A stretch of DNA of 59,253 bases from a virus (lineage: Duplodnaviria > Caudoviricetes). The translations under genes were made by a program, and so were the position numbers. Shown one piece after another: positions 1-59,253 of the stretch; position 1 is the stretch's first letter; every line of letters starts with the position of its first letter. The notes beneath the pieces were generated by a model that worked only from the letters and a program-made list of their open reading frames with translations, was not told where the DNA came from and did not search any database. The DNA lies in the IMG/VR virus record IMGVR_UViG_3300013119_000886, positions 1-59,253 of that record; one strand, given 5' to 3'.

Positions 1-2
1 CA

Positions 3-488
3 AAGCCTAATATTGGTATTGCTTTAAGAACAGCAGAATATTGGAAAGACTGGCCGCATACTTTAGAATTTATTGAGCAGATTAAGGAATGGGCAAATGT
101 ATTTGTAATTGATAAAAATAAATCTGTCAATATTGATGGTGTAAATAATGATTTAGTTGGCAAAGCTCTCAGATCGATTTTAAGCGCATTGATTTACCTC
201 GACATAGTAATTACACCTGACACTTCTATTCTTCATCTCTGTGACGCTCTGGGCGTTAAATGCTTAGGTTTATTTGGCAGTATGCCATCTAAATTGCACA
301 TAAATAAATATGATAGTTATATGAGTTTTATTCAGGGAAAATGCAAACTTGACCAAGATTCGTGCATGTATGATGTCTGTCAGGGGAAAGGAAAGTATCA
401 ACCTTGCATGGATAATATAAAAGTTGAAGATGTAATCAGCAAAACAAAAGAATTGCTTTATGGATATAAACAAAAAGGTAAAATGTAA
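3..488 (+). CDS. Glycosyltransferase family 9 (heptosyltransferase-like), 5'-truncated by window edge
   Basis: Frame is open from base 3 (KPNIGIALRTAEYWKDWP...). It contains the GT9-type motifs KDWP and DIVITPDTSILHLCDALGVKCLGLFG plus a Cys-rich tail (C..C..C...PCM). Confidence 0.8.
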   Translation, partial: KPNIGIALRTAEYWKDWPHTLEFIEQIKEWANVFVIDKNKSVNIDGVNNDLVGKALRSILSALIYLDIVITPDTSILHLCDALGVKCLGLFGSMPSKLHINKYDSYMSFIQGKCKLDQDSCMYDVCQGKGKYQPCMDNIKVEDVISKTKELLYGYKQKGKM

Positions 489-642
489 TTATATAGATGA
501 TAAATATAAATCTGACGGGTGCACTGCTCTAAATTGCCCTCATAGTATAGAACATAAAAAGATGGATAGTTGTTCATATAATTATTGTTATTCAGGTGGT
601 TATGTAAAGTGTATAACTGTCAATAAAAGGAAAAACAAATAA
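460..642 (+). CDS. Small Cys-rich hypothetical protein
   Basis: 60 aa, overlaps the upstream gene and is coupled to the next gene (TAATG). Confidence 0.5.
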   Translation: MDINKKVKCNYIDDKYKSDGCTALNCPHSIEHKKMDSCSYNYCYSGGYVKCITVNKRKNK

Positions 643-1385
643 TGGATATACCAGATAAAATAGAAATTTATAGTGCAATGCCTTATGAAGGTAATAAGGA
701 AGAAGACGAAACTATAGATGATTGGTTTCATGTTAGTTACAATGATACTAGAGAGCATATAGAAGCTGTATGGGATATTGAAACTATGTTTCGTCCTGAT
801 GTAGATAGTGATATTCCATTAGGTGGTATTGAAGAGCACTTTGAAAAAATAAGATTACACTATGCTTTGAATAGAGTATCCCACAAGTATCACGAGAACT
901 TAATGTTATGGGTGATAAAAGCATTAAAACCGGGTGGAAAATTACAAATTATTTCTCCTGATTTAGATTATATTTTGATGAGATGGCTTGGTAACAGTTT
1001 AGTACCAATTGAAGATAGCACAGTTATTAATAATGATAGTGACAAATGGTTTGCCAAAATAACTCGTGTATTTAGGGGCAGTAATGTTGAGATTATATCA
1101 GAAACAAAATCCGAGATAGAAGATACACTTAAAGCATCAGATATTCCACTAGATAGTATACCACAAGAAGAAACTGATGATTTTGATTTATGGTTATTAG
1201 ACAAATTGTATTCTTCCGGTAGTGGAGAACCTCAAGATTGTTTTAAGGCTACATTTAATAAAAGGTATTTATCTCAATTGTTAAACAAAACTTTGCTCAT
1301 TGTTGATAGTATAGACAGTAATGCTGATAATCCTAGCCAGATGATAGCTTTTGCTCGTAAGCATGAATCGAGGTTATTTCTATGA
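642..1385 (+). CDS. Class I SAM-dependent methyltransferase-like protein (possibly degenerate)
   Basis: ALKPGGKLQIISPD segment typical of Methyltransf_11-like enzymes; no clear N-terminal GxG motif. Confidence 0.55.
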   Translation: MDIPDKIEIYSAMPYEGNKEEDETIDDWFHVSYNDTREHIEAVWDIETMFRPDVDSDIPLGGIEEHFEKIRLHYALNRVSHKYHENLMLWVIKALKPGGKLQIISPDLDYILMRWLGNSLVPIEDSTVINNDSDKWFAKITRVFRGSNVEIISETKSEIEDTLKASDIPLDSIPQEETDDFDLWLLDKLYSSGSGEPQDCFKATFNKRYLSQLLNKTLLIVDSIDSNADNPSQMIAFARKHESRLFL

Positions 1386-2344
1386 GTGTGATAATATCAG
1401 CAGGTTCTAATACCGTGCACCAATACGAAAATGATGGGTTTGTTTATGGTTGTTGTTTTGAATCATATGGTTATTTGTTTCAATATTTAGGACACAAGGT
1501 TATATATCTAGGTAGAGATATATTGTCTTGTGGGGCTGTAAGCTCGGATATTGTTTTTATCGAATGGCATCCAATTGAAGCACCTCAAGCAATAGAAGCA
1601 GTAAGAAGTAGTGCTAAGTATGTGTTTATAGTGCAACATGGCAGCGAGCCTGAGATTCAAGAAATGCTATATAAATGCCCTTTAGATTTGTGTGATGCAA
1701 TAATTCTGTATGATGATACTTACCAAAAGATAAATAAGACTATTGATACTCCTGTTATAGCTATTCCTCATCCTGTTTTGTTTAATCGCATTGGTTCAGG
1801 TGAGCAAAATTATACTGATGACTTAGTTTTACTATCACACAGGCTAACACCAGATGATAAAACAAGAGCATTGATGTTGACATTTTTAGCTGCTACACGA
1901 TTAGAAAAAAAGATATTTGTTATTAGTGGTGACGAATATAAAGACGAGACTACGGAAGCAATAAAAAACTTAGGGTTGCCTGATTCTGTTGACTATGAAG
2001 TATCTGGATATTTAAGTGATGAGGATTTTAACAAAGTTGTTGCTTCTGCCTGTTGCATTTTGTCGTATGTGCCTTATCCTTCATTTGGTAGAGATGTGCC
2101 TATAGCGATTAACCACAAAAAGCTACTTATAGGTTCACCATATGTGGTGCAGAGATATTTGTTTCCTGATTTAGTATGCAAATCATACCCTGAATTTGTT
2201 GATAAGATAGATAAATTCAAAAAGGGAAAATTTGTCACTGAATCAATACTGGAAAAAGCAGACAATTACAAGCATTTATTTTCAATTGAGCACTTGTCTG
2301 ATGTTTTAAGGAAAAAATTAACGGAGGTTGGTATAGATGTCTAA
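1382..2344 (+). CDS. Putative GT-B fold glycosyltransferase
   Basis: IPHP linker and C-terminal GYLSDEDF...PSFGRDVPIAI...LIGS pattern resembling GT4 donor-binding domains; cluster context. Confidence 0.55.
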   Translation: MSVIISAGSNTVHQYENDGFVYGCCFESYGYLFQYLGHKVIYLGRDILSCGAVSSDIVFIEWHPIEAPQAIEAVRSSAKYVFIVQHGSEPEIQEMLYKCPLDLCDAIILYDDTYQKINKTIDTPVIAIPHPVLFNRIGSGEQNYTDDLVLLSHRLTPDDKTRALMLTFLAATRLEKKIFVISGDEYKDETTEAIKNLGLPDSVDYEVSGYLSDEDFNKVVASACCILSYVPYPSFGRDVPIAINHKKLLIGSPYVVQRYLFPDLVCKSYPEFVDKIDKFKKGKFVTESILEKADNYKHLFSIEHLSDVLRKKLTEVGIDV

Positions 2345-3314
2345 ACCAATTGTATTGTTAGTAAGCTGTGTTGGAGAAGAAGGCATAATTAGGTCGCCCC
2401 AAAACACTAGGGAAAGTAGGTCTCCCCAAACTTCGATGTCTTACGCATACGCTGTCGCTCAATTTGCTGATGTTTATTGGATTCATGGGAGTAGAACTGC
2501 ATTAGACTTTTTAGACGTAATCAAGCCAGATGCAATTGGTATTTGCCCTGGTGTTCCAAAAGCACACGCATTTGCTTTGGCTGCCAACAGTCTTGGTTTC
2601 CCTGTTATTGTATTTGGGCAAGAACAAGGAATGACAAATGGTACAGCAGCATATTCTGAAATTCAATGCACAGAAGTACGGCAACTATTTGAAAACATAA
2701 CTGCGTGGGTTGGCGCAGTGTTGCCACAATTCATGATTGATGCTCAATTCTTTGACTTTGCTCTTCATAATTTATGGATGCCGATTATTCCGCCTAAAGA
2801 CATTCCTAAAGAGACACTATTTGATGCTGAAAAGTGCTGGTTGCCTAACTCTGGCGTAGACTATTTTTCCTATTTGCCTGTAAAAGCTATTCTTCTTGCT
2901 AAAGCTATGAAAAGCAAGGATGTAATTGTCCAGTTTCATCATGAGGTAAAATCTAATTTTGGCAACTTGCCTGTTAGAGCAGAAAAAGTTGTGCCGTACC
3001 CTGAGCATATGGCAATGATAGAGAAAGCGGATGCTGTCTATGCCCTAGACGAAGGTAGGATTTTGCTAGGTCGTGCTTTTGCAATGGCAGCTTATTATGG
3101 AACACCTGCTTTTGGTCTTCCACATAGAGTTGCTGGTGCTAATTACTTTTTCCCAGAATTAGCAAAGATTACAACTATTCATGAATGTGACGAAGCTATG
3201 ACAAACATTGATGCCATCTTAGACAACGCTAGAAATATTGTGGAAAATTGTCTGTGGGGTGACACTTATAATGCGAGGTTGAAAGAAATATGTTTCCAAC
3301 ACTGGAATCTTTAA
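2337..3314 (+). CDS. Putative GT-B-like glycosyltransferase / hypothetical
   Basis: VPYPEHMAMIEKADAV...LGRAFAMAAYYGTPAFG parallels the previous ORF's C-terminal domain. Confidence 0.45.
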   Translation: MSKPIVLLVSCVGEEGIIRSPQNTRESRSPQTSMSYAYAVAQFADVYWIHGSRTALDFLDVIKPDAIGICPGVPKAHAFALAANSLGFPVIVFGQEQGMTNGTAAYSEIQCTEVRQLFENITAWVGAVLPQFMIDAQFFDFALHNLWMPIIPPKDIPKETLFDAEKCWLPNSGVDYFSYLPVKAILLAKAMKSKDVIVQFHHEVKSNFGNLPVRAEKVVPYPEHMAMIEKADAVYALDEGRILLGRAFAMAAYYGTPAFGLPHRVAGANYFFPELAKITTIHECDEAMTNIDAILDNARNIVENCLWGDTYNARLKEICFQHWNL

Positions 3315-3832
3315 CAGATGAAGAAGAAAAGAGCTTTGCTCATCCTAAAGGATATTACACTGAACAAAGAAGCCGTATCGGTTCGATTGCAAAAACAGTC
3401 AAGCCGAAGTTAATTTTAGAACTAGGTACTTGGCAAGGATATGGAGCGCTGCTTTTGGCCCAATCCTCCGGAGGGCATGTTGTAACAGTTGACTTTCTTT
3501 TAGAAAGTTATATTGCAGGAATGAGGCAAGCAATAGAGGGCAACTGTTTTATTCATCCTGTGTTTATGGATGGAAGGCAATATGTTACTGAAGTAGCAAC
3601 CTTGTTACCGTTTGATTTTTGCCATTTAGATATGGACCATAATTATAACAGTTCGGTTTTGATTTTGTCTATTCTTACCAAAATGGAATCAATGCAAAAT
3701 ATTGTTGTTCATGATTGCGATTCTATAAATCATGATGAATATCGAGCTTGTACTGATTTTTTAAGTAAGGATTCTACATGGGATGGAGATTGTAAATATG
3801 GCGTTTATTGGCTGCGCAAATTACACAGTTAA
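3290..3832 (+). CDS. Class I SAM methyltransferase (Methyltransf_24-like)
   Basis: ILELGTWQG motif I, VTVD, DFCHLDMDHNY and IVVHD. Confidence 0.8.
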   Translation: MFPTLESLTDEEEKSFAHPKGYYTEQRSRIGSIAKTVKPKLILELGTWQGYGALLLAQSSGGHVVTVDFLLESYIAGMRQAIEGNCFIHPVFMDGRQYVTEVATLLPFDFCHLDMDHNYNSSVLILSILTKMESMQNIVVHDCDSINHDEYRACTDFLSKDSTWDGDCKYGVYWLRKLHS

Positions 3833-4781
3833 TAAGTTATCCTATTTTTTTAACAGCCAGCGTTTAGTCCATGTTCAATGGAATATTACTAACAAATGTA
3901 ACCATAACTGTATACGCTGCATATCAAAAACAAAACCACTGTTTAATTCTTTAAATGAGATGTCATTTGAAGATGTTATCAATATTGCAAATCAGTTAAA
4001 GCAACATGGAGTAAAAGCTATTTCCCTCAATGGTGGAGGAAATCCAACTAGTCACAAAAGATTTGGTGATATAGTTAATGCTTTGTGCGATTTAGGTTTT
4101 GTGGTGGGCGCTCTTTCTAACGGTGACGGTATTCTTGGCAACTTATCTGCTTGCAAGAGGTTATCATGGTTAAGAATTTCTATTGAATCTTTTGACAAGA
4201 ACACTTATGAAAAATTACACAGAAGTAGCATGCCTGACTTTAAATCAATGATTAAAAAGCTCTTAGCGAATAATGTGAATGTTTCAGCTGGATGCTTGGT
4301 GCAACCTGAAAATGCTAAAGAAATGATAGATATTGCCAAGCAGGCTAAAGAGTTGCAAGTGAGTAGTCTGCGGTTCAATTTTTTATGGAATCCATTTAGG
4401 CATATTGCGATAGATGAAAGCGTGGTAGACAATAGCATATCTTATATTAGAGATAGTATAATGGACCATAGTTTTAAAGTGACCTTTTCAGATGAAAGGT
4501 TAAAGTACCATAAAAGCTATAGATTTTTCACGCAATGTTATTATTGTAATTTGTCGTGTGTCATTAGCCCAGAGGGATATGTTTATAGGTGTTGCACATT
4601 AAACAACACTATTGGTGGCAATATCGGCTTACTGCACAAAGATTGCTTTAGTGATATATGGAACAATCGTGATAAGGCAGTTAACACAAAGGCTTGTCCT
4701 GATTGTTTAATGGACGGCAAAAACAATTATATTCATGAGTTGTTAAGGTTAAAACAATCGGATGATTTGTATTTTCTATAA
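3783..4781 (+). CDS. Radical SAM protein with C-terminal SPASM/Twitch-like domain
   Basis: CNHNCIRC (CxxxCxxC), GGGNP, SNG, RISI, GYVYRCC and CPDC. Confidence 0.9.
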   Translation: MEIVNMAFIGCANYTVNKLSYFFNSQRLVHVQWNITNKCNHNCIRCISKTKPLFNSLNEMSFEDVINIANQLKQHGVKAISLNGGGNPTSHKRFGDIVNALCDLGFVVGALSNGDGILGNLSACKRLSWLRISIESFDKNTYEKLHRSSMPDFKSMIKKLLANNVNVSAGCLVQPENAKEMIDIAKQAKELQVSSLRFNFLWNPFRHIAIDESVVDNSISYIRDSIMDHSFKVTFSDERLKYHKSYRFFTQCYYCNLSCVISPEGYVYRCCTLNNTIGGNIGLLHKDCFSDIWNNRDKAVNTKACPDCLMDGKNNYIHELLRLKQSDDLYFL

Positions 4782-4790
4782 GGTAAACAA

Positions 4791-5756
4791 ATGGACACTA
4801 ATGAATATTCACCATTGAAAATAATACATCATATAGATAAACTAAAAAGAAAACAGCCAGTTATGTGCCAGCTAGACTTGACTAATATTTGCAACTATAA
4901 TTGTATATTTTGCACGAACAAAAATAAACCTAATTTAGAGCCTAATGCAGAGTTAAGTTTTGATATGGCTAAAAGTATTCTTGACCAGCTAAGCGTATTG
5001 GCCATTGTTGGTTTAGAATTTACTGGTGGAGGCGAGCCACTAGAATATCCTTATTTTAGGTTTATAGTAGAGTATGGTACTAATTTAGGCTTTCAGCTTG
5101 GTCTAATTACTAATGGCGGTAAACTAGGTCAGTTTGCAGATATATTGTCACATTTTTGCTGGATAAGAGTTTCTATTGATGCTAGTACTGAAGATACCTA
5201 CTACAATATAAAAAAAACCAAAATGCCTGACTTGTCAATTATTTCACAACTTAAAAGTGTTACTACTGGCGCTAGTTTTATAGTGGTTAAAGAAAACGTT
5301 CATGAAATGTATAGTTTTGCTTTGATGGCAAAACAGCTGGGTTTTGACAATTGCCGATTTAGTTATAACCATGATTTGGAAGATGGCAACAGTTATTATG
5401 AGCCAATTAAAAGTGAAATCATGTCTCAGTTAAATGAAGCTGAATCTATAGAAGGATTGAAGGTGTTTTCTTTAAAGGATAGATTAAACATATGGCAACC
5501 TAAAACATATGATTATTGTTACTATTCAGATTTAGCAATTATCATTACTGCCGATGCTAAGGTTTATAATTGTTGTGAGTGGAAAGATGACAGTAATGGT
5601 TGCTTAGGCGATTTACATAATAACAGTCTCAAGTCGTTATTGTTAAATAGACCACCAATAAATGTTAAAAAGTGTCCACCATGTTGGATGGATAGCAAGA
5701 ATATTCTTGCTAGTTATGCCATGTTAGATAATCCTAAACATATCAATTTCCCATAA
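4791..5756 (+). CDS. Radical SAM protein with SPASM/Twitch-like domain (paralog)
   Basis: CNYNCIFC, TGGGEP, ITNG, RVSIDA, KVYNCC and CPPC. Confidence 0.92.
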   Translation: MDTNEYSPLKIIHHIDKLKRKQPVMCQLDLTNICNYNCIFCTNKNKPNLEPNAELSFDMAKSILDQLSVLAIVGLEFTGGGEPLEYPYFRFIVEYGTNLGFQLGLITNGGKLGQFADILSHFCWIRVSIDASTEDTYYNIKKTKMPDLSIISQLKSVTTGASFIVVKENVHEMYSFALMAKQLGFDNCRFSYNHDLEDGNSYYEPIKSEIMSQLNEAESIEGLKVFSLKDRLNIWQPKTYDYCYYSDLAIIITADAKVYNCCEWKDDSNGCLGDLHNNSLKSLLLNRPPINVKKCPPCWMDSKNILASYAMLDNPKHINFP

Positions 5757-5771
5757 ATAAAAGGTGTAAAA

Positions 5772-6092
5772 ATGAAACTGAAACTAATTGATATAGCTAA
5801 AGTAGTATCCGAGAAGCATGGTTTGTCACTAAATAAATCTAGAGCAATTGTTGGAACTATAGTTGAAGAGATTGCTAGTAGTTTATGCAAAGGTAGTGAA
5901 GTGTATTTTAGAAAAATAGGTTTATTTCATGTGACTGATAGGTATTGGAAGATAGTTGACAAGAAGAAGAAGTGGAATCCTTTTGATAACAAAACTAATG
6001 ACGGTGTATCTAGAGTAGCTAGTGTTAAGTTTTCTAAACAACTAAAGGATAGGTTAAAGGGAAAGCAGGATGAATCAAAAAAAGCTGTGTAA
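5772..6092 (+). CDS. HU/IHF-family DNA-binding protein
   Basis: Basic 106 aa protein with IASSLCKGSEVYFRKIGLFHV, arm NP motif and VKFSKQLKDRL. Confidence 0.8.
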   Translation: MKLKLIDIAKVVSEKHGLSLNKSRAIVGTIVEEIASSLCKGSEVYFRKIGLFHVTDRYWKIVDKKKKWNPFDNKTNDGVSRVASVKFSKQLKDRLKGKQDESKKAV

Positions 6093-6240
6093 AGAATGTA
6101 AAGGTATGGGCAAGTTTATGAGGTTTGAAGTAAACCCAGTAACAGAAAAGTATGGTAACTGGATGGTGTTTAACAGAATATTATTTGATAATGTTAGGCG
6201 CAAAAAGCAAATAAAGAATTGTGAGTATTGCAAAAAATAG
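6070..6240 (+). CDS. Small Zn-finger-like protein (not in ORF track)
   Basis: MNQKKLCKECKGMGK...NCEYCKK*, 56 aa with two CxxC pairs. Confidence 0.55.
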   Translation: MNQKKLCKECKGMGKFMRFEVNPVTEKYGNWMVFNRILFDNVRRKKQIKNCEYCKK

Positions 6241-6300
6241 GCTTAGCATTATTGAAGAATATTATGTGAATACAATACCGGTACAATTAAGTTTATTTTA

Positions 6301-6636
6301 ATGGAGGTTAGTATGAATAAGATAATACGCGGGCTATCACCAGTGTTTATTATTATAGTGCCAATTATAATAATTATTACTATGATGATTGTGCCTTTAG
6401 AATCAGATATTCAAAAACAGGTGATGTTGAGAGATTTAGTAACGTCAATAGTAACTGGAGCTGTTACTGTATTATCTGTTACATGGCTTGTTATTATTGG
6501 TGTTAAGATATTTAATATCGTGACGCCGGAGGTGAGCTTTTTTGAAGAGCTTAAAAAGGGGAATACTGCTGTTGGTATTTTTATTGGTTTGGTTATTCTT
6601 GGGATGTTTGTTGGGTTCGCTATCGCATTCTCCTGA
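6301..6636 (+). CDS. DUF350-like 3-TM membrane protein, holin candidate
   Basis: Three hydrophobic segments and EELKKGNTAVGIFIG; overlaps the lysin gene. Confidence 0.6.
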   Translation: MEVSMNKIIRGLSPVFIIIVPIIIIITMMIVPLESDIQKQVMLRDLVTSIVTGAVTVLSVTWLVIIGVKIFNIVTPEVSFFEELKKGNTAVGIFIGLVILGMFVGFAIAFS

Positions 6637-7087
6637 GATTCCTTATTTTGATATAACAGTTGAAGAGTGCAGAAAATATAAATGGGCTAACCCTTATTTA
6701 ATTAGTGCTCAAATTATGTCTGAAAGCTCATTTAATCATGAAGCTGTTAGTCACGTAGGAGCTATTGGTTTACTTCAAATAATGCCAACAACGGCTACAT
6801 GGATGGGTGTTAAAGATATTGATAATTTATTTATACCTGAGATAAATATAATGTGGGGCATTTATTATGATGATTGGTGTTACCGTTGGTATGATAAACG
6901 AAATAACTATTTGCCAAATCATATAAAGTTATGGTTAATGTTCATCGCTTATCATGATGGAGTTGGCAATGTTGGTAAGTGGCTTAAACAAGATTCTTAT
7001 TTTCCAGGAGAAGTTGCACTAGCAACTAAATGGGGTAGATTATATTTAAAAAACATAATGAGATATTATTCTATATATTTAGATTAG
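6542..7087 (+). CDS. Lytic transglycosylase (SLT) with N-terminal signal/anchor, endolysin candidate
   Basis: QIMSESSFN (catalytic Glu), SHVGAIGLLQIMP and AYHDG; hydrophobic N-terminus; GGAGG before the TTG start. Confidence 0.85.
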   Translation: MKSLKRGILLLVFLLVWLFLGCLLGSLSHSPEIPYFDITVEECRKYKWANPYLISAQIMSESSFNHEAVSHVGAIGLLQIMPTTATWMGVKDIDNLFIPEINIMWGIYYDDWCYRWYDKRNNYLPNHIKLWLMFIAYHDGVGNVGKWLKQDSYFPGEVALATKWGRLYLKNIMRYYSIYLD

Positions 7088-7140
7088 AAAAGTGGGCAGA
7101 GGTTGATTTGAACCATCGAATCTTCCGTCTGCCCATTTTG
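7088..7140. terminator. Stem-loop between convergent genes (probable bidirectional terminator)
   Basis: TGGGCAGA/TCTGCCCA 8-bp inverted repeat with T/A runs on both sides. Confidence 0.6.
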
Positions 7141-7235
7141 ATTAAGTTAAATCTCAATTGTCCATCCAATCCTATCATTTCTATGGTTTGGGACATCTAC
7201 TGGGCAATGTAACAAGTATATCCATAATTCTTTTG

Positions 7236-8969
7236 TCACTTTACATTTTTGCCTAATGGTAGCGATGCCTCGTATAGCATCTCCTGAGTTATTTCAACAG
7301 GCTTACCGTCAAAAATGAAAGTTGTTTTTTTAAGCAAGTCCGGTTCTCTTCTGATAATATCTAATTCCATCATTGTCCATCCTTGCGCGGGTGCTCCATC
7401 AATTATTTTCTCAGCGCCCACTAACTTAGAAATATCAAGGGGATAACCATCTTTCCAATCAAGCAGAAATTCTATCTTTTCAACTCTATGAAAAGTATCC
7501 TTGAGCGCATGCCACACTTTGCCTCCCAACGCATCTGAGACCATTAACCAGTCTGACAATACTTTTGAACCAGTTGAAGCTGCATATGGACCGATATGTC
7601 TGTTCAACCCTAACATCAGCGTGTTGTGACGTGCAAGGGCTTCCACTATTTCACCGATATTTCTCTTTAACTTATTATATGGCCCCCCAATATTTGGAGT
7701 GATTACAGTTGAACAACCCCAAATAAAGGACACGCCTGCCAGCGTTCTGTCAAACGGTTCTTCTGAGCATAATACCACCTCTAAATCCATATACTCACCA
7801 TAAATAGGCACAAGCGATAGGCAAATATCTATACCAGTAGAAAGAGTAACTTGGCTTATTTTTGCAATAGCCTGATAACTTATAGAATCATCAAAAACAA
7901 CTTCTTGAGGTTCAGACATTGCTGTGAGTGTTATGGGCTCAAAAGTAAATTCCATCCCTTCGCAATCCGCCTCATATAACCGGTCTCCGTCAGAAAAGTA
8001 CCCATATATAGCAGGGTCAGTTTCTTCGGGCTCTGGTTCAGGTTCTTCATCCTCAGTTGTTGCACTAAATATGGTATAGGAAATAGGTATATCAAACTCT
8101 TCCCCATCATTCCATTCACCAGTAAAGTGCGCTGTCCTTGTTTCTATCTTCCCCTTATCGACATATGGGATTACCCACTCCAACAACAACTCCTGCTCCA
8201 ACACTTCGATGTAAGTTTCCATAGATGTTTCTTTTAAAACGACAGGGCGCACACCAGCAATACGGATAGTTGATTCCCTTATATCATATACCTTCCCATC
8301 TGGAACAGTGACAGTTATCTTCTCTCTACCAATATCAAAAGTATTTATCCGTTTATCCGTAACCTCAAGTAATATTTTACCATTTCCGTCAGGCTCACCT
8401 TTATCTACATCTTTAGGTTGTTCTTGTTCTGTTATTGTGCCTGCTAACAACAATGCCGGCGCACCTTTGCGTGGGCCTACATTATCAACTGAGCCATCGC
8501 CATTTAACCGCCAAAGGTTGCAAGTTACACTTGTTTTTATGTGCCAACCAATTAACCCACCCACAGGGCGCACAAAAATATATATTCTTCCACCACCATT
8601 GATACCCCTATTTAATTGAAAAACAACAGGATCTTCAACACTCCCATCACCATACACTACTGCATAATTATGGTAGCGTACATCTGTCCACATGCCCCTT
8701 GCTATCTTAACTTCAATTTTGCCTGTGCCTTTCGGGTTAATAGTTCCATCTGCATGTAACACAGACACCACTAATCGCAATGATGTTGCATAAAATCCAT
8801 CATCGCTGTTAATTGTATTTATTTCAATACACCAACCATCAGGGTTCACTTCAAGCCAAGCAAACGAATACTTATCCAATGTATCATAAACTCTATCACC
8901 GAATGCTGTTTGTGATAGCAACAGTATCATTACTACTACTATTGAAAGCCAACTCATTTTCTTAAACAT
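7236..8969 (-). CDS. Secreted multidomain protein with pre-toxin-like segment and putative C-terminal toxin domain
   Basis: Start reassigned to MFKKMSWL (GGAG SD). Signal peptide ending TAFG, beta-rich body, EPEPEPE linker, PT-TG-like segment (LSLVPIYGEYMD...DRTLAGVS) and C-terminal IEFLLD...TMMELDII...KKTTFIFDGK. Confidence 0.55.
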   Translation of the reverse strand: MFKKMSWLSIVVVMILLLSQTAFGDRVYDTLDKYSFAWLEVNPDGWCIEINTINSDDGFYATSLRLVVSVLHADGTINPKGTGKIEVKIARGMWTDVRYHNYAVVYGDGSVEDPVVFQLNRGINGGGRIYIFVRPVGGLIGWHIKTSVTCNLWRLNGDGSVDNVGPRKGAPALLLAGTITEQEQPKDVDKGEPDGNGKILLEVTDKRINTFDIGREKITVTVPDGKVYDIRESTIRIAGVRPVVLKETSMETYIEVLEQELLLEWVIPYVDKGKIETRTAHFTGEWNDGEEFDIPISYTIFSATTEDEEPEPEPEETDPAIYGYFSDGDRLYEADCEGMEFTFEPITLTAMSEPQEVVFDDSISYQAIAKISQVTLSTGIDICLSLVPIYGEYMDLEVVLCSEEPFDRTLAGVSFIWGCSTVITPNIGGPYNKLKRNIGEIVEALARHNTLMLGLNRHIGPYAASTGSKVLSDWLMVSDALGGKVWHALKDTFHRVEKIEFLLDWKDGYPLDISKLVGAEKIIDGAPAQGWTMMELDIIRREPDLLKKTTFIFDGKPVEITQEMLYEASLPLGKNVK

Positions 8970-8988
8970 TTTACTTGTCTCCATAAGT

Positions 8989-9136
8989 TTATATATTAAG
9001 TTGCAACTGTTGTTGTACATTTTGCATTCTTTGTTTTGCTATATCAACAAAGCGTTGCTGTAGTTCTATTCCAACGTGCTTTCTGCAACCCTAAGCAGTT
9101 ACCACAATATATATTATTTGGCTGTAGTGTTTTCAT
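8989..9136 (-). pseudogene. Internally deleted beta-class DNA methyltransferase remnant
   Basis: N-terminus MKTLQPNNIYCGNCL is joined out of frame to C-terminus RKHVGIELQQRFVDIAKQRMQNVQQQLQLNI*; both ends resemble the intact MTase at 57914-58696. Confidence 0.7.
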
Positions 9137-9139
9137 AGC

Positions 9140-10564
9140 TTATTGCTGCTGTATATTTTGTGGCAAACGTAATTTACTATAGATTATTTGGTTTTCGTAT
9201 TCCATTATATAATCTATAACTGCCTCTGACCACCCATCCACATGAACCCATTTGCCATACCCTATACCATTTTGATTACTAGCTATATTTATTAAGTAGT
9301 TATTTCTACCAAAAGCATTGGCTTTACTAGGCTCACCGCCAACTCTATTATCACAATCTTGCTCATCAGTAATAACTATAATTCTATCTGCTGTTTTTTC
9401 TTCTTCATACACATAATCCATTACTTGCTTAAGAAATATACCCCCACCACCTAATGGTGTGCATTGCGAATATATTGAATCTGACAAAGCAAACCCGCGT
9501 CTATTAGGTACTGTTGTTGTAGCGTGTATCCTTGTATTGTCATTACCTGCGGTAGCGTAAATAACTATATCTTCACAGATTTCCCTTGTAATTAAAGCCA
9601 TAGAACAAGCTACTTTAGCGCGGTCTGTCTCACTTTGCGCTGATATTGACCTGTTATACATACTGCCAGATACATCTACTATTAGAATGGTTTTGCCTAG
9701 TAACTTAGATTTATTTGATAACATTTTCAATAGTGCTTTTTCAATATACTCTTCTAGTTTCGGAGCAGCGGCAGCAGCATTCAAAAATCTAAATGGCAGT
9801 ATCATGTCACTATTCATATTTTCCAAAGCTGTAATAATTAGGTGTTTATTTACTCCCTCTTGAACCATATTTCTGAGATTTCTAATTAGTGCTAATCCAC
9901 CTAATTTATTCTCTTTTAATAATCTTTCCCATTTTATCACTTTAGGTATACCGTCATCTTTACTTAGAGCCACTTCCCAAGTATCAGGTGGTGACAGGTT
10001 GCCACTCATCAAATTAGCCCATATGTCAGATTGTTCCTTAGTTTTTGGTATAGGGTGGACTAGTCGCATTACATCCTTTAAAGTTACTTTAGCCTTACGA
10101 TTGTACTTGGCTAATTGATATTCACTAAACTTAGTAAATGCTTTAGCTAACCCCTTTTTTACTTGTGCTGATAGTGGTTGTGTATTATCATCCTTCCAGT
10201 AAATAGCTAAGAACTCACCCATCTCATCTGGTCTTTGTATAATTGCAGATAGAGTATCTTTAACTAGGCCTTTATAAGTATTTAATCTAGCCATTTCCCT
10301 CACTATAAGTAGTGGTACATGTCGTAGTTTCATTTTAGTGCGAGCTTCTATAGCTATAATAGATACTTTTAGCGGGTCAACTTCTGGTATTAGCCTAGCA
10401 ATTCTCTCTGCAATAGTTTCTCCGTCTTCATAAAATTCTTTTTCCCACAATAGACAACTCATCACCGATCGTCTTAATTGTAACTCTGGAGTTATATGAG
10501 CTGCTTTAGCGCCTTGATGTGTGTATACAGGCTCAAGGTTGCGAGGTTTATTTAATTTTGCCAT
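9140..10564 (-). CDS. rsr: Ro60/Rsr ortholog (TROVE + vWA domain RNA-binding protein)
   Basis: LRRSVMSCLLWEKEFYEDG, QRPDEM, YQLAKYNR, PDTWEVALS, ALIRNLRNM, LPFRF, vWA MIDAS DVSGSM and IVITDEQ; start MAKLNK after AAGGA. Confidence 0.95.
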   Translation of the reverse strand: MAKLNKPRNLEPVYTHQGAKAAHITPELQLRRSVMSCLLWEKEFYEDGETIAERIARLIPEVDPLKVSIIAIEARTKMKLRHVPLLIVREMARLNTYKGLVKDTLSAIIQRPDEMGEFLAIYWKDDNTQPLSAQVKKGLAKAFTKFSEYQLAKYNRKAKVTLKDVMRLVHPIPKTKEQSDIWANLMSGNLSPPDTWEVALSKDDGIPKVIKWERLLKENKLGGLALIRNLRNMVQEGVNKHLIITALENMNSDMILPFRFLNAAAAAPKLEEYIEKALLKMLSNKSKLLGKTILIVDVSGSMYNRSISAQSETDRAKVACSMALITREICEDIVIYATAGNDNTRIHATTTVPNRRGFALSDSIYSQCTPLGGGGIFLKQVMDYVYEEEKTADRIIVITDEQDCDNRVGGEPSKANAFGRNNYLINIASNQNGIGYGKWVHVDGWSEAVIDYIMEYENQIIYSKLRLPQNIQQQ

Positions 10565-10610
10565 CGTTATTTTTCCTTTATTGATATTTACTATACTTTT
10601 AATTATAAAA

Positions 10611-10696
10611 ATAGCCACTGAAGAAAAAGGTAATTACAGAATGTTATTACATTGTAAGTGTAAGAAGTAACTGTAATCAATACTATCAGCGGCTAT
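10611..10696 (-). ncRNA. Y-RNA-like ncRNA candidate, copy A
   Basis: ATAGCCGCTGA/TCAGTGGCTAT terminal stem (G-U sets the strand), GATTACAG/CTGTAATT inner stem, and loop motifs shared with copy B; immediately upstream of ro60. Confidence 0.7.
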
Positions 10697-10723
10697 TAAA
10701 GATGGTATTACCTTATACTATCT

Positions 10724-10794
10724 GCAGGGAGAATAAGCGAATAAAGAACATTGCCGAGTTCCGGTCGAGGTAACTTTATTCTACACTACCCTGC
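10724..10794 (-). ncRNA. Y-RNA-like ncRNA candidate, copy B
   Basis: GCAGGG/CCCTGC and GAATAAAG/CTTTATTC stems; same TAGTRT, GTTACYTC, AAYRTTC and TTCT motifs as copy A. Confidence 0.7.
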
Positions 10795-10831
10795 TAATTT
10801 GGACATATAAACGATACTAAGAGTTTTAGGT

Positions 10832-11767
10832 TTACACTTCCTCAACATTTATTTTCTTTAATTCTGCTTGTTGATAATCTAACAGCACTGTTATTGTTGC
10901 ACTTAATTGTTCTACACTCATGTTACTTATCTTTGTATCGTTTGCTTTTTCACATGTTGTAATCAATTCTTCAGAAAAACTGCTCCTAATGGTATCCATT
11001 AGTTGTTGCTTTTTGCCTGTTTCGCTATACGTGGTTGTTAGCAACATTTCATAACTGTGTAAAGTTTTATTTGTCGAGTCAATATATGCCTGTTTTTCTT
11101 GTGCTAATACATACTTGAAGTTCTTTTTGTATCTTGATAAATAATGCTCAAATTGCACTTTAGCAAATTCAAATACTAATTTAGCTACATTTATATCGTT
11201 AATTTCTTTTATAGTAGGATAAGCATGACTGATGTGTTTCATTGCATTATTAAACTCAGCATAATCTGTATTATCAGCTTTATCACCTAACCTTAAATTT
11301 TTAGCACCATATAGTAACTGCAATGCCCAGTATTTAATTTGCTCAATGTCAGCGTAATAAATAGGTGTAAATATTTCTTGCTCTAATGCTTTTATTCTCT
11401 CTAATATAGATTCGATATTGCTTGAATCAACTTTACAGTTGCATTTAGTCGTGCTCATTGTATTTGTTTTGGCAAGAGATTTACTAGTTACTTGGCTATT
11501 AAGTATGGTGTAAGATAGCCGTTTATGTCCTAACTTTTCTATCAATCCTATAGCTTCTAGTAAAGTTAAGTCTTTAGATACTGTAGACTGGTCAACCCTA
11601 AACTTATCTTCACTATCAAACATTTCAGCTATTTCACTATTCAGCATGTTGGGAGCAAACACATCACATTCACTTTCTTTAACTCCCTTATCAATCCAGT
11701 CATAGATGTACTGTAATCTATGCTTTACCTGCAGAGGCTTATTAAGTGCCGCTATTTTTTCATTCAT
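10832..11767 (-). CDS. Hypothetical protein with N-terminal winged HTH
   Basis: NSEIAEMF...VDQSTVSKDLTLLEAIGLIEK. Confidence 0.6.
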   Translation of the reverse strand: MNEKIAALNKPLQVKHRLQYIYDWIDKGVKESECDVFAPNMLNSEIAEMFDSEDKFRVDQSTVSKDLTLLEAIGLIEKLGHKRLSYTILNSQVTSKSLAKTNTMSTTKCNCKVDSSNIESILERIKALEQEIFTPIYYADIEQIKYWALQLLYGAKNLRLGDKADNTDYAEFNNAMKHISHAYPTIKEINDINVAKLVFEFAKVQFEHYLSRYKKNFKYVLAQEKQAYIDSTNKTLHSYEMLLTTTYSETGKKQQLMDTIRSSFSEELITTCEKANDTKISNMSVEQLSATITVLLDYQQAELKKINVEEV

Positions 11768-11817
11768 CTCATTTTTCCTTTTTGGTTTTATTATTGGTAT
11801 TATATACCAATGGTTGT

Positions 11818-12141
11818 TTATGAGTTTGCAATAACATTATCTCGTTCAGAAACAGATGCTTTGGTGTCAATTGCTTCTATAAGTACTTTGTTTTTACTAA
11901 TTGAAAAGGAGTAAGACCTGTGCGTTTTTTTGCCATCTTCATCAGGCAACTGGTTGATAATAAACTTGAGAAGAAATCTACTATCGTCTTCTGTGATTGC
12001 ACAAACACATTCCTCTGGTTTCCCGCTTTGCTTAAGAAAGGTACATGGGATTTTTTTAACATGAATCTTTTCATGTTCTAGGCAATCGTTAGGATTAGCA
12101 AATTCCTGCTCGCAAATGGAACATTTAAATATAGTAATCAT
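11818..12141 (-). CDS. Hypothetical protein with C2H2-like zinc finger
   Basis: CSIC...CLEHEKIH. Confidence 0.55.
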   Translation of the reverse strand: MITIFKCSICEQEFANPNDCLEHEKIHVKKIPCTFLKQSGKPEECVCAITEDDSRFLLKFIINQLPDEDGKKTHRSYSFSISKNKVLIEAIDTKASVSERDNVIANS

Positions 12142-12159
12142 ACTAATTTTCCTTCATAT

Positions 12160-12579
12160 TTATATTATTGAGTTGGTAAGCAAATTTATTTCCATGTTTA
12201 TATCATCTTCTGGCTCTACTATAATTATTTCTATCCTGGGGTTTTCTTTGTCTATGTACCACATGTCTATAAATGGTGACCGAATATATTTTTGGCTATC
12301 ATCAATTATTATATTACTTTTCTTTAGTGCATCTAGGAAGAATTTTTTGCTAGCAGATGTAAAGTTATCTGGATCTGTTCGCCTGTCTTTCAAATAAAAC
12401 ACTAGCAATATGTTAACTGGATAATTCTTAACTGGTTTAATCTTGTGTTCTATGATTTTTGCATATACAGTTGCCTCAATATTTTGCTTGATGCTAGCGT
12501 ACTTGGAATAATGCTTTTTTGCTGCAGCTACTACTTTATTCAGCGATACTACTACATTAGGAATTGTTATTTTTATCAT
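12160..12579 (-). CDS. rusA: RusA-like Holliday junction resolvase
   Basis: RRTDPDN...KFFLDAL...IIDDS...PRIEI. Confidence 0.8.
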   Translation of the reverse strand: MIKITIPNVVVSLNKVVAAAKKHYSKYASIKQNIEATVYAKIIEHKIKPVKNYPVNILLVFYLKDRRTDPDNFTSASKKFFLDALKKSNIIIDDSQKYIRSPFIDMWYIDKENPRIEIIIVEPEDDINMEINLLTNSII

Positions 12580-12757
12580 TGGGTTTTTCGCATTTATTAT
12601 TTTGGCAAATGTTAGTTAAGCAATCAATAGCAAACTCTAACCCATCTAAATATGGAGGCCAATAGTTATCCCCGCTACCTAGTATACCTATCATTATTTT
12701 GGTGTATCGTTTTTCTTGTTTGATTTTTGTGATTGCTTTAGCTGTATTGTTATTCAT
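12557..12757 (-). CDS. Hypothetical protein
   Basis: Co-oriented ORF overlapping rusA. Confidence 0.5.
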   Translation of the reverse strand: MNNNTAKAITKIKQEKRYTKIMIGILGSGDNYWPPYLDGLEFAIDCLTNICQNNKCEKPNDKNNNS

Positions 12758-12774
12758 AATTGATTGTTTACTTC

Positions 12775-13302
12775 TTACACAACGAAATCATTACCAGGAT
12801 AAATGTTGTATTTTCTATTTATTACTTGTACAATGGTATCAAACCACAAATTCCCAATATCACTGGTACAGCTTACTTTATTATCAGCATCAGGAGCGCC
12901 ACCCCAGAAGTATATAGTTTCACTGCAAAGATGTTCTTTAGTGCAATAAAAGTATACTGCTAGTTCATATTTGAATAAGTAAAACTGAATAAGAAATTTG
13001 CTACATGGTGATATAACATAGAATAAAGCAGACTTATACATATCATTAAAATCTATACCAGTAGGATTAATAAGATAAAGTATTCTGTAGAGTGACACCG
13101 GAGTGTTATTTATACTACTAGCACCGCATTGATAAAATTCGCAACAGTTATTTATGTCTTTTTGTTTATATAGATTCTTAACAATTGCTATTATATTCTC
13201 TTCTACTTCCCACTGTTCCTCATATAAATCAGCAAAGTTAAAATCAGGATGTAACATTTTATTCAGTTGTTCTATTTTTTCTAGCCAATCTCGTGTTGCC
13301 AT
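12775..13302 (-). CDS. Hypothetical protein
   Basis: 175 aa with GAGG SD. Confidence 0.6.
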   Translation of the reverse strand: MATRDWLEKIEQLNKMLHPDFNFADLYEEQWEVEENIIAIVKNLYKQKDINNCCEFYQCGASSINNTPVSLYRILYLINPTGIDFNDMYKSALFYVISPCSKFLIQFYLFKYELAVYFYCTKEHLCSETIYFWGGAPDADNKVSCTSDIGNLWFDTIVQVINRKYNIYPGNDFVV

Positions 13303-13338
13303 TATTTTTTAACCTCTTAAATACCACTGAACGCATTA

Positions 13339-14415
13339 CTACAAGCGTTGGTTTACAGCAAATAACTTATCTAATTTTTGCAATAATTCTTGCTTAGATA
13401 AATTTAGTTGCTGCATATCTTGTTTAATTAGAGAATTAAATCTATCTTTACCTAGTTCATCGTTATCAATAAATGGTTGGTATTTCCTTATGAGTTCTCT
13501 ATCAGTATCGCTAACTTGTGCGTTAGTATTTAATTCCTGTAGTTTAGAAAAGAAAACTTTAGTGAAATATTTAAAATTATCCTTACCTCTTTTAACAGTT
13601 TCATCATAAGCAAGTTTAACAGCTTCAGTAGATTGTTCTATTAACTCTACTAACAATTTACCAGTAATAGTTTTAATATTCAAGTCAGGCTTATATTGTT
13701 CATCTTTAGTTAATATAAATTTATTGCCTACTATAATATCGAATATTTCTAACTGCTCACCATTTAACCTTTTTCTAATACTAGAAAAATTAAGTTTGGT
13801 GTCGTCATTTTCTAAAATGACAAAAGAGTCTTGGTTAATATTATTAAGTATAGGTTTATCTATAGTATAGGTTAGGGATGCATTTTCACCATTTAACTCC
13901 TTATCACTGTTGGCTTCCAGCGTGTCTCCTTGTGTAAAACAAGTTTTACATTCATGTGCCAAAGCTTGTTTTACATTTAATTGTAAATCTTGTTTTACAA
14001 TTGTGCTATCATTGACTTCATTGGACATCCGGTTGATATCATTTGCATCTAAGTTCCATGCTTCTAAATTAAATCTATCGCCTGTGACTTCAGGTATATC
14101 AAGGTAATAGTAATTTTTGGGTGGAATACTATTTGTTAGCTCCCAATCTAAATATCCTTTTTCTTTTAATTCATTAAGATACTTGGATATAGTTGGTCGT
14201 GAACATCCTAATTTTTCAGCTAAAGTTTCTTGCTTAGGAAATACTTGCCCATGCCCATCATAATTACAATAGTCAGAAATAATACCCAATACTATTTTAG
14301 CTGATAGAGATAATGTTTTATCAGCTAAAGCAATAGCAGGTACTTGTATATATCTTTGCTTATAAATACTATGTCTAATTGTTAAGTTGTTTTCACTCAT
14401 AACTATTTGTCTCAT
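13339..14415 (-). CDS. Phage replication initiator (HTH_36-like winged helix)
   Basis: LSLSAKIVL...FPKQETLAEKLGCSRPTISKYLNELKEKGYL; internal iterons. Confidence 0.8.
   Translation of the reverse strand: MRQIVMSENNLTIRHSIYKQRYIQVPAIALADKTLSLSAKIVLGIISDYCNYDGHGQVFPKQETLAEKLGCSRPTISKYLNELKEKGYLDWELTNSIPPKNYYYLDIPEVTGDRFNLEAWNLDANDINRMSNEVNDSTIVKQDLQLNVKQALAHECKTCFTQGDTLEANSDKELNGENASLTYTIDKPILNNINQDSFVILENDDTKLNFSSIRKRLNGEQLEIFDIIVGNKFILTKDEQYKPDLNIKTITGKLLVELIEQSTEAVKLAYDETVKRGKDNFKYFTKVFFSKLQELNTNAQVSDTDRELIRKYQPFIDNDELGKDRFNSLIKQDMQQLNLSKQELLQKLDKLFAVNQRL
13933..13999. repeat. Three iteron-like repeats inside the initiator gene (candidate origin)
   Basis: TGTAAAACAAGTTTTACA, GCCAAAGCTTGTTTTACA and TGTAAATCTTGTTTTACA at 24-25 bp period. 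Confidence 0.7.
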
Positions 14416-14443
14416 AGAAGCACAAAGTAAAGATTTTTATTAA

Positions 14444-14492
14444 AACTCCACCTACGCATTTCGTTGACTAGGCAAAAAACGCAGGTGGAGTT
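14444..14492 (-). terminator. Terminator/attenuator-like hairpin upstream of the initiator
   Basis: AACTCCACCTGCGT...GCGTAGGTGGAGTT followed by TTAAT. Confidence 0.5.
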
Positions 14493-14609
14493 ATGTTAGA
14501 TTTGCAGAAGCTAATTTAGAAGGTTAATCCCAAAACCTTATAAAAGAGCCTCCTTTTATTTTATGTTAGATTTGGTGTCGCAGAGGTACTCCCTCCTTGA
14601 TACCATAGT

Positions 14610-14897
14610 TTAATCTTTCAGAATTTCATACTTACAATGACCATGCCCGTCATATCCATCGCTAGACAAATCAGGATAAATTGTTCTGACTCCATCTTCA
14701 ACATATACTTTAAACTTAATCTTGCATATCATACAGTAAAATTTCCCCTCATCATTCCAATTTGCAGGCTTAGAACTAACCATATTGTCTGTTATGTCGA
14801 AGCTCATCAAATGTCTCAAATTATAGTTATGGCATGATGGGCATTCAACTAGTCCGAGGTCACCATCTCTATTCATAGCGTAAAATAACCTAACCAT
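14610..14897 (-). CDS. Zn-ribbon hypothetical protein
   Basis: CPSC and CMIC; GGAGGG SD. Confidence 0.6.
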   Translation of the reverse strand: MVRLFYAMNRDGDLGLVECPSCHNYNLRHLMSFDITDNMVSSKPANWNDEGKFYCMICKIKFKVYVEDGVRTIYPDLSSDGYDGHGHCKYEILKD

Positions 14898-14926
14898 ATT
14901 ATTAACCCTCCTAATTAAATGTTTGG

Positions 14927-15688
14927 CTATATTATGATTGTTTCGTTCTGCTTAGCTAACTTAAATCCGTGTTCTTTTATTTCGTCAAGGTAAAAATGAT
15001 AATTATCAGTATAGTGCATAAGTGTTATCTTCTGCTTAATTTCTGTTGGTAGCGTTTTTAGTTGTTCAAATGTTGCATGAACTGTTGGGGTATCACTAAA
15101 TTCACAATCATGAAAAATCATGTTGTAGTTATTTCTATTATCGACTAGAGCCAACTCGAATTTAGTATTACTAGTATAAAGCATGCCTTTATTTTCTTCA
15201 GATATTTGGAGACAGTAACTTGGCATTGTCAAGAAGTTTACATGATGTGCTGGTATGAACTTTATTGATAGACTACCATAATTAAAATAATTAGGACTAC
15301 ATCGAGTAATGTCAAATGCGTCTGATAATAACAAGCAATCAGTAGTTGTATCAAGTGGAAACTTTACTGGCAAGCTGCCAGTAAGAGGAGCAGGAACAAA
15401 TAGCTTGACTTTATTATGTCTCAAATCATCTATGTTGCCTTTATGTATAACAAAAAGTAAATAGTATACAAATTCTTCTATACCTCCAATATGGTCAGCA
15501 TGTGCATGAGTTATAGCAATAGCACCTATTTCACTAATGTCAATGTTGCATTCCCATAAAGCTCTACCAGTAGTGTGTCCACAATCAATTAGTAATGGCT
15601 TGGTATTATCAGACAAATAAACCAATGCTGATGTGTTCCAATTCGTTCTACTAAAAGCAGAGCCTACTCCAATAAATTTGACTTTCAC
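14927..15688 (-). CDS. MBL-fold metallohydrolase, Apyc1/RNase Z-like
   Basis: GVGSAF, LLIDCG, THAHADHIGG (HxHxDH), FHDC, VHA and LMHY. Confidence 0.85.
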   Translation of the reverse strand: MKVKFIGVGSAFSRTNWNTSALVYLSDNTKPLLIDCGHTTGRALWECNIDISEIGAIAITHAHADHIGGIEEFVYYLLFVIHKGNIDDLRHNKVKLFVPAPLTGSLPVKFPLDTTTDCLLLSDAFDITRCSPNYFNYGSLSIKFIPAHHVNFLTMPSYCLQISEENKGMLYTSNTKFELALVDNRNNYNMIFHDCEFSDTPTVHATFEQLKTLPTEIKQKITLMHYTDNYHFYLDEIKEHGFKLAKQNETIII

Positions 15689-15727
15689 AATTTAGCCCCC
15701 TTTGTATATTCGACTATCTCAATTTGA

Positions 15728-16570
15728 CTATATTAGTATATGTTGAATATCATATTTCTTTTGTAGCTGTTCTATTGTTTCTTCTATTATTGATATAATA
15801 GGTTCTTCAACAGTTGACCAATACAAATCTTGTTTTTTGGTACAAGTAAATTTAGTTGCACAGTCAATCATTCTGTTCATATCCTTGTCGTAAATATGAA
15901 GTGAATCACAAATGTCAATGTAGCTTCCTACTTCTACGGGTTGGTTTATTTGATTACCAATCCGATTAGCTACTAGCTGTTGTAATTGCACTAGCGCAAA
16001 AGCATTCATAAACCATGCACCTGCTAAATCTCTACTGCGCCAATGTGAGTGCATATTTAATTGCAATGTGTCATTTGCTCCATTATTTACTAGGCGGAAG
16101 AACAATCTCTGTAAACACGGCGGCGAATCAGAATATAAGTCTTTATTAGGTATCCATGTAATAGCCTGAGCCCTTCGAGTAATAGTTGATTCAGATAATT
16201 TGTCAACTATTTCACTAATTTGATTCTGGCCAAAACCTAACGATAACTCTTCATCTAAGTATGGATAGTTGAATAACCTGTCGCTGTAGGTGTATTTCCA
16301 TGCAGTATCACTAGTACCAATAAGGTTATCTTTAATTCCCTCAACAACTTCGTAAATGTATTCAATTAAATCAGCAACACCTGCTGGCATACTATGTTTA
16401 TGCAACATAGGTTCTTTTAATGGGAACAATACTTCAGCTAGTGATATAACCTCTCTTGTGTTTTGGTTGTATTCACTAGGTACTGTATGCCCATAATTTA
16501 AAGTGGCAACAACTAAATCTTCCCATGTTTCTGGTAATGTTTGTTTAACTACTCTTATAGTGTTAATCAT
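15728..16570 (-). CDS. Thymidylate synthase-family protein (archaeal/phage-type)
   Basis: TRRAQAITW, SPPCLQ, RSRDLAGAWFMN and DSLHIY; start moved to MINTIR (GGAGG SD). Confidence 0.85.
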   Translation of the reverse strand: MINTIRVVKQTLPETWEDLVVATLNYGHTVPSEYNQNTREVISLAEVLFPLKEPMLHKHSMPAGVADLIEYIYEVVEGIKDNLIGTSDTAWKYTYSDRLFNYPYLDEELSLGFGQNQISEIVDKLSESTITRRAQAITWIPNKDLYSDSPPCLQRLFFRLVNNGANDTLQLNMHSHWRSRDLAGAWFMNAFALVQLQQLVANRIGNQINQPVEVGSYIDICDSLHIYDKDMNRMIDCATKFTCTKKQDLYWSTVEEPIISIIEETIEQLQKKYDIQHILI

Positions 16571-16664
16571 TAGCAACCACCTCCCCACAATTGCTGTAAC
16601 CATATTACACATAGTGCTGCTATGATACCCCAAAATACTATTCTGAATATTCTATTACTCATTA

Positions 16665-17192
16665 TTATTCCTCCATCATTTTATAACCCAGTAAAGCTAA
16701 CGACGCCATGTGATACCATGATTCAACTTTAATTTTAGTGTTTTCGTTTTTGTCAGAAAATGTATCTTTTAATATTCTAGATATACACTTTCCCAGACTA
16801 GAGTGTTGATATATTTGATGTTGTGCTATTGCCAACAAATCGCTGAAATCGTTTTTAATTCTACGTAGAACTTCAATTTGAGATTTTGCACCATATCGTT
16901 TACATTTTTCATCCAGCTCACTAAGCACACCATGCAATTCAGTAAACCACTTATCTGAATTACCATAAAGAATCATTATAGCTTGCACACTATAACCAGC
17001 AATATCTAACAAGGTGTCTTTTATTGATTCATTTACACTGCTGTCTTTTGTAAATAGATTTTCAATTCTGTTGATTTTATCATTCACTCTAATAATTATG
17101 CCTACTTCACCAAATATTAGCAGGTTGTCATTGCCATAATCATTATGTTTAGATATTAAGAGTGACTGCAATGTTGTAACGGCTTTATTCAT
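16665..17192 (-). CDS. DUF1599-like nucleotide-modification-associated protein
   Basis: KHNDYG...IRVNDKINRIENL...ESIKDTLLDIAGY. Confidence 0.75.
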   Translation of the reverse strand: MNKAVTTLQSLLISKHNDYGNDNLLIFGEVGIIIRVNDKINRIENLFTKDSSVNESIKDTLLDIAGYSVQAIMILYGNSDKWFTELHGVLSELDEKCKRYGAKSQIEVLRRIKNDFSDLLAIAQHQIYQHSSLGKCISRILKDTFSDKNENTKIKVESWYHMASLALLGYKMMEE

Positions 17193-17376
17193 GTTTTGCT
17201 TTCTCCTTTATTAACTTCTTAAATGGTGAGTGTAATCTGAAGTGCTCTATTGCCAATCTAACAATAGCACTTTTACTTAACTTTAGTTCTTCTTTAGTTT
17301 GTTGTAACCAATTATATTGTTCTAGTGTAATTGAAAAACTATCTGTTATCACGCAAGCACCCCCTCCATGTATCAC
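17185..17376 (-). CDS. Ribbon-helix-helix (CopG-like) regulator
   Basis: SFSITLEQYNWL...LSKSAIVRLAI. Confidence 0.6.
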   Translation of the reverse strand: MIHGGGACVITDSFSITLEQYNWLQQTKEELKLSKSAIVRLAIEHFRLHSPFKKLIKEKAKHE

Positions 17377-17624
17377 TTATGCCGTCAATATCAACAATTA
17401 TTGTCTTCATGTTTCCCTTTCTATTAAATATTAGTAGTATTAGAAACGTTCTAATGATTAAGGGGTTGACAATAAAATGATAGAATAATTGAAATTATAG
17501 ATGTCAATTATTATTTATACGTCTATTGTGAGCCTGTGGTGTCCAAAATAAGACGTTTAAATACACATCAGATACGTTTATGTATCCCTGGATATTCAAA
17601 CGTCTTAAAATGGAAACCAGGCGT

Positions 17625-17936
17625 TTATGTATTTAATCCGTGTGTGCCATTATTTTCCAAGTTATTAAGGATGAATCTAGTTGTTTTTGCTATGGTGCAA
17701 TTGCAACGGCAGCGTTGAAATAAATGCAACGCTACCATTTTTGCTAGTTCAGGCACAGGTAGGTTAGGTGTTTTGTCTGTATTCAGGTGTGGCAATTCCT
17801 TGATTACCATTTGTTTATATTCTGATACTGAAATGGTTGGTTCAAATGTATCTTTGTTTAACTCCGCTGTAAAAACAGGGTCTAGAAACTCATGCTCTTC
17901 TAACATGCTATATGTTCTTGCTTCTATTTTAGACAT
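17625..17936 (-). CDS. Hypothetical protein
   Basis: GGAGG SD; follows dnaB. Confidence 0.6.
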   Translation of the reverse strand: MSKIEARTYSMLEEHEFLDPVFTAELNKDTFEPTISVSEYKQMVIKELPHLNTDKTPNLPVPELAKMVALHLFQRCRCNCTIAKTTRFILNNLENNGTHGLNT

Positions 17937-17948
17937 TATGATTACCTC

Positions 17949-19319
17949 CTACATTTCACTAACTCTATTTATATGTGGCTCAAATTTTAGTATTGCTATA
18001 CCTTTATCTTGACCTAACCTGTTTTTGGCTATTTCTACCTCCATTTCACGCCAATCCTTATGGTTGTTTTGTGCTAATGCTGATGAGAATACTCCTTCGT
18101 CTTCTGACAATTCAGGCTGTTTGTGAATAAGTAAAACTTGCCCGCCGCCTTCTTCTAACGCACCGCTACTTCGCAAATCCGCTATAGATGCCCTCCTGTT
18201 ACCATATTCACTTCTTCTGTTTAATTGACTAACTAACAATACTGGAAGATTAAGATTTACAGCAACTTCATTCTTTAAACTTTTCATTGACCTAGTGGTA
18301 TTTTCATAATCTGATAAGTTGTTTCCAGCTTCCATTAGTTGTGCATAGTCTGTTACTACTAAACATTCATCAGTATTGTGAGTGTGCATGAATTTTTGTG
18401 TTTGTAAGGCCATTTGTTTTGCTGTCTTGCTTTTAGTGTTTATATACAATGGCTTATTTTTAAGTTGCTCTTTGCATTCTTTAAACTGCTCTACTTGCGC
18501 TGGTGTAACATCGCCTTTTACCATATCAAGAGAAGGGATTCCAGTAATTGAACTTACCATTCTTAACATGTATTGTGTTTCTGTCATTTCGAGAAGAAAT
18601 AGTATAGTAGGATATTCCTTTTCAATAGCTTGATACCTAACTATTGCTTGCGCTAATGTAGATTTACCAACTGTTGTCCTGCCAGCAATAATAGTTATTT
18701 CACCATACACTATACCATTAGCTGTTAAATCTAGAGATGGCAAGCCTGTATATCTTCTATCACCCGGTTCTTCTCCATTTATTGCTAACTGCATATTGGT
18801 TTCTATAGTTTCTAGTGTGTTAGGTAAACTAAATTCTTTGTTATTAAAATCAAATGATAAGTTTGTTAACTGGCTAATACTTTCACTTACTATGTCATCA
18901 GTCTCATGCTCAACATTATCAGCAAGCCGCTGGATTTCTTTTCCTATATTGCTTAATTTCATCCTCTTGCTATTGTTACTGACTATACTAGCGTAGTCAG
19001 CAGCAATATCAACAGAGGCATTAGGTGTTGTGTCATGTAGCCATAATACTTTTTCGTAAGCGTCTTTCATATGCGTTACGATAGTATTAGGATAAGTTGT
19101 GTTTATATGCACTGCTATAGTGTAAGCATCAATTACCTTATTCTCTTGGTATAACGCCATTATGCTTTCGTAGATGACTTTGTTCATAGATAATGAAAAA
19201 CAACTAGCGTCATCGCCTAATATAGGTATAACAGATGGTATAACCTCAGGATTAACTAAGATTACACCTAAACAGTGCTCTTCATTAATTCGTATTTGCT
19301 CATCGTCTACTTGTTTCAT
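17949..19319 (-). CDS. dnaB: Replicative DNA helicase, DnaB family
   Basis: N-terminal EEHCLG domain, Walker A GRTTVGKS, LEMT, DYAQL, SQLNR, DLRSSGALE and IAKNR. Confidence 0.95.
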   Translation of the reverse strand: MKQVDDEQIRINEEHCLGVILVNPEVIPSVIPILGDDASCFSLSMNKVIYESIMALYQENKVIDAYTIAVHINTTYPNTIVTHMKDAYEKVLWLHDTTPNASVDIAADYASIVSNNSKRMKLSNIGKEIQRLADNVEHETDDIVSESISQLTNLSFDFNNKEFSLPNTLETIETNMQLAINGEEPGDRRYTGLPSLDLTANGIVYGEITIIAGRTTVGKSTLAQAIVRYQAIEKEYPTILFLLEMTETQYMLRMVSSITGIPSLDMVKGDVTPAQVEQFKECKEQLKNKPLYINTKSKTAKQMALQTQKFMHTHNTDECLVVTDYAQLMEAGNNLSDYENTTRSMKSLKNEVAVNLNLPVLLVSQLNRRSEYGNRRASIADLRSSGALEEGGGQVLLIHKQPELSEDEGVFSSALAQNNHKDWREMEVEIAKNRLGQDKGIAILKFEPHINRVSEM

Positions 19320-19560
19320 TGTTGCCCCCCGGTTTAGTTACAAGGCAGATAGCAATTACCTGCCTTGTAAAAGACTTAATGTGTTTTATCACTTATTGTT
19401 ACTTTTGTATTGTAGTGTTTGGCAAATCTACTAGCTTTGATTTCTGCTTCTATATCTGTTGTTTGGCGTTGCGGAATAATACTAACTTCGTTTTTGGTAT
19501 TGGTGATTTTTATATCATAATCTTCATCACACTTCTTGATTAGTTCTACTTTATAACGTT

Positions 19561-19737
19561 TCATTTTATATCTCCTTTTTGCTTGATAAACGCAGCGCAC
19601 TGCTTACAAAAATTCCACCCTAGAGGATTATCAGCACCGCATTTATAACAGATATTTAGTTTAGGATTTGTTTGTTTGAGACGCATACCATACTTCCAGT
19701 TTGCTATTTGTACTTCTTTTGCCGTGCGATATTTCAT
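19561..19737 (-). CDS. Small zinc-ribbon protein (not in ORF track)
   Basis: MKYRTAKEV...CYKCGADNPLGWNFCKQC; 58 aa. Confidence 0.6.
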   Translation of the reverse strand: MKYRTAKEVQIANWKYGMRLKQTNPKLNICYKCGADNPLGWNFCKQCAAFIKQKGDIK

Positions 19738-19904
19738 TAGAACACCACCTACGTTATTTTAATTGTAACTATCCATCCTAGAAATGCTAATGTTATTCTT
19801 CTTGCCATGCAAATACTATAACTAAATCGATTTTTCTGCTGCTTGTAACAACAGAAAGTAAGTTTGCCTATTTTCTTGTATACAAACATTGTTTAATTCT
19901 CCTT

Positions 19905-20291
19905 TCACACTGTAATGTAATTGGTTTCATAGCTACTGCCATTTAAAAAATATTCCACCTCGTAATGGTGTTCCTTGCAATTACTGCCCCAGAAATTCAG
20001 CACAAAGTCCATAGTGCCATTGCAAAACCCGTGTTCTGCATAATATTCTTCCACAAATTCTTCACATAAAAACATTACTGCATCAGGGATTGCTTCGAGT
20101 TTTGCACGTATGACAGTAGGATATTTGTCATGTGAATAATTGATTGAATTAAGATATATTTCTATTTCCGTTAGGGAGTTAAACGGGCCCATTACGTTTT
20201 GCTTTTTGGATAGTTGTGGAATATCATGGATAATCTCTAAACTTCCATTTGTCTTATTTAGTTTCAAATACATCTTGCTCTTGTATCCCAT
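19905..20291 (-). CDS. Hypothetical protein
   Basis: GGAGG SD; 128 aa. Confidence 0.6.
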   Translation of the reverse strand: MGYKSKMYLKLNKTNGSLEIIHDIPQLSKKQNVMGPFNSLTEIEIYLNSINYSHDKYPTVIRAKLEAIPDAVMFLCEEFVEEYYAEHGFCNGTMDFVLNFWGSNCKEHHYEVEYFLNGSSYETNYITV

Positions 20292-20410
20292 TTTGAACCT
20301 CCATCAGGTGTGGTAATTGGCGCATAAAGCAGGGTGAAATAGATTTTAGGTATCATGGGTATCAAGTATTATTTCACCCGCCTTATTTTGGCAATAAGAG
20401 GGCTTGCGTT

Positions 20411-20653
20411 TTAAATAGAGAACAAGTTACCGTTAAAAGTATCTCTTATTGTTACTAGCCTTTTCAACAAATTGAATATTTGCTTATCATTCAGAATTTG
20501 CCATACAAAATCACTACCCATTATTTCATCATCTACTTTTGCTTTTTCAACAGATGCTTCTTCTTCTGTCATTAACTTAAACTCTATGTATTCATGTGAA
20601 AATTCGTCAATGAGTGCGTAAATGTTCTTTTCTGGTTTTGTTGGCTCGTTCAT
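20411..20653 (-). CDS. Hypothetical protein
   Basis: AAGGA SD; 80 aa. Confidence 0.6.
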   Translation of the reverse strand: MNEPTKPEKNIYALIDEFSHEYIEFKLMTEEEASVEKAKVDDEIMGSDFVWQILNDKQIFNLLKRLVTIRDTFNGNLFSI

Positions 20654-20760
20654 TATTATTTTCCTTTACTGAGTATTTAGTATTGCTTCTATTAAAATAT
20701 CCATTGTTTCTGGATAACCGAATAGTTCTACTAACAAGTTGCGGTAGACATTATAGACTC

Positions 20761-22527
20761 CTAGTAATCAATCTCATTGATGAGTGGTGACGGACTGTCA
20801 AACTGCATATGAAAAGCACTGCTAATATTAACTTTGTTTCTTGCTCTAGTAATAGCTACGTAAAGCAGCCTTCTCTCTTCTTCTTTGTTGCTAGTCCTAA
20901 AATGAGGTAGTAGGTTTTTAGTAACACCTGCTACAAATACTGTGTCAGCTTCCAATCCTTTGCTTCTATGAATAGTACCAATAGTTATCCCCTCATCTTG
21001 TACTGTGCCAGTTGTACAGTTATCTAAGAACTCAGGGATAGTATCATATTGCTTGGATAACCGTTCTAGTGAATCCAAGTTCTCATAAATATCAAGTTCG
21101 TTATCAGTGTCACCATTCAACTTTTCTTTTTGTAACCACTTATCATAACCTATGCCTTCTCTTACATAAGCAATAACAGATGCCGGAGCTGTCAAACACT
21201 GGATAACACTTAAGTGCTTGAGTAGCTGTGATTGATTTTTACTCCAGTATCCAAGTTCTCTGCCATTAGCAGTGACAAAGCGTGATGATAGCATTTCATT
21301 TACTGATGTGTTATCTAATTTGCTTTCGCATTCTGATAACCACTTATTACCAAAGTATCTATTAGGCTTATTAAATATTCTTAGAAAACTTTCTTTATCA
21401 TTTTGCCTATGAGCTAAACTGACATAAGAAAGTATATCTATTATTTCACTAAAGTCAAAGAAACTTTTTCCTCCTAATACTTGATATTGAATACTAGCAC
21501 GCCTTAATGCCATTTCAATATTCAACGCATACCAATTAGTGCGATAGAGGACAAAAGTATTATTATCAAGTATATTAGCTGCAATATGTTCAGCTTCATC
21601 ATCTAGGCTGTCAAAGTGGTTGCAGTATTTAACACCATTACCATTTAGAGACGATTTACCTGTACCTTTCATTTCCAAACTTTTCCACTTGCTATTTTTG
21701 ATTAGGGAATTAGCGCTAGCAATAATAGCATCAGTAGAACGATAATTAGTTTCTAAATCAATAATCTTAATATCTGGATAACGAAGATTAATATTAACTA
21801 TCAATTCTGGACTAGCACATCTAAACTCAAAAATACATTGCTCAACGCTGGAAATTAGAAATAAGTTTCCTTGTTCTAATAACTCTATTGTTCTATGTTG
21901 AGCGACACTAGTATCATGTGCCTCATCTACTAGTATCCACTTTTTACCATATTGTTTTTGTAAACTAGGATTCTCTTCTAATAATTTATTAACCATTGGA
22001 GCAAAGTCATCAAAATCAATTAACTTCTGTTTGCTCTTTTCACTTTCGTAAATGTCCCATACTTCATCTAAATCTTTATGACCTGTAGTATCTTTTTCTA
22101 ACCCTTTAGCTCTACCAATAGCAAGCGCAACTGTTCCTGTGTCAACATCGGAATCTGTTAATCCTGACTGTTCTATTGCTTGTTTCAATGCAATTTTTCT
22201 TTTAGTATTTGACATAACTGTGAATGGACTTAATTTCCGATTATATTTCCATAACTCTTTTTGCAATATTGCTAATTGGTAACTATGAATAGTTCTAAAA
22301 TCAACTTCATCAGCAGTATCACCAGCTCTTTTCTTCATTTCATTAGCAGCATCTTTGGTAAAGGTTAAACAAAGAATACTATTAGGGTCTTCACCATCTT
22401 GTACTAGCTGTTTAACTCTTTCAACTAGGGTCACCGTTTTTCCACTGCCAGCCCCGGCCCTAATTGAATACCTGCCCTCTTTTAGATTTACTATTGCTGT
22501 TTGTCTTTCATCAAGCTCTATATTCAT
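20761..22527 (-). CDS. UvrD/PcrA-like SF1 helicase
   Basis: AGAGSGKT, LTFT, LVDEAHD, NYRS, VLYRTN, TIHRSKGLE and EERRLLYVAITRAR. Confidence 0.95.
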   Translation of the reverse strand: MNIELDERQTAIVNLKEGRYSIRAGAGSGKTVTLVERVKQLVQDGEDPNSILCLTFTKDAANEMKKRAGDTADEVDFRTIHSYQLAILQKELWKYNRKLSPFTVMSNTKRKIALKQAIEQSGLTDSDVDTGTVALAIGRAKGLEKDTTGHKDLDEVWDIYESEKSKQKLIDFDDFAPMVNKLLEENPSLQKQYGKKWILVDEAHDTSVAQHRTIELLEQGNLFLISSVEQCIFEFRCASPELIVNINLRYPDIKIIDLETNYRSTDAIIASANSLIKNSKWKSLEMKGTGKSSLNGNGVKYCNHFDSLDDEAEHIAANILDNNTFVLYRTNWYALNIEMALRRASIQYQVLGGKSFFDFSEIIDILSYVSLAHRQNDKESFLRIFNKPNRYFGNKWLSECESKLDNTSVNEMLSSRFVTANGRELGYWSKNQSQLLKHLSVIQCLTAPASVIAYVREGIGYDKWLQKEKLNGDTDNELDIYENLDSLERLSKQYDTIPEFLDNCTTGTVQDEGITIGTIHRSKGLEADTVFVAGVTKNLLPHFRTSNKEEERRLLYVAITRARNKVNISSAFHMQFDSPSPLINEIDY

Positions 22528-22862
22528 TATTTGTCCTCCACTTGTTCAGCTTTATCATAATCATCAAGTGAGTAATACTCACCATCTAGTGGATTGTAAT
22601 GAAGGTTTTGGTCAGCATAATTATTGCAGTGTTCATTATAGGCACATTCATCAATTTGCTTTAAAACCCATGATACTGAATACTCTATACCCATAATGTT
22701 CACTGGCTCTTCAAATTCAAGTAACTTCTCAAACTCACCTTCTATATCTACTGGTGAAAACTCTTCTTCAAGTATTTGGTCTACTGTCCTATTCATTGTT
22801 TTCTCCATTGTTATTATTTGATACCTTCCCCCTTTTAACTCCTTTATAGGTAAAGTATCCAA
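22527..22862 (-). CDS. Hypothetical protein
   Basis: Acidic ORF coupled to the helicase; true start may be internal. Confidence 0.55.
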   Translation of the reverse strand: MDTLPIKELKGGRYQIITMEKTMNRTVDQILEEEFSPVDIEGEFEKLLEFEEPVNIMGIEYSVSWVLKQIDECAYNEHCNNYADQNLHYNPLDGEYYSLDDYDKAEQVEDK

Positions 22863-23090
22863 CCACTACACTATCAATATAAATATAAATAGTGTAATGG
22901 TTACAAGGGTATTTGAGAGTAATAAAAACTCAATATTCTATAATAAAGATAATTGTCTACTACTATATTGCTTATATTGGCTTTATAGGTTCATGAGCAC
23001 CATATATAACTTTATCTCTGTACCACCAAGCACATTCATGTTGAAGGCAAGGCTTGTCATTTATTGGGCAAATCACTTAATCACTTCCCT

Positions 23091-23591
23091 TTACTGTTCT
23101 TTTAATTTATTTATTATTGTTTCCATCTGTGATATAAAGTTATCACCAAATGATGAAGCGTCAAAAGTCTTGAGTTTGGATAGTAGCATCTGTTTGCTTA
23201 ATGGTCTATCATGATTCGTGAATCTTATATCTGCTATTGTAGTTATAACATCAAGCATATTCATTGAAGGGCGCAACTCATTACACCATTTGGACAAAAG
23301 TGATAAGGTAATACAGTTATTATTTTCATCGTCAACCCACTCGTCTTTTGACAATTCTACTGTTTGTATAATTCTGTCTAAGTTTATACTGTCTACTGGT
23401 ACTGTTACTCTTATGCTATCAAGTGATGTAATCTGGATTACTATTTCAGTGTATCCATCTACAGGTGTTGTAGTATAAACGTCGTTGATTACCTTGTTAC
23501 GTAAGTCTATGTTAATGTTGCCTTTCATTGTTTTCTCCTTTACTTTTATGAAATCATCAGCTTCGCTTTTTCCCCATCTGCTAAAGTCCAT
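23091..23591 (-). CDS. Hypothetical protein
   Basis: Co-oriented 166 aa ORF. Confidence 0.55.
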   Translation of the reverse strand: MDFSRWGKSEADDFIKVKEKTMKGNINIDLRNKVINDVYTTTPVDGYTEIVIQITSLDSIRVTVPVDSINLDRIIQTVELSKDEWVDDENNNCITLSLLSKWCNELRPSMNMLDVITTIADIRFTNHDRPLSKQMLLSKLKTFDASSFGDNFISQMETIINKLKEQ

Positions 23592-23601
23592 TTATTCATA
23601 T

Positions 23602-24009
23602 CTAGTCCTCATTTTCTAACATAATAGTTATTACAGGGTCTAGATTGTCACCAGGGCCACAATTAACTTTCATGCGATGTACTCTGCTGTCGATTTCTAC
23701 TTCAAACATCATAGTGGATTCATCAATTTCTTTTACATGATAGTGAATAGACATCCAAAGTATATCCCAAAGTATACCTTTGTAATCACTAAGTGTTTGA
23801 GTGTTTTCATCTGCGGCAGTTATCAGGTTGTCTACTGTATTAGTAATAGCTACTGGATACTTATATCCAGCTTCCTCTCCCATTTCACCAACATCTACTA
23901 GTACACCATCATTGATTGCGTCTGCTCTAGAATAAGTATATATCACTTCAAAATCTTCATCTTCTTCGGTGGCATATATTATATCTAGTTCCATGTCATC
24001 ATCGTACAT
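23602..24009 (-). CDS. Conserved mobile-element protein (DUF6573-like)
   Basis: IYTYSRADAINDGVLVDV...YPVAIT...LWDILW...GPGD...PVITIM. Confidence 0.65.
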   Translation of the reverse strand: MYDDDMELDIIYATEEDEDFEVIYTYSRADAINDGVLVDVGEMGEEAGYKYPVAITNTVDNLITAADENTQTLSDYKGILWDILWMSIHYHVKEIDESTMMFEVEIDSRVHRMKVNCGPGDNLDPVITIMLENED

Positions 24010-24033
24010 TTTGATAACCTCCTAAATATAAAA

Positions 24034-24076
24034 CAATCACTTGCACTAGTGATAATGTAAAAGTACAAGTGATTGC
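24034..24076 (-). terminator. Intrinsic terminator-like hairpin
   Basis: GCAATCACTTGTACT/AGTGCAAGTGATTGT followed by TTTAT. Confidence 0.6.
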
Positions 24077-24091
24077 AGTTAGGTTGATAGT

Positions 24092-24643
24092 TTAGAATGG
24101 TGGTGGTTCTGTATCTATATCAGCTTCTACCATCGCTTCTTCCATTAAATCACTGACAGGCTGATAGTTGCCCACACGATTGCTTTCTTTACCTTGATAG
24201 ATGTTTATCCCAATAGAACCAGCAATAGTGATTAGTTCTAGTGCTGACAACTTTTCTGCCCAACTTTCTACTACTATAGATTGATCTTCATTGGGTTCTG
24301 GGTCGTATTCTTCACTTACTTCTTCTTTACTTGTCAATCCCGTTGCTGCCCACACCATCTGACCTAGTGGCTTAATAGTAAATTCCTCATTTAGGTCACC
24401 ATTGTTTTTATACGGGTTGTAGAACATCGCAATATCACTTCCACTTACAGCTTCAGCAACAACAGTACCATCAATGAGATTGATTTTAGCAATAGGTTTG
24501 AATCTTACGATAATATTATCAGTCTGCTTATTATCATTATGATAGTAACTTATTTTCTTGATTCTCATGACGTAATCGCCTTTAGGGTAAATTGTTCTTT
24601 CGTCTGGTGCTACTGTATCTTTGTTTAGGTTTGCAAAAAACAT
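24092..24643 (-). CDS. Putative ssDNA-binding protein (DUF669-like)
   Basis: PKGDYVMRI start, YQGKESNRV and acidic tail ending PPF; follows the nuclease/annealase genes. Confidence 0.6.
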   Translation of the reverse strand: MFFANLNKDTVAPDERTIYPKGDYVMRIKKISYYHNDNKQTDNIIVRFKPIAKINLIDGTVVAEAVSGSDIAMFYNPYKNNGDLNEEFTIKPLGQMVWAATGLTSKEEVSEEYDPEPNEDQSIVVESWAEKLSALELITIAGSIGINIYQGKESNRVGNYQPVSDLMEEAMVEADIDTEPPPF

Positions 24644-24823
24644 AATGAAACCTCCGAAGTAGATATTTATCTACTTAATTGTTTTGTGTGGTGGCAACTT
24701 CTCCCACTATGCCTGGTGGTTGCACTTATTTAAAGTGTAGGCAACCAGTACACTAGGGAATTAAGAATCTTAGTTCTGGATAGACACTTCTAATGACTTC
24801 TCTATTGTCTGCGCTATCCAACA

Positions 24824-25072
24824 CTACTCTGGCATCCATTTAAACAATGATAACGCTTCTGAGCAGCTAGTTGCAATTACATGGTAACAGTAGCTACACT
24901 CATAATGAATTACGTCACTATCTCTTTCATACCTGGCATGCTCTTTAGTTGTTTTGTCATCATTTACACTGAAGTAATTCTCGCTTGTTTCTAATTTAAT
25001 TTCAATCATAGAAGAGCACCATTGCTGGCACTCTTCGCAAAAGTATTGTCTCATAGTTTTTCTCCTAACCAT
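24824..25072 (-). CDS. Small Zn-finger hypothetical protein
   Basis: CEEC and CSYC. Confidence 0.55.
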   Translation of the reverse strand: MVRRKTMRQYFCEECQQWCSSMIEIKLETSENYFSVNDDKTTKEHARYERDSDVIHYECSYCYHVIATSCSEALSLFKWMPE

Positions 25073-25805
25073 CTAAATTGAGAGTTTTGTAGGCTTTAGG
25101 CCTGGAGACTAGTACCAAACCCATTCTTCTAGCTAAATCTACATCTTCTACTTCATCTAGAGTGACACCAAACTTTTCTTGGCAATAAGTATCAAATACT
25201 TCTGGGTCAATCTTATACTGTGCGAGCTTATGTTGTGCTGTTACTCTTACAGTTACCAATTCTTGCTTTTCTTGTTCAGCGATATAACTCAACAACAAGG
25301 TTCTAACAAGGCTATATGGCAGCACTTTTTTAAGTGCGTTTCTGCCTGCTTTAGTAACTGCTTTAGCTAAAGCGTAATTATCTTCTCCACCATTACCTAG
25401 TCGCTTTGGTTGTTGTGCAGCACCCTCAAATGTAATATCTCGCTTTTTATCTTCTGCACTAGCTACTACCTCATAATCAGGGGAATTTTCATTGCTTACT
25501 ATCTCACTAGTTACCTTAATCCCACCATACATTTGAGCTACTTCAAAGATTCCAGTTGCATTAAGGTCAACTACTTCATTTCCACCGTGATTAAATCTGT
25601 AAAAGTAGTGCCCAATTATTTCACCACTCATCGCTTTAATTATTTCACTGTCAGCGATTCTTTCAGCTATTTGAAACTCTTCATCAGTGGATGGTAGTTT
25701 GTATAACTTACCTTCTATTTCTGCTAGTTTTACGTTATCAGCAACTTTCTTCTGATACTCTTGTTCGCTGATAACTTCTTGGTTTTCAGACAAATTAACC
25801 TCCAT
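25065..25805 (-). CDS. Putative single-strand annealing/recombination protein
   Basis: Lies between the exonuclease and the SSB; ALAKAVTKAGRNAL helix resembles Rad52/ERF-like annealases. Confidence 0.45.
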   Translation of the reverse strand: MEVNLSENQEVISEQEYQKKVADNVKLAEIEGKLYKLPSTDEEFQIAERIADSEIIKAMSGEIIGHYFYRFNHGGNEVVDLNATGIFEVAQMYGGIKVTSEIVSNENSPDYEVVASAEDKKRDITFEGAAQQPKRLGNGGEDNYALAKAVTKAGRNALKKVLPYSLVRTLLLSYIAEQEKQELVTVRVTAQHKLAQYKIDPEVFDTYCQEKFGVTLDEVEDVDLARRMGLVLVSRPKAYKTLNLDG

Positions 25806-25822
25806 CTAACTTTATTTGCGAT

Positions 25823-25903
25823 TACTCGCTATCACTAGTATAACTATTATAATTACACTAGTGATTTCGTCTTCTATCGCTGAGAAGACTCATCAGGCTA
25901 GTA
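25823..25903 (-). ncRNA. Hammerhead ribozyme, type I (canonical core)
   Basis: TACTAGC-CTGATGA-GTCTTCT(cagcgat)AGAAGAC-GAAA-TCACTAGTGTAATTA(taa)TAGTTATACTAGTGA-TA/GCGAGTA; predicted cut 25830/25829. Confidence 0.9.
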
Positions 25904-26056
25904 CTATTTCCATAATTTCGCCTACTAAATTTTCTAAAACTCTGACCCTTTCCTCTTGTAAAGTCCTCTAATTTCGATTTTAAGGCACTAAGTTTATAAT
26001 TTAGGTATATATCTATACTATATGCTCAACTTTTCATTGTGGTTGACGTGGGGTGT

Positions 26057-26986
26057 TCAGAATGGCGATGAGAAATCTGTCCTTAACTTATCTTTTGCTT
26101 TTGCTTTTGTGATAGATTTAAGAAAACCTGAGTTTAACTCTGGGTGTGGAGATTCTCTTATACTCAGTAACTTTTCATTATACTTTCCAGTACACACATC
26201 ACCAAATTCACACCAACGCCTGTACTCATTACAGGCGTCAGGAGCTCTGTGAAAATAGTTTCTATCACGACAATAATTGATATGACTGACTATTTCACCA
26301 ATATCAGCCATTATAGAAGCGACTTCCGCTTCACTTCTAGGTATTTCAAGGAAAGTAAAATACTCAGCTAAGTTATCAGATACATGGTTACTTGCTCTTT
26401 CCCAATATTCTTGCTTGGTCTCCGGTTGCCTCTTTAATCGCTGTTGTAATCCTACTGTTTTGATATAGTTAATTAGAATACCGCCAACATCATAACCATT
26501 CTCTCTAGCCATGTGGATATACATGTTACTCTGGATAGCTTTTTCATACTTTTCTGGTTGTTTCAAATGAAATGAACTGCTTTTATGCTCTACTATCCAC
26601 AGTTTACCATTATAATCAGCTATAGCATCACATTTGCCAGCATAAATAGTGCTACCTGCTGTAACAGATAGCTCTTTCTCTATCTCTATTACTTTATCTA
26701 AAGTAGGTAGTAATTGCTGCTGTTCAGCAAAATCTTTACCTTCTAACAAAACTATAGCATGCTGTATAATGTCTTCATTGTACTCTGATTGACGTAATAC
26801 TTTGCTATAGTCTTCACCATTTAACATTGCTGCTAATCCATCATGAATTGCTTGCCCTAATAGCAGGGCGTTACTGGGTTGAAAGAACAATGGCGCTTTT
26901 TCTTTATCTGCACATAGTTCATTCTCATAGTAATAATATGCAGGGCATCTACAGTATCTTCTTAAAGCGGTACTAGTGTATATCAT
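26057..26986 (-). CDS. PD-(D/E)XK nuclease (RecB/Cas4-like)
   Basis: CRCP...GQAIH...EIEKEL...GKCDAI...IVEHKS...QSNMY...C..C...C. Confidence 0.85.
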   Translation of the reverse strand: MIYTSTALRRYCRCPAYYYYENELCADKEKAPLFFQPSNALLLGQAIHDGLAAMLNGEDYSKVLRQSEYNEDIIQHAIVLLEGKDFAEQQQLLPTLDKVIEIEKELSVTAGSTIYAGKCDAIADYNGKLWIVEHKSSSFHLKQPEKYEKAIQSNMYIHMARENGYDVGGILINYIKTVGLQQRLKRQPETKQEYWERASNHVSDNLAEYFTFLEIPRSEAEVASIMADIGEIVSHINYCRDRNYFHRAPDACNEYRRWCEFGDVCTGKYNEKLLSIRESPHPELNSGFLKSITKAKAKDKLRTDFSSPF

Positions 26987-27225
26987 AAGTCAATACCTTC
27001 ACTTTCTCTACCCTGGAGTTCGCTGTTTATTAGTTCTACAATACCTTCAAGGATAGGAATTATATCAGCTTCTTCACGCTGCATATTTTTTAATAAGTCA
27101 TCTCTAACTAATATTAACGTTTTTTTGGTGTATAATTCTATTAGCCCCAAGCTCCTATAAATATTATCTAGCATTACCCCAGCACCAAAATAGTCTCTAT
27201 TATTCTGTGCATTATTACTGGACAT
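26983..27225 (-). CDS. Hypothetical protein
   Basis: Start moved to MSSNN (GGAGG SD). Confidence 0.55.
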   Translation of the reverse strand: MSSNNAQNNRDYFGAGVMLDNIYRSLGLIELYTKKTLILVRDDLLKNMQREEADIIPILEGIVELINSELQGRESEGIDL

Positions 27226-27246
27226 ACTAACCTCCGTTATTTTATT

Positions 27247-27335
27247 ATACTGCAACTAGTTATCACTACTAATATTGCTACTAATAGCATGGATTAAGAT
27301 AACTAGTTTCTGCTTTTGGCTTTTTCAAGCAGTAT
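27247..27335 (-). ncRNA. Variant hammerhead ribozyme candidate (U3-A8 core), copy 1
   Basis: ATACTGC-TTGAAAA-A GC(caaaa)GC A-GAAA-CTAGTTATC[ttaatccat]GCTATTAGTA(gcaa)TATTAGTAGT GATAACTAG-TT/GCAGTAT. Confidence 0.7.
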
Positions 27336-27708
27336 TAACTATTATTTTTATTTTGTGAGAAACAATAGTTTTGATTTCTTTGTCTATGTTTGTAGTGTGA
27401 ATACAACTGTTAGCAATAATGTCCACTGTTGCCATTTTGCCAACTAATGCTTTATTTAGCTTTTTTGCTACTGCCTTAGCGTTTTTACCATCGAACCTGT
27501 TAGCAAATCTATCTTGGGTTATTTTCAATATTGAGCAACATGCTTTTTGTAACTGCTCAATCATCCAGTTATAATTGAGGTTGAAGGGTTGAAACAAATT
27601 ATCTGCAAAGTAAATATTAACCGTGCTTGCTGCACAACCAACGCCCTTGATTTCTAATTGTTGCTCGCCTAACTTGTAGGCAAGGAAGGTGATTTCCTTT
27701 GTTTGCAT
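27325..27708 (-). CDS. Hypothetical protein
   Basis: AGGAG SD; the stop codon lies within the ribozyme core. Confidence 0.6.
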   Translation of the reverse strand: MQTKEITFLAYKLGEQQLEIKGVGCAASTVNIYFADNLFQPFNLNYNWMIEQLQKACCSILKITQDRFANRFDGKNAKAVAKKLNKALVGKMATVDIIANSCIHTTNIDKEIKTIVSHKIKIIVNTA

Positions 27709-27818
27709 TTAATACTCCTAGCGTTTCCTTTCATGCTTAAGTTCTAACTCTCTAATTAAACGCTTACTATTGCGCTATGTTTACTATAATATATTAGATT
27801 ATAGTAACTTCCATCTAT

Positions 27819-28262
27819 TTACTTCAGCCAAGATTTGGACGCTTTACCTTTAAGTAAGGCTAGATGGTTTTGAATCTGGCGTTCTGGAGTAGATGTATTC
27901 ATATACTGCCTCACTTTTTTTATTTCTTCTACGGTGTCATTTACCCACTCTTGCATACATGCTGTTGATGGCATTTCCCTCACTTGTGTTACTTCTTGAT
28001 AGCGGTAATAGCGCGGGCTTGTTTTATTAAGTTGATATTGGCTACGTTCATTATCATAAGGTACATAACCATTGACACTATAGGCACAACCTTCGTCATA
28101 AGTTTCAAACACTAAACTTTTGTCTATCTCTACAGTTTTTGTAAGTTGCTTTTGTTGATTTACCCTGCCAGATTCACAACGGATTTCAACTAAATAGTCG
28201 TCACCGTCCCAGTTATTGCCAGTAGTATCATTGCAGATTATTACTAGTGACAATAACTTCAC
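27819..28262 (-). CDS. Hypothetical protein
   Basis: Co-oriented 147 aa ORF. Confidence 0.6.
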   Translation of the reverse strand: MKLLSLVIICNDTTGNNWDGDDYLVEIRCESGRVNQQKQLTKTVEIDKSLVFETYDEGCAYSVNGYVPYDNERSQYQLNKTSPRYYRYQEVTQVREMPSTACMQEWVNDTVEEIKKVRQYMNTSTPERQIQNHLALLKGKASKSWLK

Positions 28263-28290
28263 TCTTTATCTGGTTATTAGTGGAGTTGCA

Positions 28291-28494
28291 CTATTCTTCT
28301 TTTACTGATGGATGCCTAATTGTATCCCTACTTATCATATTGCGAGCCTGATATTTACGATGACGTTTCCAGCATTTGTCATCAATATTACTAGGGTAAA
28401 TATCATCCCACTCAGTAGGTACTTGAGTTCTTTTTATACTACTATCTATATAACTTAATTGTAAGGTTCTTCGTGTTTTGGGTTTGCGGTGCAT
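28291..28494 (-). CDS. Small basic hypothetical protein
   Basis: PTEWDDI...KCWKRHRKYQ. Confidence 0.55.
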   Translation of the reverse strand: MHRKPKTRRTLQLSYIDSSIKRTQVPTEWDDIYPSNIDDKCWKRHRKYQARNMISRDTIRHPSVKEE

Positions 28495-28496
28495 GA

Positions 28497-28877
28497 TTAC
28501 ATGTACAATTCTATTACAAAAGGGTTCTTACTTATGTAGTTATCCCATCCGCCTACTGTTGTATCAGATGACCGCCACCTTACTGGGAATATCCTATCCT
28601 GAGTTACTGTACGGCTAGTTTTGATTACTGTAATAGCCGAACCATACTTTGAATATACTTCACCTTCTTTGATACTGCAAGGTGCTGCTCTGAACGTAAA
28701 GCTACTGTTAGTATGGTTATAGCTAACAGGACTGCCATTAAAACCAAATGATTGTTGTTTGGCTTCACACCAACTTACAAATCTGCCAGTTTGACAGTCC
28801 CTAACTCTTGGAGTGTAACCAAGGTTTATACCATTGGCTACTACTCGACTATTCGTTGTACTCATTACTCTATCCAT
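28497..28877 (-). CDS. Hypothetical protein
   Basis: AGGAG SD; VRDCQTGRFV motif shared with ORF 30869-31063. Confidence 0.6.
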   Translation of the reverse strand: MDRVMSTTNSRVVANGINLGYTPRVRDCQTGRFVSWCEAKQQSFGFNGSPVSYNHTNSSFTFRAAPCSIKEGEVYSKYGSAITVIKTSRTVTQDRIFPVRWRSSDTTVGGWDNYISKNPFVIELYM

Positions 28878-28916
28878 TTTTAACTCCTGTTTATAGTCCG
28901 TAGACTTTAAATTAAA

Positions 28917-28959
28917 AGCCTTATGTGAGATTTGAACTCACTCAACCTGCTATAAGGCT
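28917..28959 (-). ncRNA. tRNA-like mini-element (acceptor stem + T-arm only)
   Basis: GCCTTAT-AGCAGGTTGA-GTGAG TTCAAAT CTCAC-ATAAGGC. Confidence 0.7.
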
Positions 28960-29009
28960 ATTGGGCTATTAAGTATAACCGTCCATTTAAGACTAAAGTC
29001 ATCATTTTA

Positions 29010-29210
29010 CTAAATACCCCAATATTGTTGTCTGCTTTTTATTATTCTTATAATGTCTTCATTGGGGTAACAGTCCCTTAGCAATTGTAAAATCACTTCT
29101 ATGTCTTTAGCTAAGATATTTTGACACTGACTTTCACTAACTAATTGTTCATAACGACTGTTAGTGTAATCACTCGATTTTGGTGGTAATTTACTTTGAT
29201 TTATACTCAT
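29010..29210 (-). CDS. Hypothetical protein
   Basis: GGGAG SD. Confidence 0.55.
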   Translation of the reverse strand: MSINQSKLPPKSSDYTNSRYEQLVSESQCQNILAKDIEVILQLLRDCYPNEDIIRIIKSRQQYWGI

Positions 29211-29232
29211 TCTTAACTCCCATATTAGATTT

Positions 29233-29322
29233 TGTTGCGACTATTTGCCACTAATTATATTACTATAATTAGCATGGATAATAAAGGCAAATAGTTTCTG
29301 GTTTAACCTTTGTCAAGCAACA
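29233..29322 (-). ncRNA. Variant hammerhead ribozyme candidate (U3-A8 core), copy 2
   Basis: TGTTGC-TTGACAA-A GGT(taa)ACC A-GAAA-CTATTTGCC[tttattatccat]GCTAATTATA(gtaa)TATAATTAGT GGCAAATAG-TC/GCAACA. Confidence 0.75.
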
Positions 29323-29556
29323 TTAAAACGGTATGGTATGCCAATCTAAATCTAATTGCTCAAACTCTAACTTCTCTAGTAAATTGGAGTGGTAAACAAT
29401 CTGCTCGTCTTCTAGTTCCTCTTTTAATGCTTTTAATTTTTTGCATGCTACACTATATTGCCCATGTAGTAACTCATACTCCACCGCTCGGATTTCAGGC
29501 AATATCTCAAAACTGTAAACCTTATTCTGTACTTCTTCGTCGAATATAACTGACAT
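29323..29556 (-). CDS. Hypothetical protein
   Basis: AAGGA SD; acidic protein. Confidence 0.55.
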   Translation of the reverse strand: MSVIFDEEVQNKVYSFEILPEIRAVEYELLHGQYSVACKKLKALKEELEDEQIVYHSNLLEKLEFEQLDLDWHTIPF

Positions 29557-29578
29557 TTCCTTTAATCTCCTTTTGGTT

Positions 29579-29619
29579 ACCCTGCACTACATATTTAAGT
29601 GGAATAGTGCAGGGTTTTT
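29579..29619. terminator. Intergenic hairpin, terminator-like
   Basis: ACCCTGCACTA/TAGTGCAGGGT with a T-run on the + strand. Confidence 0.5.
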
Positions 29620-29620
29620 C

Positions 29621-29812
29621 TTACCTGTACCTTAGTACACTAAACAACACTTGCCTCTGCTGTTCTGTTATTTTGTTCAGTAACATATACTGTTCAGCAG
29701 GTGGTAATGCTCGGAACTTTCTATTATACTTCTTTGCAATATCCCTTTCACTCTTGCCCATCACTTTTACTAATCTTGTAGGTGTGGAGTGCCTAGCTAT
29801 TCCTTTTGTCAT
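29621..29812 (-). CDS. Small basic hypothetical protein
   Basis: AGGAG SD; overlaps the upstream gene. Confidence 0.5.
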   Translation of the reverse strand: MTKGIARHSTPTRLVKVMGKSERDIAKKYNRKFRALPPAEQYMLLNKITEQQRQVLFSVLRYR

Positions 29813-30230
29813 TGAGAATCTCCTTTACTGCTTTGTTTACTAGATCTAACTTGCTAATAGACTCGTCATATTCTGTTAATTCAAGTTTCATTTGCTCTAT
29901 TATAGTCGCAAGCGCTTCGCTAAATCCTGCCATAATGCTCCTAATAAGAGGAGCATTATTTTTAACGTTACCCCAATATGCAGCGTAGGTAGCAGGGGCA
30001 TAGTCGCAATGGGGTTCTGCATCATTTAACAACCACCACTCGCCGCAGTCGCAAATCAAATTTACAGATTGCGCGTGTTCTTCATGCTCACAAACATAAG
30101 CAGTGAATATCCCTTGATGCAAATGAGTTACTTCATCGAGTAACTCAAATAACTCTATAAAACTGTTGCTAATATGACTTTGCTTTTCTGCTAATTGTTT
30201 GGATACCATCATTATATCTAACATGTTCAT
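29793..30230 (-). CDS. Hypothetical protein
   Basis: AGGAAGG SD; directly downstream of a hammerhead. Confidence 0.6.
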   Translation of the reverse strand: MNMLDIMMVSKQLAEKQSHISNSFIELFELLDEVTHLHQGIFTAYVCEHEEHAQSVNLICDCGEWWLLNDAEPHCDYAPATYAAYWGNVKNNAPLIRSIMAGFSEALATIIEQMKLELTEYDESISKLDLVNKAVKEILNDKRNS

Positions 30231-30250
30231 TTTCCTTCCTTAGTTATTTT

Positions 30251-30320
30251 GTTGCGACTGCTCTAGTATAATAATCACTAGAGCAGTTTCGTCTTAATTT
30301 GCAAAGACTCTTCAGGCAAC
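30251..30320 (-). ncRNA. Hammerhead ribozyme, type I (canonical core, GUC triplet)
   Basis: GTTGC-CTGAAGA-GTCTT(tgcaaatt)AAGAC-GAAA-CTGCTCTAGT(gattattat)ACTAGAGCAG-TC/GCAAC; predicted cut 30256/30255. Confidence 0.95.
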
Positions 30321-30584
30321 TTAGGTGAAGTATCTAGTCATCTTTTACTACTAATTTCTTAATCATTATTTTTTAATCTCCTATGTATTGATTCTAGCCA
30401 AAATATAACACTGGCTATAGCGCAAAATAAACCTTCTTCTTTGTTGCCACTTGACATCAGCACAATGCCTGACAGAAGTGGCAGAATGTTCACTAATTGT
30501 GCTTTCATTACTAACTCCTTTCTTGTTATAGTGAACGCTAGTACTAGCTATGGTAACTAGTACTAGCCGCACGGTTTTCACGCC

Positions 30585-30872
30585 CTAATCACTATCTTCT
30601 TCTTGCTCTAATTGCTCTACTCTCTCATTTAAATCAGCAATGTAATCATCAATAGGTATATCACTAGTCCCTACCATTGTTTCTAACTGTGCTATCCTGT
30701 ACTCTAAGGTTCTTAAGCATTCTTCGGTATCAGACATAGGATTATTAGCACAACTAGCTAATAAGATTACTATTGCAGAAACCCAGATTATTATGAGATT
30801 AGGTTTCCTAACTACACGCCAGGCATTCTGATTATAGTCAAATGTTACTTCTTCTACTCTGCTTCTTCTCAT
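30585..30872 (-). CDS. Putative lipoprotein with coiled coil
   Basis: Hydrophobic stretch followed by an LASC lipobox. Confidence 0.55.
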   Translation of the reverse strand: MRRSRVEEVTFDYNQNAWRVVRKPNLIIIWVSAIVILLASCANNPMSDTEECLRTLEYRIAQLETMVGTSDIPIDDYIADLNERVEQLEQEEDSD

Positions 30873-31063
30873 TTATACACCTCTATTGTTAAATCAGGAC
30901 TCATTGGATTAACTCTAGTTAGATAACAGGTTGCTAAAGAATGGTTGATAAATTTGCCAGTTCGCTTATCTCTCACTACTATTCTTGAACCGGCTAAAGT
31001 TCTACCGTTAAACTTTATGCTATTGCTATTTGCTTCTTGGACTTTCTTCCATGTCTTATACAT
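30869..31063 (-). CDS. Hypothetical protein
   Basis: GAGG SD; VRDKRTGKFI motif. Confidence 0.55.
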   Translation of the reverse strand: MYKTWKKVQEANSNSIKFNGRTLAGSRIVVRDKRTGKFINHSLATCYLTRVNPMSPDLTIEVYK

Positions 31064-31086
31064 TGATAATACCTCTGTAGTTTATT

Positions 31087-31143
31087 TTACTCACCTGCCT
31101 TACGGCTTACCCTAGCGCCTCCAGCGAGTAATTATTGCTAGGA
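31087..31143 (-). ncRNA. Pseudoknotted structured RNA candidate
   Basis: TCCTAGC/GCTAGGG crossed with TTACTCGCT/GGTGAGTAA, plus a GCC(GTAA)GGC GNRA hairpin. Confidence 0.55.
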
Positions 31144-31164
31144 TTGAGGGAAACTAGTTCCCCC

Positions 31165-31359
31165 TTATAATGGTATATCCAAAAACTCTTTGATTGCTTT
31201 GTCACACTCTTCTTTTATGAACGCTTTAAACATTTCTTCCCCTTGCCATGAATAATCTTTCACTGCGACCATTTTCTCTGCAAACATAAGAGCAAATACT
31301 AAATGGTCACATTCTTTATTGCGATCTAATGCTTTTTCCATGCGTTGTTCTAATGTCAT
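31165..31359 (-). CDS. Hypothetical protein
   Basis: AGGAG SD. Confidence 0.55.
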   Translation of the reverse strand: MTLEQRMEKALDRNKECDHLVFALMFAEKMVAVKDYSWQGEEMFKAFIKEECDKAIKEFLDIPL

Positions 31360-31587
31360 TGCTATCTCCTTTTGCTAACCCTGCCAAGAGTAATAACTAC
31401 TCTCTGCTTTTACTAGCACAACATTAAAGGTCAGGTAGCAGTTTTGAGACTTGCCTAGGTCTACTTTACTAATAGATTTTACTAATCAAGAATGTTGTTA
31501 TCAAAGTAGCTATTACAGATAAAGCAAAGGTGAACTCGCCACCTAACGCTATAGTTATTATTATGTCATTGAGTAAATCTATTGTTC

Positions 31588-31803
31588 TCATTGATACTCT
31601 CCTTCTAGTATTCTTGCTATACCTTCTTTTGTAGTTTCAGACAGTGATAGGTAGTAAGCGTTATTGCTATCACAAATTAGGTATGCTACTGAATCTTCAA
31701 TTAGATCTGCTTTCACCTTACAATTACTACAATCAATTCTGCCTTTAAATGGAAACAACTTGCTGCTTTGGGTTATTTTGCCATAACCTATTTTACAATA
31801 CAT
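31588..31803 (-). CDS. Hypothetical protein
   Basis: AGGAGG SD directly after the twister ribozyme. Confidence 0.55.
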   Translation of the reverse strand: MYCKIGYGKITQSSKLFPFKGRIDCSNCKVKADLIEDSVAYLICDSNNAYYLSLSETTKEGIARILEGEYQ

Positions 31804-31821
31804 TGCTAACCTCCTATTGAT

Positions 31822-31889
31822 TTATCCACTCACTAATTTATAAGGGCTTGTGACCTTCTATTACTCTGGTAATAGGCTAGTTTAGAAAG
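31822..31889 (-). ncRNA. Twister ribozyme, type P1
   Basis: TC-TAA-ACTA-GC-CTATTAC(caga)GTAATAG-AAGG TCACAAGC CCTT-ATAAAT-TAGT-GA-GTG-GA. P2, P3, P4, the CAC/GTG and GC/GC pseudoknots and the UAA/GA catalytic loop are all present; P1 is short. Predicted cut 31884/31883. Confidence 0.85.
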
Positions 31890-31924
31890 GTGAATATTGC
31901 TATTCACCCTTTTACTTTGTTTTA

Positions 31925-32080
31925 TTACTCTTTATCTTCTTCCATACTCTCTACTATTGTTTCTATTTTTGCTATAGCAGATTTAACTTCTTTTAGATAA
32001 TACTCTATGTCTACCTTGCGTTCATGATGCGATAAGGCAAAAAACGTTTCGTCTAATATAGTTTGTAATTGCTTGTTCAT
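31925..32080 (-). CDS. Small hypothetical protein (not in ORF track)
   Basis: AGGAG SD; MNKQLQTILDETFF...EEDKE*. Confidence 0.55.
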   Translation of the reverse strand: MNKQLQTILDETFFALSHHERKVDIEYYLKEVKSAIAKIETIVESMEEDKE

Positions 32081-32204
32081 TACTATTCTCCTTACTCTTT
32101 ATTTTACTACTCTGGTACATAGTTTTCTTTAGACCCTATCACTATGGTAAAAAGGGTATAGGTAAACACCGTGTTTACCCAAACACCGTGTTTACCTGTG
32201 TTAA

Positions 32205-33005
32205 TTACGGGTTACGGGTTATTGTGATTCTAGCATTCAATAAGATGGATAATTGTCTAGCAGTTTCCTCATAATCTTCGCGCCAATTATCGACCTTTAC
32301 ATGACCACTGTCTTTGAGATGTCTCATGGAATGCTGGAAGTTTACACCTAGTCCTTCAGGAGGAGTTCTGCCAGCGGCATAATAACAATCTACACTAATT
32401 TCTGTAAATGTCTTTTTGATTCCATCTTTGTGGATTGTCCATTTGAATCTCTTTCCACTAGATTTTCGTTTGCTACTATCACCTTTGCTAGTTATTACAT
32501 CTTCATAATTAAATCTTTCAAATTTGAAAAATTCTGTCCTGAATTTTTCTTCTACATTTGACAGTTCTTCACGTTGTTTCATCTTGAACTCTTCCATTTG
32601 TTCTGTTTGACGTTCCCTGGTACTGGCAATTTCTAATTCGAGTTCGTCATTGTAACGTTTGAAAATTTCTGCTCTTTCTGATTCCTCACGTTTCTTCTTC
32701 TGTTCTAATATGCTAGCAGAAAATCCAGATATAACCGTGTCAACATTCATGTCGAATTTGTCTACCATTTCCTCTAATCTAGAAATATCGTCATCTGAAA
32801 TGATACCGCGCAAATCTTTAAAGATATCCGATTGAAAGATTCTTTTTTTGGCATCTTCAAACGATAGATTGATAGATGTCATTGTTTCTTCACATCCGTT
32901 TTTGTCAGGATGGTTTTCCATTGCTAATTTTCTATATTCTGTCTTTAAATCTTGCATGTTATCAATCTTTTCAAAAAATTTAATCTCCATTTTTCCCCTT
33001 TGCAT
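32205..33005 (-). CDS. J-domain (DnaJ-like) protein with coiled coil
   Basis: LKTEYRKLAMENHPDKNG...MTSIN (HPD motif). Confidence 0.8.
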   Translation of the reverse strand: MQRGKMEIKFFEKIDNMQDLKTEYRKLAMENHPDKNGCEETMTSINLSFEDAKKRIFQSDIFKDLRGIISDDDISRLEEMVDKFDMNVDTVISGFSASILEQKKKREESERAEIFKRYNDELELEIASTRERQTEQMEEFKMKQREELSNVEEKFRTEFFKFERFNYEDVITSKGDSSKRKSSGKRFKWTIHKDGIKKTFTEISVDCYYAAGRTPPEGLGVNFQHSMRHLKDSGHVKVDNWREDYEETARQLSILLNARITITRNP

Positions 33006-33031
33006 TTTAACGACTGCCGTCTTATTTCAAA

Positions 33032-33111
33032 AGGACTAGAAGGAATTGAACCTTGATAATTAAATGTAACATCAACTTAATTATAATCACCAAATAATGA
33101 TTGCTAGCCCC
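33032..33111 (-). ncRNA. Non-canonical tRNA-like element
   Basis: GGGGCTAG/CTAGTCCT acceptor, AATCA/TGATT D-like arm with GG, ATAATTAAG/TTTAATTAT arm with 11-nt loop, and AAGG TTCAATT CCTT T-arm. Confidence 0.6.
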
Positions 33112-35315
33112 TATAAGAAAAATTAAACAAATGCAATTATTGAGTTGTCTAATTTCCCCTATTATGAAGGATTACCCCAATTTCGGGAAAATCCTAGTTG
33201 GAATTTCAAATCCCTAATTTTGTTGTCATGGCAACAATCCGATAGTCTAAATTGTATTTTCTTGATTTTGATTTTAATGTTTTCAATCTTGTCAATAGAA
33301 AGATACAATCTCAAATATCTGATTTTAAATTCTGCTCAAACAAAATAACAACATATTGTTGCAATTTGAACTGCTGCTATGCAAACGTTTTAGATTTCTA
33401 TTTGATAAGAATAGATCTCAAGGTTTCACGTTTCAATCTGCATAACAGGGAAACCTGATTTTAAAGATAATTATCTATTACCTTCAGCAGGAACAAAATC
33501 GAAACAATGTGAACGTAAGAGAATCACATAACGTCATAAAATATTTTGTCAATGCGATGACTGACATTTCCGAATCCCACCCGTTGGCGCGGATGGTACT
33601 GGCCGCTATGTGTGTACGTGCATTGTAAATCTAAGAATAATCTGTGATGATAGAATAGAAACATCTATTTCATTGTTTCCCAATCCTTAAATTTTAAATC
33701 GAATTTGTGTATTTTGCATTTCTGTACAAAAGATTAACGATGTAGATATAATCTCAGAAATGCAGGAAACTCAATGGGCGCTACCCCATCACACCAATAT
33801 TTTATTGTCAAATATCATTTAATCAACAGAATCTACAATTTTCATTTCTATGCGATTTTGAGAATTTGATTGAGCGCTTGACATTGTTTTCTGTTTGTGA
33901 AATTTTTCTTTGTGTTGTGTCGTTTGAAAATCTCTTCTTGCGAATGATCTCTTATAATGCAGCGACAATGCCAGAATTGACATTTTTTGTCAAAAAATTA
34001 AAATTAAATTGTTCTGTCATGACGCCCCGTCAATACTGGCGCGATGCCGTGAAAACAAAAAAATAAATCTGTTTTTTTGTTGGAATGAATTGTAACATTT
34101 GCGAATGTTCACAAATGTTAAAAAATCCGTAGCTATTATTATACATGGTTTTTAGAAATAATTTTGTGAAATGAGATGACAATAAACCAATATTGGATTG
34201 ATGGATGTTATGATAAATCATACGTCTTTTTTTGATATTTATCCTTTTGTATACATCATGAATGTTTATTTCACAAACGTGAAATGAAAGACGATAGAAC
34301 TCAATGGTAGCAAGGATTACAGAGATTATGATACAATGTACGAATTGAAATTGAGCGTTGTAATAATGATACAAATATTCTTGGGAATCAATGACAATAT
34401 CCTGTAATCCTATATCACGTAAGGGATTGCAGCAGTGTGTCAATTAACGGCATAGGATTGTATCAATTTTGCAACAACCCCCTTTATCCCAATGATGATA
34501 CAGGATTGAAGGACGTTATTTTTTAATGATACGATTTTTGACATATTAACAAAGATATGGATATTGGATTTGTGAAACAAATGACGCTTAGACGCCCCCA
34601 CGTCCACGTAGACGAACGTTTGGGTACATCCTATACATATGGTACTAAGGATTCTAAAATGCGTTTAAACACGTCTAATTGCCAAAATAAGAGGTTTTTG
34701 ATTTTTGGGATTAAAAATATACAGATTTTCGATATTTGCGAAATCAACTCTAAAACCAGATACAAATAATAATATTTGTTAATATCAAGTTAATTGGATA
34801 CGTGTGTATTAAAACATTTGTTCTCCCATAATCCACAATATCTATGATAACAGTAGGGAATATTATTTACAGATAATATCAAGACATATTATTCTTGCAT
34901 ATTATTTGAAAATAACATCGCTGAATAAATACGTAATTTACGTAAATAATATATTTAATGTATTTAATGTTTTTAATATAAATAATATTTATTATGCAAC
35001 AAGTGTAAAAAGAGAAATATATTAAACATATTAAAGAAAGTAAATACGTAATAAATAGAAATAAATGCAAATAATCAAAATGCTATAAACGCATTATTTA
35101 CGGATGAAACATATTTTACTGAAATCACTATTGCTGCAATTGTGGAAATATCGGCATAGACCCCCACCATCACTGGGCTGAAGCTATTTATTGCATGTAT
35201 GCTATACCCCTAAACAAATTTCCCCACAACTTTTACAATCATCCGTACATTTCTGTAAACCTTCATATCTTTATAATCGTTAACATATGTAAATTAAGGA
35301 TATGGCTGTGCAATA
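33112..35315. other. Large divergent non-coding region between leftward and rightward arms
   Basis: Gene strand switches here; no credible ORFs; several TTGACA boxes, hairpins and a very AT-rich tract near 34900-35100. Confidence 0.7.
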
Positions 35316-35531
35316 TTGTCGTTCTTATTTTCAGGAATAACTGGAGGAATAATTATGAAAAAGGTAAAAGTAGGAATAACAGAATTCAGGAAGAATTTAT
35401 CATCACACATATCAAGTTTATCTATTAAGAGGGCTATAAAGTTATATAATGGCAAGTTATTAGTTGGCATATTATTACATCCTAGTAAATATAAGGAGTT
35501 AAGTGATGCCAAAGAACGAGCAGGGAATTGA
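35316..35531 (+). CDS. Phd/YefM antitoxin-like protein
   Basis: MKKVKVGITEFRKNLS...NGKLLVGILL; likely start at the ATG after GGAGG. Confidence 0.6.
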   Translation: MSFLFSGITGGIIMKKVKVGITEFRKNLSSHISSLSIKRAIKLYNGKLLVGILLHPSKYKELSDAKERAGN

Positions 35532-35802
35532 AGAGTTAGCCATATTATCATTAGAAAGGTTTGTTAGTGCTTACGACAATTATATTAGTATAAGGTCATC
35601 ATATTTAGAGAGTCGTCACAAGTTAAATACAGCGTTAGCTCCTGCGTTAGCATTATGGCGTAAAGCAAACAAATTAACTCAAGTTGACGCTGCGGAGATA
35701 TTAGGTTGTGACACAGCTCAGGTATGCAGAGCTGAGCGAATTGTGATAAGCAACACCAAGTTAGCGATTAATTTTTACAAACAAATAACAAGGCAGAAAT
35801 AG
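35503..35802 (+). CDS. XRE-family HTH regulator
   Basis: WRKANKLTQVDAAEILGCDTAQVCRAER. Confidence 0.75.
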   Translation: MMPKNEQGIEELAILSLERFVSAYDNYISIRSSYLESRHKLNTALAPALALWRKANKLTQVDAAEILGCDTAQVCRAERIVISNTKLAINFYKQITRQK

Positions 35803-35804
35803 TT

Positions 35805-36416
35805 ATGGACAAGAAGATATTGTATATAGACGTAGAGACCACAGGTTTAGATTGTCTCAAGCATGAGATAATTCAGTTAGCTGGTATAATAGTAGTAAAT
35901 GGTAGAGCAGAAGAAGAGTTCAATTATCACATAAAGCCATTGCATTTAGATTTAAGTGATATATCATTAGCAGTGGCATTAGAGAAGAGCGGTACAACTA
36001 TGGGTGATTTATCTACTTACACGTTACCTAGTGATATATATGAGGAATTAGTAGGTGTATTGGGCAAGCATGTAAACAAATATAACAGGAATGACAAATA
36101 TTACTTAGCGGGTTATAATATAGGTTTTGATTTAGGTTTTATAAAAGAGTTTTTCAAGAACAACGATGACAAGTATTTGGGCAGTTGGTTAAACTGGAAG
36201 AAGATAGACGTATTAGGTTTATTACATTATTTAGATTATTGCGGGAAGTTATCATTATCAAATTACAGGTTAGAGACAGCGTGTAAATATTTTGGTATAG
36301 GTATAGTTGCTCATGATGCTATGAGTGATATACGTGCTACTATGGAGTTATTATCAATATTACAGCGTGAGTATTTTACATCTTGCCCAGGTAATAGTTA
36401 TGTTGAGTTATGGTAA
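35805..36416 (+). CDS. DEDDh 3'-5' exonuclease (DnaQ-like)
   Basis: IDVETTGL, GYNIGFDL and AHDAMSDI. Confidence 0.92.
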   Translation: MDKKILYIDVETTGLDCLKHEIIQLAGIIVVNGRAEEEFNYHIKPLHLDLSDISLAVALEKSGTTMGDLSTYTLPSDIYEELVGVLGKHVNKYNRNDKYYLAGYNIGFDLGFIKEFFKNNDDKYLGSWLNWKKIDVLGLLHYLDYCGKLSLSNYRLETACKYFGIGIVAHDAMSDIRATMELLSILQREYFTSCPGNSYVELW

Positions 36417-36486
36417 CATAGGAGACGGGGTAATTATGATAATAAGATTGCGTCAGCGGAAAAAGATAGATAAGGAGATATAACTG

Positions 36487-36687
36487 ATGTGTGTTAAGTT
36501 AGAGGAAAAAGATAGATTTAGAGTATATATAGGCAGCGGCAATTTTATAGATAGTGACAATTTACGTTTAAGTATAATTAATAACAACCGTCATGTAGCC
36601 AGTTTTTCTGTTACTAGAAGAGAATTAGAGATAGTAAGAGACAGCATTAACAATTATTTTGATACCAGCGTACAAATTAGAGCTTAG
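36487..36687 (+). CDS. Hypothetical protein
   Basis: AGGAG SD. Confidence 0.55.
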   Translation: MCVKLEEKDRFRVYIGSGNFIDSDNLRLSIINNNRHVASFSVTRRELEIVRDSINNYFDTSVQIRA

Positions 36688-36718
36688 TAAATAACTACAA
36701 TGTAGCAAGGAGAAAGCC

Positions 36719-37390
36719 ATGAAATTAAACAAGCAAAGGGGTAACATGTATCATCACGTAACTCATACAGGCAATGCAATTCGCGGTGAGTGTATATTTT
36801 CCTGCCAGTATTGTTTTATGAAGCGTTGGGTGCAGAATCCTGTAAGATTGGTAGAGAGTGAATTAAGTGGTGATTTAGGTAGTGGCAAGGTTATATTTAT
36901 AGGGAGTAGTACTGACATGTTTGCGTCTAATATTCCTGATGATTGGATAATAAGAACATTAGATTACTGCAGTAATTATCCAGACAACGAGTATTTATTT
37001 CAGAGCAAGAATCCTTATAGGTTTTTAGCATTTACAGATTATTTTCCTATTAACACTACACTAACAACTACTATAGAGACAAACAGAGAATATAATATCT
37101 CATCTGCCCCCAGCATCCGTAATCGTATAAGTGGTATGCGGTGTATAAGCAGGAGTATGTTTAGAACTCAGGTAACTATAGAGCCAATAATGGATTTTGA
37201 CTTAGAGATATTAGTATCAATGATGTCAGAGATAAATCCTGATGTAATAGTGATAGGCGCTGACAGTCAAGACCATAGGTTACCAGAGCCATCATCGAAT
37301 AAGGTAGCTATGTTAGTGGAGAAGTTAGGTGGGGTAGTCAGTGAAGTAATATTAAAAACAAATTTAAAGAGGTTATTGAATAATGCGTGA
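36719..37390 (+). CDS. Radical-SAM-like phage protein (DUF5131/Gp37Gp68-like)
   Basis: CIFSCQYC, IFIGSSTDMF, FQSKNP, TIEP and IVIGA. Confidence 0.75.
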   Translation: MKLNKQRGNMYHHVTHTGNAIRGECIFSCQYCFMKRWVQNPVRLVESELSGDLGSGKVIFIGSSTDMFASNIPDDWIIRTLDYCSNYPDNEYLFQSKNPYRFLAFTDYFPINTTLTTTIETNREYNISSAPSIRNRISGMRCISRSMFRTQVTIEPIMDFDLEILVSMMSEINPDVIVIGADSQDHRLPEPSSNKVAMLVEKLGGVVSEVILKTNLKRLLNNA

Positions 37391-37595
37391 TACAACCAAA
37401 AATTCATATCGCCTAATTTATAGTATAGCATGGTTAACCTTGAATATAATACTATTATGGTCTAACGTAATAGGCTATAATAAGTTTTACACATTAGTAT
37501 TTTACATTTTATGTTGTTGTTGGGCATATACTGTCTATTATTATATTCGCAAAGGAAGTAATTATGCAAAAAAGAAAAGAAGTAATATTAGGTAG
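37383..37595 (+). CDS. Small 2-TM membrane protein
   Basis: Two hydrophobic segments and a basic tail. Confidence 0.5.
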   Translation: MRDTTKNSYRLIYSIAWLTLNIILLWSNVIGYNKFYTLVFYILCCCWAYTVYYYIRKGSNYAKKKRSNIR

Positions 37596-37793
37596 TATAT
37601 TTAATTCAGGGGGATAGTGTAAAGAAAGAATAGCTTGCTCCTATTGTTGCATCTGGGTCAGTTTCTAATTGCAAGCAATGTGGCAAGAAGTTAAGAAATT
37701 ATTAGACTTACAAAAACGCAATCTTGTAAGTAGTGGCATAGTATCAGGTGTTTCAAAGTTAAAAAAGCGCAAGAGGAGGAGTGTAAGTTAATT

Positions 37794-38489
37794 ATGACAA
37801 GCAAAAACAGAGAATTATTAGCTAGTTTGGTTAGTAAAGAGTTATGGTTTCCTAGTTATTTAACTACTGAAATTAACACTAATATAAGCAATGCAGTGAC
37901 CTTAGATATACGCATTGCAGCGCTACATGAAAACGATTCTATAGATGCTGTTCTACCCCGTATAGCTATGGAAATAAGCAATAATTTGAATCGTGCTATC
38001 ACTGATATAGTCATAAATGGCGGGTGTAATGATGTAAATAGTCCGTCTTATCTATCATTATGTTCTGGTATTCGTCATCAAGCATTATTTTCATTTGCAT
38101 GTGATAGGGTTATAAACATTAAATTTATAGACTGGTTATTAAATAAATGTGGCGATAGCAGTGTAATCATATCAGGTTTAGATATATTGACTACTCAGGG
38201 ACATTTATACACAGAAGGCAATAAAAGCAAGTGGCAATTTAGCAGTAAGGTTCGTACAGACTTAGACACATATGGTAAACTTGCTGTAGAGGGTGGTAAT
38301 CATACTATAATAATCGTTGTCAATCCTGCTAATTTGGTATTAAAATACAGTAATATAATAGACATTAACGGCAACGCGCCCTTAATTAGGGTTTCATTTC
38401 ATTTTGATTTCACTATAACCGATAATACCAATTGCAACATAATATCCAATATACCTGTTATAAATTCTAAACCATATTATTACGGTTAG
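37794..38489 (+). CDS. Hypothetical protein, resembles a truncated HK97-fold major capsid protein
   Basis: IAMEISNNLNRAITDIVINGG...LSLCSGIRHQA and IIVVNPANLVL...FHFDF. Confidence 0.4.
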   Translation: MTSKNRELLASLVSKELWFPSYLTTEINTNISNAVTLDIRIAALHENDSIDAVLPRIAMEISNNLNRAITDIVINGGCNDVNSPSYLSLCSGIRHQALFSFACDRVINIKFIDWLLNKCGDSSVIISGLDILTTQGHLYTEGNKSKWQFSSKVRTDLDTYGKLAVEGGNHTIIIVVNPANLVLKYSNIIDINGNAPLIRVSFHFDFTITDNTNCNIISNIPVINSKPYYYG

Positions 38490-38508
38490 TTAAACAGGAG
38501 TTATAAAT

Positions 38509-38901
38509 ATGAAAGTATACATTTTAACTACGGGTGATTATAGTGCATATACAGTAGCGTATGCAGCTAGTAGTTTAGAGAAAGCAAAAGAAATCATGTC
38601 ATTATATCCTCAGAACAAGTACGACGATTGGAATGCGCCATTAGAAATGGAGTTAGATGCTTTACTCCCTTCCAAAAACGGTACAGAGTATGAAGTTATA
38701 TTTACTTTAGATTCATTAGAGTTGCACTCTATAAAGAAAACGGAGAATATTGGTCTACCTAATCCTTGTGAAGTATATCGACAAACCTATTATCCCGATT
38801 ACAATTCTGAGTATTTATCTACTTATGTAGTAGCTATTGACAAACAATCAGCAATTAAGATTGCTTCAGAACGTTTTCGTGAGTACAAATCGAGAATATA
38901 G
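38509..38901 (+). CDS. Hypothetical phage protein
   Basis: MKVYILTTGDYSAY...SSLEKAKE; AGGAG SD. Confidence 0.65.
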   Translation: MKVYILTTGDYSAYTVAYAASSLEKAKEIMSLYPQNKYDDWNAPLEMELDALLPSKNGTEYEVIFTLDSLELHSIKKTENIGLPNPCEVYRQTYYPDYNSEYLSTYVVAIDKQSAIKIASERFREYKSRI

Positions 38902-39074
38902 TTAATTATTAGTTGTACTAGATACTAACATTAGGCTAGTGAACGGCACTTGTGTAAAATTTCATTACATTCAATTTTCACTTAAAAGTGCCTAAAGTAC
39001 CCATAAGGAGGTTAATATAGATAAGAAGGACATTGCTCAAGCCAGTATTTATGGGGGTTTATTTTGTCGAGCGC

Positions 39075-39227
39075 GTTAAATTTTTTAACAACTGCTCCCG
39101 GGGGCCCAGTGTTTATAGGGGTCGAAAAATCAGTTGTTAATTTTTTTAACAACTGCCTTCAGGTCAATAGTAGCATAGGTTAGAAGGCCGTTTTTGCCAA
39201 AATCGACGTTAATTTTTTTAACAACTG
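39075..39227. repeat. Three direct repeats GTTAAWTTTTTTAACAACTG (iteron-like)
   Basis: Copies at about 39075, 39136 and 39208, separated by GC-richer spacers. Confidence 0.8.
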
Positions 39228-39271
39228 ATTCTGCAAGCCCTTATTGCCACTGGGTTCATCCGGGAAAACTG

Positions 39272-39592
39272 CTATTTAAACCAGCATTTTTTATGTAGAA
39301 ATTCATACTGTTTAACATTCTTTTCTTTCGTATTTTTGGCAATAATAATTTTAGATTCAATCAAGTTTTTTCTACATTTAGCCACTGTTTGTCTTGTTAA
39401 GTTATATTTTTTAGCTATATCAATATTACTAATATCACTAAACATAGCTTTATGGTTATAAAAGGCATCTCTTACCATTGCGCCATATACTTTGACTTCA
39501 TTACCAGGTAGTCTTTGGAGTAATTCATCTGGCAATTTGGCAAAATTATTGCTTGGTTCATCCATAATACTAATTCTTGGTAGTTTTGCCAT
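39272..39592 (-). CDS. Winged-HTH protein resembling a Rep N-terminal domain
   Basis: FAKLPDELL...EVKVY...SNIDIAKKYNLTRQTVAKCRKNLIESKII. Confidence 0.65.
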   Translation of the reverse strand: MAKLPRISIMDEPSNNFAKLPDELLQRLPGNEVKVYGAMVRDAFYNHKAMFSDISNIDIAKKYNLTRQTVAKCRKNLIESKIIIAKNTKEKNVKQYEFLHKKCWFK

Positions 39593-39618
39593 TATTACTC
39601 TCCTGCATTAAAGGATGA

Positions 39619-39792
39619 TTAGCTATTTTTTTTTGCCAAGTGTATCCATTTTTTAATTTCATCTAAATCAAATCGCCATTGTCCACCTACTCGATATGCT
39701 GGAAAATCAGGATACTTATTCATCCAGCGATATAAAGTTGTTCTATGTATTTTTAATTCTTCGCATACTTCTTTTGCTTTAATGAACATCAT
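39619..39792 (-). CDS. Excisionase/AlpA-like HTH protein (not in ORF track)
   Basis: MMFIKAKEVCEELKIHRTTLYRWMNKYPDFPAYRVGGQWRFDLDEIKKW; AGGAG SD. Confidence 0.85.
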   Translation of the reverse strand: MMFIKAKEVCEELKIHRTTLYRWMNKYPDFPAYRVGGQWRFDLDEIKKWIHLAKKNS

Positions 39793-39860
39793 TTACTCCT
39801 CGCAGCTTGTTTCAAAATGCACTATAATGCACCATATTGTAGCATAACCGGTAAAATAAG

Positions 39861-40046
39861 TCAAGATTCCATTTCCTTTAATTGTGCAATTTGTTCTTTA
39901 ATATTCCTTTTTGTTAGATATTCATCAAGTGCCTCGTTGAATATTTCAGTGAAGTTTTTATCAAGGATAGCAGAAGCTATACCCAGTAATTGTCTTTTAT
40001 TCACATCAATATAGACTGTTGTTCTTTTTTTCTTATTTTCATTCAT
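39861..40046 (-). CDS. Ribbon-helix-helix-like regulator
   Basis: KRTTVYID...FTEIFNEALDEYL. Confidence 0.65.
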   Translation of the reverse strand: MNENKKKRTTVYIDVNKRQLLGIASAILDKNFTEIFNEALDEYLTKRNIKEQIAQLKEMES

Positions 40047-40123
40047 TATTATGTCAACCTTTCAAATAGATAATCGTTTATTGCAACATATAAACTACAA
40101 AGTGTCAATTATGGTTTACAATA

Positions 40124-40765
40124 ATGTCATATAAAGATTATTTACAGTCATGTCATTGGCAAGAGATATTAGAACGTGATAGTAACACCTGTGTTGAGTG
40201 TGGGTGTACTAGCGATTTGCATGTTCATCATATTAGTTATGACAATAGAGGAAATGAAACTGGCAATGATTTAGAAACATTATGCAAAAATTGCCATAGA
40301 GATAGGCATTGTGAAGAGTTAATATTAACATCTAGGAATAAATTTTTCACAAAGTTATTTAGGTTACCTGAGTTTAGTATTAATACTTATACGGGATATT
40401 TTTGTTCATTATTACCATTCTTAGAAAAAAACACCAATAGATTAGTCGGAAGGAAAAAGAGCGATAATGGAATGGTTAATATTCCTCTAAGCAATAAGCA
40501 TCTGACAGGAATATTAGGCATTTCAAGAACTTCATTTTACCGTTTTATGAAAGAGTGTAAGTATAATAGCTATATTGTCATCAAGAATGGAAATTATTAT
40601 ATTTCACCTATTTATGCCATGAATGGTCAGGGCGTATCTGTAGAGCTGTATTTATGTTTTAAAGGCGTGGAGGAGCTAGAGGATGCTTTAACTGATTCTG
40701 AGAGGGAAAAGATAAGGGCTTATTTATTAGACAATCCAGAGGATGATATAGGTGGAAACAATTAA
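40124..40765 (+). CDS. HNH endonuclease fused to C-terminal HTH domain
   Basis: RDSNTCVECG...LHVHH...LETLCKNCH...H and LTGILGISRTSFYRFM. Confidence 0.85.
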   Translation: MSYKDYLQSCHWQEILERDSNTCVECGCTSDLHVHHISYDNRGNETGNDLETLCKNCHRDRHCEELILTSRNKFFTKLFRLPEFSINTYTGYFCSLLPFLEKNTNRLVGRKKSDNGMVNIPLSNKHLTGILGISRTSFYRFMKECKYNSYIVIKNGNYYISPIYAMNGQGVSVELYLCFKGVEELEDALTDSEREKIRAYLLDNPEDDIGGNN

Positions 40766-40899
40766 CGTAAAAGACAATCCATTAGGTGAATTCGTAGAAG
40801 TTAATACCAAGTTATTATCATTACTTACAAGTTATGAGGTGCATGTGTGCTTTTGATGTCAATATACCACTTAATAATAGAAACAAATGAGGATAAATA

Positions 40900-41241
40900 A
40901 TGGATACATCAGAAAAGTATTGCAAAATGTGCAGGCAGGCTAAAGAGTTTCAGGAGAGAAATATGGTGTTTGCTACCAATGATAACCAAATATTAACAGG
41001 AGATGAAATTACTTGGTTGCCTAGACAAAGTGAATACCAGGCAATTATAATAGATCAACACAAAGGCAACTACAATATACATAATTGTCTATGTGACTTT
41101 GCTAGTTGGCACAATAAAATTAGATATGAGCAGGAGAAGGATTTATCTACTGCCGAACAATTATGGTTAGCATTTGTTATGGAAAAGAAATACAATAAAC
41201 GATGGGATGGTAATGATTGGATTAAAATAGGAGATAAGTAA
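40900..41241 (+). CDS. Hypothetical phage protein
   Basis: WLPRQ...EQLWLAFVM...WDGNDW. Confidence 0.65.
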   Translation: MDTSEKYCKMCRQAKEFQERNMVFATNDNQILTGDEITWLPRQSEYQAIIIDQHKGNYNIHNCLCDFASWHNKIRYEQEKDLSTAEQLWLAFVMEKKYNKRWDGNDWIKIGDK

Positions 41242-41400
41242 CATGAAGGAAAATTCAGAGAGAGAGATTTTGGAAACTCCAAGCATGCTTGAGAGTGGTC
41301 CACACTGGGATAAGTCAGAGTTTAATGTTAAAAATATGACAGAGGAACTTAAAGTGACATATTAAATACTAATAATGAATAGAGCGAGGAAACAAGAAAA

Positions 41401-41649
41401 ATGAAAATATACAAATGTGACATATGCTCAGTATTGCTTGATGATAGTCCTTACTATAGTATAAGCGATATAGAATTTCATTCGGGAAAAGAGGATAATT
41501 ACACCTTAATTACAAATAGCACTGATACTAGTACAACTAATGACACAATACAAAGTTGGGTTAGTTATGCTGATATGCACTTTTGCGAGTGTTGCTGGAA
41601 TAAATTAGAGGTTGCAAAGATAATTGAAGAAAGATTAAGGAGCAAATGA
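41401..41649 (+). CDS. Zn-finger hypothetical protein
   Basis: CDIC and CECC. Confidence 0.6.
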   Translation: MKIYKCDICSVLLDDSPYYSISDIEFHSGKEDNYTLITNSTDTSTTNDTIQSWVSYADMHFCECCWNKLEVAKIIEERLRSK

Positions 41650-42239
41650 AAATGTACGTTAAAGCGGTTTTATCTGTCCGCAGATACAAAGCAGGATATG
41701 AAGTTAGGGAAGAGCTTGTCGCTGGCAACCAATTTGATATGGATGATATTAAAGTGAAGACAGCATATACACCAGATGGTCACTATATTGGTGATTCTAA
41801 AACAGCGTATCGACTGTGTAAAAAGCGGGGTATAAAGCCAGAACCGATTGATTCAGAACACAACGTATGTTCAATCGGGTTCTGCGAAAAAGAACAGAAA
41901 TGGTATGGTTGGTCTCACCGAGCTATTTATGGTTTTGGGATTGGCTCAACTTGCAAAAAGGGTGATTGCCATTACGTTCCAACATCTTTTGAGGAAATAC
42001 AAGTAGATTGTTACGCAAAAGAAGAAGATGATTGTGTAGCAAATTGCACCGTTGCTTTAGAACCTGTTAATCCCGATGAGCCAGAAAGGGTACAAAGAGC
42101 TATCCCTGATTCTGAAGAAGGGCGTTGCGTTTGTGCTCAAGAAAACTGTGTCTTTGAAGTTGGGCGTGGTGAATGGGTCGCCAAAACTTTAGATGACGCC
42201 AAACAAATGGCAGTTGATTTTGCTAAAAGTGTTGCATAG
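41646..42239 (+). CDS. Hypothetical phage protein
   Basis: CSIGFCEKEQKWYGWSHRAIYGFGIG...AKTLDDAKQMAVDFA. Confidence 0.7.
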   Translation: MKMYVKAVLSVRRYKAGYEVREELVAGNQFDMDDIKVKTAYTPDGHYIGDSKTAYRLCKKRGIKPEPIDSEHNVCSIGFCEKEQKWYGWSHRAIYGFGIGSTCKKGDCHYVPTSFEEIQVDCYAKEEDDCVANCTVALEPVNPDEPERVQRAIPDSEEGRCVCAQENCVFEVGRGEWVAKTLDDAKQMAVDFAKSVA

Positions 42240-42300
42240 GTTTTAATTATCAGAAGAATGTTACCACCATGGGCATAACAGGTAAGGAGGTGAAAACATT

Positions 42301-42765
42301 ATGAGGCTAATACGGTTGGCTATATTATCACTTACTGCTACAGTTTTATTTATGTTATTTATAGTATTTGCCTTATTGTTGTGGCTTAGTGGATGTTCTG
42401 TTGTGGAAGATATAGAAGACAGCATTTCAATTGAGGGTAAGTGGGTTGGTACTGTAATGATAGCAACACTTAGTGAAAAGAACCCGTACCATAATTATGA
42501 TTTATCTGTGGAGTTCACGTTATCTCATGGTAATAATATAGGGTTATTGAGTGGCGTAGTAACTCATCCATTGTGGGGTGAGGGTGACATAACAAGTGGT
42601 ACATTTGATGGTAAGAATATTGAGTTTACAGTATCTTATGATACTACTATCCTGCTACCTGAGATATTGACCGATGAGGTAACAGGTGTTTACAGTAATG
42701 GTGAGATAGTAGGCACTTGGGATAAGCGATTTGATGAACCATTCATGTTATATAAAGTTGAGTAA
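42301..42765 (+). CDS. Putative lipoprotein
   Basis: Hydrophobic leader with LSGC lipobox; beta-rich body. Confidence 0.65.
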   Translation: MRLIRLAILSLTATVLFMLFIVFALLLWLSGCSVVEDIEDSISIEGKWVGTVMIATLSEKNPYHNYDLSVEFTLSHGNNIGLLSGVVTHPLWGEGDITSGTFDGKNIEFTVSYDTTILLPEILTDEVTGVYSNGEIVGTWDKRFDEPFMLYKVE

Positions 42766-42785
42766 TTATTATGTTGGGGTGATAA

Positions 42786-43127
42786 ATGACTGATATATCT
42801 TGGGATAATGTAATCATTTGCGATTGTACAACAGACTATACAATAATAGATTGGGATGCGTTGGCAAGTAATATTAGTAGTTACGACTGGCTTATCAATG
42901 ATACTTTAATAGTAACTGAAGTTAAGCCTGAAGCAACTTACATTAACGGGTCTAGGTTAAAAGAGGGTGAAGTAAGGCCTGACCCGTTTTGGTTGGGATT
43001 TACTGATATATGTTTGCCTATATTAAATTATGTAATGTACATCCGAGTTTTCAGAATTATGTTATTTGGTGCTTACTCTAGAAAGTATGATAGGGTCAGA
43101 AAGTTTAGAAAGAGGAGGTTATTTTAG
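42786..43127 (+). CDS. Hypothetical protein
   Basis: Co-oriented ORF. Confidence 0.5.
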   Translation: MTDISWDNVIICDCTTDYTIIDWDALASNISSYDWLINDTLIVTEVKPEATYINGSRLKEGEVRPDPFWLGFTDICLPILNYVMYIRVFRIMLFGAYSRKYDRVRKFRKRRLF

Positions 43128-43336
43128 ATTGAAAGATGAATTAACAAAGTTGTTATTGGAAGAGATTGGGTATAGTGAAGAGAGATGTGAATCGTGCTGC
43201 CATTATTTTGTAGATGAGGGCACTATTGATAGGGATTTTGTAGATAGTTGTGGGCAGTTTAGGCAATTAGTATTTAGAGTAGATAAAAAGGGGATATGCA
43301 AGAATCATAGTAGAAAGTAAAGATGTATAGCGTTTT

Positions 43337-43408
43337 TCTGGCGTAGCTCAATGGTAGAGCGTGTGGTTGTTAACCACGAGGTTGCTGGTTCGAGCCCAGC
43401 CGCCAGAG
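43337..43408 (+). tRNA. tRNA-Asn (GTT), CCA not encoded
   Basis: TCTGGCG/CGCCAGA acceptor, GCTC/GAGC D-arm, TGTGG TTGTTAA CCACG anticodon arm, GCTGG TTCGAGC CCAGC T-arm. Confidence 0.95.
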
Positions 43409-43698
43409 TTTAATTAACAGGATACAAGATGTGGTCACATAATATTATAGACAAGTATTCACATATACCAGAACCAACCAAATCAGCATTAAAGAAATAT
43501 TTATTTGCATATTCGCTATGGATTTTATAGTTCGATTACCTATCATAATTACTTGGCACTTGATAATTTGTGTTATATTTGCTATAGTAGGAGTAATCTC
43601 ATTGATAATGTTTACTCGGTGTTTGTTTAGTAAGGAGAAGTAAAGTGACAATTGTTTATTGCATCAAAACCTGATATTGTTAAAGCAAAGGAGTTATT

Positions 43699-44757
43699 AT
43701 GAGCGATAGAGCTTTAGCTACAATAAGAAGAATATCTGATGTTCAACCAATCGAGGGTGCAGACAGGATAGAAGTGGCAACTGTGGATGGGTGGCAAGTA
43801 GTAGTTAAGAAGGGTGAATTTAGTGTTGGTGATTTAGGTGTATACTTTGAGATTGATTCTTTCCTGCCTGTTGATGAGCGTTATGAGTTTTTAAGAAAGA
43901 GTTCTTACAAAAAGTTTAGTGATGGCAGAGAAGGATTTAGAATTAAAACTATAAAGTTAAAGAAGCAAGTTAGTCAAGGATTGTTGTTGCCCTTAGCGGA
44001 ATTTCCTGAGATTAATCCTTTACTTAGTGACAATGTAGATATAACAAAAGTATTAGGAGTTAAGTTATATGAACCACCTATGCCTGTTCATATGGGCGGC
44101 GATCCTAAATCAACAAGGCCGTGGTTTATACCTAAGACTGACCAAGAGAGAATACAAAATAATCTAAAGTATTGGGAAGAATATAAAGATACTAATTTCG
44201 AGATTTCAGAAAAAGTCGATGGAACGAGTTGCACGTGGTTCTATAAAGATGGTGAATTTGGTATTTGTTCTAGGAATTTATTATATGGAGAAGAGAGTGA
44301 TAGTATCTATGCAGTAGTAGCCAGGGATGTTGAGATTAGTGAGGTGCTAGAGCAATTATGTAAGGATAATGGTGAAAACTTGGCATTGCAAGGTGAAATA
44401 ATTGGGCCTAGTATACAGGGTAATCCTTACAAGTTAGATAAGCCTCAGTTTTTCTTATTTGATATTTATGATATAGACAATCAGAAATATTTAATTGCTG
44501 GTGAAAGGCTTAAAATTGTGGAAAGTTTAAATAACTTACTTTGCTTGCATCACGTTCCTGTAATTGATATTCAGTCACAAATATTTAGTACAATTAGTAA
44601 CATTGATGGTTTATTAGTTTTTGCTGAGGGCAAATCCTTATTGAATAGTGATGTAGAACGTGAGGGTATAGTATTTAAGGCTTTAGAAGCTGATGATTAT
44701 GGTGAGATTCTGTCATTTAAAGTTATTAGTAACCAGTACTTATTAAAAAGCAAGTGA
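43699..44757 (+). CDS. ATP-dependent RNA ligase, DRB0094 family
   Basis: N-terminal PIEGADRIEVA..GWQVVV..YFEIDS domain; motif I EKVDG, LQGEIIG, FDI, REGIVFK and SFKVISNQYLL. Confidence 0.92.
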   Translation: MSDRALATIRRISDVQPIEGADRIEVATVDGWQVVVKKGEFSVGDLGVYFEIDSFLPVDERYEFLRKSSYKKFSDGREGFRIKTIKLKKQVSQGLLLPLAEFPEINPLLSDNVDITKVLGVKLYEPPMPVHMGGDPKSTRPWFIPKTDQERIQNNLKYWEEYKDTNFEISEKVDGTSCTWFYKDGEFGICSRNLLYGEESDSIYAVVARDVEISEVLEQLCKDNGENLALQGEIIGPSIQGNPYKLDKPQFFLFDIYDIDNQKYLIAGERLKIVESLNNLLCLHHVPVIDIQSQIFSTISNIDGLLVFAEGKSLLNSDVEREGIVFKALEADDYGEILSFKVISNQYLLKSK

Positions 44758-44890
44758 GAGGCGACACAAGCCGTTTATAACAATGGCTCATAGGTATATA
44801 GTCAATAATGTAAAACAAGTGGCTTAAAACTGAAATAAGAGGGTCTCAAATAAGAACTTTGAAAACCACAAATACAATGGAGGTGATTGT

Positions 44891-45154
44891 ATGTATTCTG
44901 CTATAATAGCCGTTTCAACTGATAAAAGTAAAATTGGTGTGATATTATTTGGTAATAGAGTAATAACTGATGAAGATGTATTGTTTCAATATCCTGGTAT
45001 TAACAATATAAACAGAGATGGCAACAAAATGGTTGTTTTAGATGTTGAGCCATCTGCTGTAGAGAATATTGCTAATGATATTAAATCTAAGATAAAGCAA
45101 ATATATCAAGTAGAGGATAACAGTATTGTAGTAATTACAGTTAGTGAGGATTAG
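44891..45154 (+). CDS. Hypothetical protein
   Basis: GGAGG SD. Confidence 0.55.
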   Translation: MYSAIIAVSTDKSKIGVILFGNRVITDEDVLFQYPGINNINRDGNKMVVLDVEPSAVENIANDIKSKIKQIYQVEDNSIVVITVSED

Positions 45155-45159
45155 ACAAT

Positions 45160-45354
45160 ATGTCAAAATGGACAGAAGAAGAAGATAATATTATGCGTAG
45201 TGAGTATTCTGTTATAGGTGCTGTTGAAACTAGTAAACTGTTGCCAAATAGAACTCATCAAGCAGTTATGAAAAGAGCCAGTAAATTAGGTATAAAAGTT
45301 CACAAACAAAAGAGAATGGCTAAGATAGTAAGTAGAGGGATGTTGGTAAAATAA
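45160..45354 (+). CDS. Small Myb/SANT-like HTH protein
   Basis: KWTEEED...LPNRTHQAVMKRASKLGI. Confidence 0.65.
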   Translation: MSKWTEEEDNIMRSEYSVIGAVETSKLLPNRTHQAVMKRASKLGIKVHKQKRMAKIVSRGMLVK

Positions 45355-45387
45355 AGTATAAGTTAATAAAAAAGGAGAAATCAAAAA

Positions 45388-45945
45388 ATGAAAACCGGTC
45401 AATTTTGGTCATACACTGATTATGGTGTAGTGACTGATTCTTTAGTGGTTAAAAATAGCGAAAATTACTTTGCTGTTAAATCTGATATTACTGGTGAAGA
45501 GTTTATAATTGCACATGGGCTGAAGCATTTATGTAGCTATCATGATGTAGTCACTGATAGTAAAAAAGTTGGTAAAACAGTACTTGCGGAGCTATTTTTA
45601 CGTAATACTCGTACAATCATGACTGTAAATTTTAACAAACAATTGGATATTGATAGTGCTAAAAAGGCAATAAAAGAGTTGTATGCAAATAAAGGTGGCA
45701 ATTTGTTGAGTCAGTCTGATTATGAGCAAGAAGTAGACAAAATAGTACCACAGGTATTATCGGGTGAAGAGAGGACAATGATAGGTAGGCATTATGCTAA
45801 TGTTAACGATTTAGGTTATGTCCAGTTTATAGATATGGAAATACCCAAAGATTCTGACAAGGATTACGATAATCGCATTAGATTAGTAGATTCTAAACGG
45901 ATAAACTGGTTAATTGTTAATGACACTAAATATATAAGGAAGTAA
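45388..45945 (+). CDS. Hypothetical phage protein
   Basis: AGGAG SD; 185 aa. Confidence 0.65.
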   Translation: MKTGQFWSYTDYGVVTDSLVVKNSENYFAVKSDITGEEFIIAHGLKHLCSYHDVVTDSKKVGKTVLAELFLRNTRTIMTVNFNKQLDIDSAKKAIKELYANKGGNLLSQSDYEQEVDKIVPQVLSGEERTMIGRHYANVNDLGYVQFIDMEIPKDSDKDYDNRIRLVDSKRINWLIVNDTKYIRK

Positions 45946-45946
45946 T

Positions 45947-46682
45947 ATGGACACATCTATTTGGCAAACAATCCCAATTGTGTTATCTAAAGATGAACGT
46001 TCTGCATATATAAATATAGAGGACTATAGTAAAATAACCGCTTATGCTAGAAACCGCGTTATTGCTGAGGGTGTTGTAGAAGTTTATGGTGATGGTGAAT
46101 TTGATGAATACGATAATTTCCAATCTGAGTTTGTCAAAACTCTTTATTTATCTAAATTAAGTCAATCTGGCGGGACGTTGTGTATAGGCAAGTATATTCG
46201 AGTTATAGCTTGTAATTGTGATATTGACATATTGTTGTATTTAAAGGCTTAGATTATATGGCACTAAAATTTCATTATTTAATACCTGCTCATTTATTTT
46301 CTTGCAACCAAGCGAACTGTAATCAGCCCTACATTGCTGTAAATGGACAAGATGATAGGAGCAGAATAACAGAAGACAACTTTGTAATTGAAAATACTTG
46401 CGAACATGATGTACCATATGATATAATTGATGATGTTCGCAAGTATTTTATAAGAGTACTAAGAAAGGATTGTGGTAAATGACAGTTTGTCGTGCGTGTA
46501 AGACTGCAGTTAATGATAAAAACTTATATGTAGGTTATACTTGCGATTATTATTTGTGCGACAATCATGCTGCTAATTACAATTTTTGTTATTTATGCAA
46601 AAAACAATCCGATTATCTTCATAATAATGGAGTATGTAACAGTTGCAATTTATTTTTGGATAGTAAAGACGATTTTATTTAG
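45947..46682 (+). CDS. Three small hypothetical ORFs (45947-46252, 46258-46482, 46479-46682)
   Basis: Tightly packed and co-oriented; the last is Cys-rich. Confidence 0.5.
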
Positions 46683-46690
46683 GAGTAGAT

Positions 46691-47179
46691 ATGGAGGAAG
46701 CTCAAGTTAAGCGAAGTGGTGTAACTGTTTCAGTTAAAACACATTTTGGAACAGCTCACATTACTATGAATGATGTGAATAGTGTGCCGTATGAGGTGTT
46801 CATAACTATCGGTAAAGTTGGTAGCTCTATATCAGGTTTATCAGAAGCAATAGGTAGGTTGATTTCACTAAATCTGAAGTTATCAGATGGGGACGTTGAT
46901 ACAATAGTAGAGCAGTTAAGTGGTATAGGTGATAATTTGTCAATGGGTTTTGGCAAGCAAAAAGTATTATCATTATCTAATGCAATTGCTTCAACAATGA
47001 AAGAGCATTACATAGACAGCGGAAAAGAACCAGCACTATCTGGACAAAATGATACAAAAGAACCAATTAAAATACCAGTTTATAAAGGAGATTTATGTCC
47101 TGAGTGTGGCAATGCGTCCTTATTTAAATTAGAAGGATGTGATACTTGTAACTCTTGCGGATATTCTAAGTGTGGGTGA
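46691..47179 (+). CDS. Stand-alone class II ribonucleotide reductase C-terminal (TSCPD + Zn-ribbon) domain
   Basis: PYEVFITIGKVGS...EAIGRLISL...IVEQLSGI and CPECG...EGCDTCNSCGYSKCG. Confidence 0.85.
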   Translation: MEEAQVKRSGVTVSVKTHFGTAHITMNDVNSVPYEVFITIGKVGSSISGLSEAIGRLISLNLKLSDGDVDTIVEQLSGIGDNLSMGFGKQKVLSLSNAIASTMKEHYIDSGKEPALSGQNDTKEPIKIPVYKGDLCPECGNASLFKLEGCDTCNSCGYSKCG

Positions 47180-47384
47180 TAATATGGATTTAACAATAAC
47201 ATTAAATGAAAATTCACAAGCAATGAGAGAGATGCTGTTAGAATTACAAGATAGCAGTGATGTATCAGTTGAAGAATTTGACAATATGGTGTATATGGTT
47301 GGTATAATAAAGCTATACGATGAGATGGTAGTTTCAATAGTAGATATTATTGAAGCTGATTCAACTAGTACAGGTCAAGTAGCA

Positions 47385-47834
47385 TTAACTAATGACGGTA
47401 TCCAAATAGTCAAATAAGCCTTCAAGCTGTTTTTTTAGTAGTCTATTTTTGAGCTCCATATGCACTTTTGCGACAACATGATTTTTTCTGTTTTCAAACT
47501 GATTTGCGCAAGTGTTATTACAAAATAGTTGGTCTGGTTTGTGTGCGTTACATTTTGTATCACTAATTGTTTTATGACAATTTATGCACAAGGTATATGG
47601 CACGGTAGTTTGTCTATAGTATTGTTCTTGGCAATCATCAGAGCAAGTTAATTTACGTGCGTTAGTATTGCGTTTAAAAACTTTACCACATACTACGCAT
47701 GTTGCTTTTACAGTATATCTTTTAGGGTTAGTGTTTTTTTTCAGAGCTCTTACTTTGCATTTATCTGAACAATATTTAAACTTTTCTATTATACTATTGC
47801 ATCCAGTAGCAGCGCATAATTTCATATTAGTCAC
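47385..47834 (-). CDS. Cys-rich repeat Zn-finger protein
   Basis: Three C..C---(Y/T/F)CS..C-type repeats; GAGG SD. Confidence 0.65.
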   Translation of the reverse strand: MTNMKLCAATGCNSIIEKFKYCSDKCKVRALKKNTNPKRYTVKATCVVCGKVFKRNTNARKLTCSDDCQEQYYRQTTVPYTLCINCHKTISDTKCNAHKPDQLFCNNTCANQFENRKNHVVAKVHMELKNRLLKKQLEGLFDYLDTVIS

Positions 47835-47852
47835 CTCTTATTAAATATTACT

Positions 47853-48380
47853 ATGAAAACTGACAAGATACAAGAAGAAAACTTAGAGACTAGAGAGATA
47901 ACTAGGGAGAAAGCGTTTATTCACTATATTTTGTCTAACAACATTAGAGATATTGCTAGCAAAGCGGGTGTGGCAGTATCAACTATAACAAGATGGGTAG
48001 AAGATGGTAATTGGGCTGAACAGAAGCAGGGTCATTATGATTTAGTGCATAAGTATATGCTAGAGAGTTTAGAGAATAATTTAATCCCTAAACAGTTAGA
48101 GTTAATAGAAAGGGCTATTGAGAGACTATATGAACAATTAGAAACTTTAGATGAAGCTGAGACTGGTACTCGTTTAGATGTATGGCGTGGGTTTAATTAT
48201 GGTATTGAGGGTATAGAAAAGCTATTAGGTATTATTAGAGAGGCTAAAGATATTACTACTGACAAAGAAGAATCAAGCCCAATGATAGAATTAAGTGGTC
48301 AAGGGCAGACTGTTTATTTGCAGGCGTTACAGAAAGTGCAGGAAGATGACAGTTATGTGGAGGCTAAGGTAAAAAAATGA
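47853..48380 (+). CDS. Terminase small subunit candidate
   Basis: N-terminal HTH IASKAGVAVSTITRWVEDGNW and helical body, upstream of TerL. Confidence 0.6.
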   Translation: MKTDKIQEENLETREITREKAFIHYILSNNIRDIASKAGVAVSTITRWVEDGNWAEQKQGHYDLVHKYMLESLENNLIPKQLELIERAIERLYEQLETLDEAETGTRLDVWRGFNYGIEGIEKLLGIIREAKDITTDKEESSPMIELSGQGQTVYLQALQKVQEDDSYVEAKVKK

Positions 48381-48393
48381 AGGGTAAATTATA

Positions 48394-48789
48394 ATGGATA
48401 ATATCAAGATTAAATTAGACAGAAATATGGTTACCAATCATGTTGATATTTATGTAGTAGCACAAGATTTGAGTGGTCATATATCCTATTTAGTATGTGC
48501 GGATAATAAATTACTTGAATATATGGAAATGGCTGAAGGTTGTAGTTACCAAGATATAGAGCCTTTGATGTGTATTAGTGAAGAATCGTTTCAGCCTTTT
48601 ATGCTGGCATTGATAAGAGAATATAAATTGCAGTTTGAGGGTGCTGATAATGAGAAAGCAGCTTTGCAAGCTGTGTGTGATAGCTTAGAAGATGAAGTGG
48701 ATTTTTATAGAAGTATGTTTAAGGATTTTGCTGGTAATTTAAGTAAAGGAAATTTGCACGTAACTGTTACTGGTGCTGATGATAAATGA
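48394..48789 (+). CDS. Hypothetical protein
   Basis: Overlaps the TerL start (ATGA). Confidence 0.55.
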   Translation: MDNIKIKLDRNMVTNHVDIYVVAQDLSGHISYLVCADNKLLEYMEMAEGCSYQDIEPLMCISEESFQPFMLALIREYKLQFEGADNEKAALQAVCDSLEDEVDFYRSMFKDFAGNLSKGNLHVTVTGADDK

Positions 48790-51700
48790 GAAAAATACTG
48801 CAAGTATATAATGAAGTAAGAAATAGCAATGTACCGGAAGCGGAAAAATCACTGATAATAAAAACTATTAAACAGGAATATAGGCAATCTATAAAGGAAT
48901 TAGCTACTACTAAATTCTGGGCTTTTTGTGAATATTGTCTTAAAGATGAGCAAACTGGTGAGCATGTAGAATTGCAAGACTTTCATGTAGAATGGTGTAA
49001 TCTGGTTCAAGCCACAAAGAAACTTGTGTTATTCAGTAGTATTGAGTCAGGGAAATGCGTAGATGGTAATTCTTTAGTAGCTTTATCTGATGGCACTAGA
49101 AAATTAGCTAGTGAAATAGTTATTGGTGATGAAGTATTATCAATGGATAGTAGATGGAAGATACAACCAACTAAAGTTGTTGCCACTGAGTGCAATGGTC
49201 ATAAAGACTTATTAAACATTACTACCCAATCTGGAAGAAATATCAAGGTAACTGCAAACCATAAGTTTTATATATTGGGTGAGAAGTGGATAGCAACTAG
49301 TAGATTAAAAATAGGGGATAGGATTGCGACACCAAGATTGTTGCCAGTAAAGAATGGCAAAGCTAATATTGATAATCGTATTGAACTGTTAGGTTATTTA
49401 ATAGCTGAGGGTCACTTGAATAGTTCCACTCCATCAATAACAACTGCTGATGATGATATTCTAAATCGTGTTAGGTTTTTAGTAGAGAGTCTCGATTTAA
49501 AATTATCTAATAGTGATGGCAGGTATACTTACAGGATATGCAAAAAAGGTAAAAAGAACCCTACTTATAAAAGCTCTATTGCCGACTGGTTAGAGGAAAT
49601 AGGCTTATTAGGGAAAAAGTCACATACGAAACTGATTCCTGAATGTGTTTTTAGTGCAAGTAATGATGAAAAGGCTTTATTTTTATCTGCATTATTTTCT
49701 GGTGATGGTCATGTTAGAAATGGTAAGCCTCGTTTAGTATCTTATACTTCTGTTAGTAAACGGTTAATAAATGATGTTCAATCATTATTACTTCATTTTG
49801 GCATATTATCTCAGATACACTCAAGATATACCAAGTATGACAATAGCGGCAAAGAGTTTTTGTCTTATAGATTAATGATCGGGAATAAAGAAAGTTTATT
49901 GAACTTTAAAAATACTGTTAAGTATTTATATCCTATTCACAAAACAGAAAGAATGGAGGCTTGGAGTTGGGATAGAATTTCTTGCGGTAACTTGGATGGT
50001 ATACCTGTTGCATGGAAAAAATATCAATATTGGAATGATTTTAGGCACGAAATATTATATGGGAAGAACCCTGCGATTATGAAGTATGAGGTTACTTCTA
50101 GAGAGAGAGTATATCAGATAGCTAATAACGAGATAAATGATTCTCAGATAGTAATGGATTTTGTTAATCCTAAAGTGTTAATGGATTTAGCTACGTCAGA
50201 TATTTTCTGGGATAAAATTGTATCTATAGAAAATGCTGGCGATGATTTAACTTATGATATTCAAGTAGAAGACAACCATAATTTTATAGTAAATAATTTT
50301 ATTACTCACAATTCTTCCATTCTATCAATAGGTTATCCCTTGTTTGTTTTAGGTAATAATGCGTCATTACGTGCTGCTATAGTGTCAAATGTAGCTACAG
50401 CAGCAAGTAAGTTTCTAGGTGCAATCAAGGAATATATATTGCGAGATAAAGATGTGCAAGCTGTATTTCCTGATTTAAAGCCAATGAAAGACAGGGTCAA
50501 TCCTAATAGAAACGAGAAATGGACTGATAGCGCTATAATTGTTGAGCGTCCCTTTATTTCTAAAGATTTCAGTCTTCAAACTTTAGGTGTTAAAGGTCCT
50601 TTATTAAGTTCTAGGTTGAACTTGCTTATACTAGACGATGTGTTGGACAAAAAAAATACTGACAGTGAAACAGAAAACACAAAAATAATTGAGTGGCATG
50701 ATGCTATTGCTAAGGGGCGGCTAGTAACTGATGCACAAGAAATAGTTGTTGGTACAGCGTGGGGCCCGTCGGACATGATGCACTATTTATCAGACAAAGA
50801 AGAATATACTACTGTTAAGTATTCAGTAGAGCAAGAAGACGTGGATGCTGGTACTCACAAGTTAGTTTATTGGCCGGACAGGCATCCTAGAGAAAAATTA
50901 GATGCTGAAAGAAGATATAATCCTGATGAGTATAATAGGCAAAGAAGAAGTAGAGTATCATCTAGAGATACCCAAGAATTTCACGATTATGTAGAGAATT
51001 ATATAGACAAATCAGTAGAAGTTGGTGAAGACTGGATTAAGTTTACAGGTATAGATTTATCATCGTCTAAGCGACCTGGTGACGTTATTTGTGACGTGGC
51101 AGTTTCTCCTGATTTGCAAAAAAGAGTAGTTGTTGATATTGAGTACGGTCAATGGAAAGCAAATATAAGAGCAGAGCATATAGGTGCTCATTATGATGTA
51201 CACAACCCAAGAATAGTTAGTGTAGAAGATAATGCTTTACAAAGTGATAACTTGGAATGGATGGAAGTGGTGGGTTATAAGCATTTACCATTACAAGGGT
51301 TTACAACTACTGGTGCTAATAAAGATGGTTTAGTGATGAACAACGCTATTGAATTACGCAATGGTTTATGGCGTTTTAAAGTTTTGCATGATTTTGATGA
51401 GATATGTAAATGTCATTGGTGTAGATTTATTAAAGAAGTGAAGAATTATCCTGATTACAAAACCTCAGATGGATTTATGGCGTGGTTATTAGCAAGTGAA
51501 GCAGCTAGGAGTATAGCAAGCAGAGAACCTAGATTTAGAATATTAGATTTAAACCAAGATATTGCAACAGCAGCGTTGCTGGCTAATAAGCCAGTATTTA
51601 CATTAGCTGATTATAGCATAAATAATCGCTTAACTTCACCAGATTTTATACCACCACCTGATTATGCTGATATAGTAAAAGAGATTATTCGTAATGATGG

Positions 51701-51797
51701 CAATGTTGTGGAATTTGATATATATGATAGTGAAGATGTTTTATACGTACATGCTGAAATGAATAGGGTTATAGGGATACTAAATGGAGAATCTTAG
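48786..51797 (+). CDS. terL: Terminase large subunit (intein-containing)
   Basis: Walker A ESGK|S split by the intein, Walker B LLILDD, VVGTAW and nuclease GIDLS; followed by the portal. Confidence 0.9.
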   Translation: MRKILQVYNEVRNSNVPEAEKSLIIKTIKQEYRQSIKELATTKFWAFCEYCLKDEQTGEHVELQDFHVEWCNLVQATKKLVLFSSIESGKCVDGNSLVALSDGTRKLASEIVIGDEVLSMDSRWKIQPTKVVATECNGHKDLLNITTQSGRNIKVTANHKFYILGEKWIATSRLKIGDRIATPRLLPVKNGKANIDNRIELLGYLIAEGHLNSSTPSITTADDDILNRVRFLVESLDLKLSNSDGRYTYRICKKGKKNPTYKSSIADWLEEIGLLGKKSHTKLIPECVFSASNDEKALFLSALFSGDGHVRNGKPRLVSYTSVSKRLINDVQSLLLHFGILSQIHSRYTKYDNSGKEFLSYRLMIGNKESLLNFKNTVKYLYPIHKTERMEAWSWDRISCGNLDGIPVAWKKYQYWNDFRHEILYGKNPAIMKYEVTSRERVYQIANNEINDSQIVMDFVNPKVLMDLATSDIFWDKIVSIENAGDDLTYDIQVEDNHNFIVNNFITHNSSILSIGYPLFVLGNNASLRAAIVSNVATAASKFLGAIKEYILRDKDVQAVFPDLKPMKDRVNPNRNEKWTDSAIIVERPFISKDFSLQTLGVKGPLLSSRLNLLILDDVLDKKNTDSETENTKIIEWHDAIAKGRLVTDAQEIVVGTAWGPSDMMHYLSDKEEYTTVKYSVEQEDVDAGTHKLVYWPDRHPREKLDAERRYNPDEYNRQRRSRVSSRDTQEFHDYVENYIDKSVEVGEDWIKFTGIDLSSSKRPGDVICDVAVSPDLQKRVVVDIEYGQWKANIRAEHIGAHYDVHNPRIVSVEDNALQSDNLEWMEVVGYKHLPLQGFTTTGANKDGLVMNNAIELRNGLWRFKVLHDFDEICKCHWCRFIKEVKNYPDYKTSDGFMAWLLASEAARSIASREPRFRILDLNQDIATAALLANKPVFTLADYSINNRLTSPDFIPPPDYADIVKEIIRNDGNVVEFDIYDSEDVLYVHAEMNRVIGILNGES
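49056..50312 (+). mobile_element. Intein with LAGLIDADG endonuclease in TerL (419 aa)
   Basis: CVDGNS...TANHKF...LLGYLIAEG...FLSALFSGDG...TYDIQV...FITHN|S. Confidence 0.95.
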
Positions 51798-51824
51798 TGT
51801 ATAATTTGGAGCCTGAATTAAAAC

Positions 51825-51853
51825 TTGCTATTTAATTGCAGTTGTGGTAGAAT
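51825..51853 (+). promoter_or_regulatory. Sigma70-like promoter upstream of portal
   Basis: TTGCTA-N17-TAGAAT with extended -10 TG. Confidence 0.5.
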
Positions 51854-51875
51854 GTAGTAAAAGCTAATTATTCTT

Positions 51876-53432
51876 GTGGTAATGGTGATAACTATGATTG
51901 ATAGAATAGTAGATAAGTTGGTAAAGATACCTTCAGTTCGTAGGGCTGTAACCCAAATAAGTAAATCGGTTAGCACATCTATTGCAGAACAACCTGCAAG
52001 TGTAGCCCAAGAAACTCGCAGCAGTGGTACAAGATCGGTAGTGTACAATGACGAGCAGTATTATGCTGTTGATGCAGATACAGATACTCAAACAGCTAGG
52101 AGTGACCTAAGTACTTACCTTAACTTATACAGGTCGTTATTATGGGTATTTAGAGGTGTGCATACTATTGCTAGTAACGTTGCTATGGTCCCCCTTAAGG
52201 TTTGGGAGCCTGTATCTCCAGTTGAAAGAAATGAATATAAAATCCATCCTATATATAAGTTATGGAGAAACCCTAATAATCTAAACACCAGATTTGATTT
52301 GTTATTTAAAACATCGTCATTCATGGAGTTAGCTGGTGAAGGTTATTGGTTTTTGGAAAAAGCGGCTACTGGTTTACCTCATAAACTACATCTGCCTAGG
52401 CCTGATAGGGTAGAATCAAAAATAGATGGCAATACGGATAAGTTGGTTTATACAAGGCAAAAGCAAAAATCTATTCCTGAACTTTGGGCAATGGAAGATG
52501 TAGTTCATTTCAAACATTTTAATCCTATAAGTGATTATCAAGGCTTTCCTACCGTCGCAGCTTTTGAAGACAACTCCATCATTGAGTTATATTTGTTGTT
52601 ATATGGTAAAACATGGTTTAAAAATGCGATTTATCCCTCCCAGATGTTTCAATCATCTGCTAGATTAAGTGATGCAACTTTTGAGCGATTTCACGCAGAG
52701 ATGAAAAGATTACATGCAGGTGTTCAGAATTGGGGTAGAGTAATGTTGCTAGACGAAAACATTGCTCCAATAGACGATCAAAGAAAAACACCTTCAGATA
52801 GTGAGTTTTTAGCCAATAGAGAAAATACTAGGGAAGAAATACTTATGGGTTTAGGCTGTTACCATACTGTTGCTTTGTTACAAGGCAGAAGTGGTTCAGA
52901 TTTAAGAGAAGCTAAAAGAATATTTTGGGAAGATACAATGTTGCCTAGGTTAACTAATATTGAAGAAACTATATCCAAAGAGTTGCTGTGGTCTAGTTAT
53001 CCTGAATCTGAAGATTTAGTAGTGCAATTTGATTTGCGTAAAATTAAAGGTTTAAGGGATGATACTTTGCAAGAATCTTTAGCTAATTACCGATATTGGC
53101 AGATGGGAGTTTCAACCCCTAATGAAATTAGGCAAGAATTAGGTATAGATGGTAAAACTGAATGGGGAGATGAACGTCCTCCCACAATGCCAACAGCTAG
53201 AAGCAAAACTCTACCTAATGAAGAAAGGGCATTTTTAGAAGCATCTTTACCTCATCCTGAGAGATATGATGAAAGCACCGAAAAGGTATATAATAGATTA
53301 GATGACGCTGCTAGTGAAATTGCTTTTGAGTTAAATAGTGAGTTAAGTGACAAATCTAATGGAGATAATCGAATCACTGAAGCTATGATTAAAGATTGCT
53401 TGCTAAAAGAGTGGCACAATAATTGGGTTTAA
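51876..53432 (+). CDS. Portal protein (HK97-like)
   Basis: WVFRGVHTIASNVAMVPL, NPN, GEGYW, DVVHFK, G.P, WFKN..P, and STPNEIRQELG. Confidence 0.92.
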   Translation: MVMVITMIDRIVDKLVKIPSVRRAVTQISKSVSTSIAEQPASVAQETRSSGTRSVVYNDEQYYAVDADTDTQTARSDLSTYLNLYRSLLWVFRGVHTIASNVAMVPLKVWEPVSPVERNEYKIHPIYKLWRNPNNLNTRFDLLFKTSSFMELAGEGYWFLEKAATGLPHKLHLPRPDRVESKIDGNTDKLVYTRQKQKSIPELWAMEDVVHFKHFNPISDYQGFPTVAAFEDNSIIELYLLLYGKTWFKNAIYPSQMFQSSARLSDATFERFHAEMKRLHAGVQNWGRVMLLDENIAPIDDQRKTPSDSEFLANRENTREEILMGLGCYHTVALLQGRSGSDLREAKRIFWEDTMLPRLTNIEETISKELLWSSYPESEDLVVQFDLRKIKGLRDDTLQESLANYRYWQMGVSTPNEIRQELGIDGKTEWGDERPPTMPTARSKTLPNEERAFLEASLPHPERYDESTEKVYNRLDDAASEIAFELNSELSDKSNGDNRITEAMIKDCLLKEWHNNWV

Positions 53433-53435
53433 ATA

Positions 53436-55313
53436 ATGCAAAAAATAATACAACTACATCCAACTAGCGATTGCAATCGTATTGGCAGTAAAGAATGTTC
53501 GTTTTGTTCTTACAGAGATAATGACGATAAACATTATCTTGATAAAAATAGGATGATAAATGCTTTGATAGATGGGGTATGTTATGATTATAATATAGCT
53601 AAATTTAGTGGCGGTGGAGAACCTTTACTTCATCCTGATATAGAAAATATAATGTCAATAGCGCAACTATTTGGCTACACAAACTATCTACAAACTAATG
53701 GTGACTATTTGCAAAATGTGCATAGAGATTTAGTGCATGATATTCGTGTTAGCTTTGGTGATGGTATTAAGTTTTCTGTACCAAAAATCAAAGTAGATGG
53801 ATATTCTTATGTGGTGACAAGTCAGCCAGATTATAATAATCTTAACAATTTGATTGATTATGCAATTTGCACTAAGAGTTATGTGAAAGTGACTCAAGAC
53901 GATACTGGTAGTAACGTTCCTTCTATTAGGGAAATAATATCTAACACAATTGAATCACCATTAGTTACCTACTGGGATGTAAATGTTTACCACCAAGGGT
54001 TTATAACTTGCCCTTCTGCTATAAAGTCTCCAGTGCTGGGATATGATGGTTATTTTTACCCATGCTGTTTAGATGAGAATGAGCCTGTTGTTATTATCAG
54101 AAATAACGAGTTGCATAATATTCCTATTAAGCACACAAAAATAGGAGATTATTGTTTTGATAATGGGTATATTGAGAGTAAGTTTGTTCGTAGTGGCGAA
54201 GAAATATTAGAGTTCATACTTAGTTTAGGTAAAAGTATAAGAGTATCTAAAGACCATACCATGCTAGTAGGAAGCGATATTGTATTTAAAAATGAGTATT
54301 GGGCTAAGCGTTCTAAGGAGATTGATAGCTACCAGTTAATAGAAAAAAAGGCATCAGAAATAGGTATTGGTGATATGCTGCCTGTTATTACAAATGTTGA
54401 AGTGCCTATTGCTGTTACAAATATACCTTTGGAAATGTATAGTATTTTAGGTTATTATGTTGCTGAAGGTTGGTTTAGTGAGGAAAAGAAGCAGGTAGGT
54501 TTTATGTTTGGCCATAAGGAAAACGCATGGAAAATATTTGAACAGTTAATGTTTGCTTTGGGCATTACATATAGGGTTTATATACGAGAGACTGGTAGAC
54601 AATATAGTATATATGATGCTAGCTTAATGCAGTATGTTAGATTATGTGGTAGTAAAAGCTATTTGAAATGTATACCTAGTATGGTTTTTAATTCTTCTAT
54701 TGAGGCAAAAAAAGCATTTTTAAAAGCGTACATTGACGGTGATGGTTATGTACAATTTCCTAGCAAGCATTGTAATGGTTTCAAATTATCTTCTTGTACT
54801 GTAAGCAGGCAGCTAGCTAGTGACTTGATTTTGCTTTATTGGCAGTTAGGTATAACCGCCGGTGTTTTTAATGATGGTGTAGAGCAAATAGAAGGAAGGC
54901 AGGTAAATATTCGTGATAGGTATAGAGTTAGAGTTAGTGGTTATTATAACTTAAAGCATATTAAGGATATTTTATGTGTTGATATTTATAAAGGTGCTAA
55001 GAGTCAGAAAAAAGCACTTGGTTTTCCTAAAACTAACAATTTAATGTTTTTGCCTGTAAAGAAGATTGGCACTTTTAATAGTCAGAAACTATATGATATT
55101 TCTGTTAGTGGAACAAACTCTTTTTTCGCTGGTGTTGGCGGAGTATTAGTTCATAATTGCAGAACCCAATATGCCAAAGAGCCAATGTGGGGTTACAATA
55201 AATCTATGCGGATGGCAGGGAATTTTCCTTTTAGTTTTGATGGCAGAGGTTGCACTAGATGTTATTATGATATAAATACTAATCGAAACCCTAATTGTGT
55301 TGAGAATATCTGA
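53436..55313 (+). CDS. Radical SAM protein with intein (about 261 aa after splicing)
   Basis: CNRIGSKECSFC (Cx7Cx2C), SGGGEPLLHP, QTNG, RVSF, DGYFYPC|C and CTRCYY. Confidence 0.85.
   Translation: MQKIIQLHPTSDCNRIGSKECSFCSYRDNDDKHYLDKNRMINALIDGVCYDYNIAKFSGGGEPLLHPDIENIMSIAQLFGYTNYLQTNGDYLQNVHRDLVHDIRVSFGDGIKFSVPKIKVDGYSYVVTSQPDYNNLNNLIDYAICTKSYVKVTQDDTGSNVPSIREIISNTIESPLVTYWDVNVYHQGFITCPSAIKSPVLGYDGYFYPCCLDENEPVVIIRNNELHNIPIKHTKIGDYCFDNGYIESKFVRSGEEILEFILSLGKSIRVSKDHTMLVGSDIVFKNEYWAKRSKEIDSYQLIEKKASEIGIGDMLPVITNVEVPIAVTNIPLEMYSILGYYVAEGWFSEEKKQVGFMFGHKENAWKIFEQLMFALGITYRVYIRETGRQYSIYDASLMQYVRLCGSKSYLKCIPSMVFNSSIEAKKAFLKAYIDGDGYVQFPSKHCNGFKLSSCTVSRQLASDLILLYWQLGITAGVFNDGVEQIEGRQVNIRDRYRVRVSGYYNLKHIKDILCVDIYKGAKSQKKALGFPKTNNLMFLPVKKIGTFNSQKLYDISVSGTNSFFAGVGGVLVHNCRTQYAKEPMWGYNKSMRMAGNFPFSFDGRGCTRCYYDINTNRNPNCVENI
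54066..55157 (+). mobile_element. Intein with LAGLIDADG endonuclease in radical SAM gene (364 aa)
   Basis: CLDENEPV...SKDH...ILGYYVAEG...FLKAYIDGDG...LYDISV...VLVHN|C. Confidence 0.93.
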
Positions 55314-55321
55314 AGGTAGGT

Positions 55322-57382
55322 ATGATTATGAATATGTTATTAAAAAGTGAAATAGACCAATTGACTGATGAGGAATTATTGAATTATCATGGCCGTCTTC
55401 ATTCTTACTTAAATAGATTAAAGAATGACGGTGATAATTTTAACATAGATGATATATCTTCTCAGCACTATTTAGTTTATGATGCAATTAAGAATAGAGA
55501 TTTGAGGCATAAAAATTGTGATGAGATGGATGATGATATAAGTTTATTTAGTAAAGTAGAAACAAGTCTACATTTATATAATGATGAAGAAATTGAGCGA
55601 GAGCTAGAAACAATTATACTTGCGTCTATGACCGCCCCAGGTGTCCAGCAAGCTGTTGCAAAAGAAGCCCTTACTGATGATACCATAAACTTCCGTATAA
55701 TAGGCAGAATGAAGCGTTCAGAGCGTTTTGATACTTTGGGCAAAGAAGAGCCTACTGAAATAATAGATGGTGCAGCTGCTTATGAATTGTACAAAGATAT
55801 GAGTAAGAATAGTGACATATGGGTTCTTAGATGTGCTGTGATAGATGGCGATGAATTAGTGCCTATAAATGCTGGTGTTAGTAGTTTTCTTACTAGTGTA
55901 CACATGTCTATCAAATGGAATACAGAATTAAGGCATCCTCAGTGGCAAGGTTTAGATGATAGTAGATTATGGGAAATGGATGAAGGTATTCCTCATCGAG
56001 AAGTAGGAGAATATGCTTACTGGAAAACTATCGCTAGACAATTTGATAAAGAGCCCAAGTTAGGTGATACTGTTTCTATTAGGCCAGCTAGATTGCAACA
56101 ATATATGGGGTTAGGTGCTGTTGAAAGATATTGCTGGTTACAGCCAACTATAATGAGTGCTGTAACGGATGCTAGTGTGGATAGTATTAAAGAAATTGAA
56201 GAGCGTGGGTTAATAGATATAAAAGGTGTAGTTGGTAAAAGTATGGATAGTGGTAGTTCAGAATGGAGTGAATCAGAGTTTATAGATGAAGATGAAATTT
56301 CCAAGTCAGTAATTCCTTATAAAGATTTGGGCAAAGCTGACGAAAATGAAGAGTGGGATGCTAGTGAAGAAGTTAAAGCTGCTGATGTTGATACTTTAAA
56401 AATAATATGTGCTTGGTACGATAGCGATAATGCTGATGTAAAGTCATCCTATAAATTACCTCATCATAAATCAAGTGGTAAAAATGTCGCAGTGTGGAAT
56501 GGTGTTAAAGCTGCTATGGGGGCTTTGTTAGGAGCTAGGGGTGGAGTTGATATGCCAAGCAAGGATAAAAAGCAAGTTTTTTTGCACTTAAAATCTCATT
56601 ACAAAGAATTTGAAAAGGAAGTACCAGAGTTTGTCTTAAAAGAGTATATAGAGCCAGTTGTTAAAAGTGAGCATGAGATAGCTTGTTGGGTAGCTAGTTA
56701 TCCTATTGATAAAGAACCATTGATGCACTTGCAAAGACATTATGGATTAACTACTAATGACCAGTCTGGGCAAAGTGGGTTGCATTTAACGTTAGCATGT
56801 TTTGATTCGTTAGTAGATATAGAGAAAACTAGGAAAATATTGTCAGAAAGTGATGTCACTAAGTTTTTGTTTACACCTCGGGTAATGGATATTTTTGGTG
56901 ACAACCAGGAAGTATTAGTAGTACGTGGTGATTGCGATGATGATGTCAATGAGCTAGTTGGCAAGTTAAGGGATTGTGATAGTGCTAATAAGAAGTTTGA
57001 TTTTAACCCTCATATCACGTTAGGTGCTGTGGAAGACGGTAATATTGATGAAGTTCAGATACCTAAGGATATTAGGTTTGGCGAGCCAGTATTTATGATT
57101 TCTCGGGTTCAAGATGTAGACAAATATCGTCACAGTAAAAACCAATGTATGCACAAAGGTTGTCAAGATAAACCTAAATATCAGGTATTGTGGGCTGAAG
57201 GGCGAGCTAATTGTTGGTTTTGTGAAAAGCATTTACCTGTATGGCTTAATTCTGATTATGGCATATTTACTGATGTAAACGCAATTAAAGAAGTAACTAC
57301 TGATGAAGTGCCTAAATGGGGTGACAACAATAATCCTAATATATGGGAAGCGTTACGGGAACAACTAATAAAGAAAGGATAG
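55322..57382 (+). CDS. Multidomain head-module protein with 2H phosphoesterase domain
   Basis: Central YKLPHH...VWNGVKAAMGALLGARGGVD domain recalled from phage head-maturation proteins; paired HLT and HIT 2H motifs; C-terminal C..C..C..H. Confidence 0.7.
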   Translation: MIMNMLLKSEIDQLTDEELLNYHGRLHSYLNRLKNDGDNFNIDDISSQHYLVYDAIKNRDLRHKNCDEMDDDISLFSKVETSLHLYNDEEIERELETIILASMTAPGVQQAVAKEALTDDTINFRIIGRMKRSERFDTLGKEEPTEIIDGAAAYELYKDMSKNSDIWVLRCAVIDGDELVPINAGVSSFLTSVHMSIKWNTELRHPQWQGLDDSRLWEMDEGIPHREVGEYAYWKTIARQFDKEPKLGDTVSIRPARLQQYMGLGAVERYCWLQPTIMSAVTDASVDSIKEIEERGLIDIKGVVGKSMDSGSSEWSESEFIDEDEISKSVIPYKDLGKADENEEWDASEEVKAADVDTLKIICAWYDSDNADVKSSYKLPHHKSSGKNVAVWNGVKAAMGALLGARGGVDMPSKDKKQVFLHLKSHYKEFEKEVPEFVLKEYIEPVVKSEHEIACWVASYPIDKEPLMHLQRHYGLTTNDQSGQSGLHLTLACFDSLVDIEKTRKILSESDVTKFLFTPRVMDIFGDNQEVLVVRGDCDDDVNELVGKLRDCDSANKKFDFNPHITLGAVEDGNIDEVQIPKDIRFGEPVFMISRVQDVDKYRHSKNQCMHKGCQDKPKYQVLWAEGRANCWFCEKHLPVWLNSDYGIFTDVNAIKEVTTDEVPKWGDNNNPNIWEALREQLIKKG

Positions 57383-57388
57383 CTGCAT

Positions 57389-57914
57389 ATGAGTAATAGG
57401 TCATTGGTGTTACCGTTAGTTGAAGAAGCTATAGAAAAGGCTCACCGTGATAGTTATACTAATAGTCATTCTTATCAAGACGAGTTTTGTTTACTGCCCC
57501 AAAGTAAAGAGTTTAAAAAGATAACAGCAGATGCTCAGGCAGCTGTATTAGAAAGAGTAAGATTATGGCTTATGGGCATAGGCGTAAAGAAGGTTGATTA
57601 TGAAGGATAAGCAGTATTATTATAGGTGTGACTGCCATGAGGATTTATTGTGTGTTAATGCTGATGATACTTTGCGGATGAACTATTCTACAGAGGATTT
57701 GAGTAATGACAAAAGCTATTTTTTGTTAGAGCTGTCAATGTGGGCAAAAGGTTGTAGCAAGAAGAAAGTGCCTATTAGAGATAGGCTGCGTTATTGTTTT
57801 AATATATTATTTACTGGTACAATTTATACTGACCAGATTATTTTAGGGTGGAATAGTACTAAGCAGTTACGGAATGATTTAACTGACATTTTGAAGAATT
57901 ACGAAGGGGGTTAA
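57389..57914 (+). CDS. Two small hypothetical ORFs (57389-57610, 57594-57914)
   Basis: Overlapping and co-oriented. Confidence 0.5.
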
Positions 57915-58696
57915 TGCAGAAATTAAATAAACTATATTGTGGTGATGCTGTACAAGTGTTATCTGGTTTTGATAGTGATAGTATAGATTTAACAGTAACT
58001 TCACCGCCTTATAATGTTGGCAAAAATTATGATAGTAGTAATGATAACTTGACAGCAGAAAATTACTTTGCTATTATTTCAAATGTATTAGAAGAAGTTT
58101 ATCGAGTTACGAAAACAGGAGGCAGGCTGTGTTTAAATGTACCATTTATTGGTAATAGTTATTTCTTAGGTAAATCAGAATGTATGCAATTTTACCCTTC
58201 TCCTTATGTAGAGTTATGCCAAGATTTAAACTGGATATTTAGAGATTTTGTAGTGTGGGTTAAAAGTAGCGAGTCTGAGAATCCTAATAATTTTAGTGGT
58301 AATTCTACTCAATGGAGGAGTTGGCAATCAGCGAGTTGTCCATTTTTGCGTTGTTACGCGGAGGTTATTTTAATATTTCACAAGCAAAGCAAAACACTTC
58401 AGCATAATGGAGTAAGTGATATAACTAAAGAAGAGTTTCTTGAATACACAAAGAATGTTTGGTATTTTCCTGCGTCATATACTAAATGTCATCCTGCTAT
58501 ATTCCCAATAGAATTACCTAGAAGATGTATTAAGTTATATAGTTATGTTGATGATATAGTGCTTGACCCCTTTTCTGGTATAGGCAGTACATGCGTAGCT
58601 GCTAATAATTTACAGCGCAGGTGGATTGGTATTGATGTTTCTATGAAATATACTAATATTGCCAGGGCGAAATTGGCGCAGTTACGGTTATTTTGA
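57914..58696 (+). CDS. DNA methyltransferase, beta class (N4-C/N6-A; SPPY suggests m4C)
   Basis: LYCGD, VTSPPY, HPAIFP, VLDPFSGIGST and WIGID. Confidence 0.93.
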   Translation: MQKLNKLYCGDAVQVLSGFDSDSIDLTVTSPPYNVGKNYDSSNDNLTAENYFAIISNVLEEVYRVTKTGGRLCLNVPFIGNSYFLGKSECMQFYPSPYVELCQDLNWIFRDFVVWVKSSESENPNNFSGNSTQWRSWQSASCPFLRCYAEVILIFHKQSKTLQHNGVSDITKEEFLEYTKNVWYFPASYTKCHPAIFPIELPRRCIKLYSYVDDIVLDPFSGIGSTCVAANNLQRRWIGIDVSMKYTNIARAKLAQLRLF

Positions 58697-58747
58697 CTGA
58701 TAGTTGGTATTTTATTTATTGGTGACTGGCATTTAATGAAATATACC

Positions 58748-58777
58748 TTGACAAATCATATCTGCATTTGTTACAAT
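58748..58777 (+). promoter_or_regulatory. Sigma70-like promoter
   Basis: TTGACA-N18-TACAAT with extended -10 TG. Confidence 0.6.
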
Positions 58778-59079
58778 GTTGTAAACTACTAAAAGGTAAT
58801 CACAATATGAAATGTATATTATGTGGTGTAGCATTGATTAATAAACTCCGGGAGGTTTGCACTATTTGTGCAGATAAGATTGCCAAAGCTGTGGCATTAC
58901 TACCGAATATAGAGGCGGATATACTGGAGTTTGTTATCAAGAATCAATCATGGATTAAGCCATTATCTGATAAATGTAAAGGCAAATGGTATGGCAAGCT
59001 AACATTGAGTGTAACAGATAGTGAGTTTACACATGCAGGGTGGTATGAAACTAAATTATTACAACAACAGTTTCACTAA
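58768..59079 (+). CDS. Hypothetical protein with two CxxC motifs
   Basis: Likely start at MKCILCG after AAGGT. Confidence 0.5.
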   Translation: MLQCCKLLKGNHNMKCILCGVALINKLREVCTICADKIAKAVALLPNIEADILEFVIKNQSWIKPLSDKCKGKWYGKLTLSVTDSEFTHAGWYETKLLQQQFH

Positions 59080-59253
59080 TGTTAGACAAAGAAGCTGTTA
59101 AAATAATACTGTCGCAATAATCTTACCTTAAACTGAGAAATTCTCAAAGGTTTGGTCTAATAAAGAGGGTAACAGAAAGAAAAAGTTGACATTTGGATAT
59201 GCCTTTTGATGGACATACTCATCCCTCAGAAATAAGGATTTAACAACTGTTAA

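Follow-up and report, generated by a model that had tools for sequence, protein, structure and literature searches.

Clusters of hammerhead ribozymes flank prophage genes and cleave in transcripts of about 2 kb, and for such sets, whose several members share a strand and are separated by one gene or a short block of genes, a role in processing polycistronic mRNA has been proposed (PMC3088659). Bacterial self-cleaving ribozymes also co-occur, and mRNA processing has been suggested as the role of some of them, twister included (PMC6765202). According to the main-text passages of PMC3088659 and PMC4209133, the C3-G8 pair of the hammerhead core covaries naturally to U3-A8 in ribozymes that are active (Perreault et al. 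2011, PMC3088659), about 1,300 motifs with U3-A8 reside in Penelope-like elements as min-hammerheads (PMC4209133), and stem II is often only 2 bp long (PMC3088659). Pair 10.1-11.1 is described there as the most conserved after 15.1-16.1 (PMC3088659), and the one natural mismatch reported to be tolerated at this place is U.U (PMC3088659, PMC4209133).

Type I hammerheads of phages with the stem-loop II GUCUUUGARAAUUAAGAC are widespread in IMG/VR, have an open stem I and are found tens of nucleotides upstream of an SD and a start codon. They carry C3-G8 and a G10.1-C11.1 pair (10.1 G and 11.1 C each at least 90% conserved among 60 aligned phage relatives). Their stem II has 5 bp and is capped by a conserved 8-nt loop, and their stem III is simple, mostly of 4-9 pairs. 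Inspection by eye also found a U3-A8 version of the same scaffold in IMG/VR, once as type I (L413) and once as type III (L412).

The window analysed here is the whole 59,253-nt stretch of the IMG/VR record IMGVR_UViG_3300013119_000886, from an uncultured marine phage. Its leftward operon holds two canonical type I hammerheads and one twister, each just upstream of a gene's ribosome-binding site, as well as two variant hammerhead-like elements, V1 and V2. All five lie within 25824-31888, in the gaps between minus-strand ORFs and on that same strand, and each has a start codon 19-36 nt downstream; the scores marked R2 come from a model built from 60 canonical IMG/VR phage hammerheads.

31888-31823, minus strand: twister ribozyme, type P1 (54.2 bits, E 2.2e-9, under the Rfam gathering score of 67.2)
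30321-30250, minus strand: HH-A, canonical type I hammerhead (R2 61.0 bits, E 2.7e-19)
29322-29233, minus strand: V2, variant hammerhead-like element
27334-27248, minus strand: V1, variant hammerhead-like element
25902-25824, minus strand: HH-B, canonical type I hammerhead (R2 31.7 bits, E 1.1e-8)

HH-A, which belongs to the widespread phage type described above, has the core CUGAAGA and the stem II GUCUU[UGCAAAUU]AAGAC, and its predicted cut (between 30256 and 30255) lies 25 nt ahead of ATG 30230. HH-B has the core CUGAUGA and a stem I with one mismatch; from its predicted cut (between 25830 and 25829) it is 24 nt to ATG 25805, or 36 nt to the SD-preceded TTG 25793. The twister ends 19 nt from ATG 31803. 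The arrangement resembles that of the prophage clusters in that several ribozymes of the same strand alternate with single genes or short blocks, but differs from known clusters in that at least three kinds (canonical hammerhead, variant hammerhead and twister) occur within 6.1 kb and that a cassette of ribozyme, leader and SD is present twice in the case of the variant, the repeated unit being the ribozyme with its leader up to the ATG (27223-27338 and 29208-29326).

V1 and V2 form the same three-way junction on the minus strand, which is the gene-bearing strand. Their parts, all on that strand, are as follows.

27334-27329 with 27253-27248: V1 stem I, 6 bp
27328-27321: V1 J1/2, UUGAAAAA
27320-27312: V1 stem-loop II
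27311-27308: V1 J2/3, AGAA
27307-27298 with 27264-27255: V1 stem IIIa, 10 bp
27297-27289: V1 5' bulge, 9 nt, ending in AUCCAU
27288-27265: V1 stem-loop IIIb, 10 bp, GCAA cap
27254: V1 unpaired U17, predicted cut between 27254 and 27253
27253-27223: V1 leader, 28 nt between the predicted cut and ATG 27225-27223, starting with the predicted 5'-OH G 27253, with SD GGAGG at 27235-27231
29322-29317 with 29238-29233: V2 stem I, 6 bp
29316-29309: V2 J1/2, UUGACAAA
29308-29300: V2 stem-loop II
29299-29296: V2 J2/3, AGAA
29295-29286 with 29249-29240: V2 stem IIIa, 10 bp
29285-29274: V2 5' bulge, 12 nt, ending in AUCCAU
29273-29250: V2 stem-loop IIIb, 10 bp, GUAA cap
29239: V2 unpaired C17, predicted cut between 29239 and 29238
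29238-29208: V2 leader, 28 nt between the predicted cut and ATG 29210-29208, starting with G 29238, with SD GGGAG at 29221-29217

A first-pass annotation had described two copies with a UUGANAA core, a short stem II flanked by A, a bulge ending in AUCCAU and a GNRA cap, and had placed the UGA stop of the upstream gene inside the core of copy 1. Both descriptions hold: all 56 cells of the 28 pairs, counted over the two copies, are standard pairs, and the stop of ORF 27325..27708 (27327-27325) is U4 G5 A6 of V1. The joining strands are UUGA(N)AAA, AGAA and U or C, and stem II consists of 2 bp with a 5-nt loop and one A flanking it on either side, with a possible third pair in V2. Eight of the 28 pairs have changed on both sides between V1 and V2, in a comparative sample that is minimal because it comprises only two copies, both in one record; the real values were matched by 3 of 500 shuffles, and sliding the partner strand by 1-3 columns left no double changes. 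Altogether 23 substitutions separate the copies, 17 of them in paired columns (56 paired positions) and six in unpaired ones, namely N7, two bases of the stem II loop, one bulge base, the N of GNRA and position 17. In the junction itself only two of 13 bases differ, N7 and N17, both of which are free in hammerheads. The strand assignment agrees with four G-U pairs (three in V1, one in V2) that are compatible with the minus strand only, and the plus-strand folds are poorer (z -2.91 and -3.31) than the minus-strand ones (MFE -27.4 kcal/mol and z -5.46 for V1, -27.5 kcal/mol and z -5.40 for V2, with no equally stable fold among 200 shuffles). Stems I, IIIa and IIIb were recovered in both MFE folds and stem II in that of V1; in the MFE fold of V2 a stem II strand is pulled into a different helix.

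Compared base by base with the hammerhead consensus, both elements have the strand order of stem I, 7-nt core, stem II, GAA, stem III, one unpaired base and stem I. They have U4 G5 A6, A9 and G12 A13 A14, as well as the A15.1-U16.1 pair and a base other than G at 17 (U in V1, C in V2), so that all strictly conserved hammerhead bases are present except C3/G8 and the 10.1-11.1 pair. At the former the consensus letters are replaced by U3/A8 and the pair is kept; at the latter A.A stands in place of the G-C pair. That U3-A8 can take the place of C3-G8, as assumed at the first pass, agrees with the natural covariation described in the passages of PMC3088659 and PMC4209133, and the compensation in V1 and V2 is the same as in the natural U3-A8 hammerheads described there. 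No candidate pairing for a tertiary contact between stems I and II was seen by eye; stem I has no internal loop, and loop II is a 5-nt, A-rich one.

A descriptor was used as a chance control, requiring the UUGANAA core, one unpaired base flanking stem II on each side, GAAA, an A-U pair closing stem III, a non-G at 17 and stems of at least 4, 2 and 4 pairs. It matched twice in the 59-kb window, each time with a 10-pair stem III, and 16 times in about 3.5 Mb of unrelated DNA, where stem III never exceeded 6 pairs. These data bear on the idea that V1 and V2 have nothing to do with hammerheads and are some other structured RNA, such as a regulatory or antitermination element that occurs twice in the operon, with a core that is hammerhead-like by chance. 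Two-copy cis elements do exist in phage early operons (the put and nut sites), and hammerhead models do not detect V1 and V2. However, this reading is highly improbable: the match spans the strand order and 11 fixed core positions, with free variation exactly at N7 and N17, nothing comparable turned up by chance in the 3.5 Mb, and V2 has sequence in common with a canonical hammerhead 1 kb away. Moreover, neither promoter-like sites (15 versus 15.8 expected) nor terminator-like sites (4 versus 1.9 expected) are enriched, and none of them is at V1 or V2.

The sequence in common is that of HH-A: its stem I (GUUGC/GCAAC) recurs in V2, and a 14-nt stretch spanning the cut site is identical in the two; therefore V1 and V2 can be regarded as hammerhead derivatives, paralogous to the canonical copies of the operon. 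Taken together, the sequence comparisons suggest that they are probably paralogous, strongly diverged type I hammerhead ribozymes, with U3-A8, A.A, a 2-bp stem II and a long, two-part stem III. In comparison with the common phage hammerheads, strand order, open stem I and placement upstream of a gene are alike, whereas those have C3-G8 instead of U3-A8, G10.1-C11.1 instead of A.A, a 5-bp instead of a 2-bp stem II, and a simple stem III instead of one of 10+10 bp with a conserved bulge.

Covariance models see this relationship only in part. To judge novelty, the first-pass annotation had called for a comparison with all Rfam hammerhead models, RAGATH variants included; no Rfam hammerhead family matches either of them at gathering score, nor at E up to 10, in searches with 3.5 kb and with 111-nt pieces. 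Because the canonical neighbours HH-A and HH-B also fall below gathering, this is a weak test. The RAGATH-1 hammerhead (RF03152), for instance, is the top Rfam match of HH-A at 26.8 bits (E 0.0047, gathering 56.3), and gives no hit to V1 or V2 at E values as high as 10. The canonical model R2 gave V2 7.6 bits (E 5.9) and did not list V1. In the opposite direction, the variant model R1, run unfiltered in the window, ranked canonical hammerheads third (21.9 bits, E 0.0073) and fifth (14.7 bits, E 0.54), and R2 scores these two matches as hammerheads (61.0 and 31.7 bits).

Relatives of V1 and V2 were not found by strict patterns in the viral, metagenome and genome collections. More specifically, a strict 22-base pattern hit no stretch in IMG/VR, 57 in metagenomes and 25 in genomes, and R1 on these 82 metagenome and genome loci gave one match of 18.8 bits without stem III. 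A loose pattern hit more than 119 stretches in IMG/VR, and R1 on the 80 loci listed gave two weak chance matches (18.8 and 18.4 bits). With a bulge-free pattern (88 stretches in IMG/VR), the descriptor gave one lax match and R1 gave 12, all at or below 17.7 bits; three of the 12 (L322, L339 and L374) were rejected as coding sequence. Finally, R1 on 80 of 118 loci with canonical hammerheads gave five matches, all at or below 17.9 bits, and two of the five were inspected and judged to be chance. Searches by exonuclease and UvrD helicase found no related phages in IMG/VR, the portal and DnaB proteins of phage isolates are only about 25% identical, a blastn search of 4.5 kb against phage isolates had no match, and contigs of three runs contained the same phage only, with no variant letters; run X4 has a 105-kb contig of it. 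Among RNA runs, none was listed as containing this DNA.

Since they adjoin ordinary hammerheads and a twister, V1 and V2 are most likely self-cutting sites that would split a long phage message, and self-cleavage is predicted from their sequences as the somewhat more probable outcome. Several points speak against it: the A.A at a pair that is near-invariantly G-C, the missing Rfam match, the weak R2 score and the risk of unfolding by ribosomes. The last arises because the upstream stop lies within the V1 core, or abuts stem I of V2, where the TAA of ORF 29323..29556 ends 1 base ahead of the element, so that terminating ribosomes would unfold the ribozyme. A hammerhead-derived element that has lost cleavage or cleaves very slowly, and is kept for another RNA-level job, is unlikely, though several observations fit it. 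The A.A and the 2-bp stem II depart from the near-invariant G-C of the relatives, the most elaborate and conserved of the new traits, a stem III of 10+10 bp bearing the AUCCAU bulge, is outside the catalytic core, and the canonical-family model R2 fails to recognise the elements. Against this, the required catalytic bases have all been kept while the stems drifted, junction changes being confined to N7 and N17, and a mere hairpin or nuclease site has no need for junction strands or for stems I and II. The job in question could be that of a stable 3' structure or protein-binding site, or of a host RNase III-type signal (a 20-bp stem III with an asymmetric bulge), in which case intercistronic processing would be carried out by a protein instead of RNA. 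V1 and V2 may resemble the bulged RNase III sites between T7 genes, which would also fit this reading.

The stem III domain comprises a 10-bp helix, the conserved bulge ending in AUCCAU, a second 10-bp helix and a GYAA tetraloop. As part of a new hammerhead subclass, it might replace the contact between loops I and II and so offset the crippled stem II, or it might be bound by a protein or RNA that triggers cleavage, in which case V1 and V2 would be hammerheads under natural regulation; this is a tentative and quite improbable proposal. At the base of stem III, C15.2-G16.2 and U15.3-A16.3 are invariant in both copies, and Costa and Michel are said to have found that GYAA loops prefer a helix of this type. 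Docking of the GYAA loop by folding back onto the stem III base is thus conceivable; the hinge, which has no bases in the 3' strand, speaks against this. The minus-strand RNA of the window contains no exact complement of ATCCATGC.

For the bulge, the first-pass annotation had proposed that its UCC(AU) pairs with the downstream SD region in uncut RNA, so that cleavage would free the ribosome-binding site. The bulge UCC can indeed pair with the GGA of the SD, and in V2 CCAU can pair with AUGG, but the pairing is limited to 3 bp in V1 and 4 bp in V2. Shuffled bulges formed a duplex with the leader at least as good in 792 of 1000 cases (V1) and 502 of 1000 (V2), and the bulges pair with the leaders of other elements equally well or better. 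In partition-function folds the probability of an unpaired SD is the same in precursor and 3' product (0.25 and 0.25 for V1, 0.37 and 0.37 for V2), and the same position relative to an SD is occupied by the canonical hammerheads and the twister, none of which has such a bulge. The masking idea is therefore abandoned as scarcely credible.

Under the preferred reading of V1 and V2 as cleaving hammerheads, one long leftward early/replication operon would be punctuated by at least five self-cleaving ribozymes, namely V1, V2, the two canonical hammerheads and the twister. Self-cleavage of each variant would fall directly behind position 17, and the distance from there to the next start codon is exactly 28 nt. 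The upstream message would retain the folded ribozyme body and a 3' end with a 2',3'-cyclic phosphate, and the downstream message would start with a 5'-OH and a short SD-bearing leader. Since the cut would leave two messages, the flanking genes may gain separate stability and translation.

The claim of a distinct hammerhead subfamily can be kept in so far as layout, core bases and the operon paralogues sharing V2 sequence are those of hammerheads. It was overstated as to novelty, as U3-A8, a 2-bp stem II and a U.U mismatch are already published (PMC3088659, PMC4209133) and two paralogous copies in one record are at hand. What looks new is the A.A at 10.1/11.1 with a two-part stem III, its conserved AUCCAU bulge and GYAA loop; the combination with U3-A8 is not described in the main-text passages of PMC3088659 and PMC4209133, and the supplementary variants of PMC3088659 may include something similar. 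If V1 and V2 cleave, it would follow that a hammerhead core can function with U3-A8 even when the best-conserved pair of stem II is replaced by a purine-purine mismatch, and the peripheral element in stem III would represent a new route to stabilising the fold, which, if true, would help to find hidden hammerheads missed by current models and be of use in ribozyme engineering. The locus would then be a compact natural case in which three sorts of self-cleaving RNA divide a single phage operon, each forming a movable cassette with a leader and a ribosome-binding site, and it would bear on the role of ribozymes in phages. If they do not cleave, a ribozyme scaffold would have been recruited for another purpose.

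The two variant hammerhead-like RNAs (V1 and V2), two canonical type I hammerheads (HH-A and HH-B) and a twister candidate all lie between genes on the coding strand, and each ends a short way ahead of a start codon (HH-A and HH-B with scores from R1, the covariance model of V1 and V2):

31888..31823, minus strand: twister of type P1 (permissive Rfam scan of the whole window, 54.2 bits, E 2.2e-9); 3' end to start codon 19 nt
30321..30250, minus strand: HH-A, core CUGAAGA (R1 21.9 bits, E 0.0073); predicted cut to start codon 25 nt
29322..29233, minus strand: V2; predicted cut to start codon 28 nt
27334..27248, minus strand: V1; predicted cut to start codon 28 nt
25902..25824, minus strand: HH-B, core CUGAUGA (R1 14.7 bits, E 0.54); predicted cut to start codon 24 nt (ATG 25805) or 36 nt (TTG 25793)

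Between about 35 and 7 kb the genes of the window are on the minus strand; among their products are a PD-(D/E)XK exonuclease, a UvrD-type helicase and DnaB. The IMG/VR virus record (59,253 bases) is estimated to be 56% complete, and its DNA was found in runs labelled marine metagenome, in one of which it lies inside a 105-kb contig. The twister scores below the Rfam gathering score of 67.2; a GCAA-looped hairpin (about 31911-31886) comes before it, and a Shine-Dalgarno (SD) sequence and ATG 31803 come after it.

V1 and V2 have one predicted three-way junction in common, bearing out the two copies with paired stems described in the first-pass annotation. Specifically, it comprises a 6-bp stem I, J1/2 of UUGA(A/C)AAA, a 2-bp stem II with an A-rich loop of 5 nt, J2/3 of AGAA, a 10-bp stem IIIa, a 5' bulge (9 nt in V1, 12 nt in V2) ending in AUCCAU in both, a 10-bp stem IIIb capped by GCAA (V1) or GUAA (V2), and a single unpaired base (U in V1, C in V2) before the 3' strand of stem I. 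Shuffling controls put the minus-strand folds at z -5.46 and -5.40 (0 of 200 shuffles equally stable) and the plus-strand folds at only -2.91 and -3.31. In an alignment of just these two copies, both from one incomplete record, standard pairs fill 56 of 56 pair cells and 8 of 28 pairs have changed on both sides, values that only 3 of 500 shuffles matched; sliding the partner columns left 0 double changes. Paired columns hold 17 of the 23 substitutions, the six unpaired ones being N7, two loop II bases, one bulge base, the GNRA N and position 17. Since N7 and position 17 are the only unpaired changes in the junction, variation there is confined to sites where hammerheads may vary, against 30% drift at paired positions. 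A hand-written descriptor of the architecture matched twice in the window, with 10 pairs in stem III; in unrelated DNA totalling about 3.5 Mb it matched at 16 places, where stem III never exceeded 6 pairs.

When R1 was run across the window without speed filters, the third and fifth best matches, HH-A and HH-B, carried textbook hammerhead cores. The fourth (17084-17165), within an ORF and lacking the core words, was taken as chance. A pattern from the stem II common to HH-A and HH-B occurs in more than 118 IMG/VR stretches, and a descriptor identifies 121 hammerheads (97 distinct) in 118 such loci (L204-L321). Under R2, a covariance model built from 60 of these, HH-A reaches 61.0 bits (E 2.7e-19) and HH-B 31.7 bits (E 1.1e-8), which places the two in a widespread family of type I phage hammerheads. 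In Rfam they fall below gathering, the best match being the RAGATH-1 hammerhead (26.8 and 14.4 bits). Across the family, stem-loop II (GUCUUUGARAAUUAAGAC) is nearly invariant, and members often occur several per contig and are often followed by an SD and a start codon. The ORF after HH-B has a listed start, ATG 25805, without an SD; GGAGG (25803-25799, minus) precedes TTG 25793, which looks like the real start.

V1 and V2 are more distant from known hammerheads. At gathering scores Rfam reported only a tRNA in the window, and the novelty check proposed at first pass, scoring against the Rfam hammerhead families (3.5 kb, and 111-nt pieces around V1 and V2), gave no match at E up to 10; under R2, V2 reached no more than 7.6 bits (E 5.9) and V1 was not listed. 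The claim of an unusual variant holds in part. U3-A8 replaces the canonical C3-G8, but section 8 of PMC3088659 describes this as an active natural covariation, a passage of PMC4209133 as common in Penelope-like elements, and, judged by eye, it occurs on the same phage scaffold in two of four IMG/VR pattern matches (L413:1766-1794 and L412:654-682). The 2-bp stem II is likewise described as common (PMC3088659, section 8), so two of the supposedly unusual features are already published. What stands is the A.A at 10.1/11.1, which is G-C in at least 90% of the 60 canonical phage relatives, and the bulged two-part stem III. According to the same section, 10.1-11.1 is the most conserved pair after 15.1-16.1, U.U being the only natural mismatch it reports. 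No precedent for a two-part stem III with conserved bulge and GYAA loop was found in the passages on hammerhead variants drawn on here. Patterns that require the conserved letters, and so would miss diverged members, turned up no relatives of V1 and V2 in IMG/VR or in collections of metagenomes and genomes.

V1 and V2 more likely than not still self-cleave. In the best reading, V1 would cut after U27254 and V2 after C29239, which would leave the body of the ribozyme on the 3' end of the upstream message and give the downstream message a 5'-OH start and a leader of 28 nt. As mRNA decay can depend on the 5' end, cleavage may alter mRNA stability. As noted at first pass, the upstream UGA stop lies in the V1 core, where it forms U4 G5 A6; in V2 the stop adjoins stem I. 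Terminating ribosomes would therefore have to melt the ribozyme, and the RNA would need to cut itself before translation or in alternation with it. A role in separating mRNAs was proposed, and partly shown, for clustered prophage hammerheads in the sections drawn on here of Perreault et al. (PMC3088659), and is restated in part of a review (PMC6765202). The further suggestion that the AUCCAU bulge masks the SD until the ribozyme cuts was rejected as unsupported: in pseudoknot-free partition-function folds, SD accessibility before versus after cleavage is 0.25 and 0.25 (V1) and 0.37 and 0.37 (V2); when the bulge is shuffled, 792 (V1) and 502 (V2) of 1000 versions form a duplex with the leader at least as stable as the real one (-3.4 and -5.3 kcal/mol); the bulges pair equally well with other leaders; and the canonical hammerheads nearby are likewise placed before a start codon but have no bulge.

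The phage encodes a Ro60/TROVE-domain protein (9140-10618, minus), an RNA ligase (PHA02142 OB-fold and RNA_ligase; 43699-44757, plus) and a tRNA-Asn (43336-43409, plus), genes for RNA repair and quality control in a genome with many self-cleaving RNAs; no Y-RNA-like Rfam match was seen. The 133-nt gap that separates ORFs 29010..29210 and 28497..28877 contains a tRNA-like minihelix (28917-28959, minus), in which an acceptor-like stem of 8 bp runs straight into a T-arm-like stem of 5 bp with the loop UUCAAAU; the region folds with z -2.26. ARAGORN called no tRNA there, and the minihelix may be a further kind of processing signal, of RNase P/Z type, within the ribozyme operon. The Rfam model n00280 ('C. 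difficile sRNA included into helicase gene') matches weakly (20810-20902, minus, 38.1 bits, E 0.013) within the UvrD-type helicase ORF, so that coding-sequence conservation probably explains the match. Directly upstream of the portal gene, a 1003-aa ORF (48786-51797, plus) contains an intein whose homing endonuclease is of the LAGLIDADG type (Intein_splicing, LAGLIDADG_3, Hint).

Sequence shared with a canonical copy points to descent from hammerheads: V2 and HH-A have one and the same stem I (GUUGC/GCAAC), and a stretch of 14 bases spanning the cut site is identical in the two (repeat family D18). The repeat formed by V1 and V2 (27223-27338 versus 29208-29326; families D1 and D2) is exactly ribozyme, leader, SD and ATG, with the flanking genes outside it; the copied unit is a ribozyme-leader cassette. 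In V1 and V2 it is the A.A mismatch and the stem III domain that deserve experiment, and both RNAs are real, selected, hammerhead-derived elements of a ribozyme-punctuated phage operon.
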